Both the position numbers and the translations under genes were made by a program. The notes under the pieces were generated by a model that searched no databases, was not told the DNA's origin, and saw only the letters and a program-made list of their open reading frames with translations. 64,000 bases of DNA from Candidatus Limihabitans stercoravium (GTDB taxonomy: Bacteria > Bacillota > Clostridia > Christensenellales > CAG-314), in the NCBI GenBank assembly GCA_018715495.1, contig DVLO01000008.1:9394-73393 (forward strand), written 5' to 3'. Position 1 is the first letter of the stretch. Each line of letters starts with the position of its first letter. Below, in pieces: positions 1-64,000 of this stretch.

Positions 1-1
1 C

Positions 2-646
2 GTTGAATACGACGACAAGGGCAACCCCATCCGTGTTGACACAATTGTTTTGAGTACACAACACAGCCCTGAAGTTACAAATGAAAAGATTGCCAACGAC
101 ATGATGAACCTTGTAATCCGCAAGGTAGTTCCTTTGAACTTGCTGGACGAAAAGACCAAGTACTACATCAATCCTACAGGTCGTTTCGAAATTGGCGGAC
201 CTGCTGCGGACAGCGGTCTGACAGGACGTAAGATCATCGTTGACACCTACGGCGGTTACTGTGCACACGGCGGCGGTGCATTCAGCGGCAAGGACGCAAC
301 AAAGGTGGACAGAAGTGCCGCTTACATGGCAAGATACATCTGCAAGAACATTGTTGCCGCAGGACTTGCCGACCGTGTTCAGTTGCAGGTATCCTACGCA
401 ATCGGACGTGCTAAGCCCGTATCGTTGGACGTCAACACCTACGGTACAGGTAAACTGGACGACGTAGTAATTGCAAATATCATCAGCGAAGAATTCGACC
501 TTCGTCCCAAGGCAATCATCGAACTGTTTGACTTGCAGAAGCCCATTTACAAACAAACGGCAAGTTACGGTCACTTCGGCCGTGAAGGATTCCCATGGGA
601 AAAGTTGGACAGAGTAGAAGACCTTAAAAAGTATCTTCCTCAATAA
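2..646 (+). CDS. metK: S-adenosylmethionine synthetase, 5'-truncated by window edge
   Basis: Frame open from position 2 ([21 protein letters not shown]); motifs [44 protein letters not shown]. Confidence 0.97.
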
Positions 647-652
647 TTTTAC

Positions 653-688
653 AAAGCAACACGTCTTAGGGCGTGTTGTTTGTGTTTT
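653..688 (+). terminator. Intrinsic terminator after metK
   Basis: GCAACACGTC-TTAG-GGCGTGTTGT stem followed by T-rich tract. Confidence 0.6.
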
Positions 689-841
689 AGCAAAACCTGA
701 GTTAAAGTGTCACCAAATTTTGCAATTGTGTTTTTCGACCAAACACAACGTTTACGGCGTTGAAAAGTCATGTATTTGCTGTAAAAACTTTGCCGACAAA
801 TGACTGTGTTTGTCAACACTTACAGACAGGGCAGTGTGCAC

Positions 842-870
842 TTGATATTTATATGCCTGTGTGGTATAAT
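842..870 (+). promoter_or_regulatory. sigmaA-type promoter of recD2 operon
   Basis: TTGATA-17bp-TATAAT with extended -10 TG. Confidence 0.7.
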
Positions 871-903
871 GTGTGATCAGAAGAAATTTTTAAGAGGTGG
901 AAC

Positions 904-3150
904 TTGACGGTAAAGGGAACTGTCGCATCGGTAATTTTTTATAATTCCGAAAACGGCTATTCGGTAATAAGTCTTGATACTGTGGACGGCGACGACATTG
1001 TTGTTGTCGGCACTTTTCCTGCCCTTTCGGTGGGTGAAGTACTGACGGTTACCGGCAGGGAGACTTACCACCAGAGATACGGCGAACAGCTTGTTGCGGA
1101 AAGCTACACAATAGACAATCCGACCACACGACAGGGTATTGTAAGGTACCTTGCCAGCGGACTTGTAAAGGGTGTCGGGGAAGTTACTGCCAACAACATT
1201 TACGATGTTTTCGGCGGAGATACGTTGAACATCATTGAAACAAACCCCATGCTGCTCTCTAAAGTCAAGGGTATTTCCGACAAGAAGGCAATGGACATTG
1301 CAAAAAGCGTGGGTCAGTTGAAGAAGATGCAGTCGCAGATAATGTTTCTGCAACAGTACAACATTTCCACCAACCTTGCAATGAAGATTTACAACACCTA
1401 CAAGGATCACACCAAGTCCATTGTCTCTGCCAATCCATACAAACTGATTGACGACGTAGACGGAGTGGGATTTGCAACTGCAGACAAGATTGCCGTAAGT
1501 ATGGGACATGATCTGCACGGTAGTTTCCGTATTCGTGCGTCGGTGGTGTACGCATTGAAGGATAGTGCCGACAAGCAGGGCAACACCTATCTTACACGAA
1601 AGGATCTTGTTGACCGTTGTAATGCCTTGCTCAACATGAATCTGAACGAACACCAATCACTGTTCGAAGACGTATTGACGGGGCTTGTGCTTGAACCGAC
1701 AATCAAGATGTACAGTTACAAGGGTGAGGATTGCGTTGCTCTTGCAAGGCTGTATTCGCTGGAATCGGCAATTGCAACCAGACTTATAAGACTCAACCAC
1801 GAAGTCAGACGGATTTCAATGGACAGCAACAGTATCATTGAACAGTTTCAACAGACCAATCACATCACCTTTCACCACAGCCAGCGCCAGGCAATAATGT
1901 CTGCGACGCTAAACGGCGTCAGCGTAATTACAGGCGGGCCTGGTACAGGCAAGACCACAATTATCAAGTGTATTGCTGAAATATTTTCCACCAACAATCT
2001 GCGTGTTGAAATGTGCGCTCCTACAGGACGTGCAGCCAAACGTCTGCAGCAAAGTACCGGCTACGACGCCAAGACGATACACCGTCTGTTGGGATTGGAA
2101 TTCCGTGACGGTAAAACAAACTTCAAGTTTAATCAGTCCAACCCGTTGCCATGCGATGTGGTCATTGTGGACGAAGTTTCCATGACGGACGTGTACATCA
2201 TGTCCAGCCTGTTGCGTGCCTTGGACAGCGGCACACGTCTTGTAATGGTGGGCGACAAGGATCAGCTTCCCAGCGTAGGCGCAGGAAACGTGCTTGCCGA
2301 CATCATCAACAGCAGGACTATTGACGTAAACTACCTGACCTACATCTATCGACAGTCGGAAGACAGCCTGATTGTTTCCAATGCGCATCTCATCAATCAG
2401 TGCAAGATGCCGGAAATAAACAACAGCGGTAAGGATTTCTTTGTAATGAGTATCAATGATCTCACAGAGGTACATGATACAGTAATACAACTTGTTACCA
2501 CACGTCTGCCAAAATTCACTAATGTATCCCCCCGTGACATTCAGGTGCTGGGTGCGTTGAAAAGCGGTGTTGCCGGTGTTGAAAACCTCAATGTGGGATT
2601 ACAACAGGCAATCAATCCGCCCCGTCCCGACAAGGGAGAAGTTGCACACGGCAAGACGGTGTTCCGTCAGGGCGACAGGGTAATGCAGACGGTAAACAAC
2701 TACGAAATGCCCTACACCCGAATGAAACCCGACGGCACAGTAGAAGAGGGAACGGGCGTATTCAACGGCGACATAGGATTTGTTACCCGTGTTGACAAGG
2801 TAAACGGCTACGTTGAAGTGGAATTTGACGACAACAGAATTTCGCAGTACACTGCAAATGATCTTGGAGACCTGCAGTTGTCTTACGCAATCACGGTACA
2901 CAAGAGCCAGGGCAGCGAATTTGATGTGGCAGTAATCCCGCTTGTCAACGGACCTCCGACAATCATCAACAAAAATCTTCTGTACACAGCCATCACCCGT
3001 GCCAAAAAGGTGGTAGTGCTTGTGGGAAGCAAGAAGGTTCTTGCCATGATGATTCACAACAACTACATTGCAGCACGTACAACAATGCTGGAATGGTTTT
3101 TAAAACTGGAAGAAAAGAAGTTCAATACCTTCTTTACACAAGATGATTGA
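904..3150 (+). CDS. recD2: ATP-dependent RecD-like DNA helicase (SF1B)
   Basis: N-terminal OB/HhH region (KGVG, DGVGFATAD), Walker A GGPGTGKT, DEVSM, GDKDQLPSV, YAITVHKSQGSE, LYTAITRA; TTG start with GAGGTG RBS. Confidence 0.93.
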   Translation: MTVKGTVASVIFYNSENGYSVISLDTVDGDDIVVVGTFPALSVGEVLTVTGRETYHQRYGEQLVAESYTIDNPTTRQGIVRYLASGLVKGVGEVTANNIYDVFGGDTLNIIETNPMLLSKVKGISDKKAMDIAKSVGQLKKMQSQIMFLQQYNISTNLAMKIYNTYKDHTKSIVSANPYKLIDDVDGVGFATADKIAVSMGHDLHGSFRIRASVVYALKDSADKQGNTYLTRKDLVDRCNALLNMNLNEHQSLFEDVLTGLVLEPTIKMYSYKGEDCVALARLYSLESAIATRLIRLNHEVRRISMDSNSIIEQFQQTNHITFHHSQRQAIMSATLNGVSVITGGPGTGKTTIIKCIAEIFSTNNLRVEMCAPTGRAAKRLQQSTGYDAKTIHRLLGLEFRDGKTNFKFNQSNPLPCDVVIVDEVSMTDVYIMSSLLRALDSGTRLVMVGDKDQLPSVGAGNVLADIINSRTIDVNYLTYIYRQSEDSLIVSNAHLINQCKMPEINNSGKDFFVMSINDLTEVHDTVIQLVTTRLPKFTNVSPRDIQVLGALKSGVAGVENLNVGLQQAINPPRPDKGEVAHGKTVFRQGDRVMQTVNNYEMPYTRMKPDGTVEEGTGVFNGDIGFVTRVDKVNGYVEVEFDDNRISQYTANDLGDLQLSYAITVHKSQGSEFDVAVIPLVNGPPTIINKNLLYTAITRAKKVVVLVGSKKVLAMMIHNNYIAARTTMLEWFLKLEEKKFNTFFTQDD

Positions 3151-3895
3151 CAAGGACATTTTACGCAATTTATTGAGTGACGTCACACAAAAATGTATGG
3201 TGTGCGGCGTCGATATATTTGACAACAGCACGGGATTTTGCAGTCATTGCGTCAAGGACGTTGTGTTCAACAACGGCAAGACCTGTCTGCGGTGCGGTGT
3301 GCATCTTGTCGGTGAGGAAAACTACTGTTCCAATTGCGTTTCTGACAACAACTATTTCGACAGGGCGTATTCGGCATTTACCTACGACGGAAACATTGTC
3401 AGGGTGATACACTCATTGAAATTCGGCAACATGGCAGGCTACGCAAGAGTGCTTGCAGCCTATCTTGCCTATCTTGTTGTCACAAACAATATAACGTTTG
3501 ATGAAGTGTGTTTCGTTCCGATGACGGCGAAATCGCAAAAATTGCGACGTTATAATCAATCGCAGTTGCTATCACAGTATTTTTGTGATATACTTAGCAA
3601 AGATTGTCCGAAACCGCTTCTTGTCAAGGTGCGTGAAACGGCACGGCAGGAAACGCTGGGCAAATACAGTCGCAAGTGCAATCTTAATAGAGCATTTGCA
3701 GTAGACAAGCAATACGATGTTACGGGCAAGACGGTACTTGTAATTGACGACGTCAAGACTACGGGTGCTACGCTTGAAGAGTGTGCCCGTGCGTTAAAGG
3801 AGGCGGGAGCAGACAAGGTTTATTGCCTGACTGTCGCATCCCGTGAAGAAAAAGTGCTTGTCGAAAAAGGAGACAGACATGAAAGAAAAGGTTAA
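3143..3895 (+). CDS. comF: ComF-family double Zn-ribbon phosphoribosyltransferase-like protein
   Basis: Four CxxC pairs, RRYNQS, VLVIDDVKTTGATL PRTase motif; overlaps recD2 stop. Confidence 0.9.
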   Translation: MIDKDILRNLLSDVTQKCMVCGVDIFDNSTGFCSHCVKDVVFNNGKTCLRCGVHLVGEENYCSNCVSDNNYFDRAYSAFTYDGNIVRVIHSLKFGNMAGYARVLAAYLAYLVVTNNITFDEVCFVPMTAKSQKLRRYNQSQLLSQYFCDILSKDCPKPLLVKVRETARQETLGKYSRKCNLNRAFAVDKQYDVTGKTVLVIDDVKTTGATLEECARALKEAGADKVYCLTVASREEKVLVEKGDRHERKG

Positions 3896-6794
3896 AAAGT
3901 ACGATTGGTCTAAAGCGCCTGATATAAAAAAGTACGGACGTGCAAACAGACGACAGGTCAAGAAACTGTGCAAGATTGCCGATGTTATCGAAGAACTTGA
4001 ACCCAAGTATCAGGCAATGAGCAATCAGCAACTGAGGGAAATGACCGATTACTTTAAAGCACAGCTTAGTGAAGGCAAGACTACCGACGACATTTTGTGT
4101 GATGCCTATGCCGTTTGCCGTGAAGCTGCTAAACGTGTACTCAATCAGCGTCATTACTACGTTCAGTTGTTGGGCGGTATTGCACTGCATCAGGGACGTA
4201 TCTGTCAGATGGCAACAGGTGAAGGTAAGACATTGACGGAAACATTGCCTGCTTACCTCAATGCACTTACAGGAAAGGGAGTCCACATCGTAACAGTCAA
4301 CGAATATCTTGCTGCCCGTGACGCACAGTGGATGGGCAAGCTGTACAACTTTTTGGGCATTACTGTAGGCGTCAACCTTGCAAAACTCAGTCCAGTTGAA
4401 AAACAGGATGTCTATTCCCGTGACATCGTTTACGGTGTCAATGCGGAATTCGGTTTCGACTATCTGCGTGACAACCGTGTTTCCGACAAGAAAGACAAGG
4501 TTCAGCGTGAATTGTCCTTTGCAATCATCGACGAAGTAGACAGTATTTTGATAGACGAAGCACGTACACCTTTGATCATTTCTGCTCATGCAAAGCAGTC
4601 GGGAGCCATGTACAATCGTGCCAACGGATTTGTCAGAGGGCTCAAACCTTCCACAAACGTTGACAACGAAGGTAAGTTGCCCTGGGAAAGCGGTAGCGGC
4701 GTTCAGGCAATGGCGAACAGACTCAGCGGCAACGATGAGAAAGAAGACTACAACGGCGACTACGTAGTAAACTGGAAAGATCGCAATGTGCGTCTTACCG
4801 ACAGAGGTATCAAAAAGGCGGAAAAATATTTCGGTCTGGAAAATCTTTCCGGTTCGGAATACATGACGGACGAACAGCAACGACTTAGTCTGGAATGGAA
4901 CAACTACATTAACAATGCATTGCGTGCCAACACACTGATGAAGCGTGATGAAGATTACATCGTGGAAAACGGTGCAATTGTAATTGTCGACCCATTTACA
5001 GGACGTAAGATGCCTGACCGCAGATACAGTGGCGGATTACACCAGGCGCTTGAAGCCAAGGAAGGCGTCAAACTCCGTGACGAAGACGTAACCATTGCAA
5101 CAATTACCATTCAGAACTACTTCCGTCTGTATCGCAAGATCAGCGGTATGACAGGTACAGCCAAGACGGAAGAAGATGAATTTAATTCCATTTACAATCT
5201 TGACGTAGTGGCAATTCCCACCAACAAGCCGGTAATCCGTCATGACTACGAAGTCATCGTTTACGGAAAACGCAACGACAAACTTGATGCCATTGTTGAA
5301 AAGGTCAAGGAATGTCACGAAAAGGGACAACCTGTGCTCATCGGTACGGTAACAGTTGAGAAGAACGAAGAATTGTCTGCTCTTTTAAAGCGTGCAGGAA
5401 TCAAGCACAACGTCTTGAACGCTAAGGAACACCAACGTGAAGCGGAAATCATTGCTCAGGCGGGTAGCGTGGGTGCGGTAACCCTTGCCACCAACATGGC
5501 AGGTCGTGGTACGGACATCCTTTTGGGCGGTAACCCTGCTGCATTGGCAACCAAGCGTATGCGCAAGGAAGGTTACTCCGAAGAACAGATAGAACTTGCT
5601 ACGGGATTTACCGAAGAAACCAATCCCGATATATTGAAACTGCGTGAAATTTACAACAAGTATGTTTCGGAATACAAGACGGAAACCGACAAACAGCGTG
5701 AAGAGGTAATCAAACTGGGCGGTTTGTTTGTAATCGGTACCGAAATGCACGAAAGCAGACGTATCGACGACCAGTTGCGTGGACGTTCGGGACGTCAGGG
5801 TGACCCCGGTGAAAGCGTCATTTACGTTTCTTTGGAAGATGATCTCATCAAGAACAGCTCTATCCTTGCGGGTCTTGCCAACGCCAAGATGTTTGAAAGC
5901 GTGTTCGGTCTCAGCCTTAAGGCGTACACAAGAGTTGTAACGGGTGCGCAGAAACAGCGTGAATCCATGAACTTTGCCAGTCGTAAACACGTCGTTCAGT
6001 ACGACGACGTTGTAAACGTACAGCGCAAGTCCGTCTACCAGTTGAGAAACCGTATTCTTGACGGCGACAACATACACAACGACATTCTGGAAATGGTGTC
6101 AGGCTGCGCCCGTGTGGTACTGGGTAAGGCATGCGGCGAAAATCAGCGTGTAGACGAATGGAACATTCCCCAGGTCAATGCACGTGTCAATGTAATTCTC
6201 AGAAACACCGAATTGCAACCAATATTGACAGAAGGACAGTTTACAAACGTTCGTGAAGCTCACAAGCTCATCTGCGATTACATCACAGAAAAACTCAACG
6301 AACGTGTTGATGAAGGTGACGAAACAACAATTACCTTTGCTGAGATGGAACGCAAGACATTGCTTGGTTTCCTTGATTATTTCTGGCAGAACCACGTGGA
6401 CGAAATGGACGAAATGCGCAAGGGTATCGGTCTGCAGGCAATTGCACAGAAAGACCCGCTTGCCATTTACAAACAACAGGCATTCGACCAATTTGACAAG
6501 ATGATGGATGCAGTTCAGGAAGCTACAATCCGGAGTCTCTTGCACCGTGAGTTGCCCAGCGCTGAGGTAGAACAGGAAGTGGATCTCAATCCCAACAAGT
6601 CGTTAAATCGTCCTTGCCCCTGCGGAAGCGGTAAAAAGTACAAGAATTGCTGCTACAAGAAAGACCTTGCTAAGCAAAACATCAGTGCTGCCCCCGAACT
6701 TGCAAGAGCTGAAGAAAACAGACCTCTTACCAAACAGGAAGAATATCGTTTGAAGCGTGAACAGCGCAAATTGGAAAAACAGAACAAGAAGTAA
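3879..6794 (+). CDS. secA: Preprotein translocase ATPase SecA
   Basis: MATGEGKT, VTVNEYLA, DEVDSILIDEARTPLIIS, ATNMAGRGTDI, SEC-C CPCGSGKKYKNCC; start moved to ATG 3879 behind AAGGAG. Confidence 0.97.
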   Translation: MKEKVKKYDWSKAPDIKKYGRANRRQVKKLCKIADVIEELEPKYQAMSNQQLREMTDYFKAQLSEGKTTDDILCDAYAVCREAAKRVLNQRHYYVQLLGGIALHQGRICQMATGEGKTLTETLPAYLNALTGKGVHIVTVNEYLAARDAQWMGKLYNFLGITVGVNLAKLSPVEKQDVYSRDIVYGVNAEFGFDYLRDNRVSDKKDKVQRELSFAIIDEVDSILIDEARTPLIISAHAKQSGAMYNRANGFVRGLKPSTNVDNEGKLPWESGSGVQAMANRLSGNDEKEDYNGDYVVNWKDRNVRLTDRGIKKAEKYFGLENLSGSEYMTDEQQRLSLEWNNYINNALRANTLMKRDEDYIVENGAIVIVDPFTGRKMPDRRYSGGLHQALEAKEGVKLRDEDVTIATITIQNYFRLYRKISGMTGTAKTEEDEFNSIYNLDVVAIPTNKPVIRHDYEVIVYGKRNDKLDAIVEKVKECHEKGQPVLIGTVTVEKNEELSALLKRAGIKHNVLNAKEHQREAEIIAQAGSVGAVTLATNMAGRGTDILLGGNPAALATKRMRKEGYSEEQIELATGFTEETNPDILKLREIYNKYVSEYKTETDKQREEVIKLGGLFVIGTEMHESRRIDDQLRGRSGRQGDPGESVIYVSLEDDLIKNSSILAGLANAKMFESVFGLSLKAYTRVVTGAQKQRESMNFASRKHVVQYDDVVNVQRKSVYQLRNRILDGDNIHNDILEMVSGCARVVLGKACGENQRVDEWNIPQVNARVNVILRNTELQPILTEGQFTNVREAHKLICDYITEKLNERVDEGDETTITFAEMERKTLLGFLDYFWQNHVDEMDEMRKGIGLQAIAQKDPLAIYKQQAFDQFDKMMDAVQEATIRSLLHRELPSAEVEQEVDLNPNKSLNRPCPCGSGKKYKNCCYKKDLAKQNISAAPELARAEENRPLTKQEEYRLKREQRKLEKQNKK

Positions 6795-6857
6795 TTGCTT
6801 GTTAAAAAGATTTACAGATTATACAACAAAAATATACAGACAAGGTGGTGATTTGAG

Positions 6858-7950
6858 TTGATTCAGATTGAAGATTTGAAAACGGATATCAGACAATTGC
6901 AACAAAAACTCAAGGGGATAGGTGATTCACTTTAACTTGCCCAAGTTGACAGCTCAACTTGAAGAGTTGAAGGAACAACAGAATGCACCGGACTTCTGGA
7001 ATGACATTTCCAACGCACAGATGGTGAGCAAGCAAGCTAAAAACATCGAAGACAAGATTGACGGATACAATCGTCTGTGCAAGCACTTGAACGACATTGA
7101 AGAGCTTATCCAGCTGAGTGACGAAGAGGAAATGCTTGAGGAAGCAAGCAACGAACTGGAAACAGTCAAGGAAGAAATTGTACAATTGCACGTAGCAACA
7201 TTGTTGTCGGGCAAGTACGATTCATTCAATGCACTTGTGACATTGCACCCGGGCGCAGGCGGAACGGAAGCACAGGACTGGACGGAAATGTTGTACCGCA
7301 TGTATTCACGCTACTGCGACAGACAGGGATTCAAGCGTGAGGAACTGGACAAACTGGACGGCGATGAAGCAGGTATCAAGAGCGTGACATTCAAGGTGAG
7401 CGGTAACAACGCCTACGGTTACCTGAAGGCGGAAAAGGGCGTACACCGTCTTGTCAGAATTTCACCCTTCGACGCCAACAAGCGCAGACAGACAAGTTTC
7501 GCATCCGTTGAAGTAATGCCCGAAATTGAAACAGACCCCGACATCAAGATCGAAGAAAAAGACTTGAAGGTGGATACTTACCGTTCGTCAGGTGCAGGCG
7601 GACAGCACGTCAACAAGACGGAAAGTGCAATTCGTATAACACACATACCAACAGGTATCGTCGTATCCTGTCAGACGCAGCGCAGTCAGATACAGAACCG
7701 TGAACAGGCAATGTTGATGTTGAAATCCAAGTTGGCGGAACTGAAAGAACGTCAGCAAATGGAAGAAGCATTGTCCATCAAGGGGGAAATCAAGAAAATT
7801 GAGTGGGGCAGTCAGATACGTTCTTACGTATTTTGTCCTTACACGCTGGTCAAGGATCACCGCACAGGGTACGAAAATGCCAACATCACCGATGTAATGG
7901 ACGGAAATATTCAACCTTTTATCGAAGACTTTTTGCAAAAGGTTTATTGA
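6858..7950 (+). CDS. prfB: Peptide chain release factor 2, expressed via +1 programmed frameshift at 6930-6935
   Basis: TTG start 6858 gives 25 codons ending GDSL (CTT) then TAA; internal SD GGTGAT 3 nt upstream; +1 frame continues NLPKL... with SPF motif and GGQ. Confidence 0.95.
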
Positions 7951-7962
7951 TTTCAGTCTTAC

Positions 7963-7995
7963 AACAAGCCGACTTTATGGTCGGCTTGTTTTTTT
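7963..7995 (+). terminator. Intrinsic terminator after prfB
   Basis: AACAAGCCGAC-TTTATG-GTCGGCTTGTT + T run. Confidence 0.85.
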
Positions 7996-8061
7996 GTCAC
8001 GTGGTACGAAAGAAGTGTACAATTTATTACAATTTTTCATATATTTACCTGAATAAGTTTG

Positions 8062-8090
8062 TTGAAATTTTTTCAATCAGGTGGTATAAT
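8062..8090 (+). promoter_or_regulatory. sigmaA-type promoter of cysK
   Basis: TTGAAA-17bp-TATAAT with extended TG. Confidence 0.7.
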
Positions 8091-8128
8091 GATTTCGTTT
8101 GTTTAACACATCCAAAAAGGGGAACAAA

Positions 8129-9055
8129 ATGGTTTACAAAAATATATTGGAAGCTATCGGAAATACTCCGTTAATTCAGCTCAACAGACTGACAGGTCCC
8201 GACGATGCAAGAATTCTTGTCAAGTATGAGGGCGTAAATATAGGCGGTTCAATCAAGACACGTACTGCTTTTAACATGTTGAAAGGTGCTGAGGAAAAGG
8301 GTCTTATCGGTAAAGATACGATCATTGTAGAACCTACCAGCGGTAACCAGGGTATCGGTATTGCTCTTGTTGGTGCAGTCAAGGGCTACAAGGTAAGGAT
8401 CATCATGCCCGACTCAGTTTCGGAAGAAAGACGTAAGCTCATCACTCATTACGGTGCGGAAGTGGTGCTTGTCCATGACGCAGGCAACATCGGTGAATGT
8501 ATTGAGAAGTGCGCACAGACTGCCAAGGACATGGCGGCAAGCGATCCCAATGTGTACATTCCCAGTCAGTTTGAAAATCCTGACAACACTCTTGCACACG
8601 TTCACAACACAGCAAGGGAAATCGTCGAACAGGCACAATGCCCGATTGACGGATTTTGCAGCGGTGTAGGTACAGGCGGAACATTGAGCGGTATCGGCGA
8701 AGTGTTGAAGGAACACAATCCCGACATTGAAATCTGGGCAGTTGAACCCAAGAACGCAGCAGTGTTGAGCGGCGGACCAATAGGAACTCACATGCAGATG
8801 GGTATCGGCGACGGATTTATTCCTAAAAATCTCAATACGGAAATTTACAGCGAAGTGTGTGTCGTAACAGACGAAGAAGCAATTGCAATGGCTAAAAGAC
8901 TTGCCTCCGAAGAAGGTATCATGTGCGGCATTTCCAGTGGTTCAAATGTAGTTGCGGCATTGAAACTTGCTAAGAAACTGGGAAAGGGCAAGACTGTCGT
9001 TACCGTACTTGCCGACACAGGCGAAAGATATTTCAGCACACCGTTGTTCGATTGA
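8129..9055 (+). CDS. cysK: Cysteine synthase (O-acetylserine sulfhydrylase), PLP-dependent
   Basis: IGNTPL, KYEGVNIGGSIKTR, EPTSGNQG, GVGTGGT, DTGERYFST; ATG 8129 after AAGGGG. Confidence 0.9.
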   Translation: MVYKNILEAIGNTPLIQLNRLTGPDDARILVKYEGVNIGGSIKTRTAFNMLKGAEEKGLIGKDTIIVEPTSGNQGIGIALVGAVKGYKVRIIMPDSVSEERRKLITHYGAEVVLVHDAGNIGECIEKCAQTAKDMAASDPNVYIPSQFENPDNTLAHVHNTAREIVEQAQCPIDGFCSGVGTGGTLSGIGEVLKEHNPDIEIWAVEPKNAAVLSGGPIGTHMQMGIGDGFIPKNLNTEIYSEVCVVTDEEAIAMAKRLASEEGIMCGISSGSNVVAALKLAKKLGKGKTVVTVLADTGERYFSTPLFD

Positions 9056-9088
9056 CATTTTTGTTACGATTTAAAAAAGGGGGAAGAT

Positions 9089-9445
9089 ATGTACTGTAAG
9101 AACTGTTACTACATGTTTGAAGAAAAGACCAAACGTTGTCCTAACTGCTACAGCAAGAACATCAAGGAAATTGAACCCAATGATCCTGTGTTTTTAATTG
9201 AGTGTAACTTTTTCAATGGCGAAACACTGAGAACCAACCTTGAGGAACTGAAGATCCCCTACATATTGCGACAGAAGATGGGTACAGCCTACAACATGGG
9301 ATTGGGACTTGGAGGCGGCCCATGGGGAGAAAGATACCGTTTCTTCGTGCCTTACTGCGAACTTGAAAGGTGCAGGGAACTTGCCGACCTTGTAGTGGTG
9401 CCTGAGGACGAATGCGATGACCCACAGGATGAAACGGAGTTTTAG
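9089..9445 (+). CDS. Hypothetical protein: N-terminal Zn ribbon plus DUF2007-like domain
   Basis: CKNC...CPNC; RBS AAGGGGG; LEELKIPY...YRFFVP pattern. Confidence 0.65.
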   Translation: MYCKNCYYMFEEKTKRCPNCYSKNIKEIEPNDPVFLIECNFFNGETLRTNLEELKIPYILRQKMGTAYNMGLGLGGGPWGERYRFFVPYCELERCRELADLVVVPEDECDDPQDETEF

Positions 9446-9454
9446 AAGGTTGAC

Positions 9455-9913
9455 ATGTATCTCAGAAGGTATCAGACTACGGATTGTCCGCAACTTACAC
9501 AGTTGTTTTTCAACACCGTCCACACGGTAAACAGCAAGGATTACACCCCTGAGCAACTTGACGCTTGGGCAACGGGACATGTGGACGAACAGCAGTGGAA
9601 CAGGTCTTTCATTGAACACTTTACCGTTGTAGCGGTGGAAGGCGACGCAATTGTGGGATTTGGCGACATCGATGAAACAGGCTATCTTGACAGACTGTAT
9701 GTCCATTCCATGTATCAGCGTCGTGGAATTGCTACGGCAATTTGCGACATGTTAGAAGGGCAGGCAGGAACACGCATTGTTACTCATTCCTCAATTACCG
9801 CATTACCCTTTTTTAAGAGCAGGGGTTACCGTGTAGTACGTCAGCAACAGGTGGAAAGAAACGGCGTGGTTCTTGACAACTTCGTCATGGAAAAGTTGAA
9901 ACAGACAGTGTGA
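9455..9913 (+). CDS. GNAT acetyltransferase (YafP-like)
   Basis: DYTPEQLDAWA, LDRLYVH..YQRRGIA, ALPFFKSRGY. Confidence 0.85.
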   Translation: MYLRRYQTTDCPQLTQLFFNTVHTVNSKDYTPEQLDAWATGHVDEQQWNRSFIEHFTVVAVEGDAIVGFGDIDETGYLDRLYVHSMYQRRGIATAICDMLEGQAGTRIVTHSSITALPFFKSRGYRVVRQQQVERNGVVLDNFVMEKLKQTV

Positions 9914-10106
9914 TGGCAATGAAATCAGTGGAACTCAATGGTAGGTGAGGTTTAAGACCTGTTTGTCAATCGGATATAGTCTGATTGTCTACGCAATTGA
10001 ACTACTGTTTAGTGTATTTACGTTAAATTCAGTATAAACGCAATTAAATGTGGATGAATTGTCAAACCAAGTGCAACACTTGAAAGTATAGTTCACCAAT
10101 AACAAT

Positions 10107-10136
10107 AAAGGAAGGACTTGTCAGCCCTTCCTTTTT
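10107..10136. terminator. Bidirectional terminator between GNAT and thpR
   Basis: AAAGGAAGG...CCTTCCTTTTT inverted repeat between convergent genes. Confidence 0.7.
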
Positions 10137-10169
10137 GTTTGGTTGTATTTAGTTTGATTTGGCTAAAAA

Positions 10170-10700
10170 TTACAGTTCAACGCTGTACAGCGGAATGTAC
10201 TTTGCTCCCTTTTCACCGAATACCGTCTGATACAATGTTATTGTCTGTACTTCAAACGGTTTGTTGTACACGGTGATGTTCTTGCTCACTTCGCTGAAAG
10301 GCAGGGTAAATCTTGGACGGCGCACCAGTGTGGTGTGAGGACGGTAAGCCCTGTGTTCCACGCAAAATCCCGATTCTTCAAGGCAGCTGCCCAGCGTCTT
10401 GTGAATTTCAAGCAGCGCATTGTTGTGCTTGAATCTTGCGCACACAAGATCTGCGGATCGGAACACGGTAACACCGCTTATTCCCAACTGCGGTTTTTCC
10501 ATTCCTTTCAACTTGTCCATTGCAGACTGTATGTAGATGAGCTGGCTTTCCGGAGTTTCTCCAAGAAAGTGCAGTGTGATGTGCAGGTTGTCTTCCGAAA
10601 CAAAGTTTCCCGAAGTTGCAAATGCCTTCAGCTGTTCTATATTTCTTACCAGGTTGAGCTTTGTTTGTTGTGGCAAGGTGATGGCTATGAACAAACGCAT
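10170..10700 (-). CDS. thpR: RNA 2',3'-cyclic phosphodiesterase (2H family)
   Basis: MRLFIAI start, two HxT motifs (LHITLHFLG, YRPHTTL). Confidence 0.9.
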   Translation of the reverse strand: MRLFIAITLPQQTKLNLVRNIEQLKAFATSGNFVSEDNLHITLHFLGETPESQLIYIQSAMDKLKGMEKPQLGISGVTVFRSADLVCARFKHNNALLEIHKTLGSCLEESGFCVEHRAYRPHTTLVRRPRFTLPFSEVSKNITVYNKPFEVQTITLYQTVFGEKGAKYIPLYSVEL

Positions 10701-10850
10701 GTTACCTTCCTCCTTTTAAACTATTTTACCACATTTTGGCGTTTTTTACAACATATCAGCGGTATTTTGACGTTTTTTGTGTGTGGTTGTTATATCTCAT
10801 TTGAGTTGTAAATATAGTATGTTGAACTAACTTCGCAGAGGGGTGAATGA

Positions 10851-12308
10851 ATGAAGAAGATTATTACCATGTTGTTGCTTGTTTCGTTGCTTTTCGTGAT
10901 GGTTGCCTGCGACAACAATTTTGTGGAAAAGACATCGCACAATCTGGAGACCTACACAATTGTTATGTCCTACGACCATGAAAATCGCAAGGTCAGCGCC
11001 ACACAGTCTGTCAAGATAACCAACAGATGGGACGAACCGGTAGATTGCCTGAAATTTCACATTTACGCAAATCAGTACCGTGAAGGGGCAGCGTGGTCGG
11101 TTGTTACGTCAGGTTACCGCAGCAAGGCCTATCCCAACGGAGAAAGTTGGGGCAACATCACTTTCGACAGTGTAAGTTGCAATGGCAATTCCGTTGCCTA
11201 CGTCATCGAAGGACAGGACATGGACATCTTGTCGGTGCCCATTTCAAGTCTTGGTCCCAATGAAACGGTCACAATTGACATGACCTACGAAATACAACTT
11301 GCCAATGTGCTACACAGATTGGGTTACGGCGACAACACTGTAAATCTTGGTAATTTCTACCCCATACTGTGCGTGTGGGAAGACGGTTTCCAGACCACGC
11401 CTTACTACAACATCGGCGACCCGTTTGTAAGCAGAGTTGCCAACTACGACGTGACCATCAATGCTCCAAGCGAATTTGTAGTTGCGTCCAGCGGTAATAT
11501 GGAGGAAAGCACAGTCACCGACGGAATCACATCTTCACGCTACACAGCATTGTCTGTCAGAGATTTCGCAATGGTGCTGTCGGACAAATTCGAAGTATCA
11601 ACTGCTGAGGTGGGTGATGTTACGGTCAATTACTACCACTTTGCCGATAGTGACAGCAACACAACATTGCAAACGGCAGTGGGCATGCTGACCTATCTGT
11701 CGGAAAAAATCGGCAAGTATCCCTACAAGGTGTACAACGTTGCCGAAACGGATTTCTGTTACGGCGGCATGGAATATCCCAATCTTGTAATGGTCACAAG
11801 CAATTCTTCGCAGTACCTTGTTGCCACAGCGCATGAAACAGCACATCAGTGGTTTTACGGATTGGTCGGCAACGATCAGATAAACTTTGCCTGGATGGAC
11901 GAAGGTCTTGTGGAATTTCTCACCATGCTGTACATGGACAGCGTGGAGGAAGGCAGTCTTCACACAATGATAAAGAGTGCATTCCGCAATTACACAACCT
12001 TTGTTGATGTGCTCAGTCAGTTTGGTAAGCTGGATGTTTCATTGCGCCCCATTTCGCAGTACAAGTCGGACAGTGAATACGTCTACATGACTTACGCTAA
12101 GGGAAGTCTGTTGTTCTACTCATTGTATCAGACAATGGGCGAAACAAAGTTCTTCAACGCATTGAAGGATTACTACAACAACTGCAAGCTGACAATTGCC
12201 CATCCCGAACAGATGATGGACAGTTTTTCCAGAGCATTCGGAAGTGATATGTCGGGCGTGTTTGACAGCTTTGTTGAAGGTAAGGACATCATTGGGCAGA
12301 TAGACTGA
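10851..12308 (+). CDS. M1-family Zn aminopeptidase, lipoprotein
   Basis: Lipobox VMVAC; GGMEYP, HETAH (HEXXH), WMDEG, YAKGS. Confidence 0.88.
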   Translation: MKKIITMLLLVSLLFVMVACDNNFVEKTSHNLETYTIVMSYDHENRKVSATQSVKITNRWDEPVDCLKFHIYANQYREGAAWSVVTSGYRSKAYPNGESWGNITFDSVSCNGNSVAYVIEGQDMDILSVPISSLGPNETVTIDMTYEIQLANVLHRLGYGDNTVNLGNFYPILCVWEDGFQTTPYYNIGDPFVSRVANYDVTINAPSEFVVASSGNMEESTVTDGITSSRYTALSVRDFAMVLSDKFEVSTAEVGDVTVNYYHFADSDSNTTLQTAVGMLTYLSEKIGKYPYKVYNVAETDFCYGGMEYPNLVMVTSNSSQYLVATAHETAHQWFYGLVGNDQINFAWMDEGLVEFLTMLYMDSVEEGSLHTMIKSAFRNYTTFVDVLSQFGKLDVSLRPISQYKSDSEYVYMTYAKGSLLFYSLYQTMGETKFFNALKDYYNNCKLTIAHPEQMMDSFSRAFGSDMSGVFDSFVEGKDIIGQID

Positions 12309-12321
12309 TTACAAAACAAAT

Positions 12322-12351
12322 AATGCCGTAGGCTTACGCTTACGGCATTTT
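12322..12351. terminator. Bidirectional terminator
   Basis: AATGCCGTAGGC-TTAC-GCTTACGGCATT between convergent genes. Confidence 0.75.
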
Positions 12352-12355
12352 CAAT

Positions 12356-12973
12356 TTACTGCTGTTCCGGGCTGGGCAGCGGATTGTAGAAGAATATCTT
12401 GCTGCTCATGATTTCGGTAAAGCACTGTTCGCAAGATGCAACGAAGTGTTCCTTCGAAGAACTGTTTGGGTGACACAACCAGTAGTAGATTGCGTGGCTT
12501 GCTCCCCCTGTAATGAAGTTGCTCACCAGTTCGATGGGGTACTTGCTTTTCAGCATTACGTCCATGATTTTAAGGAAGTCCTTCAATGTGGATTCTACCG
12601 ATTCGAAGATTATCTGCGATACAAGAGGATTGTCCTGTTGAACAAGTTTCTGTAACAGTTCCTTGCGTGCAATACATTCGTCAAGGCACAACGAAATAAC
12701 TGTAGAACAGAACTTTGCGGGATTTGTGTATATGTTTTGCGGCTTTACTTCACTTATTACGGCATTCTTGATTGTTTCAATGGTGAAACGTACAGTGTCG
12801 TTGAACAAATCGTACTTGTCCTCATAGTGCTTGTAAAAGGTCATTCGGTTGATGAGGGCAAGGTCGCAGATTTCCTTTACGGTGATGCTGTCAAATGTGC
12901 GTGTCTGCAACAATGTGATCATTGCATTGCGCAGGTCTCTTTTGGATTTTACAATTCTAAGATCTTCTTTCAT
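12356..12973 (-). CDS. TetR/AcrR-family transcriptional regulator
   Basis: DLRIVKSK...FDSITVKEICDLALINRMTFYKHYEDKYDL HTH. Confidence 0.9.
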   Translation of the reverse strand: MKEDLRIVKSKRDLRNAMITLLQTRTFDSITVKEICDLALINRMTFYKHYEDKYDLFNDTVRFTIETIKNAVISEVKPQNIYTNPAKFCSTVISLCLDECIARKELLQKLVQQDNPLVSQIIFESVESTLKDFLKIMDVMLKSKYPIELVSNFITGGASHAIYYWLCHPNSSSKEHFVASCEQCFTEIMSSKIFFYNPLPSPEQQ

Positions 12974-13116
12974 ATAGCTACCTCTGTTTTATATTTTAAC
13001 ACGTAACTATACAATTGTAAAGAAAATGTATAATATTGTACATCTATTTAATTAGTTTACAAATATTAGTGTTGTGTAGTAGGTTGTAATTGTATGATTT
13101 GCATGTTACAGTGCAC

Positions 13117-13145
13117 TTGAACAAATCAATTCTTTGGTGTATAAT
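13117..13145 (+). promoter_or_regulatory. sigmaA-type promoter of yitT-like gene
   Basis: TTGAAC-17bp-TATAAT. Confidence 0.55.
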
Positions 13146-13174
13146 GAAATTAATTCAATTTTACGGAGTTTTTT

Positions 13175-14089
13175 ATGAAAAAAGGTGTATTGAGACAATT
13201 CAGTGTAGTAAATTTTGTGTTTCTAACTTTGGCAGGTGTGATCAATGCTGTGGGCGTTACCTTGTTTCTTGGTGCAGTAGGGCTGTTTGACGGCGGATTT
13301 TCCGGTACGTCAATGTTGCTTGCCGACGTGACCGCCGTTGATATGAGTATTTTCCTTATTGTAATCAACTTTCCTTTCTTTATATTCGGTTACAAGAAAC
13401 TCGGAATCAGGTTTATAGTTTATTCTATCTACACAATTGCAGTCTATTCGCTGTTCGCCTTCCTGTTTCAGGATGTATTTGCAATAGATTTCACCAACGG
13501 TTCACCCATTGCCGGAAACGATCTCTTGTTGTGTGCAATATTCGGTGGCGTTGTGTCGGGTATCGGAAGCGGCACAACAATCAGGTTCGGCGGTGCAATC
13601 GACGGTGTGGAAGTACTGGCAATCATGTTTGCAAAAAAACTGGGTATGACTGTTGGTACATTCGTTATGTCCTACAACGTGTTGCTGTACGTAATTGCAG
13701 GTATCTTTACATCTTCATGGAGCATTGCGCTGTATTCCATTGTTGCCTACGCCGTGGGATTAAAGGCTGTTGACTTCATTGTTGACGGTCTTGATAAGGC
13801 GAAGTCGGCATTTATCATTACCGACAGGGGAGATGTTCTTGCTGAGAAACTGTCCGAACAGTTCGGAAGGGGTGTGACGGTAATGGACGCCGAAGGGTAC
13901 TATTCCAAGAGTGACAAGACCCTGCTGTACTGCGTTGTCAACAGATTTGAAGTAAACAGACTTAAAGAGGTTGTACTTTCTACCGATTCCGATGCGTTTG
14001 TTGTTATAACCGATGTCACCGATTCACTGGGAAGTACGTTGAGATACAGACGTAGCAACAAAAAGGAGAACACTACAAATGAAAATTGA
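13175..14089 (+). CDS. YitT-family membrane protein (DUF161/DUF2179)
   Basis: DGGFSG, GGAIDGVE, C-terminal RGVT..GYYS..DAFV. Confidence 0.88.
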   Translation: MKKGVLRQFSVVNFVFLTLAGVINAVGVTLFLGAVGLFDGGFSGTSMLLADVTAVDMSIFLIVINFPFFIFGYKKLGIRFIVYSIYTIAVYSLFAFLFQDVFAIDFTNGSPIAGNDLLLCAIFGGVVSGIGSGTTIRFGGAIDGVEVLAIMFAKKLGMTVGTFVMSYNVLLYVIAGIFTSSWSIALYSIVAYAVGLKAVDFIVDGLDKAKSAFIITDRGDVLAEKLSEQFGRGVTVMDAEGYYSKSDKTLLYCVVNRFEVNRLKEVVLSTDSDAFVVITDVTDSLGSTLRYRRSNKKENTTNEN

Positions 14090-14516
14090 ATTTACCGATG
14101 TGGAAAAAATCTACAATCTGCGACGTGATGTAATGCGTCCGGGAATGGACTTGTCCTACGTAATGTACGATGAGGACAACAATGAGGGGTCTTTCCACCT
14201 TGCCGCTGTAGAGGATGACAAGATTGTTGCGTGCATCACGTTTTTCCCAAGTACCAATCCCGATTTGCCTTACGAAAATCAGTACCGAATGCGTGCGCTT
14301 TGCACTGACGAAAATTACCGTGGAAGGGGATACGCAACTCAACTTATAAACAAGGGCATGGAAATTGCAGTAAGCAGAGGCGCACATGTGGTGTGGTTCC
14401 ATGCCAGAGTTCATCTTGTTAACTTCTACCGTTCTTTCGGTTGCGTTGAGTACGGACAACCTTTCCCCGTCAAGTACTCATGCATGCACATCAACATGTA
14501 CAAGGTGTTCAATTAA
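14079..14516 (+). CDS. GNAT acetyltransferase
   Basis: LRRDVMRPG, YRMRALCT..YRGRGYA, WFHAR, FY..FG. Confidence 0.8.
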   Translation: MKIEFTDVEKIYNLRRDVMRPGMDLSYVMYDEDNNEGSFHLAAVEDDKIVACITFFPSTNPDLPYENQYRMRALCTDENYRGRGYATQLINKGMEIAVSRGAHVVWFHARVHLVNFYRSFGCVEYGQPFPVKYSCMHINMYKVFN

Positions 14517-14599
14517 TTAAAATATTTGCTTTTTTCAACAAAATATCAAGAAAATTGTAGTAGTATAACACATTGTGCTGTCTATTTGTAAAAATACCT

Positions 14600-14628
14600 T
14601 TGACAACAGGTAAAAACAAGCGTACAAT
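14600..14628 (+). promoter_or_regulatory. sigmaA-type promoter of MATE gene
   Basis: TTGACA-17bp-TACAAT. Confidence 0.7.
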
Positions 14629-14656
14629 GTTTAGACAATTATTTGAAGGTGATAAA

Positions 14657-16039
14657 GTGGAAAAAGTCAGAAAATCACGTGTGGAAATAAACATGACGGA
14701 AGGCGGTCTGTTCGGCAAGATTGTTGCCTTCACGTTACCCGTAATGTTGAGTGGTATATTGCAGTTGCTGTTCAATGCTGCCGACATGGCGGTGGTGGGA
14801 CAATTCGTCAGCGATCAGGCATTGGCTGCTGTTGGTTCCACCAACAGTCTTGTAAACCTTGTGCTCAACCTGTTTATGGGTATGTCAGTAGGTACAGGCG
14901 TTGTAATGTCACGCTGCTACGGTGCTAAAAACAAGGAATACGGCGAAAAGGTACTACACACTTCGTTGCCCGTTGCATTTATTTCGGGTATAGTGGTTAC
15001 CATAATCGGCGTAAGTTGTTGCAGACAGTTGCTTGAACTCATGGGTTCACCCGACAACGTAATAGATTTGTCAACCGAATACCTTACAATTTATTTCCTT
15101 GGCGCACCGATGAACCTGGTTTACAACTTCGGCGCAGCGGTAATGCGTTCTACAGGTGACTCCAAAAGACCATTGCTGTACCTGACAATTGCGGGTGTAA
15201 TCAACATCATCGTCAACATCATTTCCGTTGTTGTATTCAAGATGGGCGTTGCCGGTGTTGCTTACGCTACCATCGCTTCTCAGACAATTTCAGCTGTAAT
15301 GGTGCTTTTTGCATTGAGACGCAAGGACGGATTTGTTCAGTTCAGCTGGAAGAAGCTGCGTATCAACAAACGTGCTTTGGGTGAAATTGTAAGAATCGGT
15401 GTTCCGTCCGGTATTCAGGGCGCACTGTTTTCCATCTCCAACATGCTGATTCAGTCCACAATCAACAGCTTCGGCGACATTGCAATGGCAGGAAACTCCG
15501 TGTACAGCAGTCTGTCAGGATTTATCTACACGGCAATGAACTCCGTCAGCAACGCCGTAATCACCGCAATAGGTCAAAACCTTGGCGCTCGCAAGTTGGA
15601 TCGTGTCAAGCGTGCTTTCTGGATGTGCCTGGGACTTACCACTGCCGTGGGTATCATTATCGGCGGTCTGGAACTGTTGTTCGCAAGACCTCTCATATCC
15701 ATCTACAACAGCAATCCCGAAGTAATGGAAATAGCACTGATTGGCTTGATTATCATCAACAGTACCTACTTCATCTGTGGTGCAATGGAAGTCGTCAACT
15801 TTTCCTTGCGTGGTATAGGTTACTCGATGACGCCCATGATCATTGTATTGGTGGGTACGTGTGCGTTCCGTATTTTCTGGATTTATTGTATTTTCCCCAT
15901 CGACCCGACGTTGCAAAACATTTATTTGTCCTATCCGGTATCTTGGATTGTGACGCTTGCAGTAGCGTTTGTAACCTTCCTTGTGTTGTTCAGACGTCTT
16001 GAAAAGAAGATGTTTCAGCAAACTGAATTACAGAATTGA
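14657..16039 (+). CDS. MATE-family efflux transporter
   Basis: LQLLFNAADMAVVG, RSTGDSKRP, GVAGVAYAT, about 12 hydrophobic segments; GTG start after GAAGGTG. Confidence 0.92.
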   Translation: MEKVRKSRVEINMTEGGLFGKIVAFTLPVMLSGILQLLFNAADMAVVGQFVSDQALAAVGSTNSLVNLVLNLFMGMSVGTGVVMSRCYGAKNKEYGEKVLHTSLPVAFISGIVVTIIGVSCCRQLLELMGSPDNVIDLSTEYLTIYFLGAPMNLVYNFGAAVMRSTGDSKRPLLYLTIAGVINIIVNIISVVVFKMGVAGVAYATIASQTISAVMVLFALRRKDGFVQFSWKKLRINKRALGEIVRIGVPSGIQGALFSISNMLIQSTINSFGDIAMAGNSVYSSLSGFIYTAMNSVSNAVITAIGQNLGARKLDRVKRAFWMCLGLTTAVGIIIGGLELLFARPLISIYNSNPEVMEIALIGLIIINSTYFICGAMEVVNFSLRGIGYSMTPMIIVLVGTCAFRIFWIYCIFPIDPTLQNIYLSYPVSWIVTLAVAFVTFLVLFRRLEKKMFQQTELQN

Positions 16040-16065
16040 TTGATTTTTAAAATTATCTCTGCATT

Positions 16066-16101
16066 AAAAAACGGACAAAGCATTCAGCTTTGTCCGTTTT
16101 T
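16066..16101. terminator. Bidirectional terminator
   Basis: AAAAAACGGACAAAGC-ATTCA-GCTTTGTCCGTTTTT. Confidence 0.85.
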
Positions 16102-16115
16102 GAGTTAACAATTTT

Positions 16116-16445
16116 TTAAAGCAGCAGCATTCCGTATGTTCCACCCATTTGAGCAATCATCGGTGTGAGAACGAAGATGTTGATGATGTTGAGCACAACG
16201 CCAACAATAAATCCGATCAATGCGCCTTTACCGCAGGACTTGGCACGAAGCGGTGTCTTGTCCTTCCATACAAGGTACAGGATCAGACCGACGATCGGGA
16301 AGAAGAAGCACAGCACAGCGTATCCGAAACTTGGTGCGTCATTCACTACCGGTGTAGGTGCCTGTGTCTGTTCGGCGTTGTTGTAGCCGCAGTTCGGACA
16401 AAATGTTCCTTCATTGAACTCTCTGCCGCATTTTTTGCATGTCAT
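16116..16445 (-). CDS. Zn-ribbon + 2TM small membrane protein (paralog 3)
   Basis: MTCKKCG..FCPNCG; FFFPIVGLILYLVWKD..PLRAKSCGKGALI; RBS AGGGGG. Confidence 0.85.
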   Translation of the reverse strand: MTCKKCGREFNEGTFCPNCGYNNAEQTQAPTPVVNDAPSFGYAVLCFFFPIVGLILYLVWKDKTPLRAKSCGKGALIGFIVGVVLNIINIFVLTPMIAQMGGTYGMLLL

Positions 16446-16480
16446 AGTAGTTACCCCCTATATTTTTTAAAAGTTTAATA

Positions 16481-16822
16481 TTACAGTAGCAGTAGCGTTG
16501 ACAGCCCCATTGTAGCCGAACCACTTGCGGCAGCAGCTATTGCTATTATAACGAACAATAAAATTACGTAAATTACCGCCAGTACTGCGTATACGATTAC
16601 GGCAATTAAAGCACCTTTACCGCAGGACTTTGCACGCAGTGGATATTCGTCCTTCCACACAAGGTACAGTATCAATCCCACAATGGGGATGAAGAAACAC
16701 AGTACAGCGTAACCGCCGCTGGGTGCGTCGTTGTTTTGTCTTACTGCAGTAAACTGTGCGCTTCCGCAGTAAGGGCAGAAAGCCCCTTCCTGAAATTCTT
16801 TCCCGCAATTTTTACAAGTCAT
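16481..16822 (-). CDS. Zn-ribbon + 2TM small membrane protein (paralog 2)
   Basis: MTCKNCG..FCPYCG; same conserved core; RBS AGGGGG. Confidence 0.85.
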   Translation of the reverse strand: MTCKNCGKEFQEGAFCPYCGSAQFTAVRQNNDAPSGGYAVLCFFIPIVGLILYLVWKDEYPLRAKSCGKGALIAVIVYAVLAVIYVILLFVIIAIAAAASGSATMGLSTLLLL

Positions 16823-17178
16823 TTTTAATCCCCCTATTTTAATACCGTCGCAGTTGCGTAGGTAATATTACTTGTTGTAACTTTCACAACGGGCACTTTA
16901 CAGTGTTGCCTGCATTGTGTCTCAGCGGTGTATCAGTTGACATCTTGAAACATCAAGCACGTCATTTGATTTATCAAGTTGACTTAAGTATACACAATTG
17001 TCAGTTACTCGTCAATTGTGTATTCAATATTTTGTTGTATTTTGTCTAAAAGAGTGGTACGTTGTGTGATTTTTCGCAATGAAACCACCTTGGTAAGCAC
17101 ATGTCGGCGAATGTCGGCTTGCATTACATCAAGTTGGGCGATTGCAACACACTGCATTTGATTAACCCAACAGTCAAT

Positions 17179-17502
17179 TTACAGCAGTGTAAATGCCGGT
17201 ACGGTGACGAGCAATCCCAACATTGTTATCAGTAGTGTGAGCACAATGCTCAACACCCACAGTGCCACAGCGACGATTGCACCAATCAATGCCCCTTTAC
17301 CGCAGGATTTGGCACGCAACGGGTAATCATCCTTCCACACAAGGTAAAGAATGAGTCCTATCACAGGAAGAAAGAACCCGAGTACTGTGTATCCTGCATC
17401 GGGTTTGTCAACCTTTTGCGGAGTTTCAACATACAGTGGTGTACCGCAGTAAGGGCAAAATGCTCCTTCGTTTACCTCTTTTCCACATCGTTTACAAGTC
17501 AT
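17179..17502 (-). CDS. Zn-ribbon + 2TM small membrane protein (paralog 1)
   Basis: MTCKRCG..FCPYCG; same conserved core; RBS GGAGGAGGG. Confidence 0.85.
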   Translation of the reverse strand: MTCKRCGKEVNEGAFCPYCGTPLYVETPQKVDKPDAGYTVLGFFLPVIGLILYLVWKDDYPLRAKSCGKGALIGAIVAVALWVLSIVLTLLITMLGLLVTVPAFTLL

Positions 17503-17528
17503 TTTTCTCCCTCCTCCAAGTTACATTC

Positions 17529-17557
17529 ATTGTACAATGTCTATATGGCAAAGTCAA
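17529..17557 (-). promoter_or_regulatory. sigmaA-type promoter of Zn-ribbon paralog 1
   Basis: Minus strand TTGACT-17bp-TACAAT. Confidence 0.6.
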
Positions 17558-17672
17558 TACTTGTCTTTAAAAAGAAAGGCAATAAACCCAACTATTTTTT
17601 AATTTCAGTGCGAAAAACCGTGTTTTTTAGTGAGCAACATTGACTGACATGTCCGTGCGTAGTATCAGACGT

Positions 17673-18113
17673 TTAAAGATTGAATATATCGATTATGGTT
17701 TTGTTTTTTCTCATTGCATACTTGCACGCCGTTGATGCTCCTCCCGTCGTGTATTTTACTCCCGAAAGAATGAAATCGGAAATGTCTACTATCTTTTTGT
17801 TTGTGTAATGTATCGCAAATTTTGGCGGAACAAATCTATCTATCGTATACAGCGAGTCATTGAAACATGATGGCAGTTCAAAGTTTTTACTTGGGTAGTA
17901 GCACAGTGCCATTGTATTCACAATGTCAGGAAAACTTTTTCGAATTTCGAAAATGTAATTTGCACACAATCTGTCGAATTGACTGCTGTACGTCGAATAG
18001 AATTGAGTTACGTTCTTGTTTTCTACTAAATCCCAAATGCATTGGAAAATTTTGTTTTCCCATTTTGAGTAGTCAAATCTTCTGTGTCCGAAAAAAGCAC
18101 AAGTCACTGACAT
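17673..18113 (-). CDS. SLOG-superfamily (YspA/DUF1273-like) protein
   Basis: TCAFFGHR, N..IVDISD, GGASTACKYA..K.K.II pattern; RBS AAGGAGG. Confidence 0.7.
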   Translation of the reverse strand: MSVTCAFFGHRRFDYSKWENKIFQCIWDLVENKNVTQFYSTYSSQFDRLCANYIFEIRKSFPDIVNTMALCYYPSKNFELPSCFNDSLYTIDRFVPPKFAIHYTNKKIVDISDFILSGVKYTTGGASTACKYAMRKNKTIIDIFNL

Positions 18114-18270
18114 TACCTCCTTGATTTGTCTTTCAGTTGCATTTTACCATAGTCAATAGGAAATTGAAAGCAAATACACAAACAAATCGTGGTAAATCTT
18201 TATGTAGTAGCCGTGGTATATTGCGGTTGGTCGTGGTGTAAAATATAAAGTAACATAAGTAAGGAGTGTT

Positions 18271-18594
18271 GTGACTGTGAGTATTCAGGAACGTATTTTA
18301 CAACTGTGTAGACAACGCAATTGGTCATTGTACAAGCTTGCCCACGAGTCGGGAATTTCCGAAACGACAGTATACGGTTGGTTTAACAAGAATCAATTTA
18401 CTCCTTCACGCAGTTCTATTGAAGACATTTGCCGTGCCTTTGACATTTCGGTGTCGGCATTTTTCAACGATGTGGATCTGGACAATCTCACTTCGCAGCA
18501 GGTGGAATTGTTGACTCTTTTCGACAAAGTTCCCGACAACAAGAAATCCGTTGTGCTGGACATCGTGCGTTCCTTCGCCAAGGAAGTGGAGTAG
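18271..18594 (+). CDS. XRE-family HTH transcriptional regulator
   Basis: RILQLC..RNWSLYKLAHESGISETTV..W...PS..IEDIC.AF. Confidence 0.88.
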   Translation: MTVSIQERILQLCRQRNWSLYKLAHESGISETTVYGWFNKNQFTPSRSSIEDICRAFDISVSAFFNDVDLDNLTSQQVELLTLFDKVPDNKKSVVLDIVRSFAKEVE

Positions 18595-18881
18595 GTAGTT
18601 TCAAATGCCTTTAAATCATCGCTGAGTAAAGAGTATTGTTTTGTCACTAAACAACTTTATAGATTTTGACAAAATTATCTTAACTTTCAAATTTTATTTA
18701 ATTAAAAGATTCAGTATATTTTTTTTCATGTTATATAATCAATTGCACCTTATGTAAAAATGTTTCAAAATTGAAAATACAACTAATTTTTCATTTTAAT
18801 TGATATCTTTATCTTGACATGATATGTTTTATATTACATAAAACTACTATATTACACACATGATTAAAAGGATGATTGCAA

Positions 18882-19403
18882 ATGAGAAAATTTAGTTTAA
18901 TTCAGTCTTTCCCGGGAGTACGTGCCAAAGATGTCAATAGTGAAAATTTAAAGCTGTTTGAATGTATTGGTAATAACAATCAATATCATATTAGTAAGAT
19001 TTCACCGACTCGAAAAGTGAGTAAAAATTTGTCATTTAGTGGAATGGTTAAATTGGGACTACTTAATTTGCAAAAAAGTTTAGGTAAATCTAAATACTCA
19101 TTAACTTTGATAAAAAAAGCATTCGGGTTAAAAGAAGTAATTGAGTTTGGCAATGTAAAACATAAGTGTCAGTTTTTTTTAGGAAAGTCTCATGAAGTAT
19201 TTCTTAAAGCATATGATCTAGTGGGAATATTCAATCGACAATTTCCCACTAATTCTGGAAAAATTTTAAAGGAACAAATTTCAAAAGATATTGCACCTTG
19301 TCACATGCTAATGTGTTATACATTCTACAATTTAAATTCTGTAACAAGTGATGAGGTTAAAGATTATTTAAAAATGATGTTGAAGGAGATAGAAAAATTT
19401 TGA
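18882..19403 (+). CDS. Hypothetical basic soluble protein (AT-rich)
   Basis: 173-codon ORF in AT-rich DNA, RBS AAAGGA, stop overlaps next start (TTGA); no motif recognised. Confidence 0.65.
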   Translation: MRKFSLIQSFPGVRAKDVNSENLKLFECIGNNNQYHISKISPTRKVSKNLSFSGMVKLGLLNLQKSLGKSKYSLTLIKKAFGLKEVIEFGNVKHKCQFFLGKSHEVFLKAYDLVGIFNRQFPTNSGKILKEQISKDIAPCHMLMCYTFYNLNSVTSDEVKDYLKMMLKEIEKF

Positions 19404-19570
19404 AACGTAATGGCATAGGAGTGTCCAGAAAAACTTTGAAATGCAAGAGCATTGGAGTGTCTGGAAAAATTTCGAAACGCAAGGGCGTTGGAGTGTCCAG
19501 AAAAATTTTGAAACGCAATAGCGTTGGAGTATCTGTAAAAATTTTGAAACGTAATGATGTTGAAATATAC
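19391..19570 (+). repeat. Five tandem 36-bp imperfect repeats (coding, 12-aa unit)
   Basis: Units at 19391, 19427, 19463, 19499, 19535; consensus AGAAAAATTTTGAAACGCAAkrGCGTTGGAGTGTCy. Confidence 0.9.
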
Positions 19571-20182
19571 AATATTTCTAAACAGATAAAAAGATTGCAA
19601 AGAAAAGTCGAAAGCTCCAATGTTGCAATTCTGACTTTGGTTATTGGATTTCTTAGTAACATTGTTTCTATAGTGTTGGGGTTGTTGAAAGACGAAATTA
19701 GTGACACTTCATTTTTAGTTATCAATATAATAGTTATTTGTATTGTACTTGTGGCAGTGATAACTCTTGTTGTGACTATGGTCAAAAAAAAGTTTGTCAC
19801 GGTGGTTGGGTACAGTAAATATGATTGGTGTACCAGATTTGATGAATATGTTGTACCAAATGTAAAATGTGCGATTGAGTTAAGTGAAAATTTAAGTGTA
19901 GTGAAGAAAACCTACGGGGTGGATTCAGCTCAATATAAATTATATATAACGGAGTTAGCCTATTATTTATCAAGTGCAGCTAGAGTGCTTAAAGAAATAC
20001 TTACCAGAAGTCCTTCGATTATTGGGTCTTTGATTGCAAAAGAAAGGGTTGAGACTATTATTTCTTTGATTAAAACTATGAGTTCTCAAATTGATAAAAA
20101 TAAACATGAAAGCATGATTCAAGATCTTAATGTCTGTGAAGGGCAATTTAAAGATATATGCGATGAATTTGACAAAAATTAA
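19400..20182 (+). CDS. Hypothetical 2TM membrane protein with N-terminal basic 12-aa repeats
   Basis: RBS GAAGGAG, TTG start; two hydrophobic helices (VAILTLVIGFLSNIVSIVLGLL; FLVINIIVICIVLVAVITLVVTMV); helical C-terminus. Confidence 0.7.
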   Translation: MKRNGIGVSRKTLKCKSIGVSGKISKRKGVGVSRKILKRNSVGVSVKILKRNDVEIYNISKQIKRLQRKVESSNVAILTLVIGFLSNIVSIVLGLLKDEISDTSFLVINIIVICIVLVAVITLVVTMVKKKFVTVVGYSKYDWCTRFDEYVVPNVKCAIELSENLSVVKKTYGVDSAQYKLYITELAYYLSSAARVLKEILTRSPSIIGSLIAKERVETIISLIKTMSSQIDKNKHESMIQDLNVCEGQFKDICDEFDKN

Positions 20183-20268
20183 GTTCGTGCATAAATTTCA
20201 ATTAAATAAATAATGTTGGTTTCAGTTTGTTTTACGACTTGAGCCGTTTTAATAATATTTATCGAAAC

Positions 20269-20304
20269 AAAAAAAACACCGAAACGTAATGTTTCGGTGT
20301 TTTT
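20269..20304. terminator. Bidirectional terminator between 2TM gene and tRNA-Arg
   Basis: AAAAACACCGAAAC-GTAAT-GTTTCGGTGTTTTT. Confidence 0.85.
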
Positions 20305-20306
20305 CT

Positions 20307-20383
20307 TGGCGCGCCTTAAGGAGCTCGAATCCCTAACCTTTGGTTCCGTAGACCAACGCTCTATCCAATTGAGCTAAAGGCGC
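20307..20383 (-). tRNA. tRNA-Arg (anticodon ACG)
   Basis: Reverse complement folds as cloverleaf: acceptor GCGCCTT/AAGGCGC, anticodon arm TTGGT-CTACGGA-ACCAA, T-loop TTCGAGC, encoded CCA. Confidence 0.96.
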
Positions 20384-20411
20384 ATGGGCATCTGATTTCA
20401 AATGCTAATCA

Positions 20412-20440
20412 ATTATACAGCAACTGAAAGTAAAAGTCAA
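20412..20440 (-). promoter_or_regulatory. sigmaA promoter of tRNA-Arg
   Basis: Minus strand TTGACT-17bp-TATAAT. Confidence 0.75.
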
Positions 20441-20597
20441 CAATTACAAGCCAATTTTTTGTGTTAAATTTGCATTTAGCATTTCAACCAACAATTTTTT
20501 CCTGGCCGTTTAAGACTACTTAAAGCCAAAAAACATACAACGAATACAATCTGTATCGTTAAATTACACTATAAAAAAATTTGTAAAATTGCCAATA

Positions 20598-20626
20598 TTG
20601 ACATCAAATATCAAATATCATATAAT
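20598..20626 (+). promoter_or_regulatory. Consensus sigmaA promoter of RND gene
   Basis: TTGACA-17bp-TATAAT perfect match. Confidence 0.8.
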
Positions 20627-20682
20627 TTATTACATAAAATGATAGTTGTTTTTTATTAACCTAAGAAACAGGGAGGTCAGGC

Positions 20683-23600
20683 ATGAAAACCTTTATCAAG
20701 ACAGCAGTTTTAAGACCGGTTACCATATGTGTATTGGTAATCATTTTGCTGGCTACGGGCGTGCTTGCAACCATGGACATGTCTACTGCATTGCTTCCCG
20801 GTATACAGATGCCCATTTTCGGCGTATCGGTAGTTTATCCGGGTGCAAGTGCGCAATCTGTGGAGAAGGATGTCACCAAGGTACTGGCAAGCGGATTGAA
20901 GTCCGTCACCGGGGTAGTCGAAACGGAAACCTATTCCTATGAAAACGTAGGTATGGTCATTCTGACATGCGATTACGGCATTGACGTGGACAAGAAACGT
21001 GACGAAATAGCTCAGGTTGTGGAAAACACATCCTTGCCTTCATCCTGCTACAAACCCGTTGTCATTGCCGTTGATATGAACAGCGGAGCGGTGGCTACAG
21101 TTGCGTTGTACAACGACAGCGACGACATAGACAAACTCAATGCCGACGCAGAGAAATTGAAGGAAATGATGGGCGGTATAGAAGGTGTTGAAAGTGTTTC
21201 GCTGGTTGGCTCACCCACTCAACAGATTGAGATACATTCCCTTCAGGGATTTGACATGGCAAGTCTGCTCATCATGCAGGCGTTGCAGTCGGAAAACCTT
21301 GATATACCTATCGGTTCTATCATGGCGGACGGCAGTGTGGTGTCTATACGAAATTCATCGGACGCTAACAGCATTTACGACATCATGACATTGCCTGTAT
21401 CCGTTTCTTTGGGCGGAGTTGCAAGTCAACTGAACAACGTCAAGAACATTGTCAACATGTACCAGACGGCAACCTTGCAGGAAGTGGAACAGTACGTTTC
21501 GCAGGCGGACGGAATGCACGATCTGATGACGCAGATTGACGGCATGACATCTGCTGAACTTCAACAGATGAGTTCATTGCTGCCCATTGTCACAAATATG
21601 TTGAACGGTGCCCGTGAAGGCGGTATAATGTACAACGATTTCCGTAAAGTGTATCCCGACAGCGATACCAACGGCGACGGCACATTGGACGGCAAAGATA
21701 TTACATACGAACAATATGCATTGCTGTTTACCGACGGTGGCAGCAGGGTAATTGACGGTGAAGAGGTATCATTCGACGGATACAAGTTTTTCCACACAGA
21801 TGTTGCTCATCAAAGTTGTGACGATACATGTACACAGGACGTATACACCTATCAGCAGGTAGCGGAAATATTGCGTTTTGCCGAAAATGTAGACAGTGCA
21901 ATTCTTCAGGAAATTGTGGACGCTAAGAAAGCTGCCGAAGAAGCAGGGACAACTGCAACAATTGACAATGAAGTTTACGTCAGACTGTTCAGTTCCGTTA
22001 CGGACGTTCCTGTAACCGAACAACTTGTTGAAATTGTAAGACGTAGTGACTTCAAGACCAACGTGTCATCGGTGTTGCTTGAGTACAAGCGCAAGCACGT
22101 TGTATTGGATGAAGGTGAAGATTACGGAAAGCCTGTGTATTCCAACGGACAGTTGTGCGTAGTGGACAACGGCAGACTGACTGCAAACGGACAGCTTGTC
22201 AACAACTACGGCTGGCTGGTAGACGGTAGTGGCAGATACGTTGACCAACAGGGCAACGTGCTGACGTTGACAGAAGCTCAGAAGATTGAAAGGTACAACA
22301 ACCTTGGCGAATACATTATTTTCAGTGATGAAGAATTACTGGAACTGTACAATACAATGGGCATTGACGTAGGTATTGAATTTGGCATTACAACCGACAC
22401 AATCAGGTTTGTAAGAGTAACAGATTTCAATACTTCAGATGGAACAATTGTTGTTCCGCTGTGTGCTTTGGGAAAGGTTGAACAAGTTGACACCTACTCA
22501 GGATACGCACAGATGAACGGTCATCTTGCCGTAATGGTAGAGGTTTACGCAAGTACAGACGCCGATACAACCTATATTGTTGACAAGGTAAAGGAAGCAA
22601 TGGCTGAAATTTCCGCTGACAGTGCCAATACTATTGTATTGCTGGACGACAAGTCGGAATTTATTTCACAGTCTATATCCAACGTATTGAGTTCTATCAT
22701 CATCGGTGGTGTACTGGCAATTTTGGTAATCTACCTGTTTGTACGTCGTATCCGTTCTTCGCTGGTAGTCGCAATCACAATGCCCTTGTCGGTACTGGTA
22801 GCGTTGCTGTGTATGTGGGCAATGGGATTGACATTGAACATGGTATCTCTTGGCGGTCTTGCTGTAGGTATAGGTATGTTGGTAGACAACAGTATTGTCG
22901 TACTTGAAAGCATTACCAAGTATCGTGACAGTGGTTACAGTATATTTGACAGCTGTGTCAAGGGAACAAGAGAAGTTGCAGGATCATTGCTTGCGTCAAC
23001 TCTTACAAACATCTGCGTGTTCTTCCCCATTCTGTTTACGCAGGGATTGACACGTGAAATATTCTACGACCTTGTATGGGCAATACTGTACTCAATTGTA
23101 ATGAGTCTTATTGTTGCGGTTACGGTCATTCCGTCCTTGTATCACCTTGTTTACAAACGCAACCCGCAAAAGAAGGTTGTCAACGCAGACGGCAGTGTGA
23201 CAATGGTAAGTCGTGAAGAAGGCGAACCACGTAAAAAGGCAATTGTCGAAAAGGCACAGCGCAAGGTGGAAAAAATGCAGAAAGCCGTTGTCAACAGCGA
23301 AAGAAAGTACGGCAAGTTGTTGAGTAAGGCTTTGAAACACAAGGTAGTAATTTGTGTTGTGGCATTGGTTCTGTTTGCAAGCAGTGTATTGCTTGTGTTC
23401 AGTACCGGAATGGAATTCATGCCTTCCGTTGACAAAGGCGAGATAGAAGTAAACATTGGATTTACTGCGCAGGACAGCCTGGAAGATGTGTACGAAACTA
23501 CCCTCAATGTAGCCGATTCGATAAAGGCCGATCTTGGTGATGTAGTGACGGACATTGCAATCACAGCCGGCAAGCAGGGAATGGTGGCATTGGAAAACAC

Positions 23601-24972
23601 AGGTAAAATACGTATAACAATTGACACCAAACTTGCCCAAACGGGTACAACAACTCAACACATACGTGAATTTGTCAAGCAGTTCGACCTTTCATCTGTT
23701 TCCGTAATGGAAATGGACGGCGTAGTTGCTGAAATAACCAGTGGTATGTCGGGTACTTCGGTAGTGTTGTTGGGTGATGATCCTGCAGTGCTCAGCGAAA
23801 TTGCAGGCAAGGTGGAAGAAAAACTGTTAGAGGATGAAAACATTGTGTCTGTAATCAATCAGGACGCACAGAAATCCACACAGTACTCAATTGTAATTGA
23901 CAAGACCAAGTGCACCGAACTGGGAGTAAACTACAGCAATGCAGTGATGATGTTGCGTGTGGGAATTTCCGGTCAGACAGGCGCAACGCTGGATATTGAC
24001 GGACAACAACAAAATGTCATTGTAAGTTTCAATGAAAATTCCGTAAACAGTCTTGAAGACATGCTCAACCTGGTTGTGGGATTCGCAACCGACGGCAGTT
24101 CCGTTCGTCTTGTGGACGTATTGCAACGTGACGATGAGGGCAACTACGAAGGTACAGGGCTTGTTAAAGAAGAAGTAGTCAGCGTAATAAAGACGTTGAA
24201 CGACAGTTACCAGGTCGCACTGGATGTGGAAAGCTACGGTGCCGACAGCGGAACTGTCAGCAAGAAGATCAACAACATTGTCAACGAAGTGTTGGCAGAT
24301 TACCCCGGTTACACCTACCAGGAAGGCGGTGTAAGCAAGTATCTCAACCAGGCATTTGACGGATTGGTTGTGTCACTGATTGCCGCATTCCTTCTGTTGT
24401 ACGGCGTGATGGCTTGCCAGTTCGAATCACTCTTGAAACCCCTTGTTGTAATAGTAAGTATTCCGTTTGCAATGACGGGCGGATTCCTTGCACTTGTTAT
24501 TACAGGTACACCTTTAAGTATTGTATCCTTTGTCGGAATCATCATGCTGATGGGCGTAATCGTCAACGGCGCAATTATAATGGTGGACAAGATAGATCTG
24601 CTCATCAAGTCGGGTGTTCCCGTTCAACAGGCTGTCGTTGAAGGCACAGCGTCCAGATTGAGACCAATTCTCATGACGACATTGACAACAATTCTTGCCC
24701 TTGTACCGTTGGCACTTGGGTTGGGCGAAGGCGGAGAACTGATGCAGCCCATGGGCATTGTCGTTTTTGGCGGATTGTTACTTGGTACACTGGTAACGTT
24801 GGTACTTGTTCCGTGTTTCTACTGCATTGTAAAGAGAGTGTCGTTTAAGAACTACACCTTTGACGCCGATAATTACGGAACAGCCATTGTAGACTTGGAA
24901 AAAATGGAACAGCCTGAAGTTGCGGCAACCGATTGCAGCGGTACAGACTCTGAAACGGAAACAAAACAATGA
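20683..24972 (+). CDS. AcrB/SwrC-like RND transporter with large extracytoplasmic insertion
   Basis: RPVT, YPGASAQSVE, GMLVDNSIVVLE, GVIVNGAI, RLRPILMTTLTT, GEGGELMQPMG. Confidence 0.92.
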   Translation: MKTFIKTAVLRPVTICVLVIILLATGVLATMDMSTALLPGIQMPIFGVSVVYPGASAQSVEKDVTKVLASGLKSVTGVVETETYSYENVGMVILTCDYGIDVDKKRDEIAQVVENTSLPSSCYKPVVIAVDMNSGAVATVALYNDSDDIDKLNADAEKLKEMMGGIEGVESVSLVGSPTQQIEIHSLQGFDMASLLIMQALQSENLDIPIGSIMADGSVVSIRNSSDANSIYDIMTLPVSVSLGGVASQLNNVKNIVNMYQTATLQEVEQYVSQADGMHDLMTQIDGMTSAELQQMSSLLPIVTNMLNGAREGGIMYNDFRKVYPDSDTNGDGTLDGKDITYEQYALLFTDGGSRVIDGEEVSFDGYKFFHTDVAHQSCDDTCTQDVYTYQQVAEILRFAENVDSAILQEIVDAKKAAEEAGTTATIDNEVYVRLFSSVTDVPVTEQLVEIVRRSDFKTNVSSVLLEYKRKHVVLDEGEDYGKPVYSNGQLCVVDNGRLTANGQLVNNYGWLVDGSGRYVDQQGNVLTLTEAQKIERYNNLGEYIIFSDEELLELYNTMGIDVGIEFGITTDTIRFVRVTDFNTSDGTIVVPLCALGKVEQVDTYSGYAQMNGHLAVMVEVYASTDADTTYIVDKVKEAMAEISADSANTIVLLDDKSEFISQSISNVLSSIIIGGVLAILVIYLFVRRIRSSLVVAITMPLSVLVALLCMWAMGLTLNMVSLGGLAVGIGMLVDNSIVVLESITKYRDSGYSIFDSCVKGTREVAGSLLASTLTNICVFFPILFTQGLTREIFYDLVWAILYSIVMSLIVAVTVIPSLYHLVYKRNPQKKVVNADGSVTMVSREEGEPRKKAIVEKAQRKVEKMQKAVVNSERKYGKLLSKALKHKVVICVVALVLFASSVLLVFSTGMEFMPSVDKGEIEVNIGFTAQDSLEDVYETTLNVADSIKADLGDVVTDIAITAGKQGMVALENTGKIRITIDTKLAQTGTTTQHIREFVKQFDLSSVSVMEMDGVVAEITSGMSGTSVVLLGDDPAVLSEIAGKVEEKLLEDENIVSVINQDAQKSTQYSIVIDKTKCTELGVNYSNAVMMLRVGISGQTGATLDIDGQQQNVIVSFNENSVNSLEDMLNLVVGFATDGSSVRLVDVLQRDDEGNYEGTGLVKEEVVSVIKTLNDSYQVALDVESYGADSGTVSKKINNIVNEVLADYPGYTYQEGGVSKYLNQAFDGLVVSLIAAFLLLYGVMACQFESLLKPLVVIVSIPFAMTGGFLALVITGTPLSIVSFVGIIMLMGVIVNGAIIMVDKIDLLIKSGVPVQQAVVEGTASRLRPILMTTLTTILALVPLALGLGEGGELMQPMGIVVFGGLLLGTLVTLVLVPCFYCIVKRVSFKNYTFDADNYGTAIVDLEKMEQPEVAATDCSGTDSETETKQ

Positions 24973-25034
24973 TGAAGTACTTTTAAGTTCCGTATCGGAA
25001 GTTTTAGATTATAATAAACGCAATGTACGATAAC

Positions 25035-25071
25035 ACAGCGAACTGACCTGTTGTCAGTCCGCTGTTTCTTT
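25035..25071 (+). terminator. Intrinsic terminator after RND gene
   Basis: ACAGCGAACTGAC-CTGTT-GTCAGTCCGCTGT + TTCTTT. Confidence 0.7.
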
Positions 25072-25634
25072 CGCCCTCAGTCAAATGAATAGTGTTGAAG
25101 TTTTTTCGTTTGTTCTCAACTTCTACGCATACTGAAAGCCTTCAATAATGAGGTTGTAAACATTGCACAATGTGACAGTGTGCCTCTTATATTACGAAAT
25201 CCATTGTAAAAGCGCTCAAGCGTACCCATTGGGCTGCGATAATTGTCTTTCGGGATGTGTTTTGCAAGGAACAGAGGTAGTTTATTTTCCGTGCAGTGTA
25301 AAATAACACAGGTTTATAAACTCAAGTCCAAATTAAACTTAAATGTCATCATACCGGCTGCAATTTAATAAATATAGCACCTTCTACACTAAAAAATGAC
25401 AGAATTGTCATATAACATCGCTTTGAAAAATGAGATGTAAAATACTTTAAAAGATGTAAAATTTTACACCAAAATAAATATAGTTGTTGTTGACATAAAT
25501 AACACTTATCGTAATTAATTATTTTTATGTTTTTTTTTATAAATTTACTTCTTTGAAGTGGTTTTTTGCTTGACAAGGCAGCCTCTTTTGTAGATAATTG
25601 AGCCGCCTAAATATTAGGTAAGGAGAATAGAAAA

Positions 25635-28241
25635 ATGAAAAAGTCACTTAGAATTTTGACTCTTGTGGTAGCACTGTGTGTGCTGGCAACACTAGTTGTT
25701 GCTTGTAAACCTGCTACCAAGTACACGGTAACATTTGATGCCGACGGTGGCACACCTGTGCCCGCTGCACAGGAAGTCAAAGAGGGAGAAAAGGCTACCA
25801 GACCTGATGATCCCAAAAAGGACAACTTCAAGTTTCTTGGTTGGTACAACGGAGATACCAAGTATACTTTTGAAGAAGCTGTAACATCTGACATCACATT
25901 GAAGGCTAAGTGGGAAGCAATTTCTGTTGAATCCACAGAAACAACTGATGAAATCACCTATGAAACATCAATCATGGGAACAGGCATTTCTATCAAACTT
26001 GCTCTTACATACGGAGTTGAATCTCACAAGATTACCGAAGTGGTATTCGGTGAATGTAAATTCACAACTGGCTCAAATTTCGAAACAACTTGGCAAGCAG
26101 GTAAGGACGAAGCTGTCAAGGCCTACATCGGTATGACTCTTGAAGAAGTAATTGCTCTTGGCGCTCCTAGCGGTAACCAAGTAGTTACAGGTACAACACA
26201 ATCATCTAAGGCATTGCTTGCTGCAATTCAGATGGCAGCAGGTACAGTTGGCAACAGCGATTCCGAATTTGTAGTAAACACGGCAACCGGTGAACTGACA
26301 GGTTACACAGGTACTGCAAGTGAAGTTACAATTCCTTCCGCTGTAGGCGACATCGCAATCACCGGCATTTCTGACGGTGCATTTGCAAACAACACAAAAA
26401 TCACCAAGGTTACAATTCCTAGCACAGTTGAATCCCTTTCTGAAGGTGCATTCACAGGCGCAACAAATCTTACGGAAGTTGTTTTCGAACAGGGCGGCAC
26501 AAGTCCTGTAATGATTAAAGGTTCTTTCAAAGACCTGACAAAGCTCACAACGGTTACGCTTCCTTCCAAGTCCAGCTTGATGGCAAGCGCATTTGAAGGT
26601 TGTACAGCTCTTGCAACAATCAACGGTCTTGAAAACGCTACAGTAATTCAGAACAGAGCTTTCTTCGGTTGCACATCTTTGACAAGCGTTACAACATCGG
26701 CAACGATGATTGGCGAAAGCGCATTCGAAGGCTGCACATCTCTTGAAAGCGTTACAATCAATGCAGGCACATTCATGAACATGGGTGCCAAGTACATCTT
26801 CAAGGATTGTACATCTTTGGAAACATTCGAAATTCCCTCTGTTGTAACAAGTATTTCTACAACAAGTTTCGAAAATTGTTCTAAACTTACATTGACAGTT
26901 GCTGAAGGAAACACCAAGTACTTTGCGGAAGACGGCGTGTTGTACAGTGACAACAACCTTGTTTACGTACCTGCAGGCGTTACAACATTTGAAATTCCTG
27001 CAACAATCACAAACATCGGAAGCATGCAGACAACTTTTGCCGACGCTTCCAAGATTACTGCTATCACAGTAAGTGCCAACAATACCAAGTTTGTAGCCGA
27101 CAACGGAGTTTTGTATACAGCAGGTTACAAGCAATTGCTTTTCATTCCGTCATCTGTAGGTCCTACATTTGAAATCCGTCCGGAAACTGCAACCGTTGGC
27201 GTAATGGCATTTGCTTACAGCACAGGTATTGAAACAATTACTGTAAATGAAGCTAATACAAAGTTCCAGGTAATCGACAGCGTTTTGTATTTTGAATCAG
27301 GCACTGATTCGTTCTACCTTGTAACTGTTGCTGACCGTACAGTTGCTAAGGAAGTTACAATTCTTGGCGGAAATGGCGACTACAGATTGTCCAATGTAAT
27401 GAGAGGTGCATTTGATTTCGGTAAACTGACAGGAATCAAGTTCATGGAAGCTGACCACATCGGTACAGGTTGGACCAATGTTACTCTTGATGAATCCATG
27501 ACAATCAAGGCTGCTGAACCTTGCCAGCGCAAGATCAACAGCAACATGTCAAAGTATAAGGACAGAGTTGAATACTTCTCTGTTGCTACATTTACTGTAA
27601 ATAACGAAGCTGAACTTTGCAATGCGTTGAAACTCTCAGGTGTAAAAGAAATCGTTCTTGGTTCCGACATCGGAATTACTCCCGTTGACCTTGGAACATC
27701 TACGCTTTCTCCGTCCATTGTAATTGACGCTGACATCACAATTAACCTCAACAATCACAAGCTGTATGTTGTTTATGACGGCAAAGCAGTGTTTACATCA
27801 ACTATCTGCATGTTCTCCATCAATGGTGCTGACGTTGTAATCAATGGTGAAGGAACACTTGACACCGAAGCAGGAAACAACAACAGTTACGGTATCAACA
27901 TTATCAACGGCGGATCTCTTACAATCAACGGTGGTAACTACTACGGTGCAATTTCTGCAGTTCAGGTACAAAAGGGTTCACTTGTAATCAATGGAGGACA
28001 CTTTGACCTTGCAACAACAGTTAAAGAACTTTATCCTTCCTATGCGAAGTACATCATCAACTGCATTGACGCTAACTTCAAGGACGGTTCGGCTACCATT
28101 ACAATCAATGGCGGAACTTTCGTCGGTATCGACTACTCCGCTAATCCCGAAGGTGAAGGAACATCATATATTGCAGAAGGCTACACGGTTGTATCCGAAA
28201 AACACGGCGAAGAAACATGGTACACGGTACAGGCTGCCTGA
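25635..28241 (+). CDS. Modular surface lipoprotein: InlB-B repeat, FMN-bind-like domain, BspA-type LRRs, beta-helix-like C-terminus
   Basis: Lipobox LVVAC; YTVTFDADGG..FLGWY..ITLKAKW; VVTGTTQSSKALLAAI; repeats AFxGCTSLxSVTI/P; Gly/Asn-rich LTINGG repeats. Confidence 0.82.
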   Translation: MKKSLRILTLVVALCVLATLVVACKPATKYTVTFDADGGTPVPAAQEVKEGEKATRPDDPKKDNFKFLGWYNGDTKYTFEEAVTSDITLKAKWEAISVESTETTDEITYETSIMGTGISIKLALTYGVESHKITEVVFGECKFTTGSNFETTWQAGKDEAVKAYIGMTLEEVIALGAPSGNQVVTGTTQSSKALLAAIQMAAGTVGNSDSEFVVNTATGELTGYTGTASEVTIPSAVGDIAITGISDGAFANNTKITKVTIPSTVESLSEGAFTGATNLTEVVFEQGGTSPVMIKGSFKDLTKLTTVTLPSKSSLMASAFEGCTALATINGLENATVIQNRAFFGCTSLTSVTTSATMIGESAFEGCTSLESVTINAGTFMNMGAKYIFKDCTSLETFEIPSVVTSISTTSFENCSKLTLTVAEGNTKYFAEDGVLYSDNNLVYVPAGVTTFEIPATITNIGSMQTTFADASKITAITVSANNTKFVADNGVLYTAGYKQLLFIPSSVGPTFEIRPETATVGVMAFAYSTGIETITVNEANTKFQVIDSVLYFESGTDSFYLVTVADRTVAKEVTILGGNGDYRLSNVMRGAFDFGKLTGIKFMEADHIGTGWTNVTLDESMTIKAAEPCQRKINSNMSKYKDRVEYFSVATFTVNNEAELCNALKLSGVKEIVLGSDIGITPVDLGTSTLSPSIVIDADITINLNNHKLYVVYDGKAVFTSTICMFSINGADVVINGEGTLDTEAGNNNSYGINIINGGSLTINGGNYYGAISAVQVQKGSLVINGGHFDLATTVKELYPSYAKYIINCIDANFKDGSATITINGGTFVGIDYSANPEGEGTSYIAEGYTVVSEKHGEETWYTVQAA

Positions 28242-28325
28242 GAATTTCGGTTTTACACTGATTTCATCATTCCGTTTAACTGAAATGATGAATGGTTAAT
28301 GTACTTAAAATTTAATTACCAAAAC

Positions 28326-28358
28326 AAAAAAAACCAAGCATTCGTGCTTGGTTTTTTT
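28326..28358. terminator. Bidirectional terminator
   Basis: A-tract-CCAAGCA-TTCG-TGCTTGG-T-tract. Confidence 0.88.
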
Positions 28359-28396
28359 GTTACGTTGGTATTTTTTCACATTCAAATTAATGTATA

Positions 28397-29086
28397 TCAG
28401 TTGAGTTGGAAAAGCATTTTGTCAAGAATGTTGTAAAGCTGTCCGTTGGCTGTGTAATCAGGGTCGGTTGTATAGTCTACGTATTGCTCAATGTGACTGT
28501 TGTCGATATCTGCCTGACGTATGCCTATGGCAATTCCGTTGTTTTCTCTGACAAATTTGAAACTTGGTATATCGGTAGAGCCGTCCCCAAGATATATTAT
28601 TCTATCCGCATTACTTGCAATTGTTTTTAAAATACTCACTTTATCGTCATGTGTAAGCGCAATGGGGCGATTGTGAGTGTAGTCAATGTCGCTTGCGTAA
28701 ATGTAGTTGAATTTGTGGGCAATGGGTGTTGCCTCTATCATTGATTTCAGCCCGCAGGAAATGACGTAGTGTTCTACAGTGAGATTGTGTTCTTTAAAGA
28801 GTTTGTTTACGCAGTCGAACCAACCTTCAACGCCTTTTTGCAGCACTGTATTTTTACCGTGTTTGGTAAGACCTACCTTGCTTATATCAACGTTGTGAGC
28901 GTTGCACTCATCAATCAGCGTAATCAGGGCTGCATTTATTCCGTCGGTGTTGTCAGTAACCGACCGCTGTTCACACAGGCGCCAGTATTCGTCGGCTGTC
29001 AATCCCAGCGCAGGAATAAGACTGTATTCTTCCATGTCAGTCGTGGACAGCGTTCTGTCGAAGTCGTAAACGATTGCTATTGTCAT
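28397..29086 (-). CDS. HAD-superfamily hydrolase
   Basis: Motif I YDFDRTL, motif II VISCG, motif IV YLGDGSTD. Confidence 0.85.
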   Translation of the reverse strand: MTIAIVYDFDRTLSTTDMEEYSLIPALGLTADEYWRLCEQRSVTDNTDGINAALITLIDECNAHNVDISKVGLTKHGKNTVLQKGVEGWFDCVNKLFKEHNLTVEHYVISCGLKSMIEATPIAHKFNYIYASDIDYTHNRPIALTHDDKVSILKTIASNADRIIYLGDGSTDIPSFKFVRENNGIAIGIRQADIDNSHIEQYVDYTTDPDYTANGQLYNILDKMLFQLN

Positions 29087-29271
29087 TTTCTACCCCTTTA
29101 TCATTTTGCAACATTGTATCACAAAGAGGTATTTGTTGCAAATGTATTTGAAAAAAGTGTATTTGCTACATCAATTTACAAATTCTGACAAATTGCGTAG
29201 TTTTATTTAATGTACAATTTCGGTGGTAAACTGGTAATGCGGACAGTAATCTAGTACCAAGGAAGGGTAAT

Positions 29272-30114
29272 ATGTATTGCAAGAAGATACTGATTTTTAA
29301 CAATGTTGACAACAGTGCGGCGATAAAGGGCAGGCAGTTGTGCGGTATGTTAAAGACTGAGGGCATTGGAAACAATGTCACGGATTGTCGGTTATTTGTG
29401 ACCAACGCAAGACCTGACATTGACACCTGGTATTGTGTAGTGCGTGTAAACGGCAAGGTGTTCAGTAAACAGTGTCAATTAAATAATTTCTGTTTTCAGC
29501 TGCCTGTAAATGTAACCGGAGATATTGCCTGTGTGTTGGTTGCAAACATCGGAAATCCTACTGTAGTTGCAACAGCGTGTATAGGTGAGTCGTCGAATCT
29601 GCAATACCTTTTGGCGAATGCATCCAAACTGGTGTCAAGCGATCAGTGGACGGAATACGAAAAGTTCGTTGCTGCGACTGATGACTTCTATGGCAATGCA
29701 CAGGCGGTAGATGTGGGTAAATTGCTTGAAAACGCACAAAGCAAGTACAAGACGGTAGAAGAATACAGTACGGCATTCGACAAGTACTACGCAGGCGGAC
29801 GCCAGGACAACTACTATCAGAGTGTAAAAAAGGAAATCACCAATCTGTTTTTACAATTTCCGCCTTACTATCCTTTAATAAGGCAATTCCCCGATTGCTT
29901 TTTCGTCAGAGTAGATTTTCCCACGGGCAACAGATTTTTTGTAATGGGATTGTTACAACAGGACAACGCCGTCCGATACATATGTTACGGATTGCCTGCC
30001 GATAAGGAAGGTTTCGACGACAAGGATTTTTCTTACCTGTCATGCAGTGACGGGGGATTCTGGATGCTTTACCAGGACGCAAATACCGGTCAGATAACAT
30101 CCTATAAGGAGTAA
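29272..30114 (+). CDS. Hypothetical protein
   Basis: 280-codon ORF with RBS GGAAGGG; C-terminal YICYGLP..GFWMLYQD; function unknown. Confidence 0.7.
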   Translation: MYCKKILIFNNVDNSAAIKGRQLCGMLKTEGIGNNVTDCRLFVTNARPDIDTWYCVVRVNGKVFSKQCQLNNFCFQLPVNVTGDIACVLVANIGNPTVVATACIGESSNLQYLLANASKLVSSDQWTEYEKFVAATDDFYGNAQAVDVGKLLENAQSKYKTVEEYSTAFDKYYAGGRQDNYYQSVKKEITNLFLQFPPYYPLIRQFPDCFFVRVDFPTGNRFFVMGLLQQDNAVRYICYGLPADKEGFDDKDFSYLSCSDGGFWMLYQDANTGQITSYKE

Positions 30115-30193
30115 ATTTCCCTTTATTGCTCTGTGAATGCTCATTTGCTGATGGTATGTTGTTGCAACAGCCGTATTTATTGCGTAAAAAATG

Positions 30194-30222
30194 TTGCAAT
30201 TTTTCAAATTATGCTTTATAAT
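30194..30222 (+). promoter_or_regulatory. sigmaA-type promoter
   Basis: TTGCAA-17bp-TATAAT. Confidence 0.6.
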
Positions 30223-30260
30223 GAAAGCCTATGAGCATATACAAAAGGAGTTTTATATAA

Positions 30261-31685
30261 ATGTTCAAGAGCAATTTTTCTAAAAAAGCGTTGATCATGG
30301 TAGTTTCGTTGATTTTGCTTGTGTCAACATTGCTTGTTGCATGTAATCCTACGGGCAGCGAATTTAACGAATTCCCCTCACTTCCTGCTGCGGGCGAAGT
30401 GTCCAGCAACGGCGGTATTGCTGTGGCTTACGGCGACTACATCTACTACGTCAACGGTTACAACAGTTCTTATACAGGAAGCAACAAGTACGAAGGAGAT
30501 GTAGCATTGGGCAACATCGTTCGTATCGCAAAAAGCGACCTTGCCGAAATTGTTGAAATCAACAATGAAGATACAACAACAAGCAAGAAGACTGAAAAGA
30601 TCGCTGAACAAGTTTACGAAAAGTCTGAATTGGTTGTACCCAAGGTTGTTTACTCAGGTAACACAACAGATACATCCGTTACAGGTATCTACATTTTCGG
30701 AAACAAGTTGTACTACACAACACCCAACGATGATCTTACAGCAAACGGTAGTGTGAAGTACAGTGAACTGTGCATCTACAGTGCTGACCTTGACGGCAAG
30801 AACAACACCAAGTTGTTTACAATGACATCCAACAGCCTTGTGATGAGCCTGATGGAAAAGGATTCCAAGGTTTACGCAATGTACGTTGAAACAACAGCAA
30901 CAGACACAACAAAGGCTGGTCTGTACTGCGTTGAACTTACTGCAAGCGACAGAACAGCTACATTGATCAGTGAAAGCGCTACAACAGTTTCCTTTGACAA
31001 GAACACACTTTCTGCTTACTATCACAACAAGGACGGCAGTATCTGCAGTTACACAGTAGGTGATGAAAGCGAAACAGTGCTTGTGGAAAAGACAAAGGAT
31101 TCCACAATGACCTACACAATTGTTTCCAACAACAAGGGAACAGTTTACTTCAAGCAGGTAGACAGCACAAATACATCATTGAAGTACGGTCTTCTTGCAA
31201 TCAAGAAGGGCGATGAAAAGGCTGTAAGCGTATTTGCTGATGAAAGCAAGACAGGTATCTTCGGTTACGAAGAAGGCGTTGTACTTGCAGACAAACTTGC
31301 TGAATCTTCATTGAATGTTTACCAGCTGATTTACACAAGCGGTTCGGCTGAAGAAATCATTTATGTTCTTCCCGAAAGCAGTCAGGGTAGCACAATCACC
31401 ATCAACAAGATTGACGGCGACACATTGTACTACACAATCGACAGCAAGCTGTATTCGTTGAACTTGAAGACTGTTCTTGAAAGCGGTGAACCTGCAACAG
31501 GCGACGACATCACATTTGTTGCTTACTCTGTTGCTTCTACAACAGGTTGGGCAGCTTACGATGTATTGGGCGAATACGTTTTCAGTTTCAGCGGCGACAA
31601 GGTTCAGGTTGTCAAGTACGATGTTGAAAAGGAAGCTAACATCACAACAGACATCACATCTGTAAAGCCAAGCGAAGAAGAGTAA
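30261..31685 (+). CDS. Lipoprotein, probable beta-propeller (DUF5050-like)
   Basis: Lipobox LLVAC; SNGGIAV..GDYIYYVNG, repeated IY/LYY strands, SADLDG. Confidence 0.75.
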   Translation: MFKSNFSKKALIMVVSLILLVSTLLVACNPTGSEFNEFPSLPAAGEVSSNGGIAVAYGDYIYYVNGYNSSYTGSNKYEGDVALGNIVRIAKSDLAEIVEINNEDTTTSKKTEKIAEQVYEKSELVVPKVVYSGNTTDTSVTGIYIFGNKLYYTTPNDDLTANGSVKYSELCIYSADLDGKNNTKLFTMTSNSLVMSLMEKDSKVYAMYVETTATDTTKAGLYCVELTASDRTATLISESATTVSFDKNTLSAYYHNKDGSICSYTVGDESETVLVEKTKDSTMTYTIVSNNKGTVYFKQVDSTNTSLKYGLLAIKKGDEKAVSVFADESKTGIFGYEEGVVLADKLAESSLNVYQLIYTSGSAEEIIYVLPESSQGSTITINKIDGDTLYYTIDSKLYSLNLKTVLESGEPATGDDITFVAYSVASTTGWAAYDVLGEYVFSFSGDKVQVVKYDVEKEANITTDITSVKPSEEE

Positions 31686-31699
31686 TCTTTAAAACATTC

Positions 31700-31730
31700 A
31701 AGACAGGATGGCGACATCCTGTCTTTTTTT
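31700..31730 (+). terminator. Intrinsic terminator
   Basis: AAGACAGGATG-GCGA-CATCCTGTCTT + T run. Confidence 0.85.
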
Positions 31731-31762
31731 GCACGTCGCACATTTTTTACCGCATGTACGCA

Positions 31763-32143
31763 GTCTACTTTTATTAGAGTGTAGAATATACCCATTTGTA
31801 TTGACAAATAGGTTGTACTGATGTATTATATACTAGCCTTTCGGGGTAAGGATTTTTATGAGATTACGAATTAAATTGTCTACAATGCAGATCATTGCAT
31901 TGGGATTTATCATCATCATATTTTGCCTGTTCGACAATAAACAGGTTAGTGTAAGTTGTGCAGTGTGTTGCAATTGCTTGTTGTCTACTTTTGTTAGAGT
32001 TACTAACAGCGTCGATTGTATTGACAAATAGGTTGTACTGATGTATTATATACTAGCCTTTCGGGGTAAGGATTATTATGAGATTACGAATTAAACTTTC
32101 TACAATGCAGATCATTGCATTGGGATTTATCATCATCATATTT
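31763..32143 (+). repeat. Direct duplication (220-bp period) of trkH promoter and first 22 codons
   Basis: 31796-31923 vs 32016-32143 differ at 3 positions; 31763-31780 vs 31983-32000 differ at 1; each copy has TTGACA-17-TATTAT. Confidence 0.92.
31858..32031 (+). pseudogene. Truncated trkH 5' copy (57-codon ORF)
   Basis: First 22 aa identical to TrkH (MRLRIKLSTMQIIALGFIIIIF), then unrelated Cys-rich read-through to TAG. Confidence 0.6.
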
Positions 32144-33415
32144 ATTGGTGCATGTCTGCTCTGTCTGCCCTTTGCGTCGACAAACGGAAGTGTTGATTTC
32201 GTTGACGCTCTGTTTACTGCAACTTCCGCAACATGCGTTACGGGATTGGTAGTAATGGACACGGGTACGGAATGGACTCTGTTCGGACAGATTGTAATCC
32301 TTGTCATGATTCAGATCGGTGGTCTGGGCTTCATGACATTTGCAATACTGTTTCTAAGGATATTCCGTCGGCGTTTCGGGTTGAAGAACAAGGAAGTAAT
32401 GGTGGAAAGCATCAATACAAGCAACCTTGCAAGAATTGTATCCATAACAAACAAGATGTTGTGGGGTACATTGATATTCGAATTGAGCGGTGCCGTGCTT
32501 CTTGCGATAAGGTTTGTTCCCGAATACGGCTGGGGACAGGGATTGTGGTACGGATTATTCCACTCCGTTTCGGCATTCTGTAACGCAGGTTTTGACCTGC
32601 TTGGCGTGGAGACTCCCTTTATTTCGCTTGTCAATTACGCCGATGATCTGCTTGTAAACGGCGTTATCATGGCATTGATTGTAATCGGTGGTATAGGTTT
32701 CCTTGTGTGGGACGACATCACCAAGTTTGGTGTGCGTGTCAAGAGATATTCTCTGACAAGCAAGATTGTACTCAGTTTTTCCGCAATACTGATTGTTGGC
32801 GGTGCATTGCTGATGTACCTCACCGAATACGCAGGCAAGGACACAGGTCTTACCTTCGGTCAGGAAGTGCTGCGCAGTCTTTTCGCTTCTGTTACCGCAC
32901 GTACAGCAGGATTTAACACAATCAATCTTTCTGAAATGTCGGAAGGCGGACGACTTGTTACAATGTTGCTGATGTTTATCGGCGGCAGCCCCGGATCTAC
33001 TGCCGGCGGTATCAAGACAACGACTTTCGCTGTAATTTTCATATATACATTTGCAGGAGTTTCGCACAAGCAAAGTGCTGACGTGTTCGGAAGAAGAATT
33101 CCCGACGGAGCATTCAAACGCGCCGTGTACGTGTTTTTTACCAACTTGCTGTTGGTGGTTGCAGGTACATTTGTTATCAGCTGTTTGAATCCCGACATCA
33201 GGTTCAGCAGTGTAATGTTTGAATGTTTTTCTGCTATCGGTACGGTAGGTCTGACTGTCGGTATCACAACGGAACTGGACACCGTTTCACACATCGTTCT
33301 TATATTGTTGATGTATCTTGGCAGAGTGGGTAGCATTTCGTTTGCAACGGTATTGTTTGAAAAACGGGCAAGACCTGCTGTTGTCAATCCCAAAGAACGT
33401 ATTACAATTGGTTAG
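32078..33415 (+). CDS. trkH: Trk/Ktr potassium uptake permease
   Basis: SATCVTGL, SAFCNAGF, RTAGFN, SAIGTVGL selectivity loops; GGSPGSTAGGIK. Confidence 0.92.
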   Translation: MRLRIKLSTMQIIALGFIIIIFIGACLLCLPFASTNGSVDFVDALFTATSATCVTGLVVMDTGTEWTLFGQIVILVMIQIGGLGFMTFAILFLRIFRRRFGLKNKEVMVESINTSNLARIVSITNKMLWGTLIFELSGAVLLAIRFVPEYGWGQGLWYGLFHSVSAFCNAGFDLLGVETPFISLVNYADDLLVNGVIMALIVIGGIGFLVWDDITKFGVRVKRYSLTSKIVLSFSAILIVGGALLMYLTEYAGKDTGLTFGQEVLRSLFASVTARTAGFNTINLSEMSEGGRLVTMLLMFIGGSPGSTAGGIKTTTFAVIFIYTFAGVSHKQSADVFGRRIPDGAFKRAVYVFFTNLLLVVAGTFVISCLNPDIRFSSVMFECFSAIGTVGLTVGITTELDTVSHIVLILLMYLGRVGSISFATVLFEKRARPAVVNPKERITIG

Positions 33416-33426
33416 GAGTATTTAGT

Positions 33427-34074
33427 ATGGCATTGAAATCTTTTTTAATCATAGGCATGGGTTCATTCGGAACACATCTTTGCAAGGCATTGGCTAAAAG
33501 AAAGTGCGACATCATGATTGCCGATTCCGACGAAAACTGCGTGGAAAAAATGTTGCCTTACGTCACAAGTGCCAAGATCGGCAACTGCTGTGATGAACAG
33601 GTTCTTCGTTCCTTCGACATTCCGTCCTTCGATGTGTGTTTTGTGTGCATGGGTAACAATTTCCAGAACAGCCTGCAAATCACCAATCTTTTAAAGGAAC
33701 TTGGCGCTAAAAAGGTGTACAGCAAGGCGGAAGAAGATGTTCAGGCGAAGTTCCTGTTGAACAACGGCGCTGACAAAATCATCTACAGCGAAAAGGATAT
33801 TGCCGAAAAACTTGCCGTAATCGAATGTTCAACAAACGTTTTCGACCGCATCGAACTTGCTGCGGGGTACGACCTCATCGAAATGCGTTGTCCCAAGAAG
33901 TGGGTGGGTAAATCCATCATGCAGTTGAACATCCGTCACAACTACCACTTGAATGCCATTGCGGTGAGGACAGGTGACAAGTTTGTGCCGCTGGTTTCCC
34001 CCGAATACGTGTTCGGCAAGGATGACCACATCATTGTACTTGGAAGTAGCGAAGACGCCGAAAAACTTGGTTAA
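33427..34074 (+). CDS. trkA: Trk/Ktr RCK regulatory subunit
   Basis: IIGMGSFG Rossmann motif, LLKELG, C-terminal RCK_C (WVGKSI..LNIR). Confidence 0.88.
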   Translation: MALKSFLIIGMGSFGTHLCKALAKRKCDIMIADSDENCVEKMLPYVTSAKIGNCCDEQVLRSFDIPSFDVCFVCMGNNFQNSLQITNLLKELGAKKVYSKAEEDVQAKFLLNNGADKIIYSEKDIAEKLAVIECSTNVFDRIELAAGYDLIEMRCPKKWVGKSIMQLNIRHNYHLNAIAVRTGDKFVPLVSPEYVFGKDDHIIVLGSSEDAEKLG

Positions 34075-34102
34075 TTTTTACCCAATCTTTACAAAAGACC
34101 TG

Positions 34103-34131
34103 TTGATTTTTGACGTCGATTGGAGTACAAT
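34103..34131 (+). promoter_or_regulatory. Promoter upstream of B12 riboswitch
   Basis: TTGATT-17bp-TACAAT. Confidence 0.55.
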
Positions 34132-34149
34132 GCTTATAACAGAATATTT

Positions 34150-34325
34150 GACTTTATCGGTTGTCACACGGTGACATTAAAAGGGAACAATGTGCAAATC
34201 ATTGACAGTCCCGCTACGGTAAGTTGCGCCACGTTGTGGCGAAATGTTCTTTCCACTGGTTTCGCCGGGAAGGGAAGTACAGCTGTTTCTACAGTAATTC
34301 AACAAGTCCGGATACCTGCCGCACA
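34150..34325 (+). ncRNA. Cobalamin riboswitch
   Basis: AAAGGGAA..GTGCAAATC..CAGTCCCGCTACGGTAA..CCACTG..CCGGGAAGG..AGTCCGGATACCTGCC (B12 box). Confidence 0.9.
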
Positions 34326-34396
34326 AGTCGGTCGCAAAATCCCCTCGGTGTAAGGGCATGACTGAAACAGTGTACCTGTGTATCTTTGTATCTTTT

Positions 34397-34423
34397 GTGC
34401 TGTCCTGAGGGACAGCACTTTTT
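34397..34423 (+). terminator. Riboswitch expression-platform terminator
   Basis: GTGCTGTCC-TGAG-GGACAGCAC-TTTTT between aptamer and first gene. Confidence 0.85.
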
Positions 34424-34465
34424 ATTTTTGATCTTGATTTTTATTAAATACAAAAGGAGAACAAC

Positions 34466-34966
34466 ATGAAAAACACAATCAAGATTTTATCACTTGTAGT
34501 GGCATTGATTGCCATGGTAACACTGTTTGTTGCTTGCGCACCCGAAACTTCGGTAGAAAGCGACGTAAACGTTACATTGCCTGAACTTCAGGAAGGTTAC
34601 GCTTACCTTGTAATTTACGAAAAGGATGACGCTCCCTGCACCGTAATGAGTGTGAAAATCGAAGACCTTGAAGACGCTACAGTAATTACAATGTTCAATT
34701 ACCTTAAAGAAAACGAAGACCTTCACCTTGTTTCTGGCGACGGTGAATGGGGCGCTTACGTTGACGAAATCGGTAACATCAAGAATGACAGCGCAACCGG
34801 TAGCTATCTTTACTTCTACACAACAGTTGAAAGCGACTTCGATACATCTGCTTACGTTCAGACAATCAAGGTTGGCGGTCACGACCTTACGAGCAGCGGT
34901 GTAGGCGTTGGCGAAATGAAACTTGAAAGCAAGTGCATCATTTACGTAGGATTGATTACTTACTAA
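34466..34966 (+). CDS. DUF4430-like lipoprotein, putative cobalamin-binding
   Basis: Lipobox LFVAC; GAYVDEIGNI..YLYFY..SGVGV pattern; under B12 riboswitch. Confidence 0.7.
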   Translation: MKNTIKILSLVVALIAMVTLFVACAPETSVESDVNVTLPELQEGYAYLVIYEKDDAPCTVMSVKIEDLEDATVITMFNYLKENEDLHLVSGDGEWGAYVDEIGNIKNDSATGSYLYFYTTVESDFDTSAYVQTIKVGGHDLTSSGVGVGEMKLESKCIIYVGLITY

Positions 34967-34978
34967 TAAGGATTTAAT

Positions 34979-35551
34979 ATGACTAACGGCAAGAACACAG
35001 CACTGTACATCGCAGTAGTTGCGGTGTTCACTGCAATGCTGTCCGGTGGCAAGTTCGCACTGATGGCAATACCCAATGTGGAAGTTGTTACAATTCTGGT
35101 TGCATTGTTTTCCGCAGTTTGGGGGTGGAAGTATTCTATTCCCGCAACGATTATATTTGTAATACTGGAAGTGTTCCTTTGGGGATTCAACACCTGGGTT
35201 TTAGAATATTTAATTCATTGGCCCTTTGTTGCGCTGGTGTTCGGTTTGTTGGGAAAGGTTCATTTTAAAAGTAATGCAATGAAACTTATCTGCTTTACTG
35301 CCTGCGCTATGGTCGTTACATTTCTTTTTGGTGTGCAGACCAGCGTTGTGGACACGTTGCTTGCCTACAGCAGCAGTAAGGGGTTCTGGGTGGTAACTAA
35401 GGAATTCTGGTACAGGTTTTCCGTATTGTACCTCAGGGGACTGGTGTTTTTTGTGGTGCACATAATCTCAAATTGCATTCTTTTTACCTGTGCCTATCTT
35501 CCGTTGGAAAAGGTACTTCATTCCATCAAATTAAAGATGCTAAATCAATAA
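34979..35551 (+). CDS. ECF transporter S component, CbrT-like
   Basis: Hydrophobic; IPNVEVVT motif, HIISN near C-terminus; B12 context. Confidence 0.75.
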   Translation: MTNGKNTALYIAVVAVFTAMLSGGKFALMAIPNVEVVTILVALFSAVWGWKYSIPATIIFVILEVFLWGFNTWVLEYLIHWPFVALVFGLLGKVHFKSNAMKLICFTACAMVVTFLFGVQTSVVDTLLAYSSSKGFWVVTKEFWYRFSVLYLRGLVFFVVHIISNCILFTCAYLPLEKVLHSIKLKMLNQ

Positions 35552-35610
35552 AACTTATTTTCACAAAGTATTTTAAGTGTTTCATCATGGCGTTGCAGCA
35601 AAATACTTTG

Positions 35611-35638
35611 AAAGGCGGTGCGTTGCGCCGCCTTTTTT
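35611..35638 (+). terminator. Intrinsic terminator
   Basis: AAAGGCGGTGC-GTT-GCGCCGCCTTTTTT. Confidence 0.85.
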
Positions 35639-35683
35639 CGTGCGAAAGTCGTTGTGACAGGCAATCTTTTTGCACGCAGTCTT

Positions 35684-35712
35684 TTGACAAATAACAAAAG
35701 GTAATGTATAAT
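35684..35712 (+). promoter_or_regulatory. Consensus sigmaA promoter of proS
   Basis: TTGACA-17bp-TATAAT. Confidence 0.8.
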
Positions 35713-35766
35713 ATTGCGTGATAAGCAAGGAAACAAAATACGTTCCCTTTGTCAAGGAGAAAGACA

Positions 35767-37209
35767 ATGGCAGACAAGAAACAATTTGTTAAAGAAATAG
35801 CCGATTTTAACGAAGATTTTCCTCAATGGTACACCGACGTGGTGTTGAAGACTGAACTTGTAGACTACGGTCCTATCAAGGGTACAATGGTAATTCGTCC
35901 TTACGGTTACGCAATCTGGGAAAACATACAGCGTAATCTTGATGACAGATTTAAAAAGACAGGCCATCAGAACGCCTATTTCCCGTTGCTCATTCCGCAA
36001 AGTCTGTTGCAGAAAGAAGCGGAACACGTTGAAGGTTTTGCTCCCGAAGTTGCAATGGTAACGGTTGCAGGCGGTGAAAAACTTGCCGAACCTTACGTTG
36101 TACGTCCTACCAGTGAAACAATCTTCTGTACAATGTATTCCAAGTGGATAAACAGCTACCGTGATCTTCCCTTGAAGCTCAATCAGTGGGCAAACGCTGT
36201 GCGTTGGGAAAAGACCACAAGACCTTTCCTTCGTACAAGTGAATTCTTGTGGCAGGAAGGTCACACAATCCACGCCACACGTGAAGAATCCATGAAGGAA
36301 ACAATGGACATGCTGTATCTTTACAGAGATTTCGCACGTGAAGTTCTTGCAATGCCCACATTTGTTGGTCAGAAGAGTGAAAAGGAAAAATTTGCAGGTG
36401 CAGAAGCTACATTCGGTATGGAAGCAATGATGCTGGACGGCAAGAGCTTGCAGGCAGGTACAACTCACCACTTCGGTCAGAAGTTCAGCCGTGCTTACGA
36501 CATCCAGTTTTTGGACAAGGACGGTACTCACAAGTACGTATGGCAGACAAGCTGGGGCGTTTCCACACGTCTTATCGGTGCACTCATCATGGCTCACGGC
36601 GATCAACGTGGTTTGGTGTTGCCTCCTATGGTTGCGCCCATTCAGGTAATCGTTGTTCCCGTTGCAATGCACAAGGAAGGCGTCAAGGAAAAGGCTCAGG
36701 AAATCGTGGACGCACTGCTGGCTCAAGGCATCCGTGCTCAGGCTGACTTTACCGACAACTCTCCCGGTTGGAAGTTCAATCAATGGGAAATGAAGGGCGT
36801 TCCCGTTCGTCTTGAAGTTGGTCCCAGAGACATCGAACAGGGCGTAGCAACAGTAGTTACACGTCACAATCTTGAAAAGGGAACTATTTCTCTTGAAGGC
36901 TGTGCCGAAATCGTTGAACAATTGCTCAAAGACGTTCAGAACGCAATGTACGAAAAGGCTCTTGCTTTCCGCAACTCTCACGTAAGAGAAGTCCACAATA
37001 TGCAAGAACTGGAGCAAGCCTTGAACGACAAGTGCTTTGCCAAGGTTATGTGGGATCAGGATCCCGAATGCGAAGCACTGGTTAAAGAAAAGTTGCAGGC
37101 TACCGTTCGTGTAATGCTTGACGACGAAAAACCGTTCGACGACGTTTGTGGCATTTGTGGCAAAAAGAGTGACAACTTGCGTGTAGCTATCATCGCTCGT
37201 GCTTATTGA
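35767..37209 (+). CDS. proS: Prolyl-tRNA synthetase, archaeal/eukaryote-type (no INS editing domain)
   Basis: RPTSET, PFLRTSEFLWQEGHT, QTSWGVSTR, C-terminal Zn motif and ARAY end. Confidence 0.96.
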   Translation: MADKKQFVKEIADFNEDFPQWYTDVVLKTELVDYGPIKGTMVIRPYGYAIWENIQRNLDDRFKKTGHQNAYFPLLIPQSLLQKEAEHVEGFAPEVAMVTVAGGEKLAEPYVVRPTSETIFCTMYSKWINSYRDLPLKLNQWANAVRWEKTTRPFLRTSEFLWQEGHTIHATREESMKETMDMLYLYRDFAREVLAMPTFVGQKSEKEKFAGAEATFGMEAMMLDGKSLQAGTTHHFGQKFSRAYDIQFLDKDGTHKYVWQTSWGVSTRLIGALIMAHGDQRGLVLPPMVAPIQVIVVPVAMHKEGVKEKAQEIVDALLAQGIRAQADFTDNSPGWKFNQWEMKGVPVRLEVGPRDIEQGVATVVTRHNLEKGTISLEGCAEIVEQLLKDVQNAMYEKALAFRNSHVREVHNMQELEQALNDKCFAKVMWDQDPECEALVKEKLQATVRVMLDDEKPFDDVCGICGKKSDNLRVAIIARAY

Positions 37210-37242
37210 TACTCTAAGTTGGATTTGACGAATAATCAGCTT

Positions 37243-37272
37243 AAAAAGGCAGTGGAATTTCCCCTGCCTTTT
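37243..37272 (+). terminator. Intrinsic terminator after proS
   Basis: AAAAGGCAG..GGAA/TTCC..CTGCCTTTT. Confidence 0.7.
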
Positions 37273-37567
37273 ACTTTGTGTTGTATATGTTTGTGTCGGG
37301 ATGCGATTTGTATTGTGGTGTTAAATCTTTTCTTCGTGCAACTTAGCAAATAAAACCATTCGTAAGAAAAAAAATCGTAAAAAATAGTAACACATTTCTG
37401 CTAAATACATACAATACTTAATATCAACGTCCTGTTGATTCAACAAAATTCAACTTGAAGTTGGAACAAGTCAGCACAAATGTAACAAAAATTGCTTGAA
37501 AATAGCCAAAATTCCTGCATTTGGCAGTAAAAATGCAAAAAAAATGCTGAAAACATGTTGAAAATGC

Positions 37568-37596
37568 TTGCAAAGTAAAAAAAATTGTGGTAACAT
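37568..37596 (+). promoter_or_regulatory. Probable promoter of opp operon
   Basis: TTGCAA-17bp-TAACAT with extended TG; A-tract upstream. Confidence 0.55.
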
Positions 37597-37877
37597 TTCA
37601 ACATTAACAACCAAGAGAGTCAAATGGGGTTTGTTAAATTGAAAAAAAATTAACAGGTATTCTCGGCGTTGAAGCGATTAGTCTGAAACTTAATACACAA
37701 GTTTTTTGGTAACTCAGAATCATCTCTGTTTACGCTTCGCCATCCTTTTTTTCGGTTTGACAAGTCTGTAAGGTTGTTTTCTGGGTTTTTTTGTTACACT
37801 GAAAACCCATCCGCCTGTTAGTCAACGTTACAAACGTTTACTATATTTATTTTGAAATTTTTATGGAGGTAACGAAT

Positions 37878-40115
37878 ATGAAGAAAGTAAAGTTGCTCGT
37901 TGCGATGTTGCTTGTTCTCATCATGGCTGTGCCATTTGTTCTTACTGCTTGTAAGCCTTCGGGACAAGTTGACCTCAACGACGTTGTGGAGAGAACAGAC
38001 TATACGTCGGTATACGATAAGATCGGTTCTAAGGTTACCATTGATATGGTCGAAGAAGATTCTAAAGGTTTAGCCTACGCTACAGTTGACGGAGTTAAGT
38101 ACGAACTTGGTATGGACTTCCTGTCCATGGCAATGGTTTACAACACTTCCGTACCTGAAGGTAGTGAAGAGTACGAAACCAAGGAAGACGTCTACAACGA
38201 ATGGTGGAAGCTGTACATCCAGAGATGGAATATGCTTGTTCCCGAAGTTCCCTTGTATTCAAATATTTACTACGATGTTTACAACAAGGAAATTGAAGGG
38301 CTTGTAACAACTCCTTACTGGACACCATCTACGGCTATTGTAGGTGCTACAACTAAAGACTCCGCAGGCGTTGTAAACATGGGTGACGTCACAGACTTGT
38401 CCGGTTCTTTCCGTAACTCAAGTTTCGGTAAGGCTGCTCCTGGTGCAGCTGACCTTGCTGTACAAGAGTTGACAAGTGGTTACAGCACACTTTACACTGA
38501 TATGAACGGTGCTTTCCACTTTGCAGACGGATCTACAATCACCAATGAAGTCGCAGGTAAGCAGTATCAACTCAAATCAGCAGCAGTACTTGCTAAGGCT
38601 CCAGAAACTTCAACTGACGCTGAAGGTAACATCACATACAAACTTACCATCAATTCCGGATTGAAGTTCAGTGATGGTTCTGCAATCACTGCTAAAAACT
38701 ACGTTGCTTCCGTATTGGCATACAGCACAAAGGTTATGGAGGCTGCCGGCGGTAGTGCATCCTCAGGTATGTACTATGTGGGTTACGAAAAATTCAATGC
38801 AAACGTTACAGGCGGAGCAAGTGCGGTATTCTCTGGTATCAGATTGCTTAGCGACACTGAATTCTCTGTTACTATTTCTAAAGATTACGCAAACTATTAC
38901 TACGTAGACACATATGCAAGTTTCTCACCCGTTCATATGGATATGTACTTTAAGGGTGCGGACATTAAGGACGATGGTAATGGATGCTATATCACAGAAC
39001 CGTTTTATGCAAGCAGCGAAAAGGACGGAATCAAGACTTACGCAATGGCTGAAGTAATCAAGAGCAACATAAACAACACTGACGCTTCGGCAATTCCGTA
39101 TTCAGGTCCATATGTAGTTTCTAAGTATGATGCAAGCACTAAGACAGCAACTCTTACTAAGAACGAATACTATACAGGTGACCACCGTGGTAGTGCAGCT
39201 ATCCAGACAATCACATACAACAAGATTGTTTCTGAAACACAGTTGGATCAGCTGAAACAAGGTGAAATTGATATTCTTGCAGGTGTAACAGGTGCTACAG
39301 ATACAGAAGCTGCACTTGCTTTGACAAAGGGCGCAGATGCTAAATTTGCAGAAACTCACTATGACCGTGCAGGTTACGGTAAGTTGGCATTCGTTTCCGA
39401 CTTCGGACCTACAATGTTCAAGGAAGTAAGACAAGCTGTTATTTACACAATTAACCGTGAAAAGTTTGCTACAGACTTTACAGGCGGACACGGTGCTGTC
39501 GTTCACGGACCTTACTATACAGGATCTGCACAGTATCAGGCTGTAAAGGATGAAATCAAGTTGAGTACTTACAACCTCAGTGCAGAAAGTGCAATCAAGG
39601 TTCTTGAAGAGGGCGGCTGGATTTACAACGGCGAAGGCAAAGAATTCGATGCATCCAAGGACGCTGTACGTTACAAGAAGTTGAGCGGTTACGAATTGTC
39701 TTACGACAACCTGAACTTTGCATCTACAGACAACAAGTACAAGACAGTCAAGATTGATGGCGAATACTACATGCCATTGGTAATCAACTGGACAGGTACA
39801 CAACCCAACGAAGTTACAGACCTGCTGATTACAGCATGGCAAACTTCTAAGACTGCAACATCCGACATCGGTATGTACATCACTTACAAATCAGGTGAAC
39901 TCGACACAGCATTGTACGGTGACTATTACCAGATGGCAGAAAGTGGTTTCAATGGAACAGCTCGTTGCGGCGCTGTAAACTTTGCAACAGGATTTACAAG
40001 TTCTATTTACGACTACTCGTTCAACTGGACAATCAATCCTGACTTGTATGCACAGGGCTACAACATGAACATGTTCATGGACGAAGCAGACTTCTTCTCT
40101 AATTATTCCAAGTAA
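37878..40115 (+). CDS. oppA: Family-5 (OppA/DppA-type) substrate-binding lipoprotein, apparently circularly permuted
   Basis: Lipobox VLTAC; LKFSDGSAITAKNY, YSGPY, LKQGEID, VRQAV..INR motifs; first gene of oppBCDF operon. Confidence 0.85.
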   Translation: MKKVKLLVAMLLVLIMAVPFVLTACKPSGQVDLNDVVERTDYTSVYDKIGSKVTIDMVEEDSKGLAYATVDGVKYELGMDFLSMAMVYNTSVPEGSEEYETKEDVYNEWWKLYIQRWNMLVPEVPLYSNIYYDVYNKEIEGLVTTPYWTPSTAIVGATTKDSAGVVNMGDVTDLSGSFRNSSFGKAAPGAADLAVQELTSGYSTLYTDMNGAFHFADGSTITNEVAGKQYQLKSAAVLAKAPETSTDAEGNITYKLTINSGLKFSDGSAITAKNYVASVLAYSTKVMEAAGGSASSGMYYVGYEKFNANVTGGASAVFSGIRLLSDTEFSVTISKDYANYYYVDTYASFSPVHMDMYFKGADIKDDGNGCYITEPFYASSEKDGIKTYAMAEVIKSNINNTDASAIPYSGPYVVSKYDASTKTATLTKNEYYTGDHRGSAAIQTITYNKIVSETQLDQLKQGEIDILAGVTGATDTEAALALTKGADAKFAETHYDRAGYGKLAFVSDFGPTMFKEVRQAVIYTINREKFATDFTGGHGAVVHGPYYTGSAQYQAVKDEIKLSTYNLSAESAIKVLEEGGWIYNGEGKEFDASKDAVRYKKLSGYELSYDNLNFASTDNKYKTVKIDGEYYMPLVINWTGTQPNEVTDLLITAWQTSKTATSDIGMYITYKSGELDTALYGDYYQMAESGFNGTARCGAVNFATGFTSSIYDYSFNWTINPDLYAQGYNMNMFMDEADFFSNYSK

Positions 40116-40243
40116 TTAAGTGTGTTAAAGGTAGGGGCGACACCTTATGGCGTTGTCCCTACTGTTTGCGCACAGCAAGTTACAAAATAAGACAATTTGT
40201 ATCTCGCTGTGCGTAAATAAACTGATTTAAAACGGAGGACAGT

Positions 40244-41275
40244 ATGGCTAGATATATAATAAAGCGTATATTGTATATACTACTAGTGTTTATTATATTG
40301 TCGTTTTTGGTTTTCGCAATATACAACATGATACCTAACGACAAGGCAGCAGCACAGGCTCGTGCTGAAGTAGCCGCAAATAAAAATCTCAAATATGAAG
40401 AAAGATATTTGTATTGGCAGCGTACGTATGGGCTAGATGGTAATCTTTTTCAACGCTATTTTCGTTGGTTGGGACTTTATCCTTACACAGCAGTCGACGG
40501 TAGTGTGGGTGCCTTAAACGGAATGTTGCAGGGCAATCTGGGAAGTTCGATAGATAATGGCAGACCTGTTGCTGACTTAATCAAGGAACCAATGAAAAAC
40601 ACAATTTTCATGAACATATTTGCAACAGTTCTTGCTTTGGGAATTACAATTCCTTTGGGCATCTTCTGTGCTGTAAAGCGTGGTTCTAGGCGTGACGTTG
40701 TAGTGCAGATAGGAACAATTGTCGGTTACAGTATGCCTGTATTCATTGTTGCGATACTGTTCATATGGCTGTTTGCGGTAGTATTGGGGATTTTCCCCGT
40801 TTCGGGGATGGAAACACCTGGTAATAACTTTACGGGATTTCGTGCTTTTCTGGACAGAATGTACTACATGGCATTGCCTTTGATTGTAATGACATTCTGT
40901 TCGTTGGGCGGTATGACAAGATATGTCCGTGCATCCATGATTGAAGCGTTGTCTCTTGACTGCATCCGCACAGCACGTGCTAAAGGTGTCAAGGAATCGG
41001 TGGTTATTTACAGCCATGCTTGGCGTAATGCCTTGATTCCCATTGTAACACTGGTAATCGGTTGGTTCTTGAGCATTTTCTCAGGCTCAATCATGATTGA
41101 AAACATTTTCGCCTACAACGGTATCGGCAAGGTGTATTTTACAGCATTGCAAAATTCCGACAACGAAGTAGTTCTTGCACTGCAGATGTTCTACATCTTC
41201 ATTGCTTTGGCAGGCAACCTTGTAGTTGACCTTGCTTACGGATTTATTGATCCACGTATTCGTGTGTCTAAATAA
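40244..41275 (+). CDS. oppB: Peptide ABC transporter permease
   Basis: YIIKRIL, GNLGSS, RTARAKGV (EAA loop), HAWRNA, DPRIR. Confidence 0.92.
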   Translation: MARYIIKRILYILLVFIILSFLVFAIYNMIPNDKAAAQARAEVAANKNLKYEERYLYWQRTYGLDGNLFQRYFRWLGLYPYTAVDGSVGALNGMLQGNLGSSIDNGRPVADLIKEPMKNTIFMNIFATVLALGITIPLGIFCAVKRGSRRDVVVQIGTIVGYSMPVFIVAILFIWLFAVVLGIFPVSGMETPGNNFTGFRAFLDRMYYMALPLIVMTFCSLGGMTRYVRASMIEALSLDCIRTARAKGVKESVVIYSHAWRNALIPIVTLVIGWFLSIFSGSIMIENIFAYNGIGKVYFTALQNSDNEVVLALQMFYIFIALAGNLVVDLAYGFIDPRIRVSK

Positions 41276-41289
41276 GGAGGTGACAACAC

Positions 41290-43329
41290 ATGTCAGATAA
41301 AAAGTTAAATAATATTGACGAATCTAATGTTGTTGTCGATCAGGAACAGACAGCGGACAACAACGAAGTTCAGGCTGAACAGACTGAACTTCAAAAAAAG
41401 AACTTCTTTGCTTCAGTCGGATCGGGCATTGCTAATATCGGCAAGACTGTTTGGCGCTGGATCAAGCGTGCTTTCATGGGTTCACACAAAGAGTTGACTG
41501 AAACGGAAAAATTTAATGTAGAAAACATCGAAAGTCCATTGAAACAGATGACTAAGGAATTCTTCCGACGCAAGATTGCAGTTGTTGCATTGGTAGTGCT
41601 TGTGTGTATGTTTGCATTTGTGTTTATCGGACCATTGTTTGTTCCGATGGATGTAAATTACACGGATACATTGCAACAAAATATTGCCCCCAATTACACA
41701 ATGATGAAAGTGCCTAATGCATTGAAAAATGATATTAAGTCAATTTCAAGTTTTTCAAACTTCTCAGTTGGGTTGAGCAACAGTGGTAAGATGTACATCT
41801 GGGGAGACACTAAACTAAGATTGGCTGGTGTAGATCTTGCAGATTTTCCTGAGGAAATAAAGGATGACAATGTTGCTTTTGTTTCTGCGGGCAAAGATCA
41901 CATTGTTGCAATCACCAAGGAAGGTAAAGTAGTTGCTTGGGGTGCTAACAGTAACGGACAGTACGGCCACACAACAGCAATAGGTGCGGTTGAGATGCCG
42001 GAAGAGCTCATTAGCGGCACTATAGATCCATCGCAGGTTTCTCAGTTGGTTTGTGGATATCAGGTAACTGCGATTGTAATGAAAGACGGTTCGGTTTATG
42101 TTTGGGGTAACGGAGGTACAGTAAAAAATCTTGCTGAAATCGCCCAAATGACTAACGTTGCTAAAATTGAATTCAGTACTGCAACAGCGATGGCCATTCT
42201 TAAAGATGGTACATTCACCACTGGAAGTAAAGATTATTTTACAAGCGTAGTGTCTTCTGTGAATGGCACTTCCAGTAGTTTGTCCGGTTATTTGAATGGA
42301 CGTGAAGTAATAGATGTTGTGGCGGCAGACTATTCGATTGCTTTGCTGCTTGACGGCAACGAACTTGTAATGTCTGGTGTTTTTGAAAACAATGAAGACA
42401 AGATCCCGCAATTGCCCGAAGGAGAGTATTTCACTCAAATTGATGCTGGAACAAGGCATTATGTGGGTGTTACAAATAAAGGTAATTGTTACGGTTGGGG
42501 ACACAGTTTCTACGGTCAGGCTGGATTCGATCCGGATAGTGGTGCATCCAAGGTTTTTGCCGGTGCAATGCAGACTTATGTGGTAAACGAAAGTGATGAT
42601 TTGATCGCAACTCATGGGCTCAAGGGCTACTTGATGGGCACTGACGGTTCCGGAAGAGATATATTCACACGTATAGTACATGGTGGTAAGATGACAATGA
42701 CAGTCGGTGCTGTAGCCGTTATCGTATCCTCCATCATTGCTATAATCATTGGATGCTTGTCCGGCTACTTTGGCGGTTGGGTAGATATGTTGTTGATGCG
42801 TATAACTGAAATTTTTGCATCAATTCCATTCCTTCCTTTCGCAATGATGCTTTCACTGGTAATCAGAAACTACCCTGTTGACGAAACAACTAGAATTGTA
42901 ATCATCATGGTTATGCTGGGATTGTTGAGTTGGACGGGGCTTGCCCGTATGATAAGAGGTCAGGTTCTTGCCGAACGTGAAAAAGAATTTGTAATTGCCG
43001 CCAAGGCTATGGGTATAAAAGAAAATAGAATCGCATTTAAACATATTCTTCCCAATGTAATTTCGGTAATTTTGGTAAGTATGACACTGTCCTTTGCAGG
43101 ATGTCTGTTAACAGAATCTTCGCTGTCGTACCTTGGATTCGGCGTTCAGCAACCACAACCTACCTGGGGTAATATGTTAAACGGTGCAAACAATAGTATT
43201 GTTATTCAAAATTATTGGTGGCAATGGCTTTTCCCCGCTCTATTTTTGGCGATTGCAACGATATCTATCAATATTATAGGTGATACGTTGCGTGATGTAC
43301 TGGATCCCAAGAGTTCGTTGGATAAGTAA
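41290..43329 (+). CDS. oppC: Peptide ABC transporter permease with inserted RCC1-like repeats
   Basis: MGTDGSGRD, SGYFGGWVD, AAKAMG, KHILPN, PTWGNML, LRDVLDP. Confidence 0.92.
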   Translation: MSDKKLNNIDESNVVVDQEQTADNNEVQAEQTELQKKNFFASVGSGIANIGKTVWRWIKRAFMGSHKELTETEKFNVENIESPLKQMTKEFFRRKIAVVALVVLVCMFAFVFIGPLFVPMDVNYTDTLQQNIAPNYTMMKVPNALKNDIKSISSFSNFSVGLSNSGKMYIWGDTKLRLAGVDLADFPEEIKDDNVAFVSAGKDHIVAITKEGKVVAWGANSNGQYGHTTAIGAVEMPEELISGTIDPSQVSQLVCGYQVTAIVMKDGSVYVWGNGGTVKNLAEIAQMTNVAKIEFSTATAMAILKDGTFTTGSKDYFTSVVSSVNGTSSSLSGYLNGREVIDVVAADYSIALLLDGNELVMSGVFENNEDKIPQLPEGEYFTQIDAGTRHYVGVTNKGNCYGWGHSFYGQAGFDPDSGASKVFAGAMQTYVVNESDDLIATHGLKGYLMGTDGSGRDIFTRIVHGGKMTMTVGAVAVIVSSIIAIIIGCLSGYFGGWVDMLLMRITEIFASIPFLPFAMMLSLVIRNYPVDETTRIVIIMVMLGLLSWTGLARMIRGQVLAEREKEFVIAAKAMGIKENRIAFKHILPNVISVILVSMTLSFAGCLLTESSLSYLGFGVQQPQPTWGNMLNGANNSIVIQNYWWQWLFPALFLAIATISINIIGDTLRDVLDPKSSLDK

Positions 43330-43340
43330 GGAGGTATAAA

Positions 43341-44453
43341 ATGGCATTACTAGAAGTAAAAAATCTTCATACTTATTTTGAAACTCGTAAGGGTACCGTC
43401 AAGGCGGTAAACGACGTATCGTATACCGTCGAACCGGGCAGAACGCTTGGTGTTGTGGGCGAAAGCGGTAGCGGTAAGTCGGTATCGGCAATGAGCATAT
43501 TGCAACTGCTGGATGGCAACGGCTACATTGCAGGCGGAGAAATACTGTTCAACATCGAAAAGGATGGTGAGCAACACATAGTTGATCTTACTAAGTTAAA
43601 GGCAGAAACCAAGGAAAAACATCACGGTAAGAAACAACAGCCTTCCGATGAAAACACAGATACTGCAGGTCTTAGCATGTATGACATCAGAGGAAATTAC
43701 ATTTCGGTAATTTTCCAGGAACCCATGACAAGTTTGAATCCGGTGTTTACAATTTCCAGACAGTTGAGTGAACCTTTTATCATTCACCAGCACCTCAGCA
43801 AAAAAGAGGCTGCCAAGAAAGCTGTCGAGATGCTTGCGGCAGTACAAATTCCCAACCCCGAAGAGGTTGCAAGACAGTATCCTCACCAACTTTCGGGTGG
43901 TATGCGTCAGCGTGTCATGATTGCAATGGCGCTGGCTTGTAAGCCAAAGATCCTGATTGCGGATGAACCTACAACAGCTTTGGACGTTACTATACAGGCG
44001 CAGATATTGCACCTGATGAATGAGTTGCAACGTGAAAACGGCACATCAATCATCTTCATTACTCACGACCTGGGCGTAATCAATCAGATGGCGGACGACG
44101 TAGTTGTAATGTACTGCGGGCAGGTTGTGGAAAAGGCCCCTGCAAGAGTTATTTTCTCCAATTGTAAGGTGAGTCACCCTTATACCGAAGGTCTGATGTA
44201 TTCTATTCCACGTATAGACAACATTACAGACAGGCTTGAACCTATTCCTGGAACTGTACCTCACCCGTTGGCACTGCCTAAGGGATGTAAATTTGCTCCC
44301 CGTTGTAAGTATTGCACGAAAAAGTGTATGGAAGAGGAACCCACATTGCAAGAGGTTGCACCAAATCAATTGGTAAGATGTTTTTATCCCGACAAGGAGG
44401 TGAGGAAGAGTGAACAACACAAGAAAGAAGTTGTTATCAATAAAGAATCTTAA
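43341..44453 (+). CDS. oppD: Peptide ABC transporter ATPase
   Basis: GESGSGKS, IFQEPMTSLNP, LSGGMRQR, ADEPTTALD, C-terminal Cys cluster GCKFAPRC. Confidence 0.93.
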   Translation: MALLEVKNLHTYFETRKGTVKAVNDVSYTVEPGRTLGVVGESGSGKSVSAMSILQLLDGNGYIAGGEILFNIEKDGEQHIVDLTKLKAETKEKHHGKKQQPSDENTDTAGLSMYDIRGNYISVIFQEPMTSLNPVFTISRQLSEPFIIHQHLSKKEAAKKAVEMLAAVQIPNPEEVARQYPHQLSGGMRQRVMIAMALACKPKILIADEPTTALDVTIQAQILHLMNELQRENGTSIIFITHDLGVINQMADDVVVMYCGQVVEKAPARVIFSNCKVSHPYTEGLMYSIPRIDNITDRLEPIPGTVPHPLALPKGCKFAPRCKYCTKKCMEEEPTLQEVAPNQLVRCFYPDKEVRKSEQHKKEVVINKES

Positions 44454-46041
44454 AAAATACTTCCCTATCGCCAAGTCGAGTATTTTTCAGAAAGAACAAC
44501 TGTATGTAAGAGCGAATGAAGACGTTTCGTTTGACGTTTATGAAGGTGAAACAATTGGTATTGTAGGCGAATCGGGATGTGGTAAGTCTACTTTGGGACG
44601 TGTAATACTTCAACTTTATGAACAAACTGCCGGAAGTACGATGTATTACGGTAGAAGCCGTTCGGACTTTGCTCCTAAATATGTGGAACGTACTTTGAAA
44701 AATTCCAAGAAATACATTGAGAAGTACAACAAAGCACGTTTGAAAGCTGAGGAAGCGGAAAAGAAATGCGAAGAATTGGGTGAAAATGCTACATTCTTCC
44801 AATTGCAGGACAAGAACCTTGCGGTGGCTGAAATGAACACTGCGTTGCACAATGTGGCTTCCGTACTTGGTGGTTTCATGGGACTTGATGATCCCACGCA
44901 GGGAGCGGATTTGTTGCTTCGCAGACACAGGGTTCACGTTAAGGTTGCGCAGATCAAACACAAGCTCAATTCATTAGCTACCGAATTGGATATGCTTGAA
45001 GGTAAAATCAAGGCGGAACAAGAAAAACCCGAAAGTAAAAAACTTAAAGGCTTGCAAACGGCTTTGGCAAAAACAAAAGAAAAAGAAGCTCTTTTGAATG
45101 CAGAATTGGAAAAGTCTCAGTCTGAACGTGCTGTCTTGCGTGAAGAACTTGCAAATGCCCTTGAAAAATATAAGGACAACGACCAGTTCCAATATTACCA
45201 ACAGTTTGTCGACACGGGTATTGACCTTGCCCGTCTGACATACAATGAAATGCGTTTGTTGCGTAGAGACTTGCAGATCATTTTCCAGGATCCTTATTCT
45301 TCGCTCAATCCACGTATGACAATCGGTCAGATCATTGAAGAAGGCCTTGTTACTCACAAGTTTTACAAGCACGGATCTGAAAGTATGAAACAGTACATTT
45401 TGAAAGTAATGAATGACTGTGGATTGCAGGATTACATGATCCACCGTTATCCTCACCAATTCAGTGGCGGACAACGTCAGCGTATCTGTATTGCTCGTGC
45501 ATTGGCTGTAAAACCCAAGTTTGTTGTTTGTGACGAATGTGTTTCGGCATTGGACGTTTCAATTCAGTCGCAGATCATCAACCTGTTGTTGGAACTGAAG
45601 GAACGTGAAGGGCTGACATACCTGTTTATTTCGCACGACTTGTCGGTAGTGCGCTATATCTCCGACAGAATTTGTGTAATGTATCTTGGTAACATCGTGG
45701 AATTTGCCGACGCTAAAACGTTGTTCGAAGATCCACGCCATCCTTATACATTGGCATTGTTGTCAAGTATTCCTACAACCGATCCCGACGGGCTTAACAA
45801 GGAAAGTATCCTGTTGGAAGGAAATATCCCAAGCCCAATTCGTCCTCCTCAAGGTTGTAAGTTCCACACACGTTGCTACATGGCTACCGAACAGTGTAAA
45901 CGTGTACCGCCTCCATTGGTTGATCTTGGCGACGGTCACTTGGTCGCTTGTCACAATTGTGCAAGAAAGATAGATGAGAATGGAAATTACTTGTTTAAAG
46001 TTCCATCTACCAGAAAGAATTCTAAATCAGAGGTAAAGTGA
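44410..46041 (+). CDS. oppF: Peptide ABC transporter ATPase with long helical insertion
   Basis: GESGCGKS, IFQDPYSSLNP, FSGGQRQR, CDECVSALD, GCKFHTRC. Confidence 0.92.
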   Translation: MNNTRKKLLSIKNLKKYFPIAKSSIFQKEQLYVRANEDVSFDVYEGETIGIVGESGCGKSTLGRVILQLYEQTAGSTMYYGRSRSDFAPKYVERTLKNSKKYIEKYNKARLKAEEAEKKCEELGENATFFQLQDKNLAVAEMNTALHNVASVLGGFMGLDDPTQGADLLLRRHRVHVKVAQIKHKLNSLATELDMLEGKIKAEQEKPESKKLKGLQTALAKTKEKEALLNAELEKSQSERAVLREELANALEKYKDNDQFQYYQQFVDTGIDLARLTYNEMRLLRRDLQIIFQDPYSSLNPRMTIGQIIEEGLVTHKFYKHGSESMKQYILKVMNDCGLQDYMIHRYPHQFSGGQRQRICIARALAVKPKFVVCDECVSALDVSIQSQIINLLLELKEREGLTYLFISHDLSVVRYISDRICVMYLGNIVEFADAKTLFEDPRHPYTLALLSSIPTTDPDGLNKESILLEGNIPSPIRPPQGCKFHTRCYMATEQCKRVPPPLVDLGDGHLVACHNCARKIDENGNYLFKVPSTRKNSKSEVK

Positions 46042-46042
46042 A

Positions 46043-46246
46043 ATGCTGCGTTGGTGGAAGCATCTCAAAAAATTAGATAAAGAGGAATACGAACAATACA
46101 AGGAACAGATAGATAAAGAAAATTTGACTGCTAAAGATAAATTCAGTATGATTCTGTCTGCGTTTTTGGTGATTGTTTTGCCTGTTTCTCTTGGTTTGAT
46201 TGGTTTTGGGGTGTTGATACTGGCACTGTTTGGAGCATTTGGCTAA
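46043..46246 (+). CDS. Small membrane protein at end of opp operon
   Basis: ATG 1 nt after oppF stop, RBS GAGGT, charged N-terminus + hydrophobic C-terminus. Confidence 0.65.
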   Translation: MLRWWKHLKKLDKEEYEQYKEQIDKENLTAKDKFSMILSAFLVIVLPVSLGLIGFGVLILALFGAFG

Positions 46247-46299
46247 TAAATTTTGACCCCATTAAGGTGTGATTTCGCTTTGCGAAATTGCACGTGAAG

Positions 46300-46332
46300 A
46301 CCCCCTTGGAAATCCAAGGGGGTTTAATTTTT
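46300..46332 (+). terminator. Terminator of opp operon
   Basis: ACCCCCTTGGA-AA-TCCAAGGGGGT + T-rich tail. Confidence 0.8.
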
Positions 46333-46586
46333 GCGTTTATTTAAAACGTTGCGAAGGATTTGTTCTGACGTTTTTGGAAATTTTGACTTAATTCAAGTCG
46401 GTAATTGAATGTGTTGTAACCGGCAAGTGGTTTTCCTGTGTAGAGATAACTGTTCGACAACAAACGGTGTGGGATAAGCGGTGTGTCAATGGCGCAACGC
46501 AATCCCATTGTTGTGCAACCAGAATGTTTTCGGGTGCCATCCCGATTAGATTAACTTTATTTGTAAAGTTTAGTGTGTTTCCAATC

Positions 46587-46808
46587 TCATGATTTCAAGG
46601 TGATCAGCACGGCAACCGCAATTACAAGCAACACTACAAACAGAATGTTTCGTATTTTAGTGCGTGACTTTGCGTCCCCTTCGGTGTATCCCCTTGGAGT
46701 CAGTTCCCCTTTGCAGTGCGGACATTGTGTGAAGTGGTCAAGCACTTCTTTGCCGCAATGCGGACAGTTTACAAGATGTCTTTCAAGATTGGATTTTCTC
46801 ATGTTCAT
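46587..46808 (-). CDS. Small Zn-ribbon protein with C-terminal TM helix
   Basis: CPHC..CPHC, hydrophobic C-terminus, RBS GAGGTG. Confidence 0.7.
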   Translation of the reverse strand: MNMRKSNLERHLVNCPHCGKEVLDHFTQCPHCKGELTPRGYTEGDAKSRTKIRNILFVVLLVIAVAVLITLKS

Positions 46809-47143
46809 TCACCTCATTGCCATTTTATCATTTCTCCGTAACTTTGGCAATAACTGTCGGTAAAGTTGTGGGTGAATTGTATTTTGTGTAATTATTTTTG
46901 GTTAAAATCTTTGTTGCTGTTGCGATTTATCTAAAGGACAACAAAGTGATGTGCTGTTTCCATTGGTTGTTTACTTATTATCATTGTTCTTCAATGTGTA
47001 AGCAATTTGCTGTAATTGATGTGGTAAGTAAAGCGTATTTGTTTGTTATCGTTAACTTCAAGTAGAAATTTCTTATTTCCAATAGATACGTTTTTAGCAT
47101 TGTCAGTGTTTAGGACAGTGGTGTGAAAAACTGTAAAGAGGTT

Positions 47144-47583
47144 ATTCCTTATTATATATAGATATACTCCTTTGTTGTATGTAACGGCGTGTCGGTTGTC
47201 TTGTGGTTGGTTGCGTTTGTTTGTTGTCGGTTAGTGGTGGTGGAAAATCTTCCCCATATGCGTAAACTACATTATGGGTTGCGCTGTCTGTGTAACAGTG
47301 TTGTGAAGATGGTGTGTAGCCGTTATTTGATATATAAAGATATCGTTTGTTTCGTTGTTTTGCGTTGGCGTTGCTGTTGCGCATCTGATTGTATCGCATC
47401 TGTTTGTGGTTGGGAGTTTGTTTCGGCTGTTTTGTATCTTGTTAAAAGTGCATTTTTTATTGTAGGTAGTGGTCGGTGGAAATTCCTTATTTATATATAG
47501 ATATACTTTATACGCTATCGTGGAAGTTAGTTTGACGGTGGTGTGTCAATTGAAAGGTAAGCCATTCCTTATTATATATAGAT
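47144..47583 (+). repeat. Dispersed direct repeat ATTCCTTATT(T)ATATATAGAT, three copies
   Basis: Copies at 47144, 47482, 47564. Confidence 0.85.
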
Positions 47584-47778
47584 GTGTTCCACTGTCTTCG
47601 TAGTCGTTAAGTGTGTCGTGAGTGTGTCAGTGCTGTTGTGCATGCGGTTTTTCAATGGTTTGCTTTCGGCGTCGGGATAACAAAAAAACGGGAAAATGCC
47701 CCTCTGACACAAACTCTTGACAAAAAAGTCCACTCTAAAAAAATATTCAATTTGTGCCAAAAAAATGTCAAAAAATAT

Positions 47779-47808
47779 TTGACAGCCTATTGACTGTTGT
47801 GATATCAT
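47779..47808 (+). promoter_or_regulatory. Promoter of S10 operon
   Basis: TTGACA-18bp-TATCAT with extended TG. Confidence 0.6.
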
Positions 47809-47815
47809 ATACAAG

Positions 47816-47996
47816 CTGTGGAATATGGCTTGAAGTGTGAGGTTACTGAGATAACAGAAAACTTACACCTACATAGCATCGCCGGTAAAGAGCGATGTGA
47901 CCGAATCATGGCGTTGGTTGATAAGTGACAAGGCCTGTCAAACTGTCAGTTGATGCAATTTAGGCAAATGAAAATTTGCTTTATAAAAAGCCACAG
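47816..47996 (+). ncRNA. Putative structured S10-operon ribosomal leader
   Basis: CTGTGG/CCACAG closing stem, internal stems GTGTGAG/CTTACAC and CATCGC/GCGATG; lies between promoter and rpsJ. Confidence 0.5.
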
Positions 47997-48069
47997 TATG
48001 ATACACACGGAAGTGTTGTCAGCGAAAAGGGATTCGGCAATAAAATCATATTTATAAGGAGAGAACAAA

Positions 48070-48378
48070 ATGGCTAACCAAAGAATCAGAATTAAGTTGA
48101 AGTCTTACGACCACAATTTAGTCGATCTTGCTTGCACAAAGATTGTGGAAGCTGCAAAGAAGATGGGAAGTACTGTTTCCGGTCCTATCCCACTGCCCAC
48201 AGAAAGGGAAATCGTAACAGTGTTGCGTGCAACTCACAAATATAAGGATGCACGTGAACAATTCGAATTGAGAACTTACAAGCGTTTGATTGACATCTAC
48301 AGTCCCAATGCCAAGACAGTAGACAGCTTGACAAAGCTGGATCTGCCTGCCGGTATCGACGTAAAGATCAAACTGTAA
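48070..48378 (+). CDS. rpsJ: 30S ribosomal protein S10
   Basis: [23 protein letters not shown]. Confidence 0.98.
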
Positions 48379-48403
48379 AATACAACGGAGGTGAACTTTA
48401 TCA

Positions 48404-49036
48404 ATGAATAAAGCAATCATAGGAAAGAAGTTGGGCATGACACAGGTGTTCATGCAAGACGGAACAATGGTTCCGGTAACAGTAGTACAGGCAGGACCTT
48501 GCACAGTAGTACAAAAGAAGACTGTTGAAAGAGACGGTTACAGTGCAATTCAGCTTGGTTTCGAAGAAGTAGCTGACAGAAAGCTCAACAAGCCCGAACA
48601 AGGACACTTGAAGAAGGCTAATGCAGGTTCTTTGAAACACCTTAAGGAATTCAAGTTGGACAATGCAGATGCATTGGAACTTGGCGCTAAGATTGAATGT
48701 GACGTATTTGCCGAAGGCGACTTCGTAGACGTAACAGGAACAACTAAAGGTCGTGGTTTCACAGGCGTAATCAAGCGTTGGAACCAAGGCAGATTGAAGG
48801 AAACCCACGGTGTGGGCCCTGTACACAGAGAAGTTGGTTCAATGGGTGCAAACAGCACACCTTCACGTGTATTGCCCGGTAAGCACATGCCCGGTCAGTA
48901 CGGTGTTGAACAAGTAACAGTACTTAACCTTTCCGTAATCAAGGTTGACAAGGAAAGAGGCGTGCTTCTCATCAAGGGTGCTATCCCCGGTGCGAAGAAC
49001 AGCATTGTGTACGTCCGCAATGCCGTTAAGAAATAA
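48404..49036 (+). CDS. rplC: 50S ribosomal protein L3
   Basis: GKKLGMTQ, KGRGFTGVIKRW. Confidence 0.98.
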   Translation: MNKAIIGKKLGMTQVFMQDGTMVPVTVVQAGPCTVVQKKTVERDGYSAIQLGFEEVADRKLNKPEQGHLKKANAGSLKHLKEFKLDNADALELGAKIECDVFAEGDFVDVTGTTKGRGFTGVIKRWNQGRLKETHGVGPVHREVGSMGANSTPSRVLPGKHMPGQYGVEQVTVLNLSVIKVDKERGVLLIKGAIPGAKNSIVYVRNAVKK

Positions 49037-49054
49037 GGATGAAGGAGAAAGAAA

Positions 49055-49678
49055 ATGCAAGTAAAAGTATACAACACATTGGCCCAAGAAGTGGGCAATA
49101 TGACGTTGCACGATGACGTTTTTGGTTGCGAATACAATGAAGCTCTCATTCATCAGGCAATCGTGGCGTATCAGGCAAACCAAAGACAAGGTACAAAAAG
49201 CACATTGACACGTTCCGAAGTACGTGGTGGCGGTATTAAGCCTTGGAGACAAAAGGGCACAGGCCGTGCAAGACAAGGTAGCATCCGTGCTCCTCAATGG
49301 ATCAAGGGTGGCGTTGTTTTCGCTCCGAAGCCACGCGACTTCTCCAAGAAGATCAACAAGAAGATGAAGGCACAAGCATTCCGCAGTGCCATCAGTTACA
49401 AGGTAGCAAACAACGAAATGGTTGTTGTTGACAAGTTCGCTATCGAACAACCCAAGACAAAGTTGGTTGCACAAATCCTTAAAAACTTCAACTACACACA
49501 AAGAACGTTGCTTATCGTTGCCGGCGAACAAGCAGACGTTGTAAGAGCAGGAGCTAACATCGAAAAACTCACAATCGTAGATGCAAGCCTTGCAAACATT
49601 TACCAAATTGTTTCTAACGTAAACGTAATCATTACAGAAGAAGCAGTTAAACAAATTGAGGAGGCATACACACTATGA
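49055..49678 (+). CDS. rplD: 50S ribosomal protein L4
   Basis: KPWRQKGTGRARQGS. Confidence 0.98.
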   Translation: MQVKVYNTLAQEVGNMTLHDDVFGCEYNEALIHQAIVAYQANQRQGTKSTLTRSEVRGGGIKPWRQKGTGRARQGSIRAPQWIKGGVVFAPKPRDFSKKINKKMKAQAFRSAISYKVANNEMVVVDKFAIEQPKTKLVAQILKNFNYTQRTLLIVAGEQADVVRAGANIEKLTIVDASLANIYQIVSNVNVIITEEAVKQIEEAYTL

Positions 49679-49965
49679 ACTCTTACGACATCATCAGACG
49701 TCCGATCTTGACAGAAAAGAGTTACGACGGCATTTCTAACAAGACATATACCTTCGAAGTTGCTAAAAGCGCTAACAAGGTAGAAATCAAGAAGGCTGTT
49801 GAAGAAATCTTCGGCGTAAAGGTAGACAAGGTTGCTACAGCAATCATCAAAGGCAAACTCAAAAGACAGGGCAGAACTCAGGGCTTCACCTCTGATTGGA
49901 AAAAGGCTACGGTTACCCTGAAGAAAGACAGCAAGGCAATCGAATTCTTCGAAAGCTTGTCCTAA
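49675..49965 (+). CDS. rplW: 50S ribosomal protein L23
   Basis: PILTEKS, WKKATVTL. Confidence 0.97.
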   Translation: MNSYDIIRRPILTEKSYDGISNKTYTFEVAKSANKVEIKKAVEEIFGVKVDKVATAIIKGKLKRQGRTQGFTSDWKKATVTLKKDSKAIEFFESLS

Positions 49966-49983
49966 TAGTGGAGGGTAATACAA

Positions 49984-50808
49984 ATGGCTATTAAGAAATA
50001 CAAACCAACCTCACCCGCACGCCGTTTCATGTCGGTGTCGGCTTTTGAGGAAATTACTTGTACAACTCCGGAAAAGAGCCTGCTTGCTACAAAGCAAAAG
50101 ACAGGTGGTAGAAATGCAACCGGACGTATCACTGTAAGACACATCGGCGGCGGAAACCGTATCAAGTACAGAATCATCGACTTCAAGCGTGATAAGCAAG
50201 TTCCTGCTAAGGTTGCTACAATCGAATACGATCCCAACCGTACAGCAAACATTGCATTGCTTCACTACCTTGACGGTGAAAAGAGATACATTCTTGCTCC
50301 CGTAGGTCTGAACGTTGGCGACACAGTTGTTGCTGCTGACAACGCAGACATCAAGGTTGGTAACAATCTTCCTCTTGAATTCATCCCCGTAGGTACAATC
50401 GTACACAACATCGAACTCAACCCCGGTAAGGGCGGTCAGATTGCACGTGCTGCAGGTATCTACGCACAGCTTATGGCTAAGGAAGGCAAGTACGCAACAC
50501 TCAGAATGCCCAGTGGCGAAGTAAGACTTGTGTTGCTCAAGTGCCGTGCTACAATCGGTCAGGTAGGTAACCTTGATCACGAAATCGTATCTGTCGGTAA
50601 GGCAGGTAAGAGCCGTCACATGGGTATCAAGCCTACTGTAAGAGGTAGCGTAATGAACCCCTGCGACCACCCTCATGGTGGTGGTGAAGGTAAGTCACCC
50701 GTTGGACGTCCCGGTCCTGTAACTCCTTGGGGCAAACCTGCTCTTGGTTACAAGACAAGAAAGAAGAAGAAGGCATCCAGCAAATTTATCATCAAGCGTG
50801 TAAACTAA
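49984..50808 (+). CDS. rplB: 50S ribosomal protein L2
   Basis: [19 protein letters not shown]. Confidence 0.98.
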
Positions 50809-50824
50809 TGGGAGGAATTGATAA

Positions 50825-51103
50825 ATGAGCAGATCAGTTAAAAAAGGACCTTATGTTCAAGCCGTACTTTTGAAAAGAGTACAGGAAATGAACAGCAAGG
50901 GCGAAAAGAAAGTGTTGAAAACATGGTCGAGAAGTTCCACAATCTTCCCTGATTTCGTAGGACACACAATTGCCGTTCACGACGGTAAGAAGCACGTTCC
51001 CGTGTACATCACAGAAGACATGGTAGGATTGAAGTTGGGCGAATTTGCACCGACCAGAACATTCAAGGGTCACGCTGGAAGCAAGTCCAGCTCGGCTAAA
51101 TAG
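50825..51103 (+). CDS. rpsS: 30S ribosomal protein S19
   Basis: [18 protein letters not shown]. Confidence 0.98.
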
Positions 51104-51114
51104 GAGGCATACAA

Positions 51115-51501
51115 ATGGCAACAAGAAGCAAACAAAAAGCAGAAACCCGTAAGGCTAACAAAGATACACGTCCTTACGCTATTGCTAAATACATTCGTAT
51201 TGCACCTTCTAAGGTTCACGTTGTTCTGGACCTCATCCGTGGTAAGAACTACATCGAAGCAGTGGCTATCCTTAAGACAACAAGCAAGGCAGCTTGCGAA
51301 CCTGTACTCAAGGTGCTCAACTCCGCTGCTGCTAACGCAGAAGTAAACAAAGGCATGAACAAGGACGCTCTTTATGTAGCGGAATGCTTTGCAGATCAAG
51401 GTCCTACTCTTAAGAGAGTACAACCTGTTTCCCGTGGCAGAGCATACAGAATCCTTAAGAGAACAAGTCACATCACAGTGATTCTTGACGAAAGAGCGTA
51501 A
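51115..51501 (+). CDS. rplV: 50S ribosomal protein L22
   Basis: SAAANA, GPTLKR, KRTSHIT. Confidence 0.97.
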   Translation: MATRSKQKAETRKANKDTRPYAIAKYIRIAPSKVHVVLDLIRGKNYIEAVAILKTTSKAACEPVLKVLNSAAANAEVNKGMNKDALYVAECFADQGPTLKRVQPVSRGRAYRILKRTSHITVILDERA

Positions 51502-51516
51502 TTAGGAGGCATCAGA

Positions 51517-52194
51517 ATGGGACAAAAAGTTAATCCACACGGACTGAGAGTTGGCGTAATTCAAGGTTGGGATTCCAAGTGGATCGCTAATGGCAAGGAT
51601 TTTGCTAAATATATCAAAGAAGACGACCAAATCAGAACATTCGTTAAGAAAAAGTACTACCAATCCGGAATTTCCAAGATCGTAATCGAAAGAAGTGAAG
51701 GTAAGGTTACAGTAGACATCCACACAGGCAGACCCGGCGTATTGATCGGTAAAGCTGGTGCAGGTGTTGAAGAAATCAAGAAAGATGTTGAAAAGATCGC
51801 TAAGGACAAGACTGTCCACATCAACATCGTTGAAGTAAAGCGTCCTGACATGGATGCACAATTGGTAGCTGAAGGTATCGCTGCTCAATTGGAAAAGCGT
51901 GTTTCCTTCCGTCGTGCTATGCGTCAATTCATGGGCAGAGCAACACGTTCCGGCGCTCTTGGTATCAAGACAATGGTTTCCGGACGTCTTGACGGTGCTG
52001 AAATCGCAAGAACAGAACAATACCACGAAGGTAGCATCCCCCTGCACACATTGCGTGCTGACATCGACTATGGCTACGCTATCGCTAAGACAACTTTCGG
52101 CGTAATCGGCGTTAAGACATGGATCTACAAGGGTGAAATCCTTCCTAAGAAGAAGAGAGCAAACAAGGAGGTAACCGGCAATGTTAATGCCTAA
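51517..52194 (+). CDS. rpsC: 30S ribosomal protein S3
   Basis: [31 protein letters not shown]. Confidence 0.98.
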
Positions 52195-52615
52195 AAGAGT
52201 TAAAAGACGCCGTCAATTCCGTGGTAGAATGAAGGGCGCTGCACATAAGGGCAACAAGGTTTGCTACGGCGAATACGGTTTGGTTGCATTGGAACCTTCT
52301 TGGATCAAGAGCAATCAGATTGAAGCTGCCCGTGTTGCTATGACACGTTTCATCAAGCGTGGCGGTAAGGTTTGGGTAAACATCTTCCCCCACAAACCAA
52401 TCACAAAGAAACCTGCTGAAACCAGAATGGGTTCCGGTAAAGGTAGTCCCGAATACTGGGTAGCAGTAGTTAAGCCGGGCAGAGTAATGTTCGAAATGTC
52501 CGGTGTTGCTGAAGACGTAGCTCGTGAAGCTTTGCGTCTTGCAAGTCACAAACTTCCCGTTAAGTGCAAGTTTGTTAAAAAAGAAGAGGCGGTGAGTGCA
52601 GATGAAAGCAAGTAA
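52181..52615 (+). CDS. rplP: 50S ribosomal protein L16
   Basis: MLMPKR, RMGSGKG. Confidence 0.98.
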
Positions 52616-52805
52616 TATCCGTGAAATGAATAACGAAGAATTGGTTGCTAAGTTGGCTGACCTCAAGAAGGAATTGTTCAACCTGCGTTTGTCGCATGCA
52701 ACCGGACAACTTAACAATCCTCTTGCGCTTCACAATGTCAAGAAGGACATAGCTAAAATCAAGACCGTGCTTCGTGAAAGAGAAATCACGTCGCAAAAAG
52801 CGTAA
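52602..52805 (+). CDS. rpmC: 50S ribosomal protein L29
   Basis: [18 protein letters not shown]; ATG 52602. Confidence 0.96.
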
Positions 52806-52820
52806 GGGCGGAGGTAAGTC

Positions 52821-53081
52821 ATGACTATCGAAAGAAATTACAGAAAAGAAAGAGTAGGCGTAGTTGTTTCCGATAAGATGGACAAGACAATCGTTGTTGC
52901 CATCGTAAACAAGTACAAGCACCCTCTTTACAAGAAGACAGTTTCTACAACTAAAAAGTACAAGGTTCACGATGAAGAAAACCAATGCGGTATCGGCGAT
53001 ACAGTAAGAATTGCCGAAACAAGAAAGTTGTCCAAGGACAAGAACTGGAGATTGGTTGAAATCGTTGAAAAGGCTAAGTAA
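52821..53081 (+). CDS. rpsQ: 30S ribosomal protein S17
   Basis: [22 protein letters not shown]. Confidence 0.98.
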
Positions 53082-53098
53082 TAGAGGAGGACAGGACA

Positions 53099-53467
53099 GT
53101 GATTCAACCACAAACAAGATTAAAGGCAGCTGACAACTCAGGTGCAAAAGAACTTATGTGTATCAAAGTGCTGGGCGGTTCCTTCCGTAAATTCGGTAAC
53201 ATCGGCGACATCATCGTAGCAAGCGTCAAGAGTGCAAACCCCGGCGGTATTGTTAAAAAGGGTGACGTTGTAAAGGCTGTTATCGTAAGAAGTGCTACTG
53301 GTGTAAACAGAAAAGACGGCACACACATTCGTTTCGACGACAATGCAGCTGTAATTATTGACAATCAAAAGCAACCACGTGGAACTCGTATTTTTGGACC
53401 TGTGGCTAGAGAGTTGAGAGAGAAGGACTTCATGCGTATCGTTTCTCTTGCTCCGGAAGTGCTTTAA
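53099..53467 (+). CDS. rplN: 50S ribosomal protein L14
   Basis: [22 protein letters not shown]. Confidence 0.98.
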
Positions 53468-53482
53468 TAGGAGGACACACGA

Positions 53483-53926
53483 ATGGCAAGTTTGAATATC
53501 AGATCGGGCGACCTTGTTCAATTGCAGGTCGGCGACAGCGAAAATCGCAATAAGAAGGGCAGAGTAATCAGCGTAAATCCCGAAAAGCAGACAGTAACTG
53601 TTGAAGGTTTGCGCATGGTTACAAGACACAGAAAGCCCCGCAACGCTCAGGATAAGGGCGGCAAAATTCAAATTCCAAGCGCTATCAACGTATCCAACGT
53701 AATGCTCGTTTGCCCATCTTGCGGCAAGCCCACACGTGTAAAGCACGTCCTGGGTGAAAAGGGCAAGTACGTAAGAGCGTGCAAGCAATGTGGAGCAGTA
53801 ATCGACGCTAAGGCTGAAAAGAAGCAGGCTAAGGAAGCTAAGAAGACTGCAGCAAAGAAAACCACAGCTAAGAAAACTACAGCTAAGAAGACAGCAACCA
53901 AGAAGGCTGTTGAATCAGCTGAATAA
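53483..53926 (+). CDS. rplX: 50S ribosomal protein L24 with K/A/T-rich C-terminal tail
   Basis: [16 protein letters not shown]; position between rplN and rplE. Confidence 0.95.
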
Positions 53927-53940
53927 GGAGGAAAGGAGCA

Positions 53941-54513
53941 GTGGCAAAGACTACTACAACAACAGCCGAAAAGGCAGAAAACAGATTGAAGAAACTGTAC
54001 AAAGAAACTGTTGTTCCTCAACTCGTTAAAGAATTCGGTTACAAGAACATCAACGAAGTTCCCAAGCTGGAAAAGATCGTAATCAACTCCGGTCTTGGTG
54101 ACGTTAAAGACAACAGCAAGAGCTTCCAGCTTGCAGTTGAAGAAATCAAGTCCATTGCAGGACAAAAGCCCCTTGTTACCAACAGTAAGCTGTCTGTAGC
54201 TAACTTCAAGGTAAGAAAAGGTATGCCTGTTGGTGCTAAGGTAACATTGAGAAGTGACCGCATGTTTGCGTTCATGGACAAGCTTGTGTCCATCGCTCTT
54301 CCTCGTGTAAGAGACTTCCAAGGTATCCCATCCAACTTTGACGGCAGAGGCAACTATACTCTGGGTATTAAAGAACAACTCATCTTCCCCGAAATCGTTT
54401 ACGATCAAGTGGAAAAGACCAGAGGTTTTGACGTAACCTTCGTAACGACAGCTAAGACTGACGCAGAAGGCAAGGCATTGCTCAAGTATCTTGGAATGCC
54501 TTTCAGAAGTTAA
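53941..54513 (+). CDS. rplE: 50S ribosomal protein L5
   Basis: [21 protein letters not shown]. Confidence 0.98.
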
Positions 54514-54526
54514 TTGAGGTGGCAAA

Positions 54527-54712
54527 ATGGCAAAGAAAGCAATGATTAACAAACAGCAAAAGACCCCTAAGTACAGCACAAGAGCTTACACAAGATGTTC
54601 CATCTGCGGACGTCCTCACTCTGTGTTGAGAAAGTACGGTATTTGCAGAATTTGTTTCAGAGAAAAATCTTACAAGGGTGAAATCCCCGGCGTAAAGAAA
54701 GCAAGCTGGTAA
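54527..54712 (+). CDS. rpsZ: 30S ribosomal protein S14, Zn-binding type
   Basis: 61 aa, RCSICGR..CRIC, KKASW. Confidence 0.96.
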
Positions 54713-54726
54713 GGAGGTAGAAAAAC

Positions 54727-55125
54727 ATGGTTGTAACAGATCCTATTGCAGATATGCTCACTCGTATCAGAAATGCTATCACAGCTAAACACGCTGATGT
54801 GGAAATGCCCGCTTCCAAAGCTAAGAAGGCAATCGCCCAAATCCTGTTGGACGAAGGCTACATCGCAGGATACGAAGAAATTGCAAATGAATTGCAAAAT
54901 ACATTGAAAGTAACATTGAAGTACGGCTCCAAGGGTGAAAAGGTTATCACCGGAATCAGACGTATTTCCAAGCCCGGTCTTAGAGTTTACGCTAAGTCCA
55001 ACGAACTTCCCAAGGTGTTGAACGGTCTTGGCATTGCCATCGTTTCCACATCCAAGGGCGTAATGACAGACAAGACAGCAAGAAGCCTCAACATCGGTGG
55101 CGAAGTTCTTGCTTACGTATGGTAA
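54727..55125 (+). CDS. rpsH: 30S ribosomal protein S8
   Basis: [24 protein letters not shown]. Confidence 0.98.
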
Positions 55126-55141
55126 GGAGGATAGATAGACT

Positions 55142-55684
55142 ATGTCAAGAATTGGTAAGAAGCCTATCGTCATTCCACAGGGTGTAACAGCTACTGTTGA
55201 AAACAACACAATCACTGTAAAGGGACCCAAGGGAACACTTACTCGTACGATAGACGCAACAATCGGTTGCGAACTGAAGGAAAATGTACTGACACTTACC
55301 TGTCCTGAAAACGCTTCTAAGGAAATCCAGGCTAAACACGGTCTGTACAGAGCATTGCTCAACAACATGGTTACAGGCGTTCACAACGGATTTACAAGAA
55401 CAGTAATCATCAACGGTGTAGGTTACAAGTCCGCTGTAGCAGGCAACAAACTTACACTCAACATCGGTTTCTCTCACCCTGTTGAAATGATTGCTCCGGA
55501 AGGTATCATATTTACATGCACAACTCCGACAGAAATTGTTGTTGCAGGTTGTGACAAGGAACTGGTTGGACAAACAGCTGCTAACATCAAGGCTAAGCGT
55601 CCTGTTGAACCCTATCATGCATACGGCATCAGATACAAGGAAGAAGTCGTTGTATTGAAGGAAGGCAAGAAGTCAGGTAAGTAA
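55142..55684 (+). CDS. rplF: 50S ribosomal protein L6
   Basis: MSRIGK, KGPKG, GFSHP, EPY..GIRY. Confidence 0.98.
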   Translation: MSRIGKKPIVIPQGVTATVENNTITVKGPKGTLTRTIDATIGCELKENVLTLTCPENASKEIQAKHGLYRALLNNMVTGVHNGFTRTVIINGVGYKSAVAGNKLTLNIGFSHPVEMIAPEGIIFTCTTPTEIVVAGCDKELVGQTAANIKAKRPVEPYHAYGIRYKEEVVVLKEGKKSGK

Positions 55685-55696
55685 GGAGTGTAGAAG

Positions 55697-56059
55697 ATGA
55701 TTAAAAAGATTGATAAAAACGCTGACAGAAGAGTACGTCACGCCAGAGTTAGAAAAAAGGTCTTCGGCACAAGCATCAGACCTCGTCTGTGCGTGTATCG
55801 TAGCACCAGATTTATCTACGCTCAGATAATCGACGATATTTCAGGTAACACATTGGCATCTTCTTCGAGTTTGGCATTGGCTAATTCGTTGGAAGGAAAG
55901 ACCAAGACGGAATCTGCTAAGGCAGTAGGTGCTGACATCGCTAAGAAGGCAATGGAAAAGGGTATCTCCGAAGTTGTTTTCGACCGTGGCGGTTACATCT
56001 ACACCGGCCGTGTTTCTGCATTGGCAGAAGGCGCAAGAGAAGCCGGACTTAAATTCTAA
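55697..56059 (+). CDS. rplR: 50S ribosomal protein L18
   Basis: [18 protein letters not shown]. Confidence 0.98.
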
Positions 56060-56071
56060 CGGAGGTTCACA

Positions 56072-56686
56072 ATGGAAAACGTACAAGAAGTTAAGGTTGA
56101 AGTTGCTGCTGAACAACAGCCTGCAACTCAATCCAGAAAAACTTTTAATAAAGAAGGTCGCCCTGACCGTCGTAATTCCAGACGCAACAACCGTGACAAC
56201 CAACGTGAAGATGACGGTCTGATCAAGAAGACCGTTGACATCAGACGTGTAACCAAGGTTGTTAAGGGCGGTAGAACAATGCGTTTTGCAGCACTTGTTG
56301 TAGTTGGTGACGGCAAGGGTCAGGTAGGCGTAGGCGTAGGCAAGGCTGCTGAAGTACCTCAAGCTATCGAAAAGGCTACACAAAGAGCCAAGAGAGCAAT
56401 GGTAAAGATTGCATTGAAGGATACATCTATTCCTCATGAAACAATCGGTAAATTCAGCCGTGGTAAGGTATTGCTCATGCCCGCTCAGGCAGGTACCGGT
56501 GTTATCGCTGGTGGTCCTGTAAGAAACGTGTTGGAAGCTGTTGGTATCAAGGACATTCGTACAAAGTCCTACGGCAGCAACAACCCCATCAACTGTGTAA
56601 AGGCAACTTTCAACGGATTGCTTACACTTCGTTCGGCAGAACAAATCGCTCAACTTCGTGGTAAGAGCGTTGAAGAAATTCAGTAA
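56072..56686 (+). CDS. rpsE: 30S ribosomal protein S5 (N-terminally extended)
   Basis: [18 protein letters not shown]. Confidence 0.97.
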
Positions 56687-56700
56687 GGAGGAGCGAAGCA

Positions 56701-56994
56701 ATGGCAAATAACGAAGCAACAAAGGCTCCTTTGTACATCAACGGCAAGTATGTCGTAGAAAAGCAATTTAACAACAAGCATGAGGCTGGTTTCCAACCTT
56801 ACGAAAACACAGGCAAGCAAATCAAGGTTACACTTGTAAAGAGTCTGAACGGTTGCCTTGAAAACCAAATCAAGACAGCTAACGCACTGGGTTTGAAGAA
56901 GATCCGCCAAAGCAAGATTCACAATGACAATGCTGCAATCAGAGGCATGATCTTCAAAGTAAAGCACCTTGTTGTTGTTGAAGAAGTTAAGTAA
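56701..56994 (+). CDS. rpmD: 50S ribosomal protein L30 with N-terminal extension
   Basis: [24 protein letters not shown]; located between rpsE and rplO. Confidence 0.92.
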
Positions 56995-57005
56995 GGAGGC
57001 CAACA

Positions 57006-57452
57006 ATGAGAATTCATACAATTGAACCCGCTGTAGGTGCAGTTACCACATCTAAGAGACTTGGTAGAGGTATCGGCAGTGGTCTTGGTAAGACCAGTGG
57101 TAAAGGTCACAAGGGACAATGGGCCAGAAGCGGTGGCGGTGTTCGCCCCGGTTTTGAAGGTGGACAAACTCCGCTTGCAAGACGTGTTCCGAAGCGTGGT
57201 TTCAAAAATCACTTTGCAGTAACTTATGATGTAGTAAACCTTTCAGCATTGAATGTATTTGAAGACGGTACCGTAGTAACTCCGGCATTGTTGCTGGACA
57301 TGGGCCTTGTAGCTTCCAAGAACAACGGAGGCATCAAGGTGCTTGGTAACGGTCAACTTACAAAGAAGCTCACAGTTAAGGCTAACAAATTCTCATCATC
57401 CGCTAAAGAAGCTATCGAAGCGGCTGGTGGTACTGCAGAGGTAATTGAATAA
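57006..57452 (+). CDS. rplO: 50S ribosomal protein L15
   Basis: [26 protein letters not shown]. Confidence 0.98.
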
Positions 57453-58771
57453 TGTTTGAAACCATCAGAAATGCCTTCAAAATTAAAGAAGTGCGTCAAA
57501 AGATCTTTATGACAATCCTGTTTGTAATCATTTACAGACTGGGTTGTTACATCCCTGTACCCGGATTTAATGGTATTACCATTGATTCATCGGCCGGTTA
57601 CGGTCTGACATCAGTGCTTGATGCCATCACGGGTAGCGCATTGAGTCAAGGAACAATCTTTGCGCTGGGCATTTCCCCCTACATCAATGCATCAATCATC
57701 ATGCAGTTGCTGACAGTTGCTCTGCCTCCTTTGGAAAGACTTTCCAAGAAGGGTGAAGAAGGCAAGAAAAAGATCAACTTCATCACACGTATTGTAACTC
57801 TTGTTCTTGCAATCGTAAGTGCACTGGGCATTGTTTTGGGTCTGGGTGGCGAAAGCGCCGTAAATGTAAACTTTTTGAGCAATTTGCAAGCAATGCCTAT
57901 CTGGGCTGTGTACAGCTTCATCATTGTAGTGCTTGTTGCAGGTAGCATGCTGTGCATGTGGCTTGGCGAACGTATCACAGAATACGGCGTAAGCAACGGT
58001 ATCTCAATGATCATCTTTGTAGGTATCATTTCTACTGCCGGTCAGGCAATGATCAAGACAATCGTTGGTCACAACTGGATTGAATTGGTAGTATTCCTTG
58101 TATCTATTGTTCTTATCTTCGCATTTATCGTTTGGGTAGATGGCGCAGAAAGAAAGATCAAGGTTCAGTACGCTAAGCAAGTGAAGGGCAACAAGATGTA
58201 TGGCGGACAATCAACCGTCATCCCCATCAAGGTAAACGGATCTGGCGTTATGCCTCTGATTTTTGCCTTCTCTATCTTGAGCTTCCCTTCAATGCTCATC
58301 AGCACATTCTGGGCTGAAGCAGCTACAACACCAGGCACATTTGCTTACTGGTGGACTCAATATCTTGGCACAGGTACAGTTGTTTACACAATCTTCCTGG
58401 CTCTGCTGATTTTGGGATTTGCTTATTTCTATTCTCAAATTCAGTTCAACCCCGTTGAAATCAGCCGTAACATTCAAGGAAACGGCGGTTTCATCCCCGG
58501 TATCAGACCAGGTCGTGAAACAAGTGACTACCTTGCAAAGGTAATCAGCCGTATCACACTGTGGGGTGCAATTTTCCTTGCGTTCATCGCATTGGTACCA
58601 TCCTTGCTGTTCATGATTCCCAGCTGGATCGGAATTGCATCAACAGACACACAACTTATCAACTCGTTCAGCGCAACAGGTATGCTGATCACAGTTTCAG
58701 TAGCTCTTGAATTCAACAGAACTCTTGAAAACCAGATCCTGATGCGTCACTACAAGGGATTTTTGAAATAA
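57452..58771 (+). CDS. secY: Preprotein translocase subunit SecY
   Basis: LGISPYINASII, GNGIS-like SNGIS, FIPGIRPG. Confidence 0.98.
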   Translation: MFETIRNAFKIKEVRQKIFMTILFVIIYRLGCYIPVPGFNGITIDSSAGYGLTSVLDAITGSALSQGTIFALGISPYINASIIMQLLTVALPPLERLSKKGEEGKKKINFITRIVTLVLAIVSALGIVLGLGGESAVNVNFLSNLQAMPIWAVYSFIIVVLVAGSMLCMWLGERITEYGVSNGISMIIFVGIISTAGQAMIKTIVGHNWIELVVFLVSIVLIFAFIVWVDGAERKIKVQYAKQVKGNKMYGGQSTVIPIKVNGSGVMPLIFAFSILSFPSMLISTFWAEAATTPGTFAYWWTQYLGTGTVVYTIFLALLILGFAYFYSQIQFNPVEISRNIQGNGGFIPGIRPGRETSDYLAKVISRITLWGAIFLAFIALVPSLLFMIPSWIGIASTDTQLINSFSATGMLITVSVALEFNRTLENQILMRHYKGFLK

Positions 58772-58772
58772 T

Positions 58773-59396
58773 ATGAAAATAGTACTTTTGGGTGCACCGG
58801 GTAGCGGTAAAGGTACTCATGCACAAAGACTTACTAAAGAACTCAACATTCCGCAGATCTCCACAGGGGACATCTTCCGTAAGAACCTGAAGGAAGAAAC
58901 CCCCTTGGGTTTGCAGGTCAAGGAAATCATGGCTAAGGGACAACTTGTTCCCGACGCTATAACCGTTGCAATCGTAAAGGACAGACTTGCCCAGGACGAC
59001 TGTGCCAACGGTTACATTCTGGACGGTTTCCCCCGTTCGCTTGTTCAGGCTGAAGAACTTGACAAGTTTGAAGATGTACAGTTCGCCGTCAACATCGACG
59101 TTGACAAGCAGGCTGTAATCGACAGACTTAGCGGCAGACGTTTTTGTCCCGATTGCAACGGAACATATCACGTTTCCACTTTAAACGGTCAAGACAAGTG
59201 TCCTAATTGCGGCGGAACGCTGATTACTCGTCAAGACGACAGCGAACAGACTGTTCGTGACAGACTGGATGTATACGAAAAGACAACCATGCCTTTGATT
59301 GATTACTACGCCCGCCAGGGTAAGTTGGTAAACGTTGACGGCAATGGTACAATCGAAGAAGTGTACAACAGAGTATTGCGTGCAATTGGAAAATGA
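58773..59396 (+). CDS. adk: Adenylate kinase (Zn-lid)
   Basis: GAPGSGKGT, LDGFPR, CPDC/CPNC. Confidence 0.98.
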   Translation: MKIVLLGAPGSGKGTHAQRLTKELNIPQISTGDIFRKNLKEETPLGLQVKEIMAKGQLVPDAITVAIVKDRLAQDDCANGYILDGFPRSLVQAEELDKFEDVQFAVNIDVDKQAVIDRLSGRRFCPDCNGTYHVSTLNGQDKCPNCGGTLITRQDDSEQTVRDRLDVYEKTTMPLIDYYARQGKLVNVDGNGTIEEVYNRVLRAIGK

Positions 59397-60142
59397 TTAC
59401 CGTCAAGACATCTTCGCAGATTGAATTGATGCGAAAAGCCAATCTTATTGTGAGAGACACGTTGCAGTTGCTGATGGACAATACCCGTCCGGGAATTTCC
59501 ACCTGGCAACTCAACAAGTTGGCTCACGATTACATTGTTTCTCAGAATGCCATTCCCAGTTTTTTGAACTACAACGGATATCCCGCAAGCATTTGCGTAT
59601 CTGTTGATTGTGAGGTCGTACACGGCATTCCTTCCAAACACAAGATATTGGAAGAAGGTCAGATTGTCAGTTACGACGTGGGAGCAATCTATCAGGGATG
59701 GAACGGTGATGCCGCACGTACGGTGGGCGTTGGTATAATTTCAGACGAATGTCAGAAATTGATCGACGTAACCAAGGAATGTTTCTTCCAGGCAATCAAA
59801 GCTATTGAAGGAGGCAACACAAGACTGGGCGACATCGGACATGCAGTGCAGAGCTATGCCGAAAGTTACGGTTACGGAGTTGTGCGTGAACTTGTGGGAC
59901 ACGGAATAGGTCGTCACATGCACGAAGAACCCGATGTGCCAAACTTTGGGGTCAAGGGACACGGACTGCGTCTTACTCCCGGAATGACAGTAGCCATCGA
60001 ACCCATGATAAACATGGGCACCGAAAAGGTAGACTTCATGTCGGACGGCTGGACAGTCAAGACACGTGACCGCAAACCGTCTGCACACTACGAAAACACT
60101 GTGGCTCTGACAGAAAACGGCGTTGAGATTTTGAGTTTGTAA
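59393..60142 (+). CDS. map: Methionine aminopeptidase type I
   Basis: HGIP, GHGIG, IEPM, SAHYE. Confidence 0.97.
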   Translation: MITVKTSSQIELMRKANLIVRDTLQLLMDNTRPGISTWQLNKLAHDYIVSQNAIPSFLNYNGYPASICVSVDCEVVHGIPSKHKILEEGQIVSYDVGAIYQGWNGDAARTVGVGIISDECQKLIDVTKECFFQAIKAIEGGNTRLGDIGHAVQSYAESYGYGVVRELVGHGIGRHMHEEPDVPNFGVKGHGLRLTPGMTVAIEPMINMGTEKVDFMSDGWTVKTRDRKPSAHYENTVALTENGVEILSL

Positions 60143-60152
60143 CAGGAACAAT

Positions 60153-60440
60153 ATGACAAACAACATGTTGCATATAGGCAGCGTAGTGCTGTCCGTGAGG
60201 GGCAGGGACAAAGGCAATTACTTCACTGTAATTGAGCAAGTAGGTGATGTTGTGTACATCGCCGACGGTGACAGACACAAGTTGTCCTCTCCCAAGAAAA
60301 AAAACATAAAACACGTGCGTAGTTGCGGTGAAGTGCTTGAAGGTATCGCTGACAAACTTACTGAAAACAAGAAGGTTTTCGACAGCGAACTGCGCAGCGC
60401 TTTGCGTCGCTACAACGACACAATGCAAAAAACCCAATAG
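60153..60440 (+). CDS. KOW-domain (L14e-like) protein
   Basis: GRDKG, ADGD, PKKKN.KH; conserved position between map and infA. Confidence 0.88.
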   Translation: MTNNMLHIGSVVLSVRGRDKGNYFTVIEQVGDVVYIADGDRHKLSSPKKKNIKHVRSCGEVLEGIADKLTENKKVFDSELRSALRRYNDTMQKTQ

Positions 60441-60482
60441 GGTATTGCCAAACCGGCACAAAAAAAATATAAGGAGATTCAA

Positions 60483-60707
60483 ATGTCAAAAGACGACGTT
60501 ATTGAAGTTGAAGGCGTGGTAGTTGAAGCGTTGAGAAATGCGGAATTCCGTGTCAGACTTTCCAACAATCACGAAATCATTGCATATGTATCGGGCAAGC
60601 TGAGGATACACTCTATCCGTATTCTGCCGGGCGATGCAGTCAAGGTGGAAATGAGTCCATATGACCTGACAAAGGGTCGTATCGTATGGCGTTCCAAGGG
60701 TAACTGA
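60483..60707 (+). CDS. infA: Translation initiation factor IF-1
   Basis: [22 protein letters not shown]. Confidence 0.98.
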
Positions 60708-60769
60708 CAGTCAAGACAAACATTTCCGTACAATACAAGGCCGGTTAACGGCATTTAAGGAGGACAATC

Positions 60770-60886
60770 ATGAAAGTAAAACCATCGGTAAAACCAATTT
60801 GCGACAAGTGCAAGGTTATCAAGCGTAACGGCAAAGTAATGGTAATTTGTTCCAAGTATCCCAAACACAAGCAAAGACAAGGTTAA
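60770..60886 (+). CDS. rpmJ: 50S ribosomal protein L36 (not in ORF track)
   Basis: Translated by hand: [38 protein letters not shown]; RBS AAGGAGG. Confidence 0.97.
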
Positions 60887-61001
60887 TAGGGATGTGGTCA
60901 TGGTCCAGCCGATCAACGCAACGACATTCCACACAAGGTTGCACGGCTGACTCATGTGTATATAAATCATTTTTCTTTAAATTTTAAAAGGAGATTTAAG
61001 T

Positions 61002-61373
61002 ATGGCTCGTATTTCCGGCGTAGATTTGCCAAGAGAAAAACGTATACAAATCGGCCTGACTTACATTTACGGCATTGGTCGTACAACCGCTGACCGTATT
61101 TTGGCAGAAACAGGCGTAAATCCGGATACTCGTGTTAAGGATCTTACTGAAGACGACGTATCTAAGATTCGTGAATATATTGAACACCATCTTCATGTAG
61201 AAGGTGACCGCAGACGTGAAGTTGCGCTCGACATCAAAAGACAAATGGAAATCGGTTCTTACAGAGGTATCCGTCACAGAAAGGGACTTCCCGTAAGAGG
61301 ACAATCCACTAAGCAAAATGCTCGTACCAGAAAGGGACCGAAGCGCACGGTATCCCGTGGTAAGAAAAAGTAA
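61002..61373 (+). CDS. rpsM: 30S ribosomal protein S13
   Basis: [19 protein letters not shown]. Confidence 0.98.
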
Positions 61374-61392
61374 TCAAAGGAGGTAATGATCA

Positions 61393-61782
61393 ATGGCTGT
61401 AAAGAAAATTGTCAAGAAAAAGAAAGATTTACGCAAGGTTGACAAGGGACAAGTTCATATTCATGCTTCCTTCAACAACACAATCGTTACATTTACCGAC
61501 ATGAACGGTAACGCTCTCAGTCAATGCAGCTCCGGTGCATTGGGATTCCGTGGTTCTCGTAAGAGCACAGCTTTCGCTGCTCAACAAGCTGCTGAAAAGG
61601 CTGCTCAACAGGCTAAGGAATACGGTCTGCGTTCGGTAGAAGTGTATGTCAAGGGTCCCGGTCAAGGCAGAGAATCTGCTATCCGTGCATTGCAAACAGC
61701 AGAAATCGACGTAACACTCATCCGTGACGTATCCCCCATCCCTCACAATGGATGCCGTCCACCAAAGCGCAGAAGAATTTAA
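61393..61782 (+). CDS. rpsK: 30S ribosomal protein S11
   Basis: [16 protein letters not shown]. Confidence 0.98.
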
Positions 61783-61800
61783 CAAGGAGATTGATCAAGT

Positions 61801-62427
61801 ATGGCTAGAAATACAACTGCAGATTGCCGTCAATGCAGACGTGAAAAATGCAAATTGTTTCTCAAGGGCGAAAGATGCTACACCGACAAATGCGCTTTGA
61901 CCAAACGCAACAAGATCCCCGGCCAGCATGCTGACGGTCGTAAGAAGATTACTGAATACGGCTTGCAATTGAGAGAAAAACAAAAGACAAAGAGAATCTA
62001 CGGTTTGCAGGAAAAGCAATTCCGTAAGTACTACGAAGAAGCAGAACGTCAAAGTGGTGTTACCGGCGCTACAATGCTTATTTTGCTTGAACAAAGACTG
62101 GACAACGTTGTTTACCGTATGGGTATCGGCGTATCCCGTAGCCAGGCAAGACAGTTTGTAAACCACGGTCTGATCACAGTCAACGGTAAGCGTGTAACTA
62201 TCCCCAGTTACCAAATCAGCGTTGGCGACGTTATTTCCATCAAGGAAAGCAAGGCTGATCAACCTTTGTTTGCTCAACTTAAACAATCCAAGAAACCCGC
62301 AAATCTCCCCAAATGGCTCGATTTCGAACCCGCTGAACTTACAGGTAAAGTTCTTGCTAAACCGGTAAGAGAAGACATCGACATGAGCATCCAGGAGCAC
62401 ATGATTGTCGAATTGTATTCAAAGTAA
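61801..62427 (+). CDS. rpsD: 30S ribosomal protein S4
   Basis: CRQCRRE, QLREKQK, RLDNVVYR, VELYSK. Confidence 0.98.
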   Translation: MARNTTADCRQCRREKCKLFLKGERCYTDKCALTKRNKIPGQHADGRKKITEYGLQLREKQKTKRIYGLQEKQFRKYYEEAERQSGVTGATMLILLEQRLDNVVYRMGIGVSRSQARQFVNHGLITVNGKRVTIPSYQISVGDVISIKESKADQPLFAQLKQSKKPANLPKWLDFEPAELTGKVLAKPVREDIDMSIQEHMIVELYSK

Positions 62428-62526
62428 GCAGTAACTTAATTTTACAACCGACGAAGGTGACATTGGACGCCTTGCTGTGTCCAGTGTTGCTTGCTCAAAT
62501 TAAATTTTTAAAGGAGATTGTTGTCC

Positions 62527-63498
62527 ATGATGGAAATAGAAAAACCAGTAATGACAGTCGAAGAAAGTGGTGTCAATGCCAGCATCGTGAAGATCGTTGC
62601 AGAGCCGCTTGAAAGAGGTTACGGCATCACTCTCGGTAACGCATTGAGAAGAGTACTTCTTGCTGCGCTTCCCGGTGTAGCTGTTGTAGGTATCTCAATC
62701 GACGGCGTTCAACACGAATTCTCCACAGTACCCGGTGTCAAGGAAGATGTCACCGACATGATCCTCAACATCAAGTGCCTTGCATTGAAATCCTCTAACG
62801 AAGACAATGACTTCCGCAAGACCATCTCTATTCGTAAGGTTGGTCCATGTGAAGTTCGTGCAGGAGATATCATTACTGACGCTGAAGTGGAAGTGCTGAA
62901 CCCCGATTTGTACATCTGCACATTGGAAGAAGGTTACTCCTTCAACTGTGACTTGTACGTTGGTCGTGGTTGCGGCTACGCTTCTATCGAAAAGAACAAG
63001 GAAAGAAACAGAGAACTCAAACTCAACTATCCCATCGGCTTTATCCCCATCGACTCGGTTTTTGGACCTGTCAAGAAGGCAAGTTACAACGTAGAAAGCG
63101 CTCGTATCGGTCAAGACCTTTCTCACGACAAACTTACTCTTGAAGTAGAAACCAACGGAGCATTTTCCGGTAGAGAAATTGTTTCATTGGCTGCTAAGAT
63201 CATTGAAGATCACATCAGAATGTTTGTGGATTTGTCCAGCAACTTCAACAAGGATATTCTTATCCCACGTGAATCCGACAACCACAAGAAAGTTTTGGAA
63301 ATGAACATCGACGACATGGATTTGTCCGTACGTTCGTACAACTGCTTGAAGCGTGCAGGTATTCAAACCGTTGAAGATCTTACACGTAAGAGTGAGGACG
63401 ATATGCTGAAAGTGCGTAACCTCGGTCGCAAGTCTTTGGACGAAGTTATCGCTAAGTTGGAAAGTTACGGCTTGTCTTTGAGAAATAAGGATGAATAG
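62527..63498 (+). CDS. rpoA: RNA polymerase alpha subunit
   Basis: EPLERGYGITLGNALRR, LSVRSYNCLKR, NLGRKS; start choice 62527 approximate. Confidence 0.97.
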   Translation: MMEIEKPVMTVEESGVNASIVKIVAEPLERGYGITLGNALRRVLLAALPGVAVVGISIDGVQHEFSTVPGVKEDVTDMILNIKCLALKSSNEDNDFRKTISIRKVGPCEVRAGDIITDAEVEVLNPDLYICTLEEGYSFNCDLYVGRGCGYASIEKNKERNRELKLNYPIGFIPIDSVFGPVKKASYNVESARIGQDLSHDKLTLEVETNGAFSGREIVSLAAKIIEDHIRMFVDLSSNFNKDILIPRESDNHKKVLEMNIDDMDLSVRSYNCLKRAGIQTVEDLTRKSEDDMLKVRNLGRKSLDEVIAKLESYGLSLRNKDE

Positions 63499-63512
63499 GA
63501 GAAATTTACACA

Positions 63513-64000
63513 ATGGCATTACAAAGAAAATTAGGAAAAGCAACCGATCTCAGACTTGCGTTGCTTAAAAACCAGGTTTCCCAATTGTTGTGGAACGGTA
63601 AACTTGAAACAACCGAAGCACGTGCCAAGGAAGTCAGAAAGCTTGCCGAAAAATACATCACTCTTGCCGTAAACACCTACAAGGACACGGTTGAAGTTGA
63701 AAAGACCAAGATCGTAAAGGGCAAGGAAACAAAAGTCAAGGTATTGAACGACGGTGCAAACAAGCTTGCTGCAAGACGTCAGTTGATGGCTGGACTCAGC
63801 GACCTTCAGGAACAAAGACGTCCCAAGGAAACTCGCACAGAGTTCGCTGCAAGAACCAAGGAAGTAAAGCACCCCTTGATTGAAAAGATGTTCAACTACT
63901 ACGGACCTCGTTTCGACAAGCGTGCCGAAGAAAAGGGACAAAAGGGTGGTTACACAGCAATCTACAAGATGAATCCTCGCCGTGGTGACGCTGCGGAAAT
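63513..64000 (+). CDS. rplQ: 50S ribosomal protein L17, 3'-truncated by window edge
   Basis: Translated by hand: MALQRKLG..ETTEARAKEVR..GGYT..RRGDAA. Confidence 0.95.
   Translation, partial: MALQRKLGKATDLRLALLKNQVSQLLWNGKLETTEARAKEVRKLAEKYITLAVNTYKDTVEVEKTKIVKGKETKVKVLNDGANKLAARRQLMAGLSDLQEQRRPKETRTEFAARTKEVKHPLIEKMFNYYGPRFDKRAEEKGQKGGYTAIYKMNPRRGDAAE

Follow-up and report, generated by a model that had tools for sequence, protein, structure and literature searches.

The binding-protein gene at 37878-40115 of the window (the whole 64,000-nucleotide stretch of DNA analysed here) raises the question of whether its product is a family-5 binding protein whose chain has been circularly permuted in nature, so that the C-terminal module now sits behind the lipid anchor and ahead of the usual first strand, as an earlier note on this DNA had proposed. 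Few binding proteins have been studied as closely as the cluster C receptors and, to our knowledge, their chain order is generally treated as fixed. We consider it very probable that the gene encodes a lipid-anchored receptor of an Opp-type ABC importer, with a family-5 (cluster C) fold and a circularly permuted chain.

Chain order of the receptor gene

The open reading frame is translated into a protein of 745 residues and closes with a stop codon at 40113-40115. A longer frame opens at 37863, but the ATG at 37878 is preferred because GGAGG lies 8 nt upstream of it; a homologue with 98% identity (P0002) is also 745 residues long. The N-terminus reads as a bacterial lipoprotein signal peptide closed by a lipobox cysteine, LTAC, which fits the consensus lipobox pattern. 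The putative anchor residue, Cys25, is invariant among 34 family members, and a lipobox is present in 137 of 139 query-like proteins. In Pfam the protein matches PF00496 (SBP_bac_5) with 111.3 bits against a cut-off of 32.4, the match covering only the middle of the protein (residues 238-589, aligned to profile positions 6-286 of 368). The canonical order is here named A-B-C, where A is the first strand and N-lobe, B most of the C-lobe, and C the last C-lobe helices with the strands returning to the N-lobe; the features of the gene, all on the plus strand, are then as follows.

37865..37869, plus strand: ribosome-binding site GGAGG, read in the sequence
37878..37952, plus strand: predicted lipoprotein signal peptide, residues 1-25 of the translation
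37968..38342, plus strand: block C, residues 31-155, the moved module, equivalent to the C-terminus of canonical relatives by the P0128 and 9p48 matches
38355..39332, plus strand: block A, residues 160-485, the canonical N-terminal strand and N-lobe (domains I and II), colinear with P0128
39354..40097, plus strand: block B, residues 493-740, the greater part of the C-lobe (domain III), with the end of the chain 5 residues further on

Every motif quoted in the earlier note is found in the translation where it was said to be. The stretch GMDFLSMAM...AIVGA occupies residues 78-157, that is, exactly nt 38109-38348, and is followed by VVNMGDVTDLSGSF at residues 165-178, FSDGSAITA at 264-272, GPY at 410-412 and VRQA at 517-520, while the C-terminal end of the chain reads ...YDYSFNW...GYNMNMFMDEADFFSNYSK.

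Compared with its closest canonical relative, the 745-residue protein P0128, the query gives two matches that are not colinear with each other: residues 31-155 align with P0128 615-739 (E 2e-30), and residues 153-739 align, in a colinear manner, with P0128 42-601 (E 1e-123). BLASTP against P0128 gives the same non-colinear pattern, and the two-part pattern recurs with P0133, P0138, P0140, P0143, P0144 and many others. The chain order of the query is C-A-B, as against the canonical A-B-C, and the moved block is about 125 residues long, since residues 31-155 match P0128 615-739, rather than the roughly 80 residues first proposed. Among PDB sequences the best match found by phmmer is OppA 9p48 (562 residues), with query residues 103-157 aligned to 9p48 504-558 and residues 321-548 aligned to 9p48 96-306. 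A profile built from 34 family members likewise places its N-terminal match at 9p48 504-560 (i-E 9e-8), which are the last 57 residues of the solved OppA. The front module thus matches the C-terminus of homologues and the remainder matches from their N-terminus, with P0128 as with 9p48, a departure from colinearity that greatly exceeds what chance would give, and the HMM alignment to the 9p48 C-terminus agrees with the motif assignments on which the permutation had been proposed. Residues 31-102 have no detected sequence counterpart in any solved structure and match only the clade's own canonical members; the part common to generic OppA proteins is the last 55-80 residues of block C. The departure from the canonical chain order of PF00496 is one of topology, not homology.

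We weighed three other accounts of this chain. The first, that the front 130 residues are an unrelated added domain and the binding protein has simply lost its C-terminus, would suit the restriction of the Pfam match to residues 238-589, as well as the behaviour of the module in isolation: residues 28-160 folded alone give a pLDDT of 86.6, very confident over residues 38-123, yet match no OppA chain. Compared with solved structures, this module reaches a best Z of 2.9 among Foldseek candidates and 4.3 among 48,161 representatives, in each case with unrelated chains, although a fragment spanning two domains is a poor probe. This account is nevertheless very improbable, given that the whole module is homologous to the C-terminal 125 residues of canonical relatives, that it matches the C-terminus of 9p48, and that the match of module to C-terminus stands beside the main colinear match in most canonical representatives (best 150 of 787 matches). 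We find it just as hard to credit that an extra block C was added in front by partial duplication while a diverged copy still stands at the end. Tandem double binding proteins do occur among relatives (P0134, P0148 and P0169), but the query chain stops 5-6 residues past the last residue aligned to block B (739-740 of 745, equivalent to P0128 601) and therefore holds no second copy of the module, whereas P0128 runs on for another 140 residues. Least probable of all is an artefact of assembly, frameshift or fusion of two adjacent genes: the sources are all metagenome-assembled genomes or metagenomes, but the gene reads as a single open frame that brings a ribosome-binding site, a signal peptide and a lipobox of its own, with no second signal peptide at the C-to-A junction, and the order recurs in the near homologues and the loci of different species-level genomes described next.

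The permuted order is indeed real and common in close homologues. A word-indexed search scored 7999 candidates, of which 1582 proteins reached E up to 1e-3; the top 120 of these are 54-98% identical to the query over 95-100% of its length, and together with the query all 121 align with the family profile in one colinear match. In a species-representative genome collection, 292 of 332 pattern matches encode relatives, and each of the 79 genome loci kept gives a single colinear tblastn match. These 79 are all in metagenome-assembled genomes of uncultured Clostridia from gut and rumen, with titles such as Oscillospiraceae, Faecousia, Ca. Scatosoma, Acutalibacteraceae and Acetatifactor. The source genome (1.7 Mb, 94% complete) has one other family-5 gene, of 878 residues and canonical order; BLASTP against this paralogue, which is too distant to be informative, gives weak colinear matches in blocks A and B and none for the module.

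Predicted fold and exit of the lipid tether

An AlphaFold2 model on a 34-row alignment (pLDDT 88.4, pTM 0.85) includes the front module at a pLDDT of 87-95 over residues 31-160, and of 90-95 over block C itself. The model is predicted to adopt the bilobed three-domain fold of solved OppA, DppA and NikA, with Foldseek matches to NikA, OppA and AppA at E of about 1e-14. VIA-align superposes 400-450 residues at Z 16-17.7 and an rmsd of 3.4-6.5, almost always running from model residues 156-165 to 738-741, against a stretch of the solved chain that begins at its first residue and closes near residue 446 of 517 for Salmonella OppA, or near 470 for DppA. The last 60-70 residues of the solved chains and the first 155 of the model are left out, as expected when a sequential aligner is applied to a permuted pair.

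Where the permuted chain begins and ends on this fold bears on the attachment of the protein to the membrane. By the domain limits of OppA, the break would lie in a C-lobe loop. In E. coli DppA the termini of the peptide are held by the conserved charged residues R383 and D436, of which D436 is a C-lobe ligand residue (PMC12136057), and the alignment end points place the new break past the D436 region and before the final helices. Taken together, the alignment end points, the assumed domain limits and the location of this ligand residue (PMC12136057) suggest that the new chain ends are on the C-lobe. The old C-terminus would have been joined to the old N-terminus via a linker of about 8 residues and new ends would have opened between blocks B and C; with its ends there, the lipid tether would most likely leave from the C-lobe, so that it is plausible the anchor has moved to the lobe opposite to that of canonical receptors. 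Block C would start in the C-lobe, cross to the N-lobe after the PLY strand and then join the usual first strand, an arrangement in which both inter-lobe crossovers appear to be kept and the hinge intact. The tether itself, counted from the cysteine to the position of S44, is 19 residues long in the query and has a median of 29 residues in query-like proteins (IQR 21-41; 137 of 139 proteins); the linker of canonical relatives has a median of 31 residues (IQR 12.5-44; 56 of 71 rows), by a measure that is not equivalent to the Cys-S44 distance. The slightly shorter tether of query-like proteins is therefore not taken as a real difference, the more so as the values scatter widely.

Block orders, operon and history

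A scan of 1.84 billion representatives gave 787 matches at E up to 1e-3, and recomputing the matched stretches for the best 150 of these shows that the query order is one of three, with 95 representatives in canonical A-B-C order, 20 in C-A-B and 2 in B-C-A. The numbers below are all out of these best 150.

A-B-C: 73
A-B-C with block B aligned in two pieces: 22
C-A-B: 20, counting P0203, which breaks elsewhere in the chain, and the fusion protein P0137
B-C-A: 2 (P0127 and P0132)
Tandem A-B-C-A-B-C: 2
A-B-C-A-B: 1
B-C-A-B: 1
Fragments: 29 (AB 7, CA 7, C 7, A 3, B 2, BC 1, AC 1, BBC 1)

Both B-C-A proteins have their own lipobox immediately before block B and no signal peptide at the C-to-A joint, and their chain appears to open between the equivalents of query residues 485 and 493, at or beside the first crossover between the lobes. 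Of 400 Clostridia genomes searched, 18 contain a match, with 4 in C-A-B order, 3 clearly in A-B-C order, the rest showing blocks A and B only or a single block, and B-C-A absent among these matches. Intact B-C-A genes of 733-745 residues, 69-70% identical to P0127, are found on the metagenome contigs L097, L098 and L105, which are the B-C-A members of a set of 20 metagenome loci comprising 3 B-C-A, 6 C-A-B and 11 A-B-C. Two further candidate break points, both inside block B, are found in P0203 and P0208, each a single database protein. More elaborate chains also occur: P0134 combines SLH domains with two family-5 copies in one ORF, P0148 and P0263 carry cohesin and dockerin modules, and P0137 is a BlaR1-type M56 domain fused to a C-A-B receptor.

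Downstream of the receptor gene lies a set of Opp-type transporter genes, again all on the plus strand.

40244..41275, plus strand: OppB-type permease gene (Pfam BPD_transp_1 and BPD_transp_1_N; best NCBIfam model Opp4B, below its cut-off)
41290..43329, plus strand: OppC-type permease gene, 679 residues, in which RCC1 repeats are inserted between OppC_N and the membrane domain (Pfam OppC_N 82-134, RCC1 repeats from about 139, BPD_transp_1 484-674)
43341..44453, plus strand: OppD-type ATPase gene (Pfam ABC_tran and oligo_HPY; NCBIfam OppD-like)
44410..46041, plus strand: OppF-type ATPase gene, 543 residues as listed with an uncertain start, in which an insert splits ABC_tran (Pfam ABC_tran in two stretches, plus oligo_HPY; NCBIfam OppF/DppF-like from about residue 269)

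In NCBIfam the permeases and ATPases are nearest to Opp, Opp4 and Dpp models, all below the cut-offs. The receptor too stays far below every NCBIfam cut-off, including that of the Opp4A equivalog NF045467 (45.6 bits against 650). Oligopeptide is the default ligand of the family, and by analogy the receptor probably binds an oligopeptide between its lobes. A terminator scan yielded nothing convincing in the gap from the receptor gene to OppB, and Rfam at gathering thresholds gave no RNA element in 37100-48500.

This operon accompanies the receptor irrespective of its block order. An OppB-like match lies directly 3' of the binding-protein gene in 72 of the 79 genome loci, the RCC1 insert of OppC is covered in 71 (in the remaining 8 the contig ends too soon), and the complete set of four downstream genes (OppB, OppC plus its insert, OppD, OppF) is matched in 65. 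In three canonical-order genome loci (L091-L093) the receptor gene is followed by this operon too, RCC1-bearing OppC included, and the operon also follows the B-C-A genes of L097, L098 and L105 and the canonical metagenome loci L106-L116, with the OppC insert covered in 17 of the 20 metagenome loci. It had been proposed that the permutation would change how the receptor docks on the permease; this is unsupported, because orthologues in all three orders sit upstream of the same OppB/OppC(RCC1)/OppD/OppF genes. The receptor is expected to deliver its ligand to the same translocator as its canonical-order orthologues.

A phylogenetic survey, which had been put forward as a check on the permutation, shows the C-A-B order concentrated in one clade with a history of several changes. 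A FastTree tree of 116 rows on the columns of blocks A and B places the query in a 38-row clade (support 0.98) with canonical proteins at its base. An IQ-TREE quick search (LG+C20 PMSF, 48 rows, 560 columns, rooted on 10 canonical rows) gives a 30-row clade with SH-aLRT 84, nested in a canonical grade and composed of 25 C-A-B rows, 2 B-C-A rows, one A-B-C row (P0128) and 2 fragments. Within it, P0132 (B-C-A) is sister to P0129 (C-A-B) with a support of 100, the signal peptides of these two proteins being 90% identical and their mature parts 56-60%, while P0127 (B-C-A) pairs with the canonical P0128 with a support of 93. The tree requires at least 4 changes of order, and the lineage would thus have switched block order several times.

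Two histories can be set against each other here: C-A-B may have arisen once and then changed back to A-B-C and on to B-C-A, or it may have arisen several times from canonical ancestors. The latter could draw on the number of changes required and on P0203 and P0208, which have other break points and sit in distant canonical clades, but we judge it unlikely, if far less so than the alternatives dismissed above, as the 25 query-like rows lie in the one 30-row clade and share one common break point. In addition, a constraint separating the 27 permuted from the 18 canonical rows, and so keeping P0128 with the latter, lowers the log-likelihood by 35.9 units and is rejected by the AU test at p 0.0117, a value that is optimistic because the grouping was chosen with the tree already in view; this fits a change back to the canonical order. 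The C-A-B order most likely came about through a tandem duplication or a fusion, after which both ends were lost. It is possible that tandem double binding proteins in one ORF represent the intermediates of such a route, although the tandem fusions found are not direct ancestors of the permuted clade.

Taking these observations further, we tentatively suggest, as a proposal that may well prove wrong, that the clade is a hot spot where tandem duplication and loss of the ends have permuted the chain repeatedly, producing three orders that work with one type of translocator. If this were true, a B-C-A receptor would work as a Venus-flytrap with a single covalent hinge connection, the selected trait would be the position of the tether (N-lobe, C-lobe loop or start of the C-lobe), and the RCC1 propeller of OppC may be involved.

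Whatever its history, the clade contains orthologues, 42-60% identical, whose main difference is the point at which the chain starts and ends. They accordingly differ in the exit point of the tether and, in B-C-A, possibly in the number of strands that join the lobes. They provide a natural control for the weight of hinge connections in closure and, with tandem double receptors in the same family, for the origin of circular permutations. There is also a practical consequence for annotation: because Pfam covers only the middle of such proteins, permuted receptors can be misread as truncated or as having an unknown N-terminal domain.

Comparison with known systems

A full-text literature search, with subscription journals largely outside its scope, returned no report of a permuted OppA or other cluster C receptor, and within the same scope natural permutation was found in print only for the cluster B protein TpMglB-2 (Tp0684) of Treponema pallidum; searches for 9p48 and for OppA domain limits gave no relevant paper. 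TpMglB-2 is proposed to represent 'Type Ic / Cluster Bc' circularly permuted sugar-binding lipoproteins, a kind found in tethered lipoproteins of spirochaetes and Gram-positive gut bacteria (PMC4990184). There the first three N-lobe strands have moved to the C-terminus, requiring a fourth hinge crossover, the permuted parts are poorly similar in sequence to canonical proteins, binding and closure are kept, and tethering is raised by the authors as a possible driver (PMC4990184). Like TpMglB-2, the query is an ABC-importer binding protein with a naturally permuted chain, but it belongs to cluster C and not cluster B, and its C-terminal module has moved rather than N-lobe strands. For TpMglB-2 no set of three cyclic orders in one operon type was reported (PMC4990184). 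The query falls outside 'Type Ic / Cluster Bc', and the likeness is one of principle only.

A further parallel is DppABCD of M. tuberculosis, a type I importer whose receptor DppA is, like the query, a lipoprotein of cluster C (PMC10954201). In that system the N-lobe is the exit point of the N-terminal loop and lipid anchor, helix 2 of DppB holds them, and recognition of this loop and anchor is proposed by the authors to be needed for assembly (PMC10954201). The N-terminus of the query would be on another part of the fold than the N-lobe exit of DppA, a difference that could matter because DppB holds the N-lobe loop and anchor in DppABCD, and the three block orders offer a natural control for whether such recognition by the permease is needed for assembly.

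With the canonical cluster C receptors OppA, DppA, AppA and NikA the query has in common SBP_bac_5, the bilobed three-domain fold (Z of about 17), the lipoprotein anchor and the Opp-type operon, its closest solved relative being OppA 9p48. It differs in being about 200 residues longer than a typical OppA and in running C-A-B with its ends between blocks B and C, whereas canonical OppA runs A-B-C with its ends on the N-lobe. The nearest comparison is with the canonical-order orthologues of the query clade (P0128, P0133 and L091-L093), which are 42-46% identical to the query block for block, share the lipobox and the same operon with its RCC1-bearing OppC, and differ only in block order and anchor position.

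Apparent additional break points, and module fusions, among receptor relatives

Block order in the family-5 receptors is described by three blocks, A (first strand and N-lobe), B (most of the C-lobe) and C (the last module), with A-B-C canonical and C-A-B the order of the 745 aa query receptor. Two related database representatives, P0203 and P0208, appear from their sequences to be additional permutations, with break points elsewhere inside block B. The N-terminal start of P0203 is the motif that forms the end of the query, while P0208 starts at the VRYKK loop, preceded by a long Ser/Pro linker; both carry a lipobox, and each is nested among canonical relatives that surround it in the tree. 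The representatives P0129 and P0132 are sisters in the tree, the former of C-A-B and the latter of B-C-A order, and share 90% identity in their signal peptides as against 56–60% in the mature parts. Sister placement together with this difference in identity suggests either that the chain was permuted again while the leader was kept, or that the 5' end was exchanged.

Some receptor relatives are fused to additional anchoring or signalling modules. SLH domains are joined to two tandem receptors in P0134, receptors to cohesin, dockerin and Listeria-Bacteroides repeats in P0148 and P0263, and in P0137 a BlaR1-type M56 membrane domain is followed by a C-A-B receptor.

The window's genome encodes only one other family-5 binding protein:

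Contig C30, locus L002:736-3372, (-) strand: second family-5 binding protein, 878 aa

This protein has a lipobox and canonical block order, and owes its great length to inserts.

Stretches flanking the receptor gene and operon

Window 37210-37877: intergenic gap of 668 nt, from the prolyl-tRNA synthetase gene to the receptor gene
Window 46042-48400: stretch of ~2.3 kb, longest ORF ≤103 aa

G+C content is reduced in both; in the longer stretch, which holds only a few short repeats, it falls to 0.38–0.39 versus 0.43. An Rfam scan of 46042-48400 returned no family at threshold; neither did Rfam at gathering thresholds, scanned from 37100 onward, give a match in the gap before the receptor gene, where promoter-like sites were weak ones only.

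Inserts in the OppC permease and OppF-type ATPase

Window 41290-43329: OppC permease, 679 aa
Window 44410-46041: OppF-type ATPase, 543 aa as listed

OppC contains an RCC1-repeat (beta-propeller-like) insert of ~300 residues, placed after OppC_N (the first membrane helix) and before the remaining membrane domain, and therefore probably extracellular. Among the 79 loci with C-A-B receptors, 71 show coverage of this insert, and it is present in operons of canonical and B-C-A receptors too. In the OppF-type ATPase, ABC_tran is matched as two separate stretches and family matches begin only at about residue 269, indicating a large insert or N-terminal extension. Some of the related loci show matches to only ~60% of this ATPase, which marks the uncovered part as variable. 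Among NCBIfam models, all matched below cut-offs in this operon, the ATPase also matches those of Mollicutes-type OppF and OppD.
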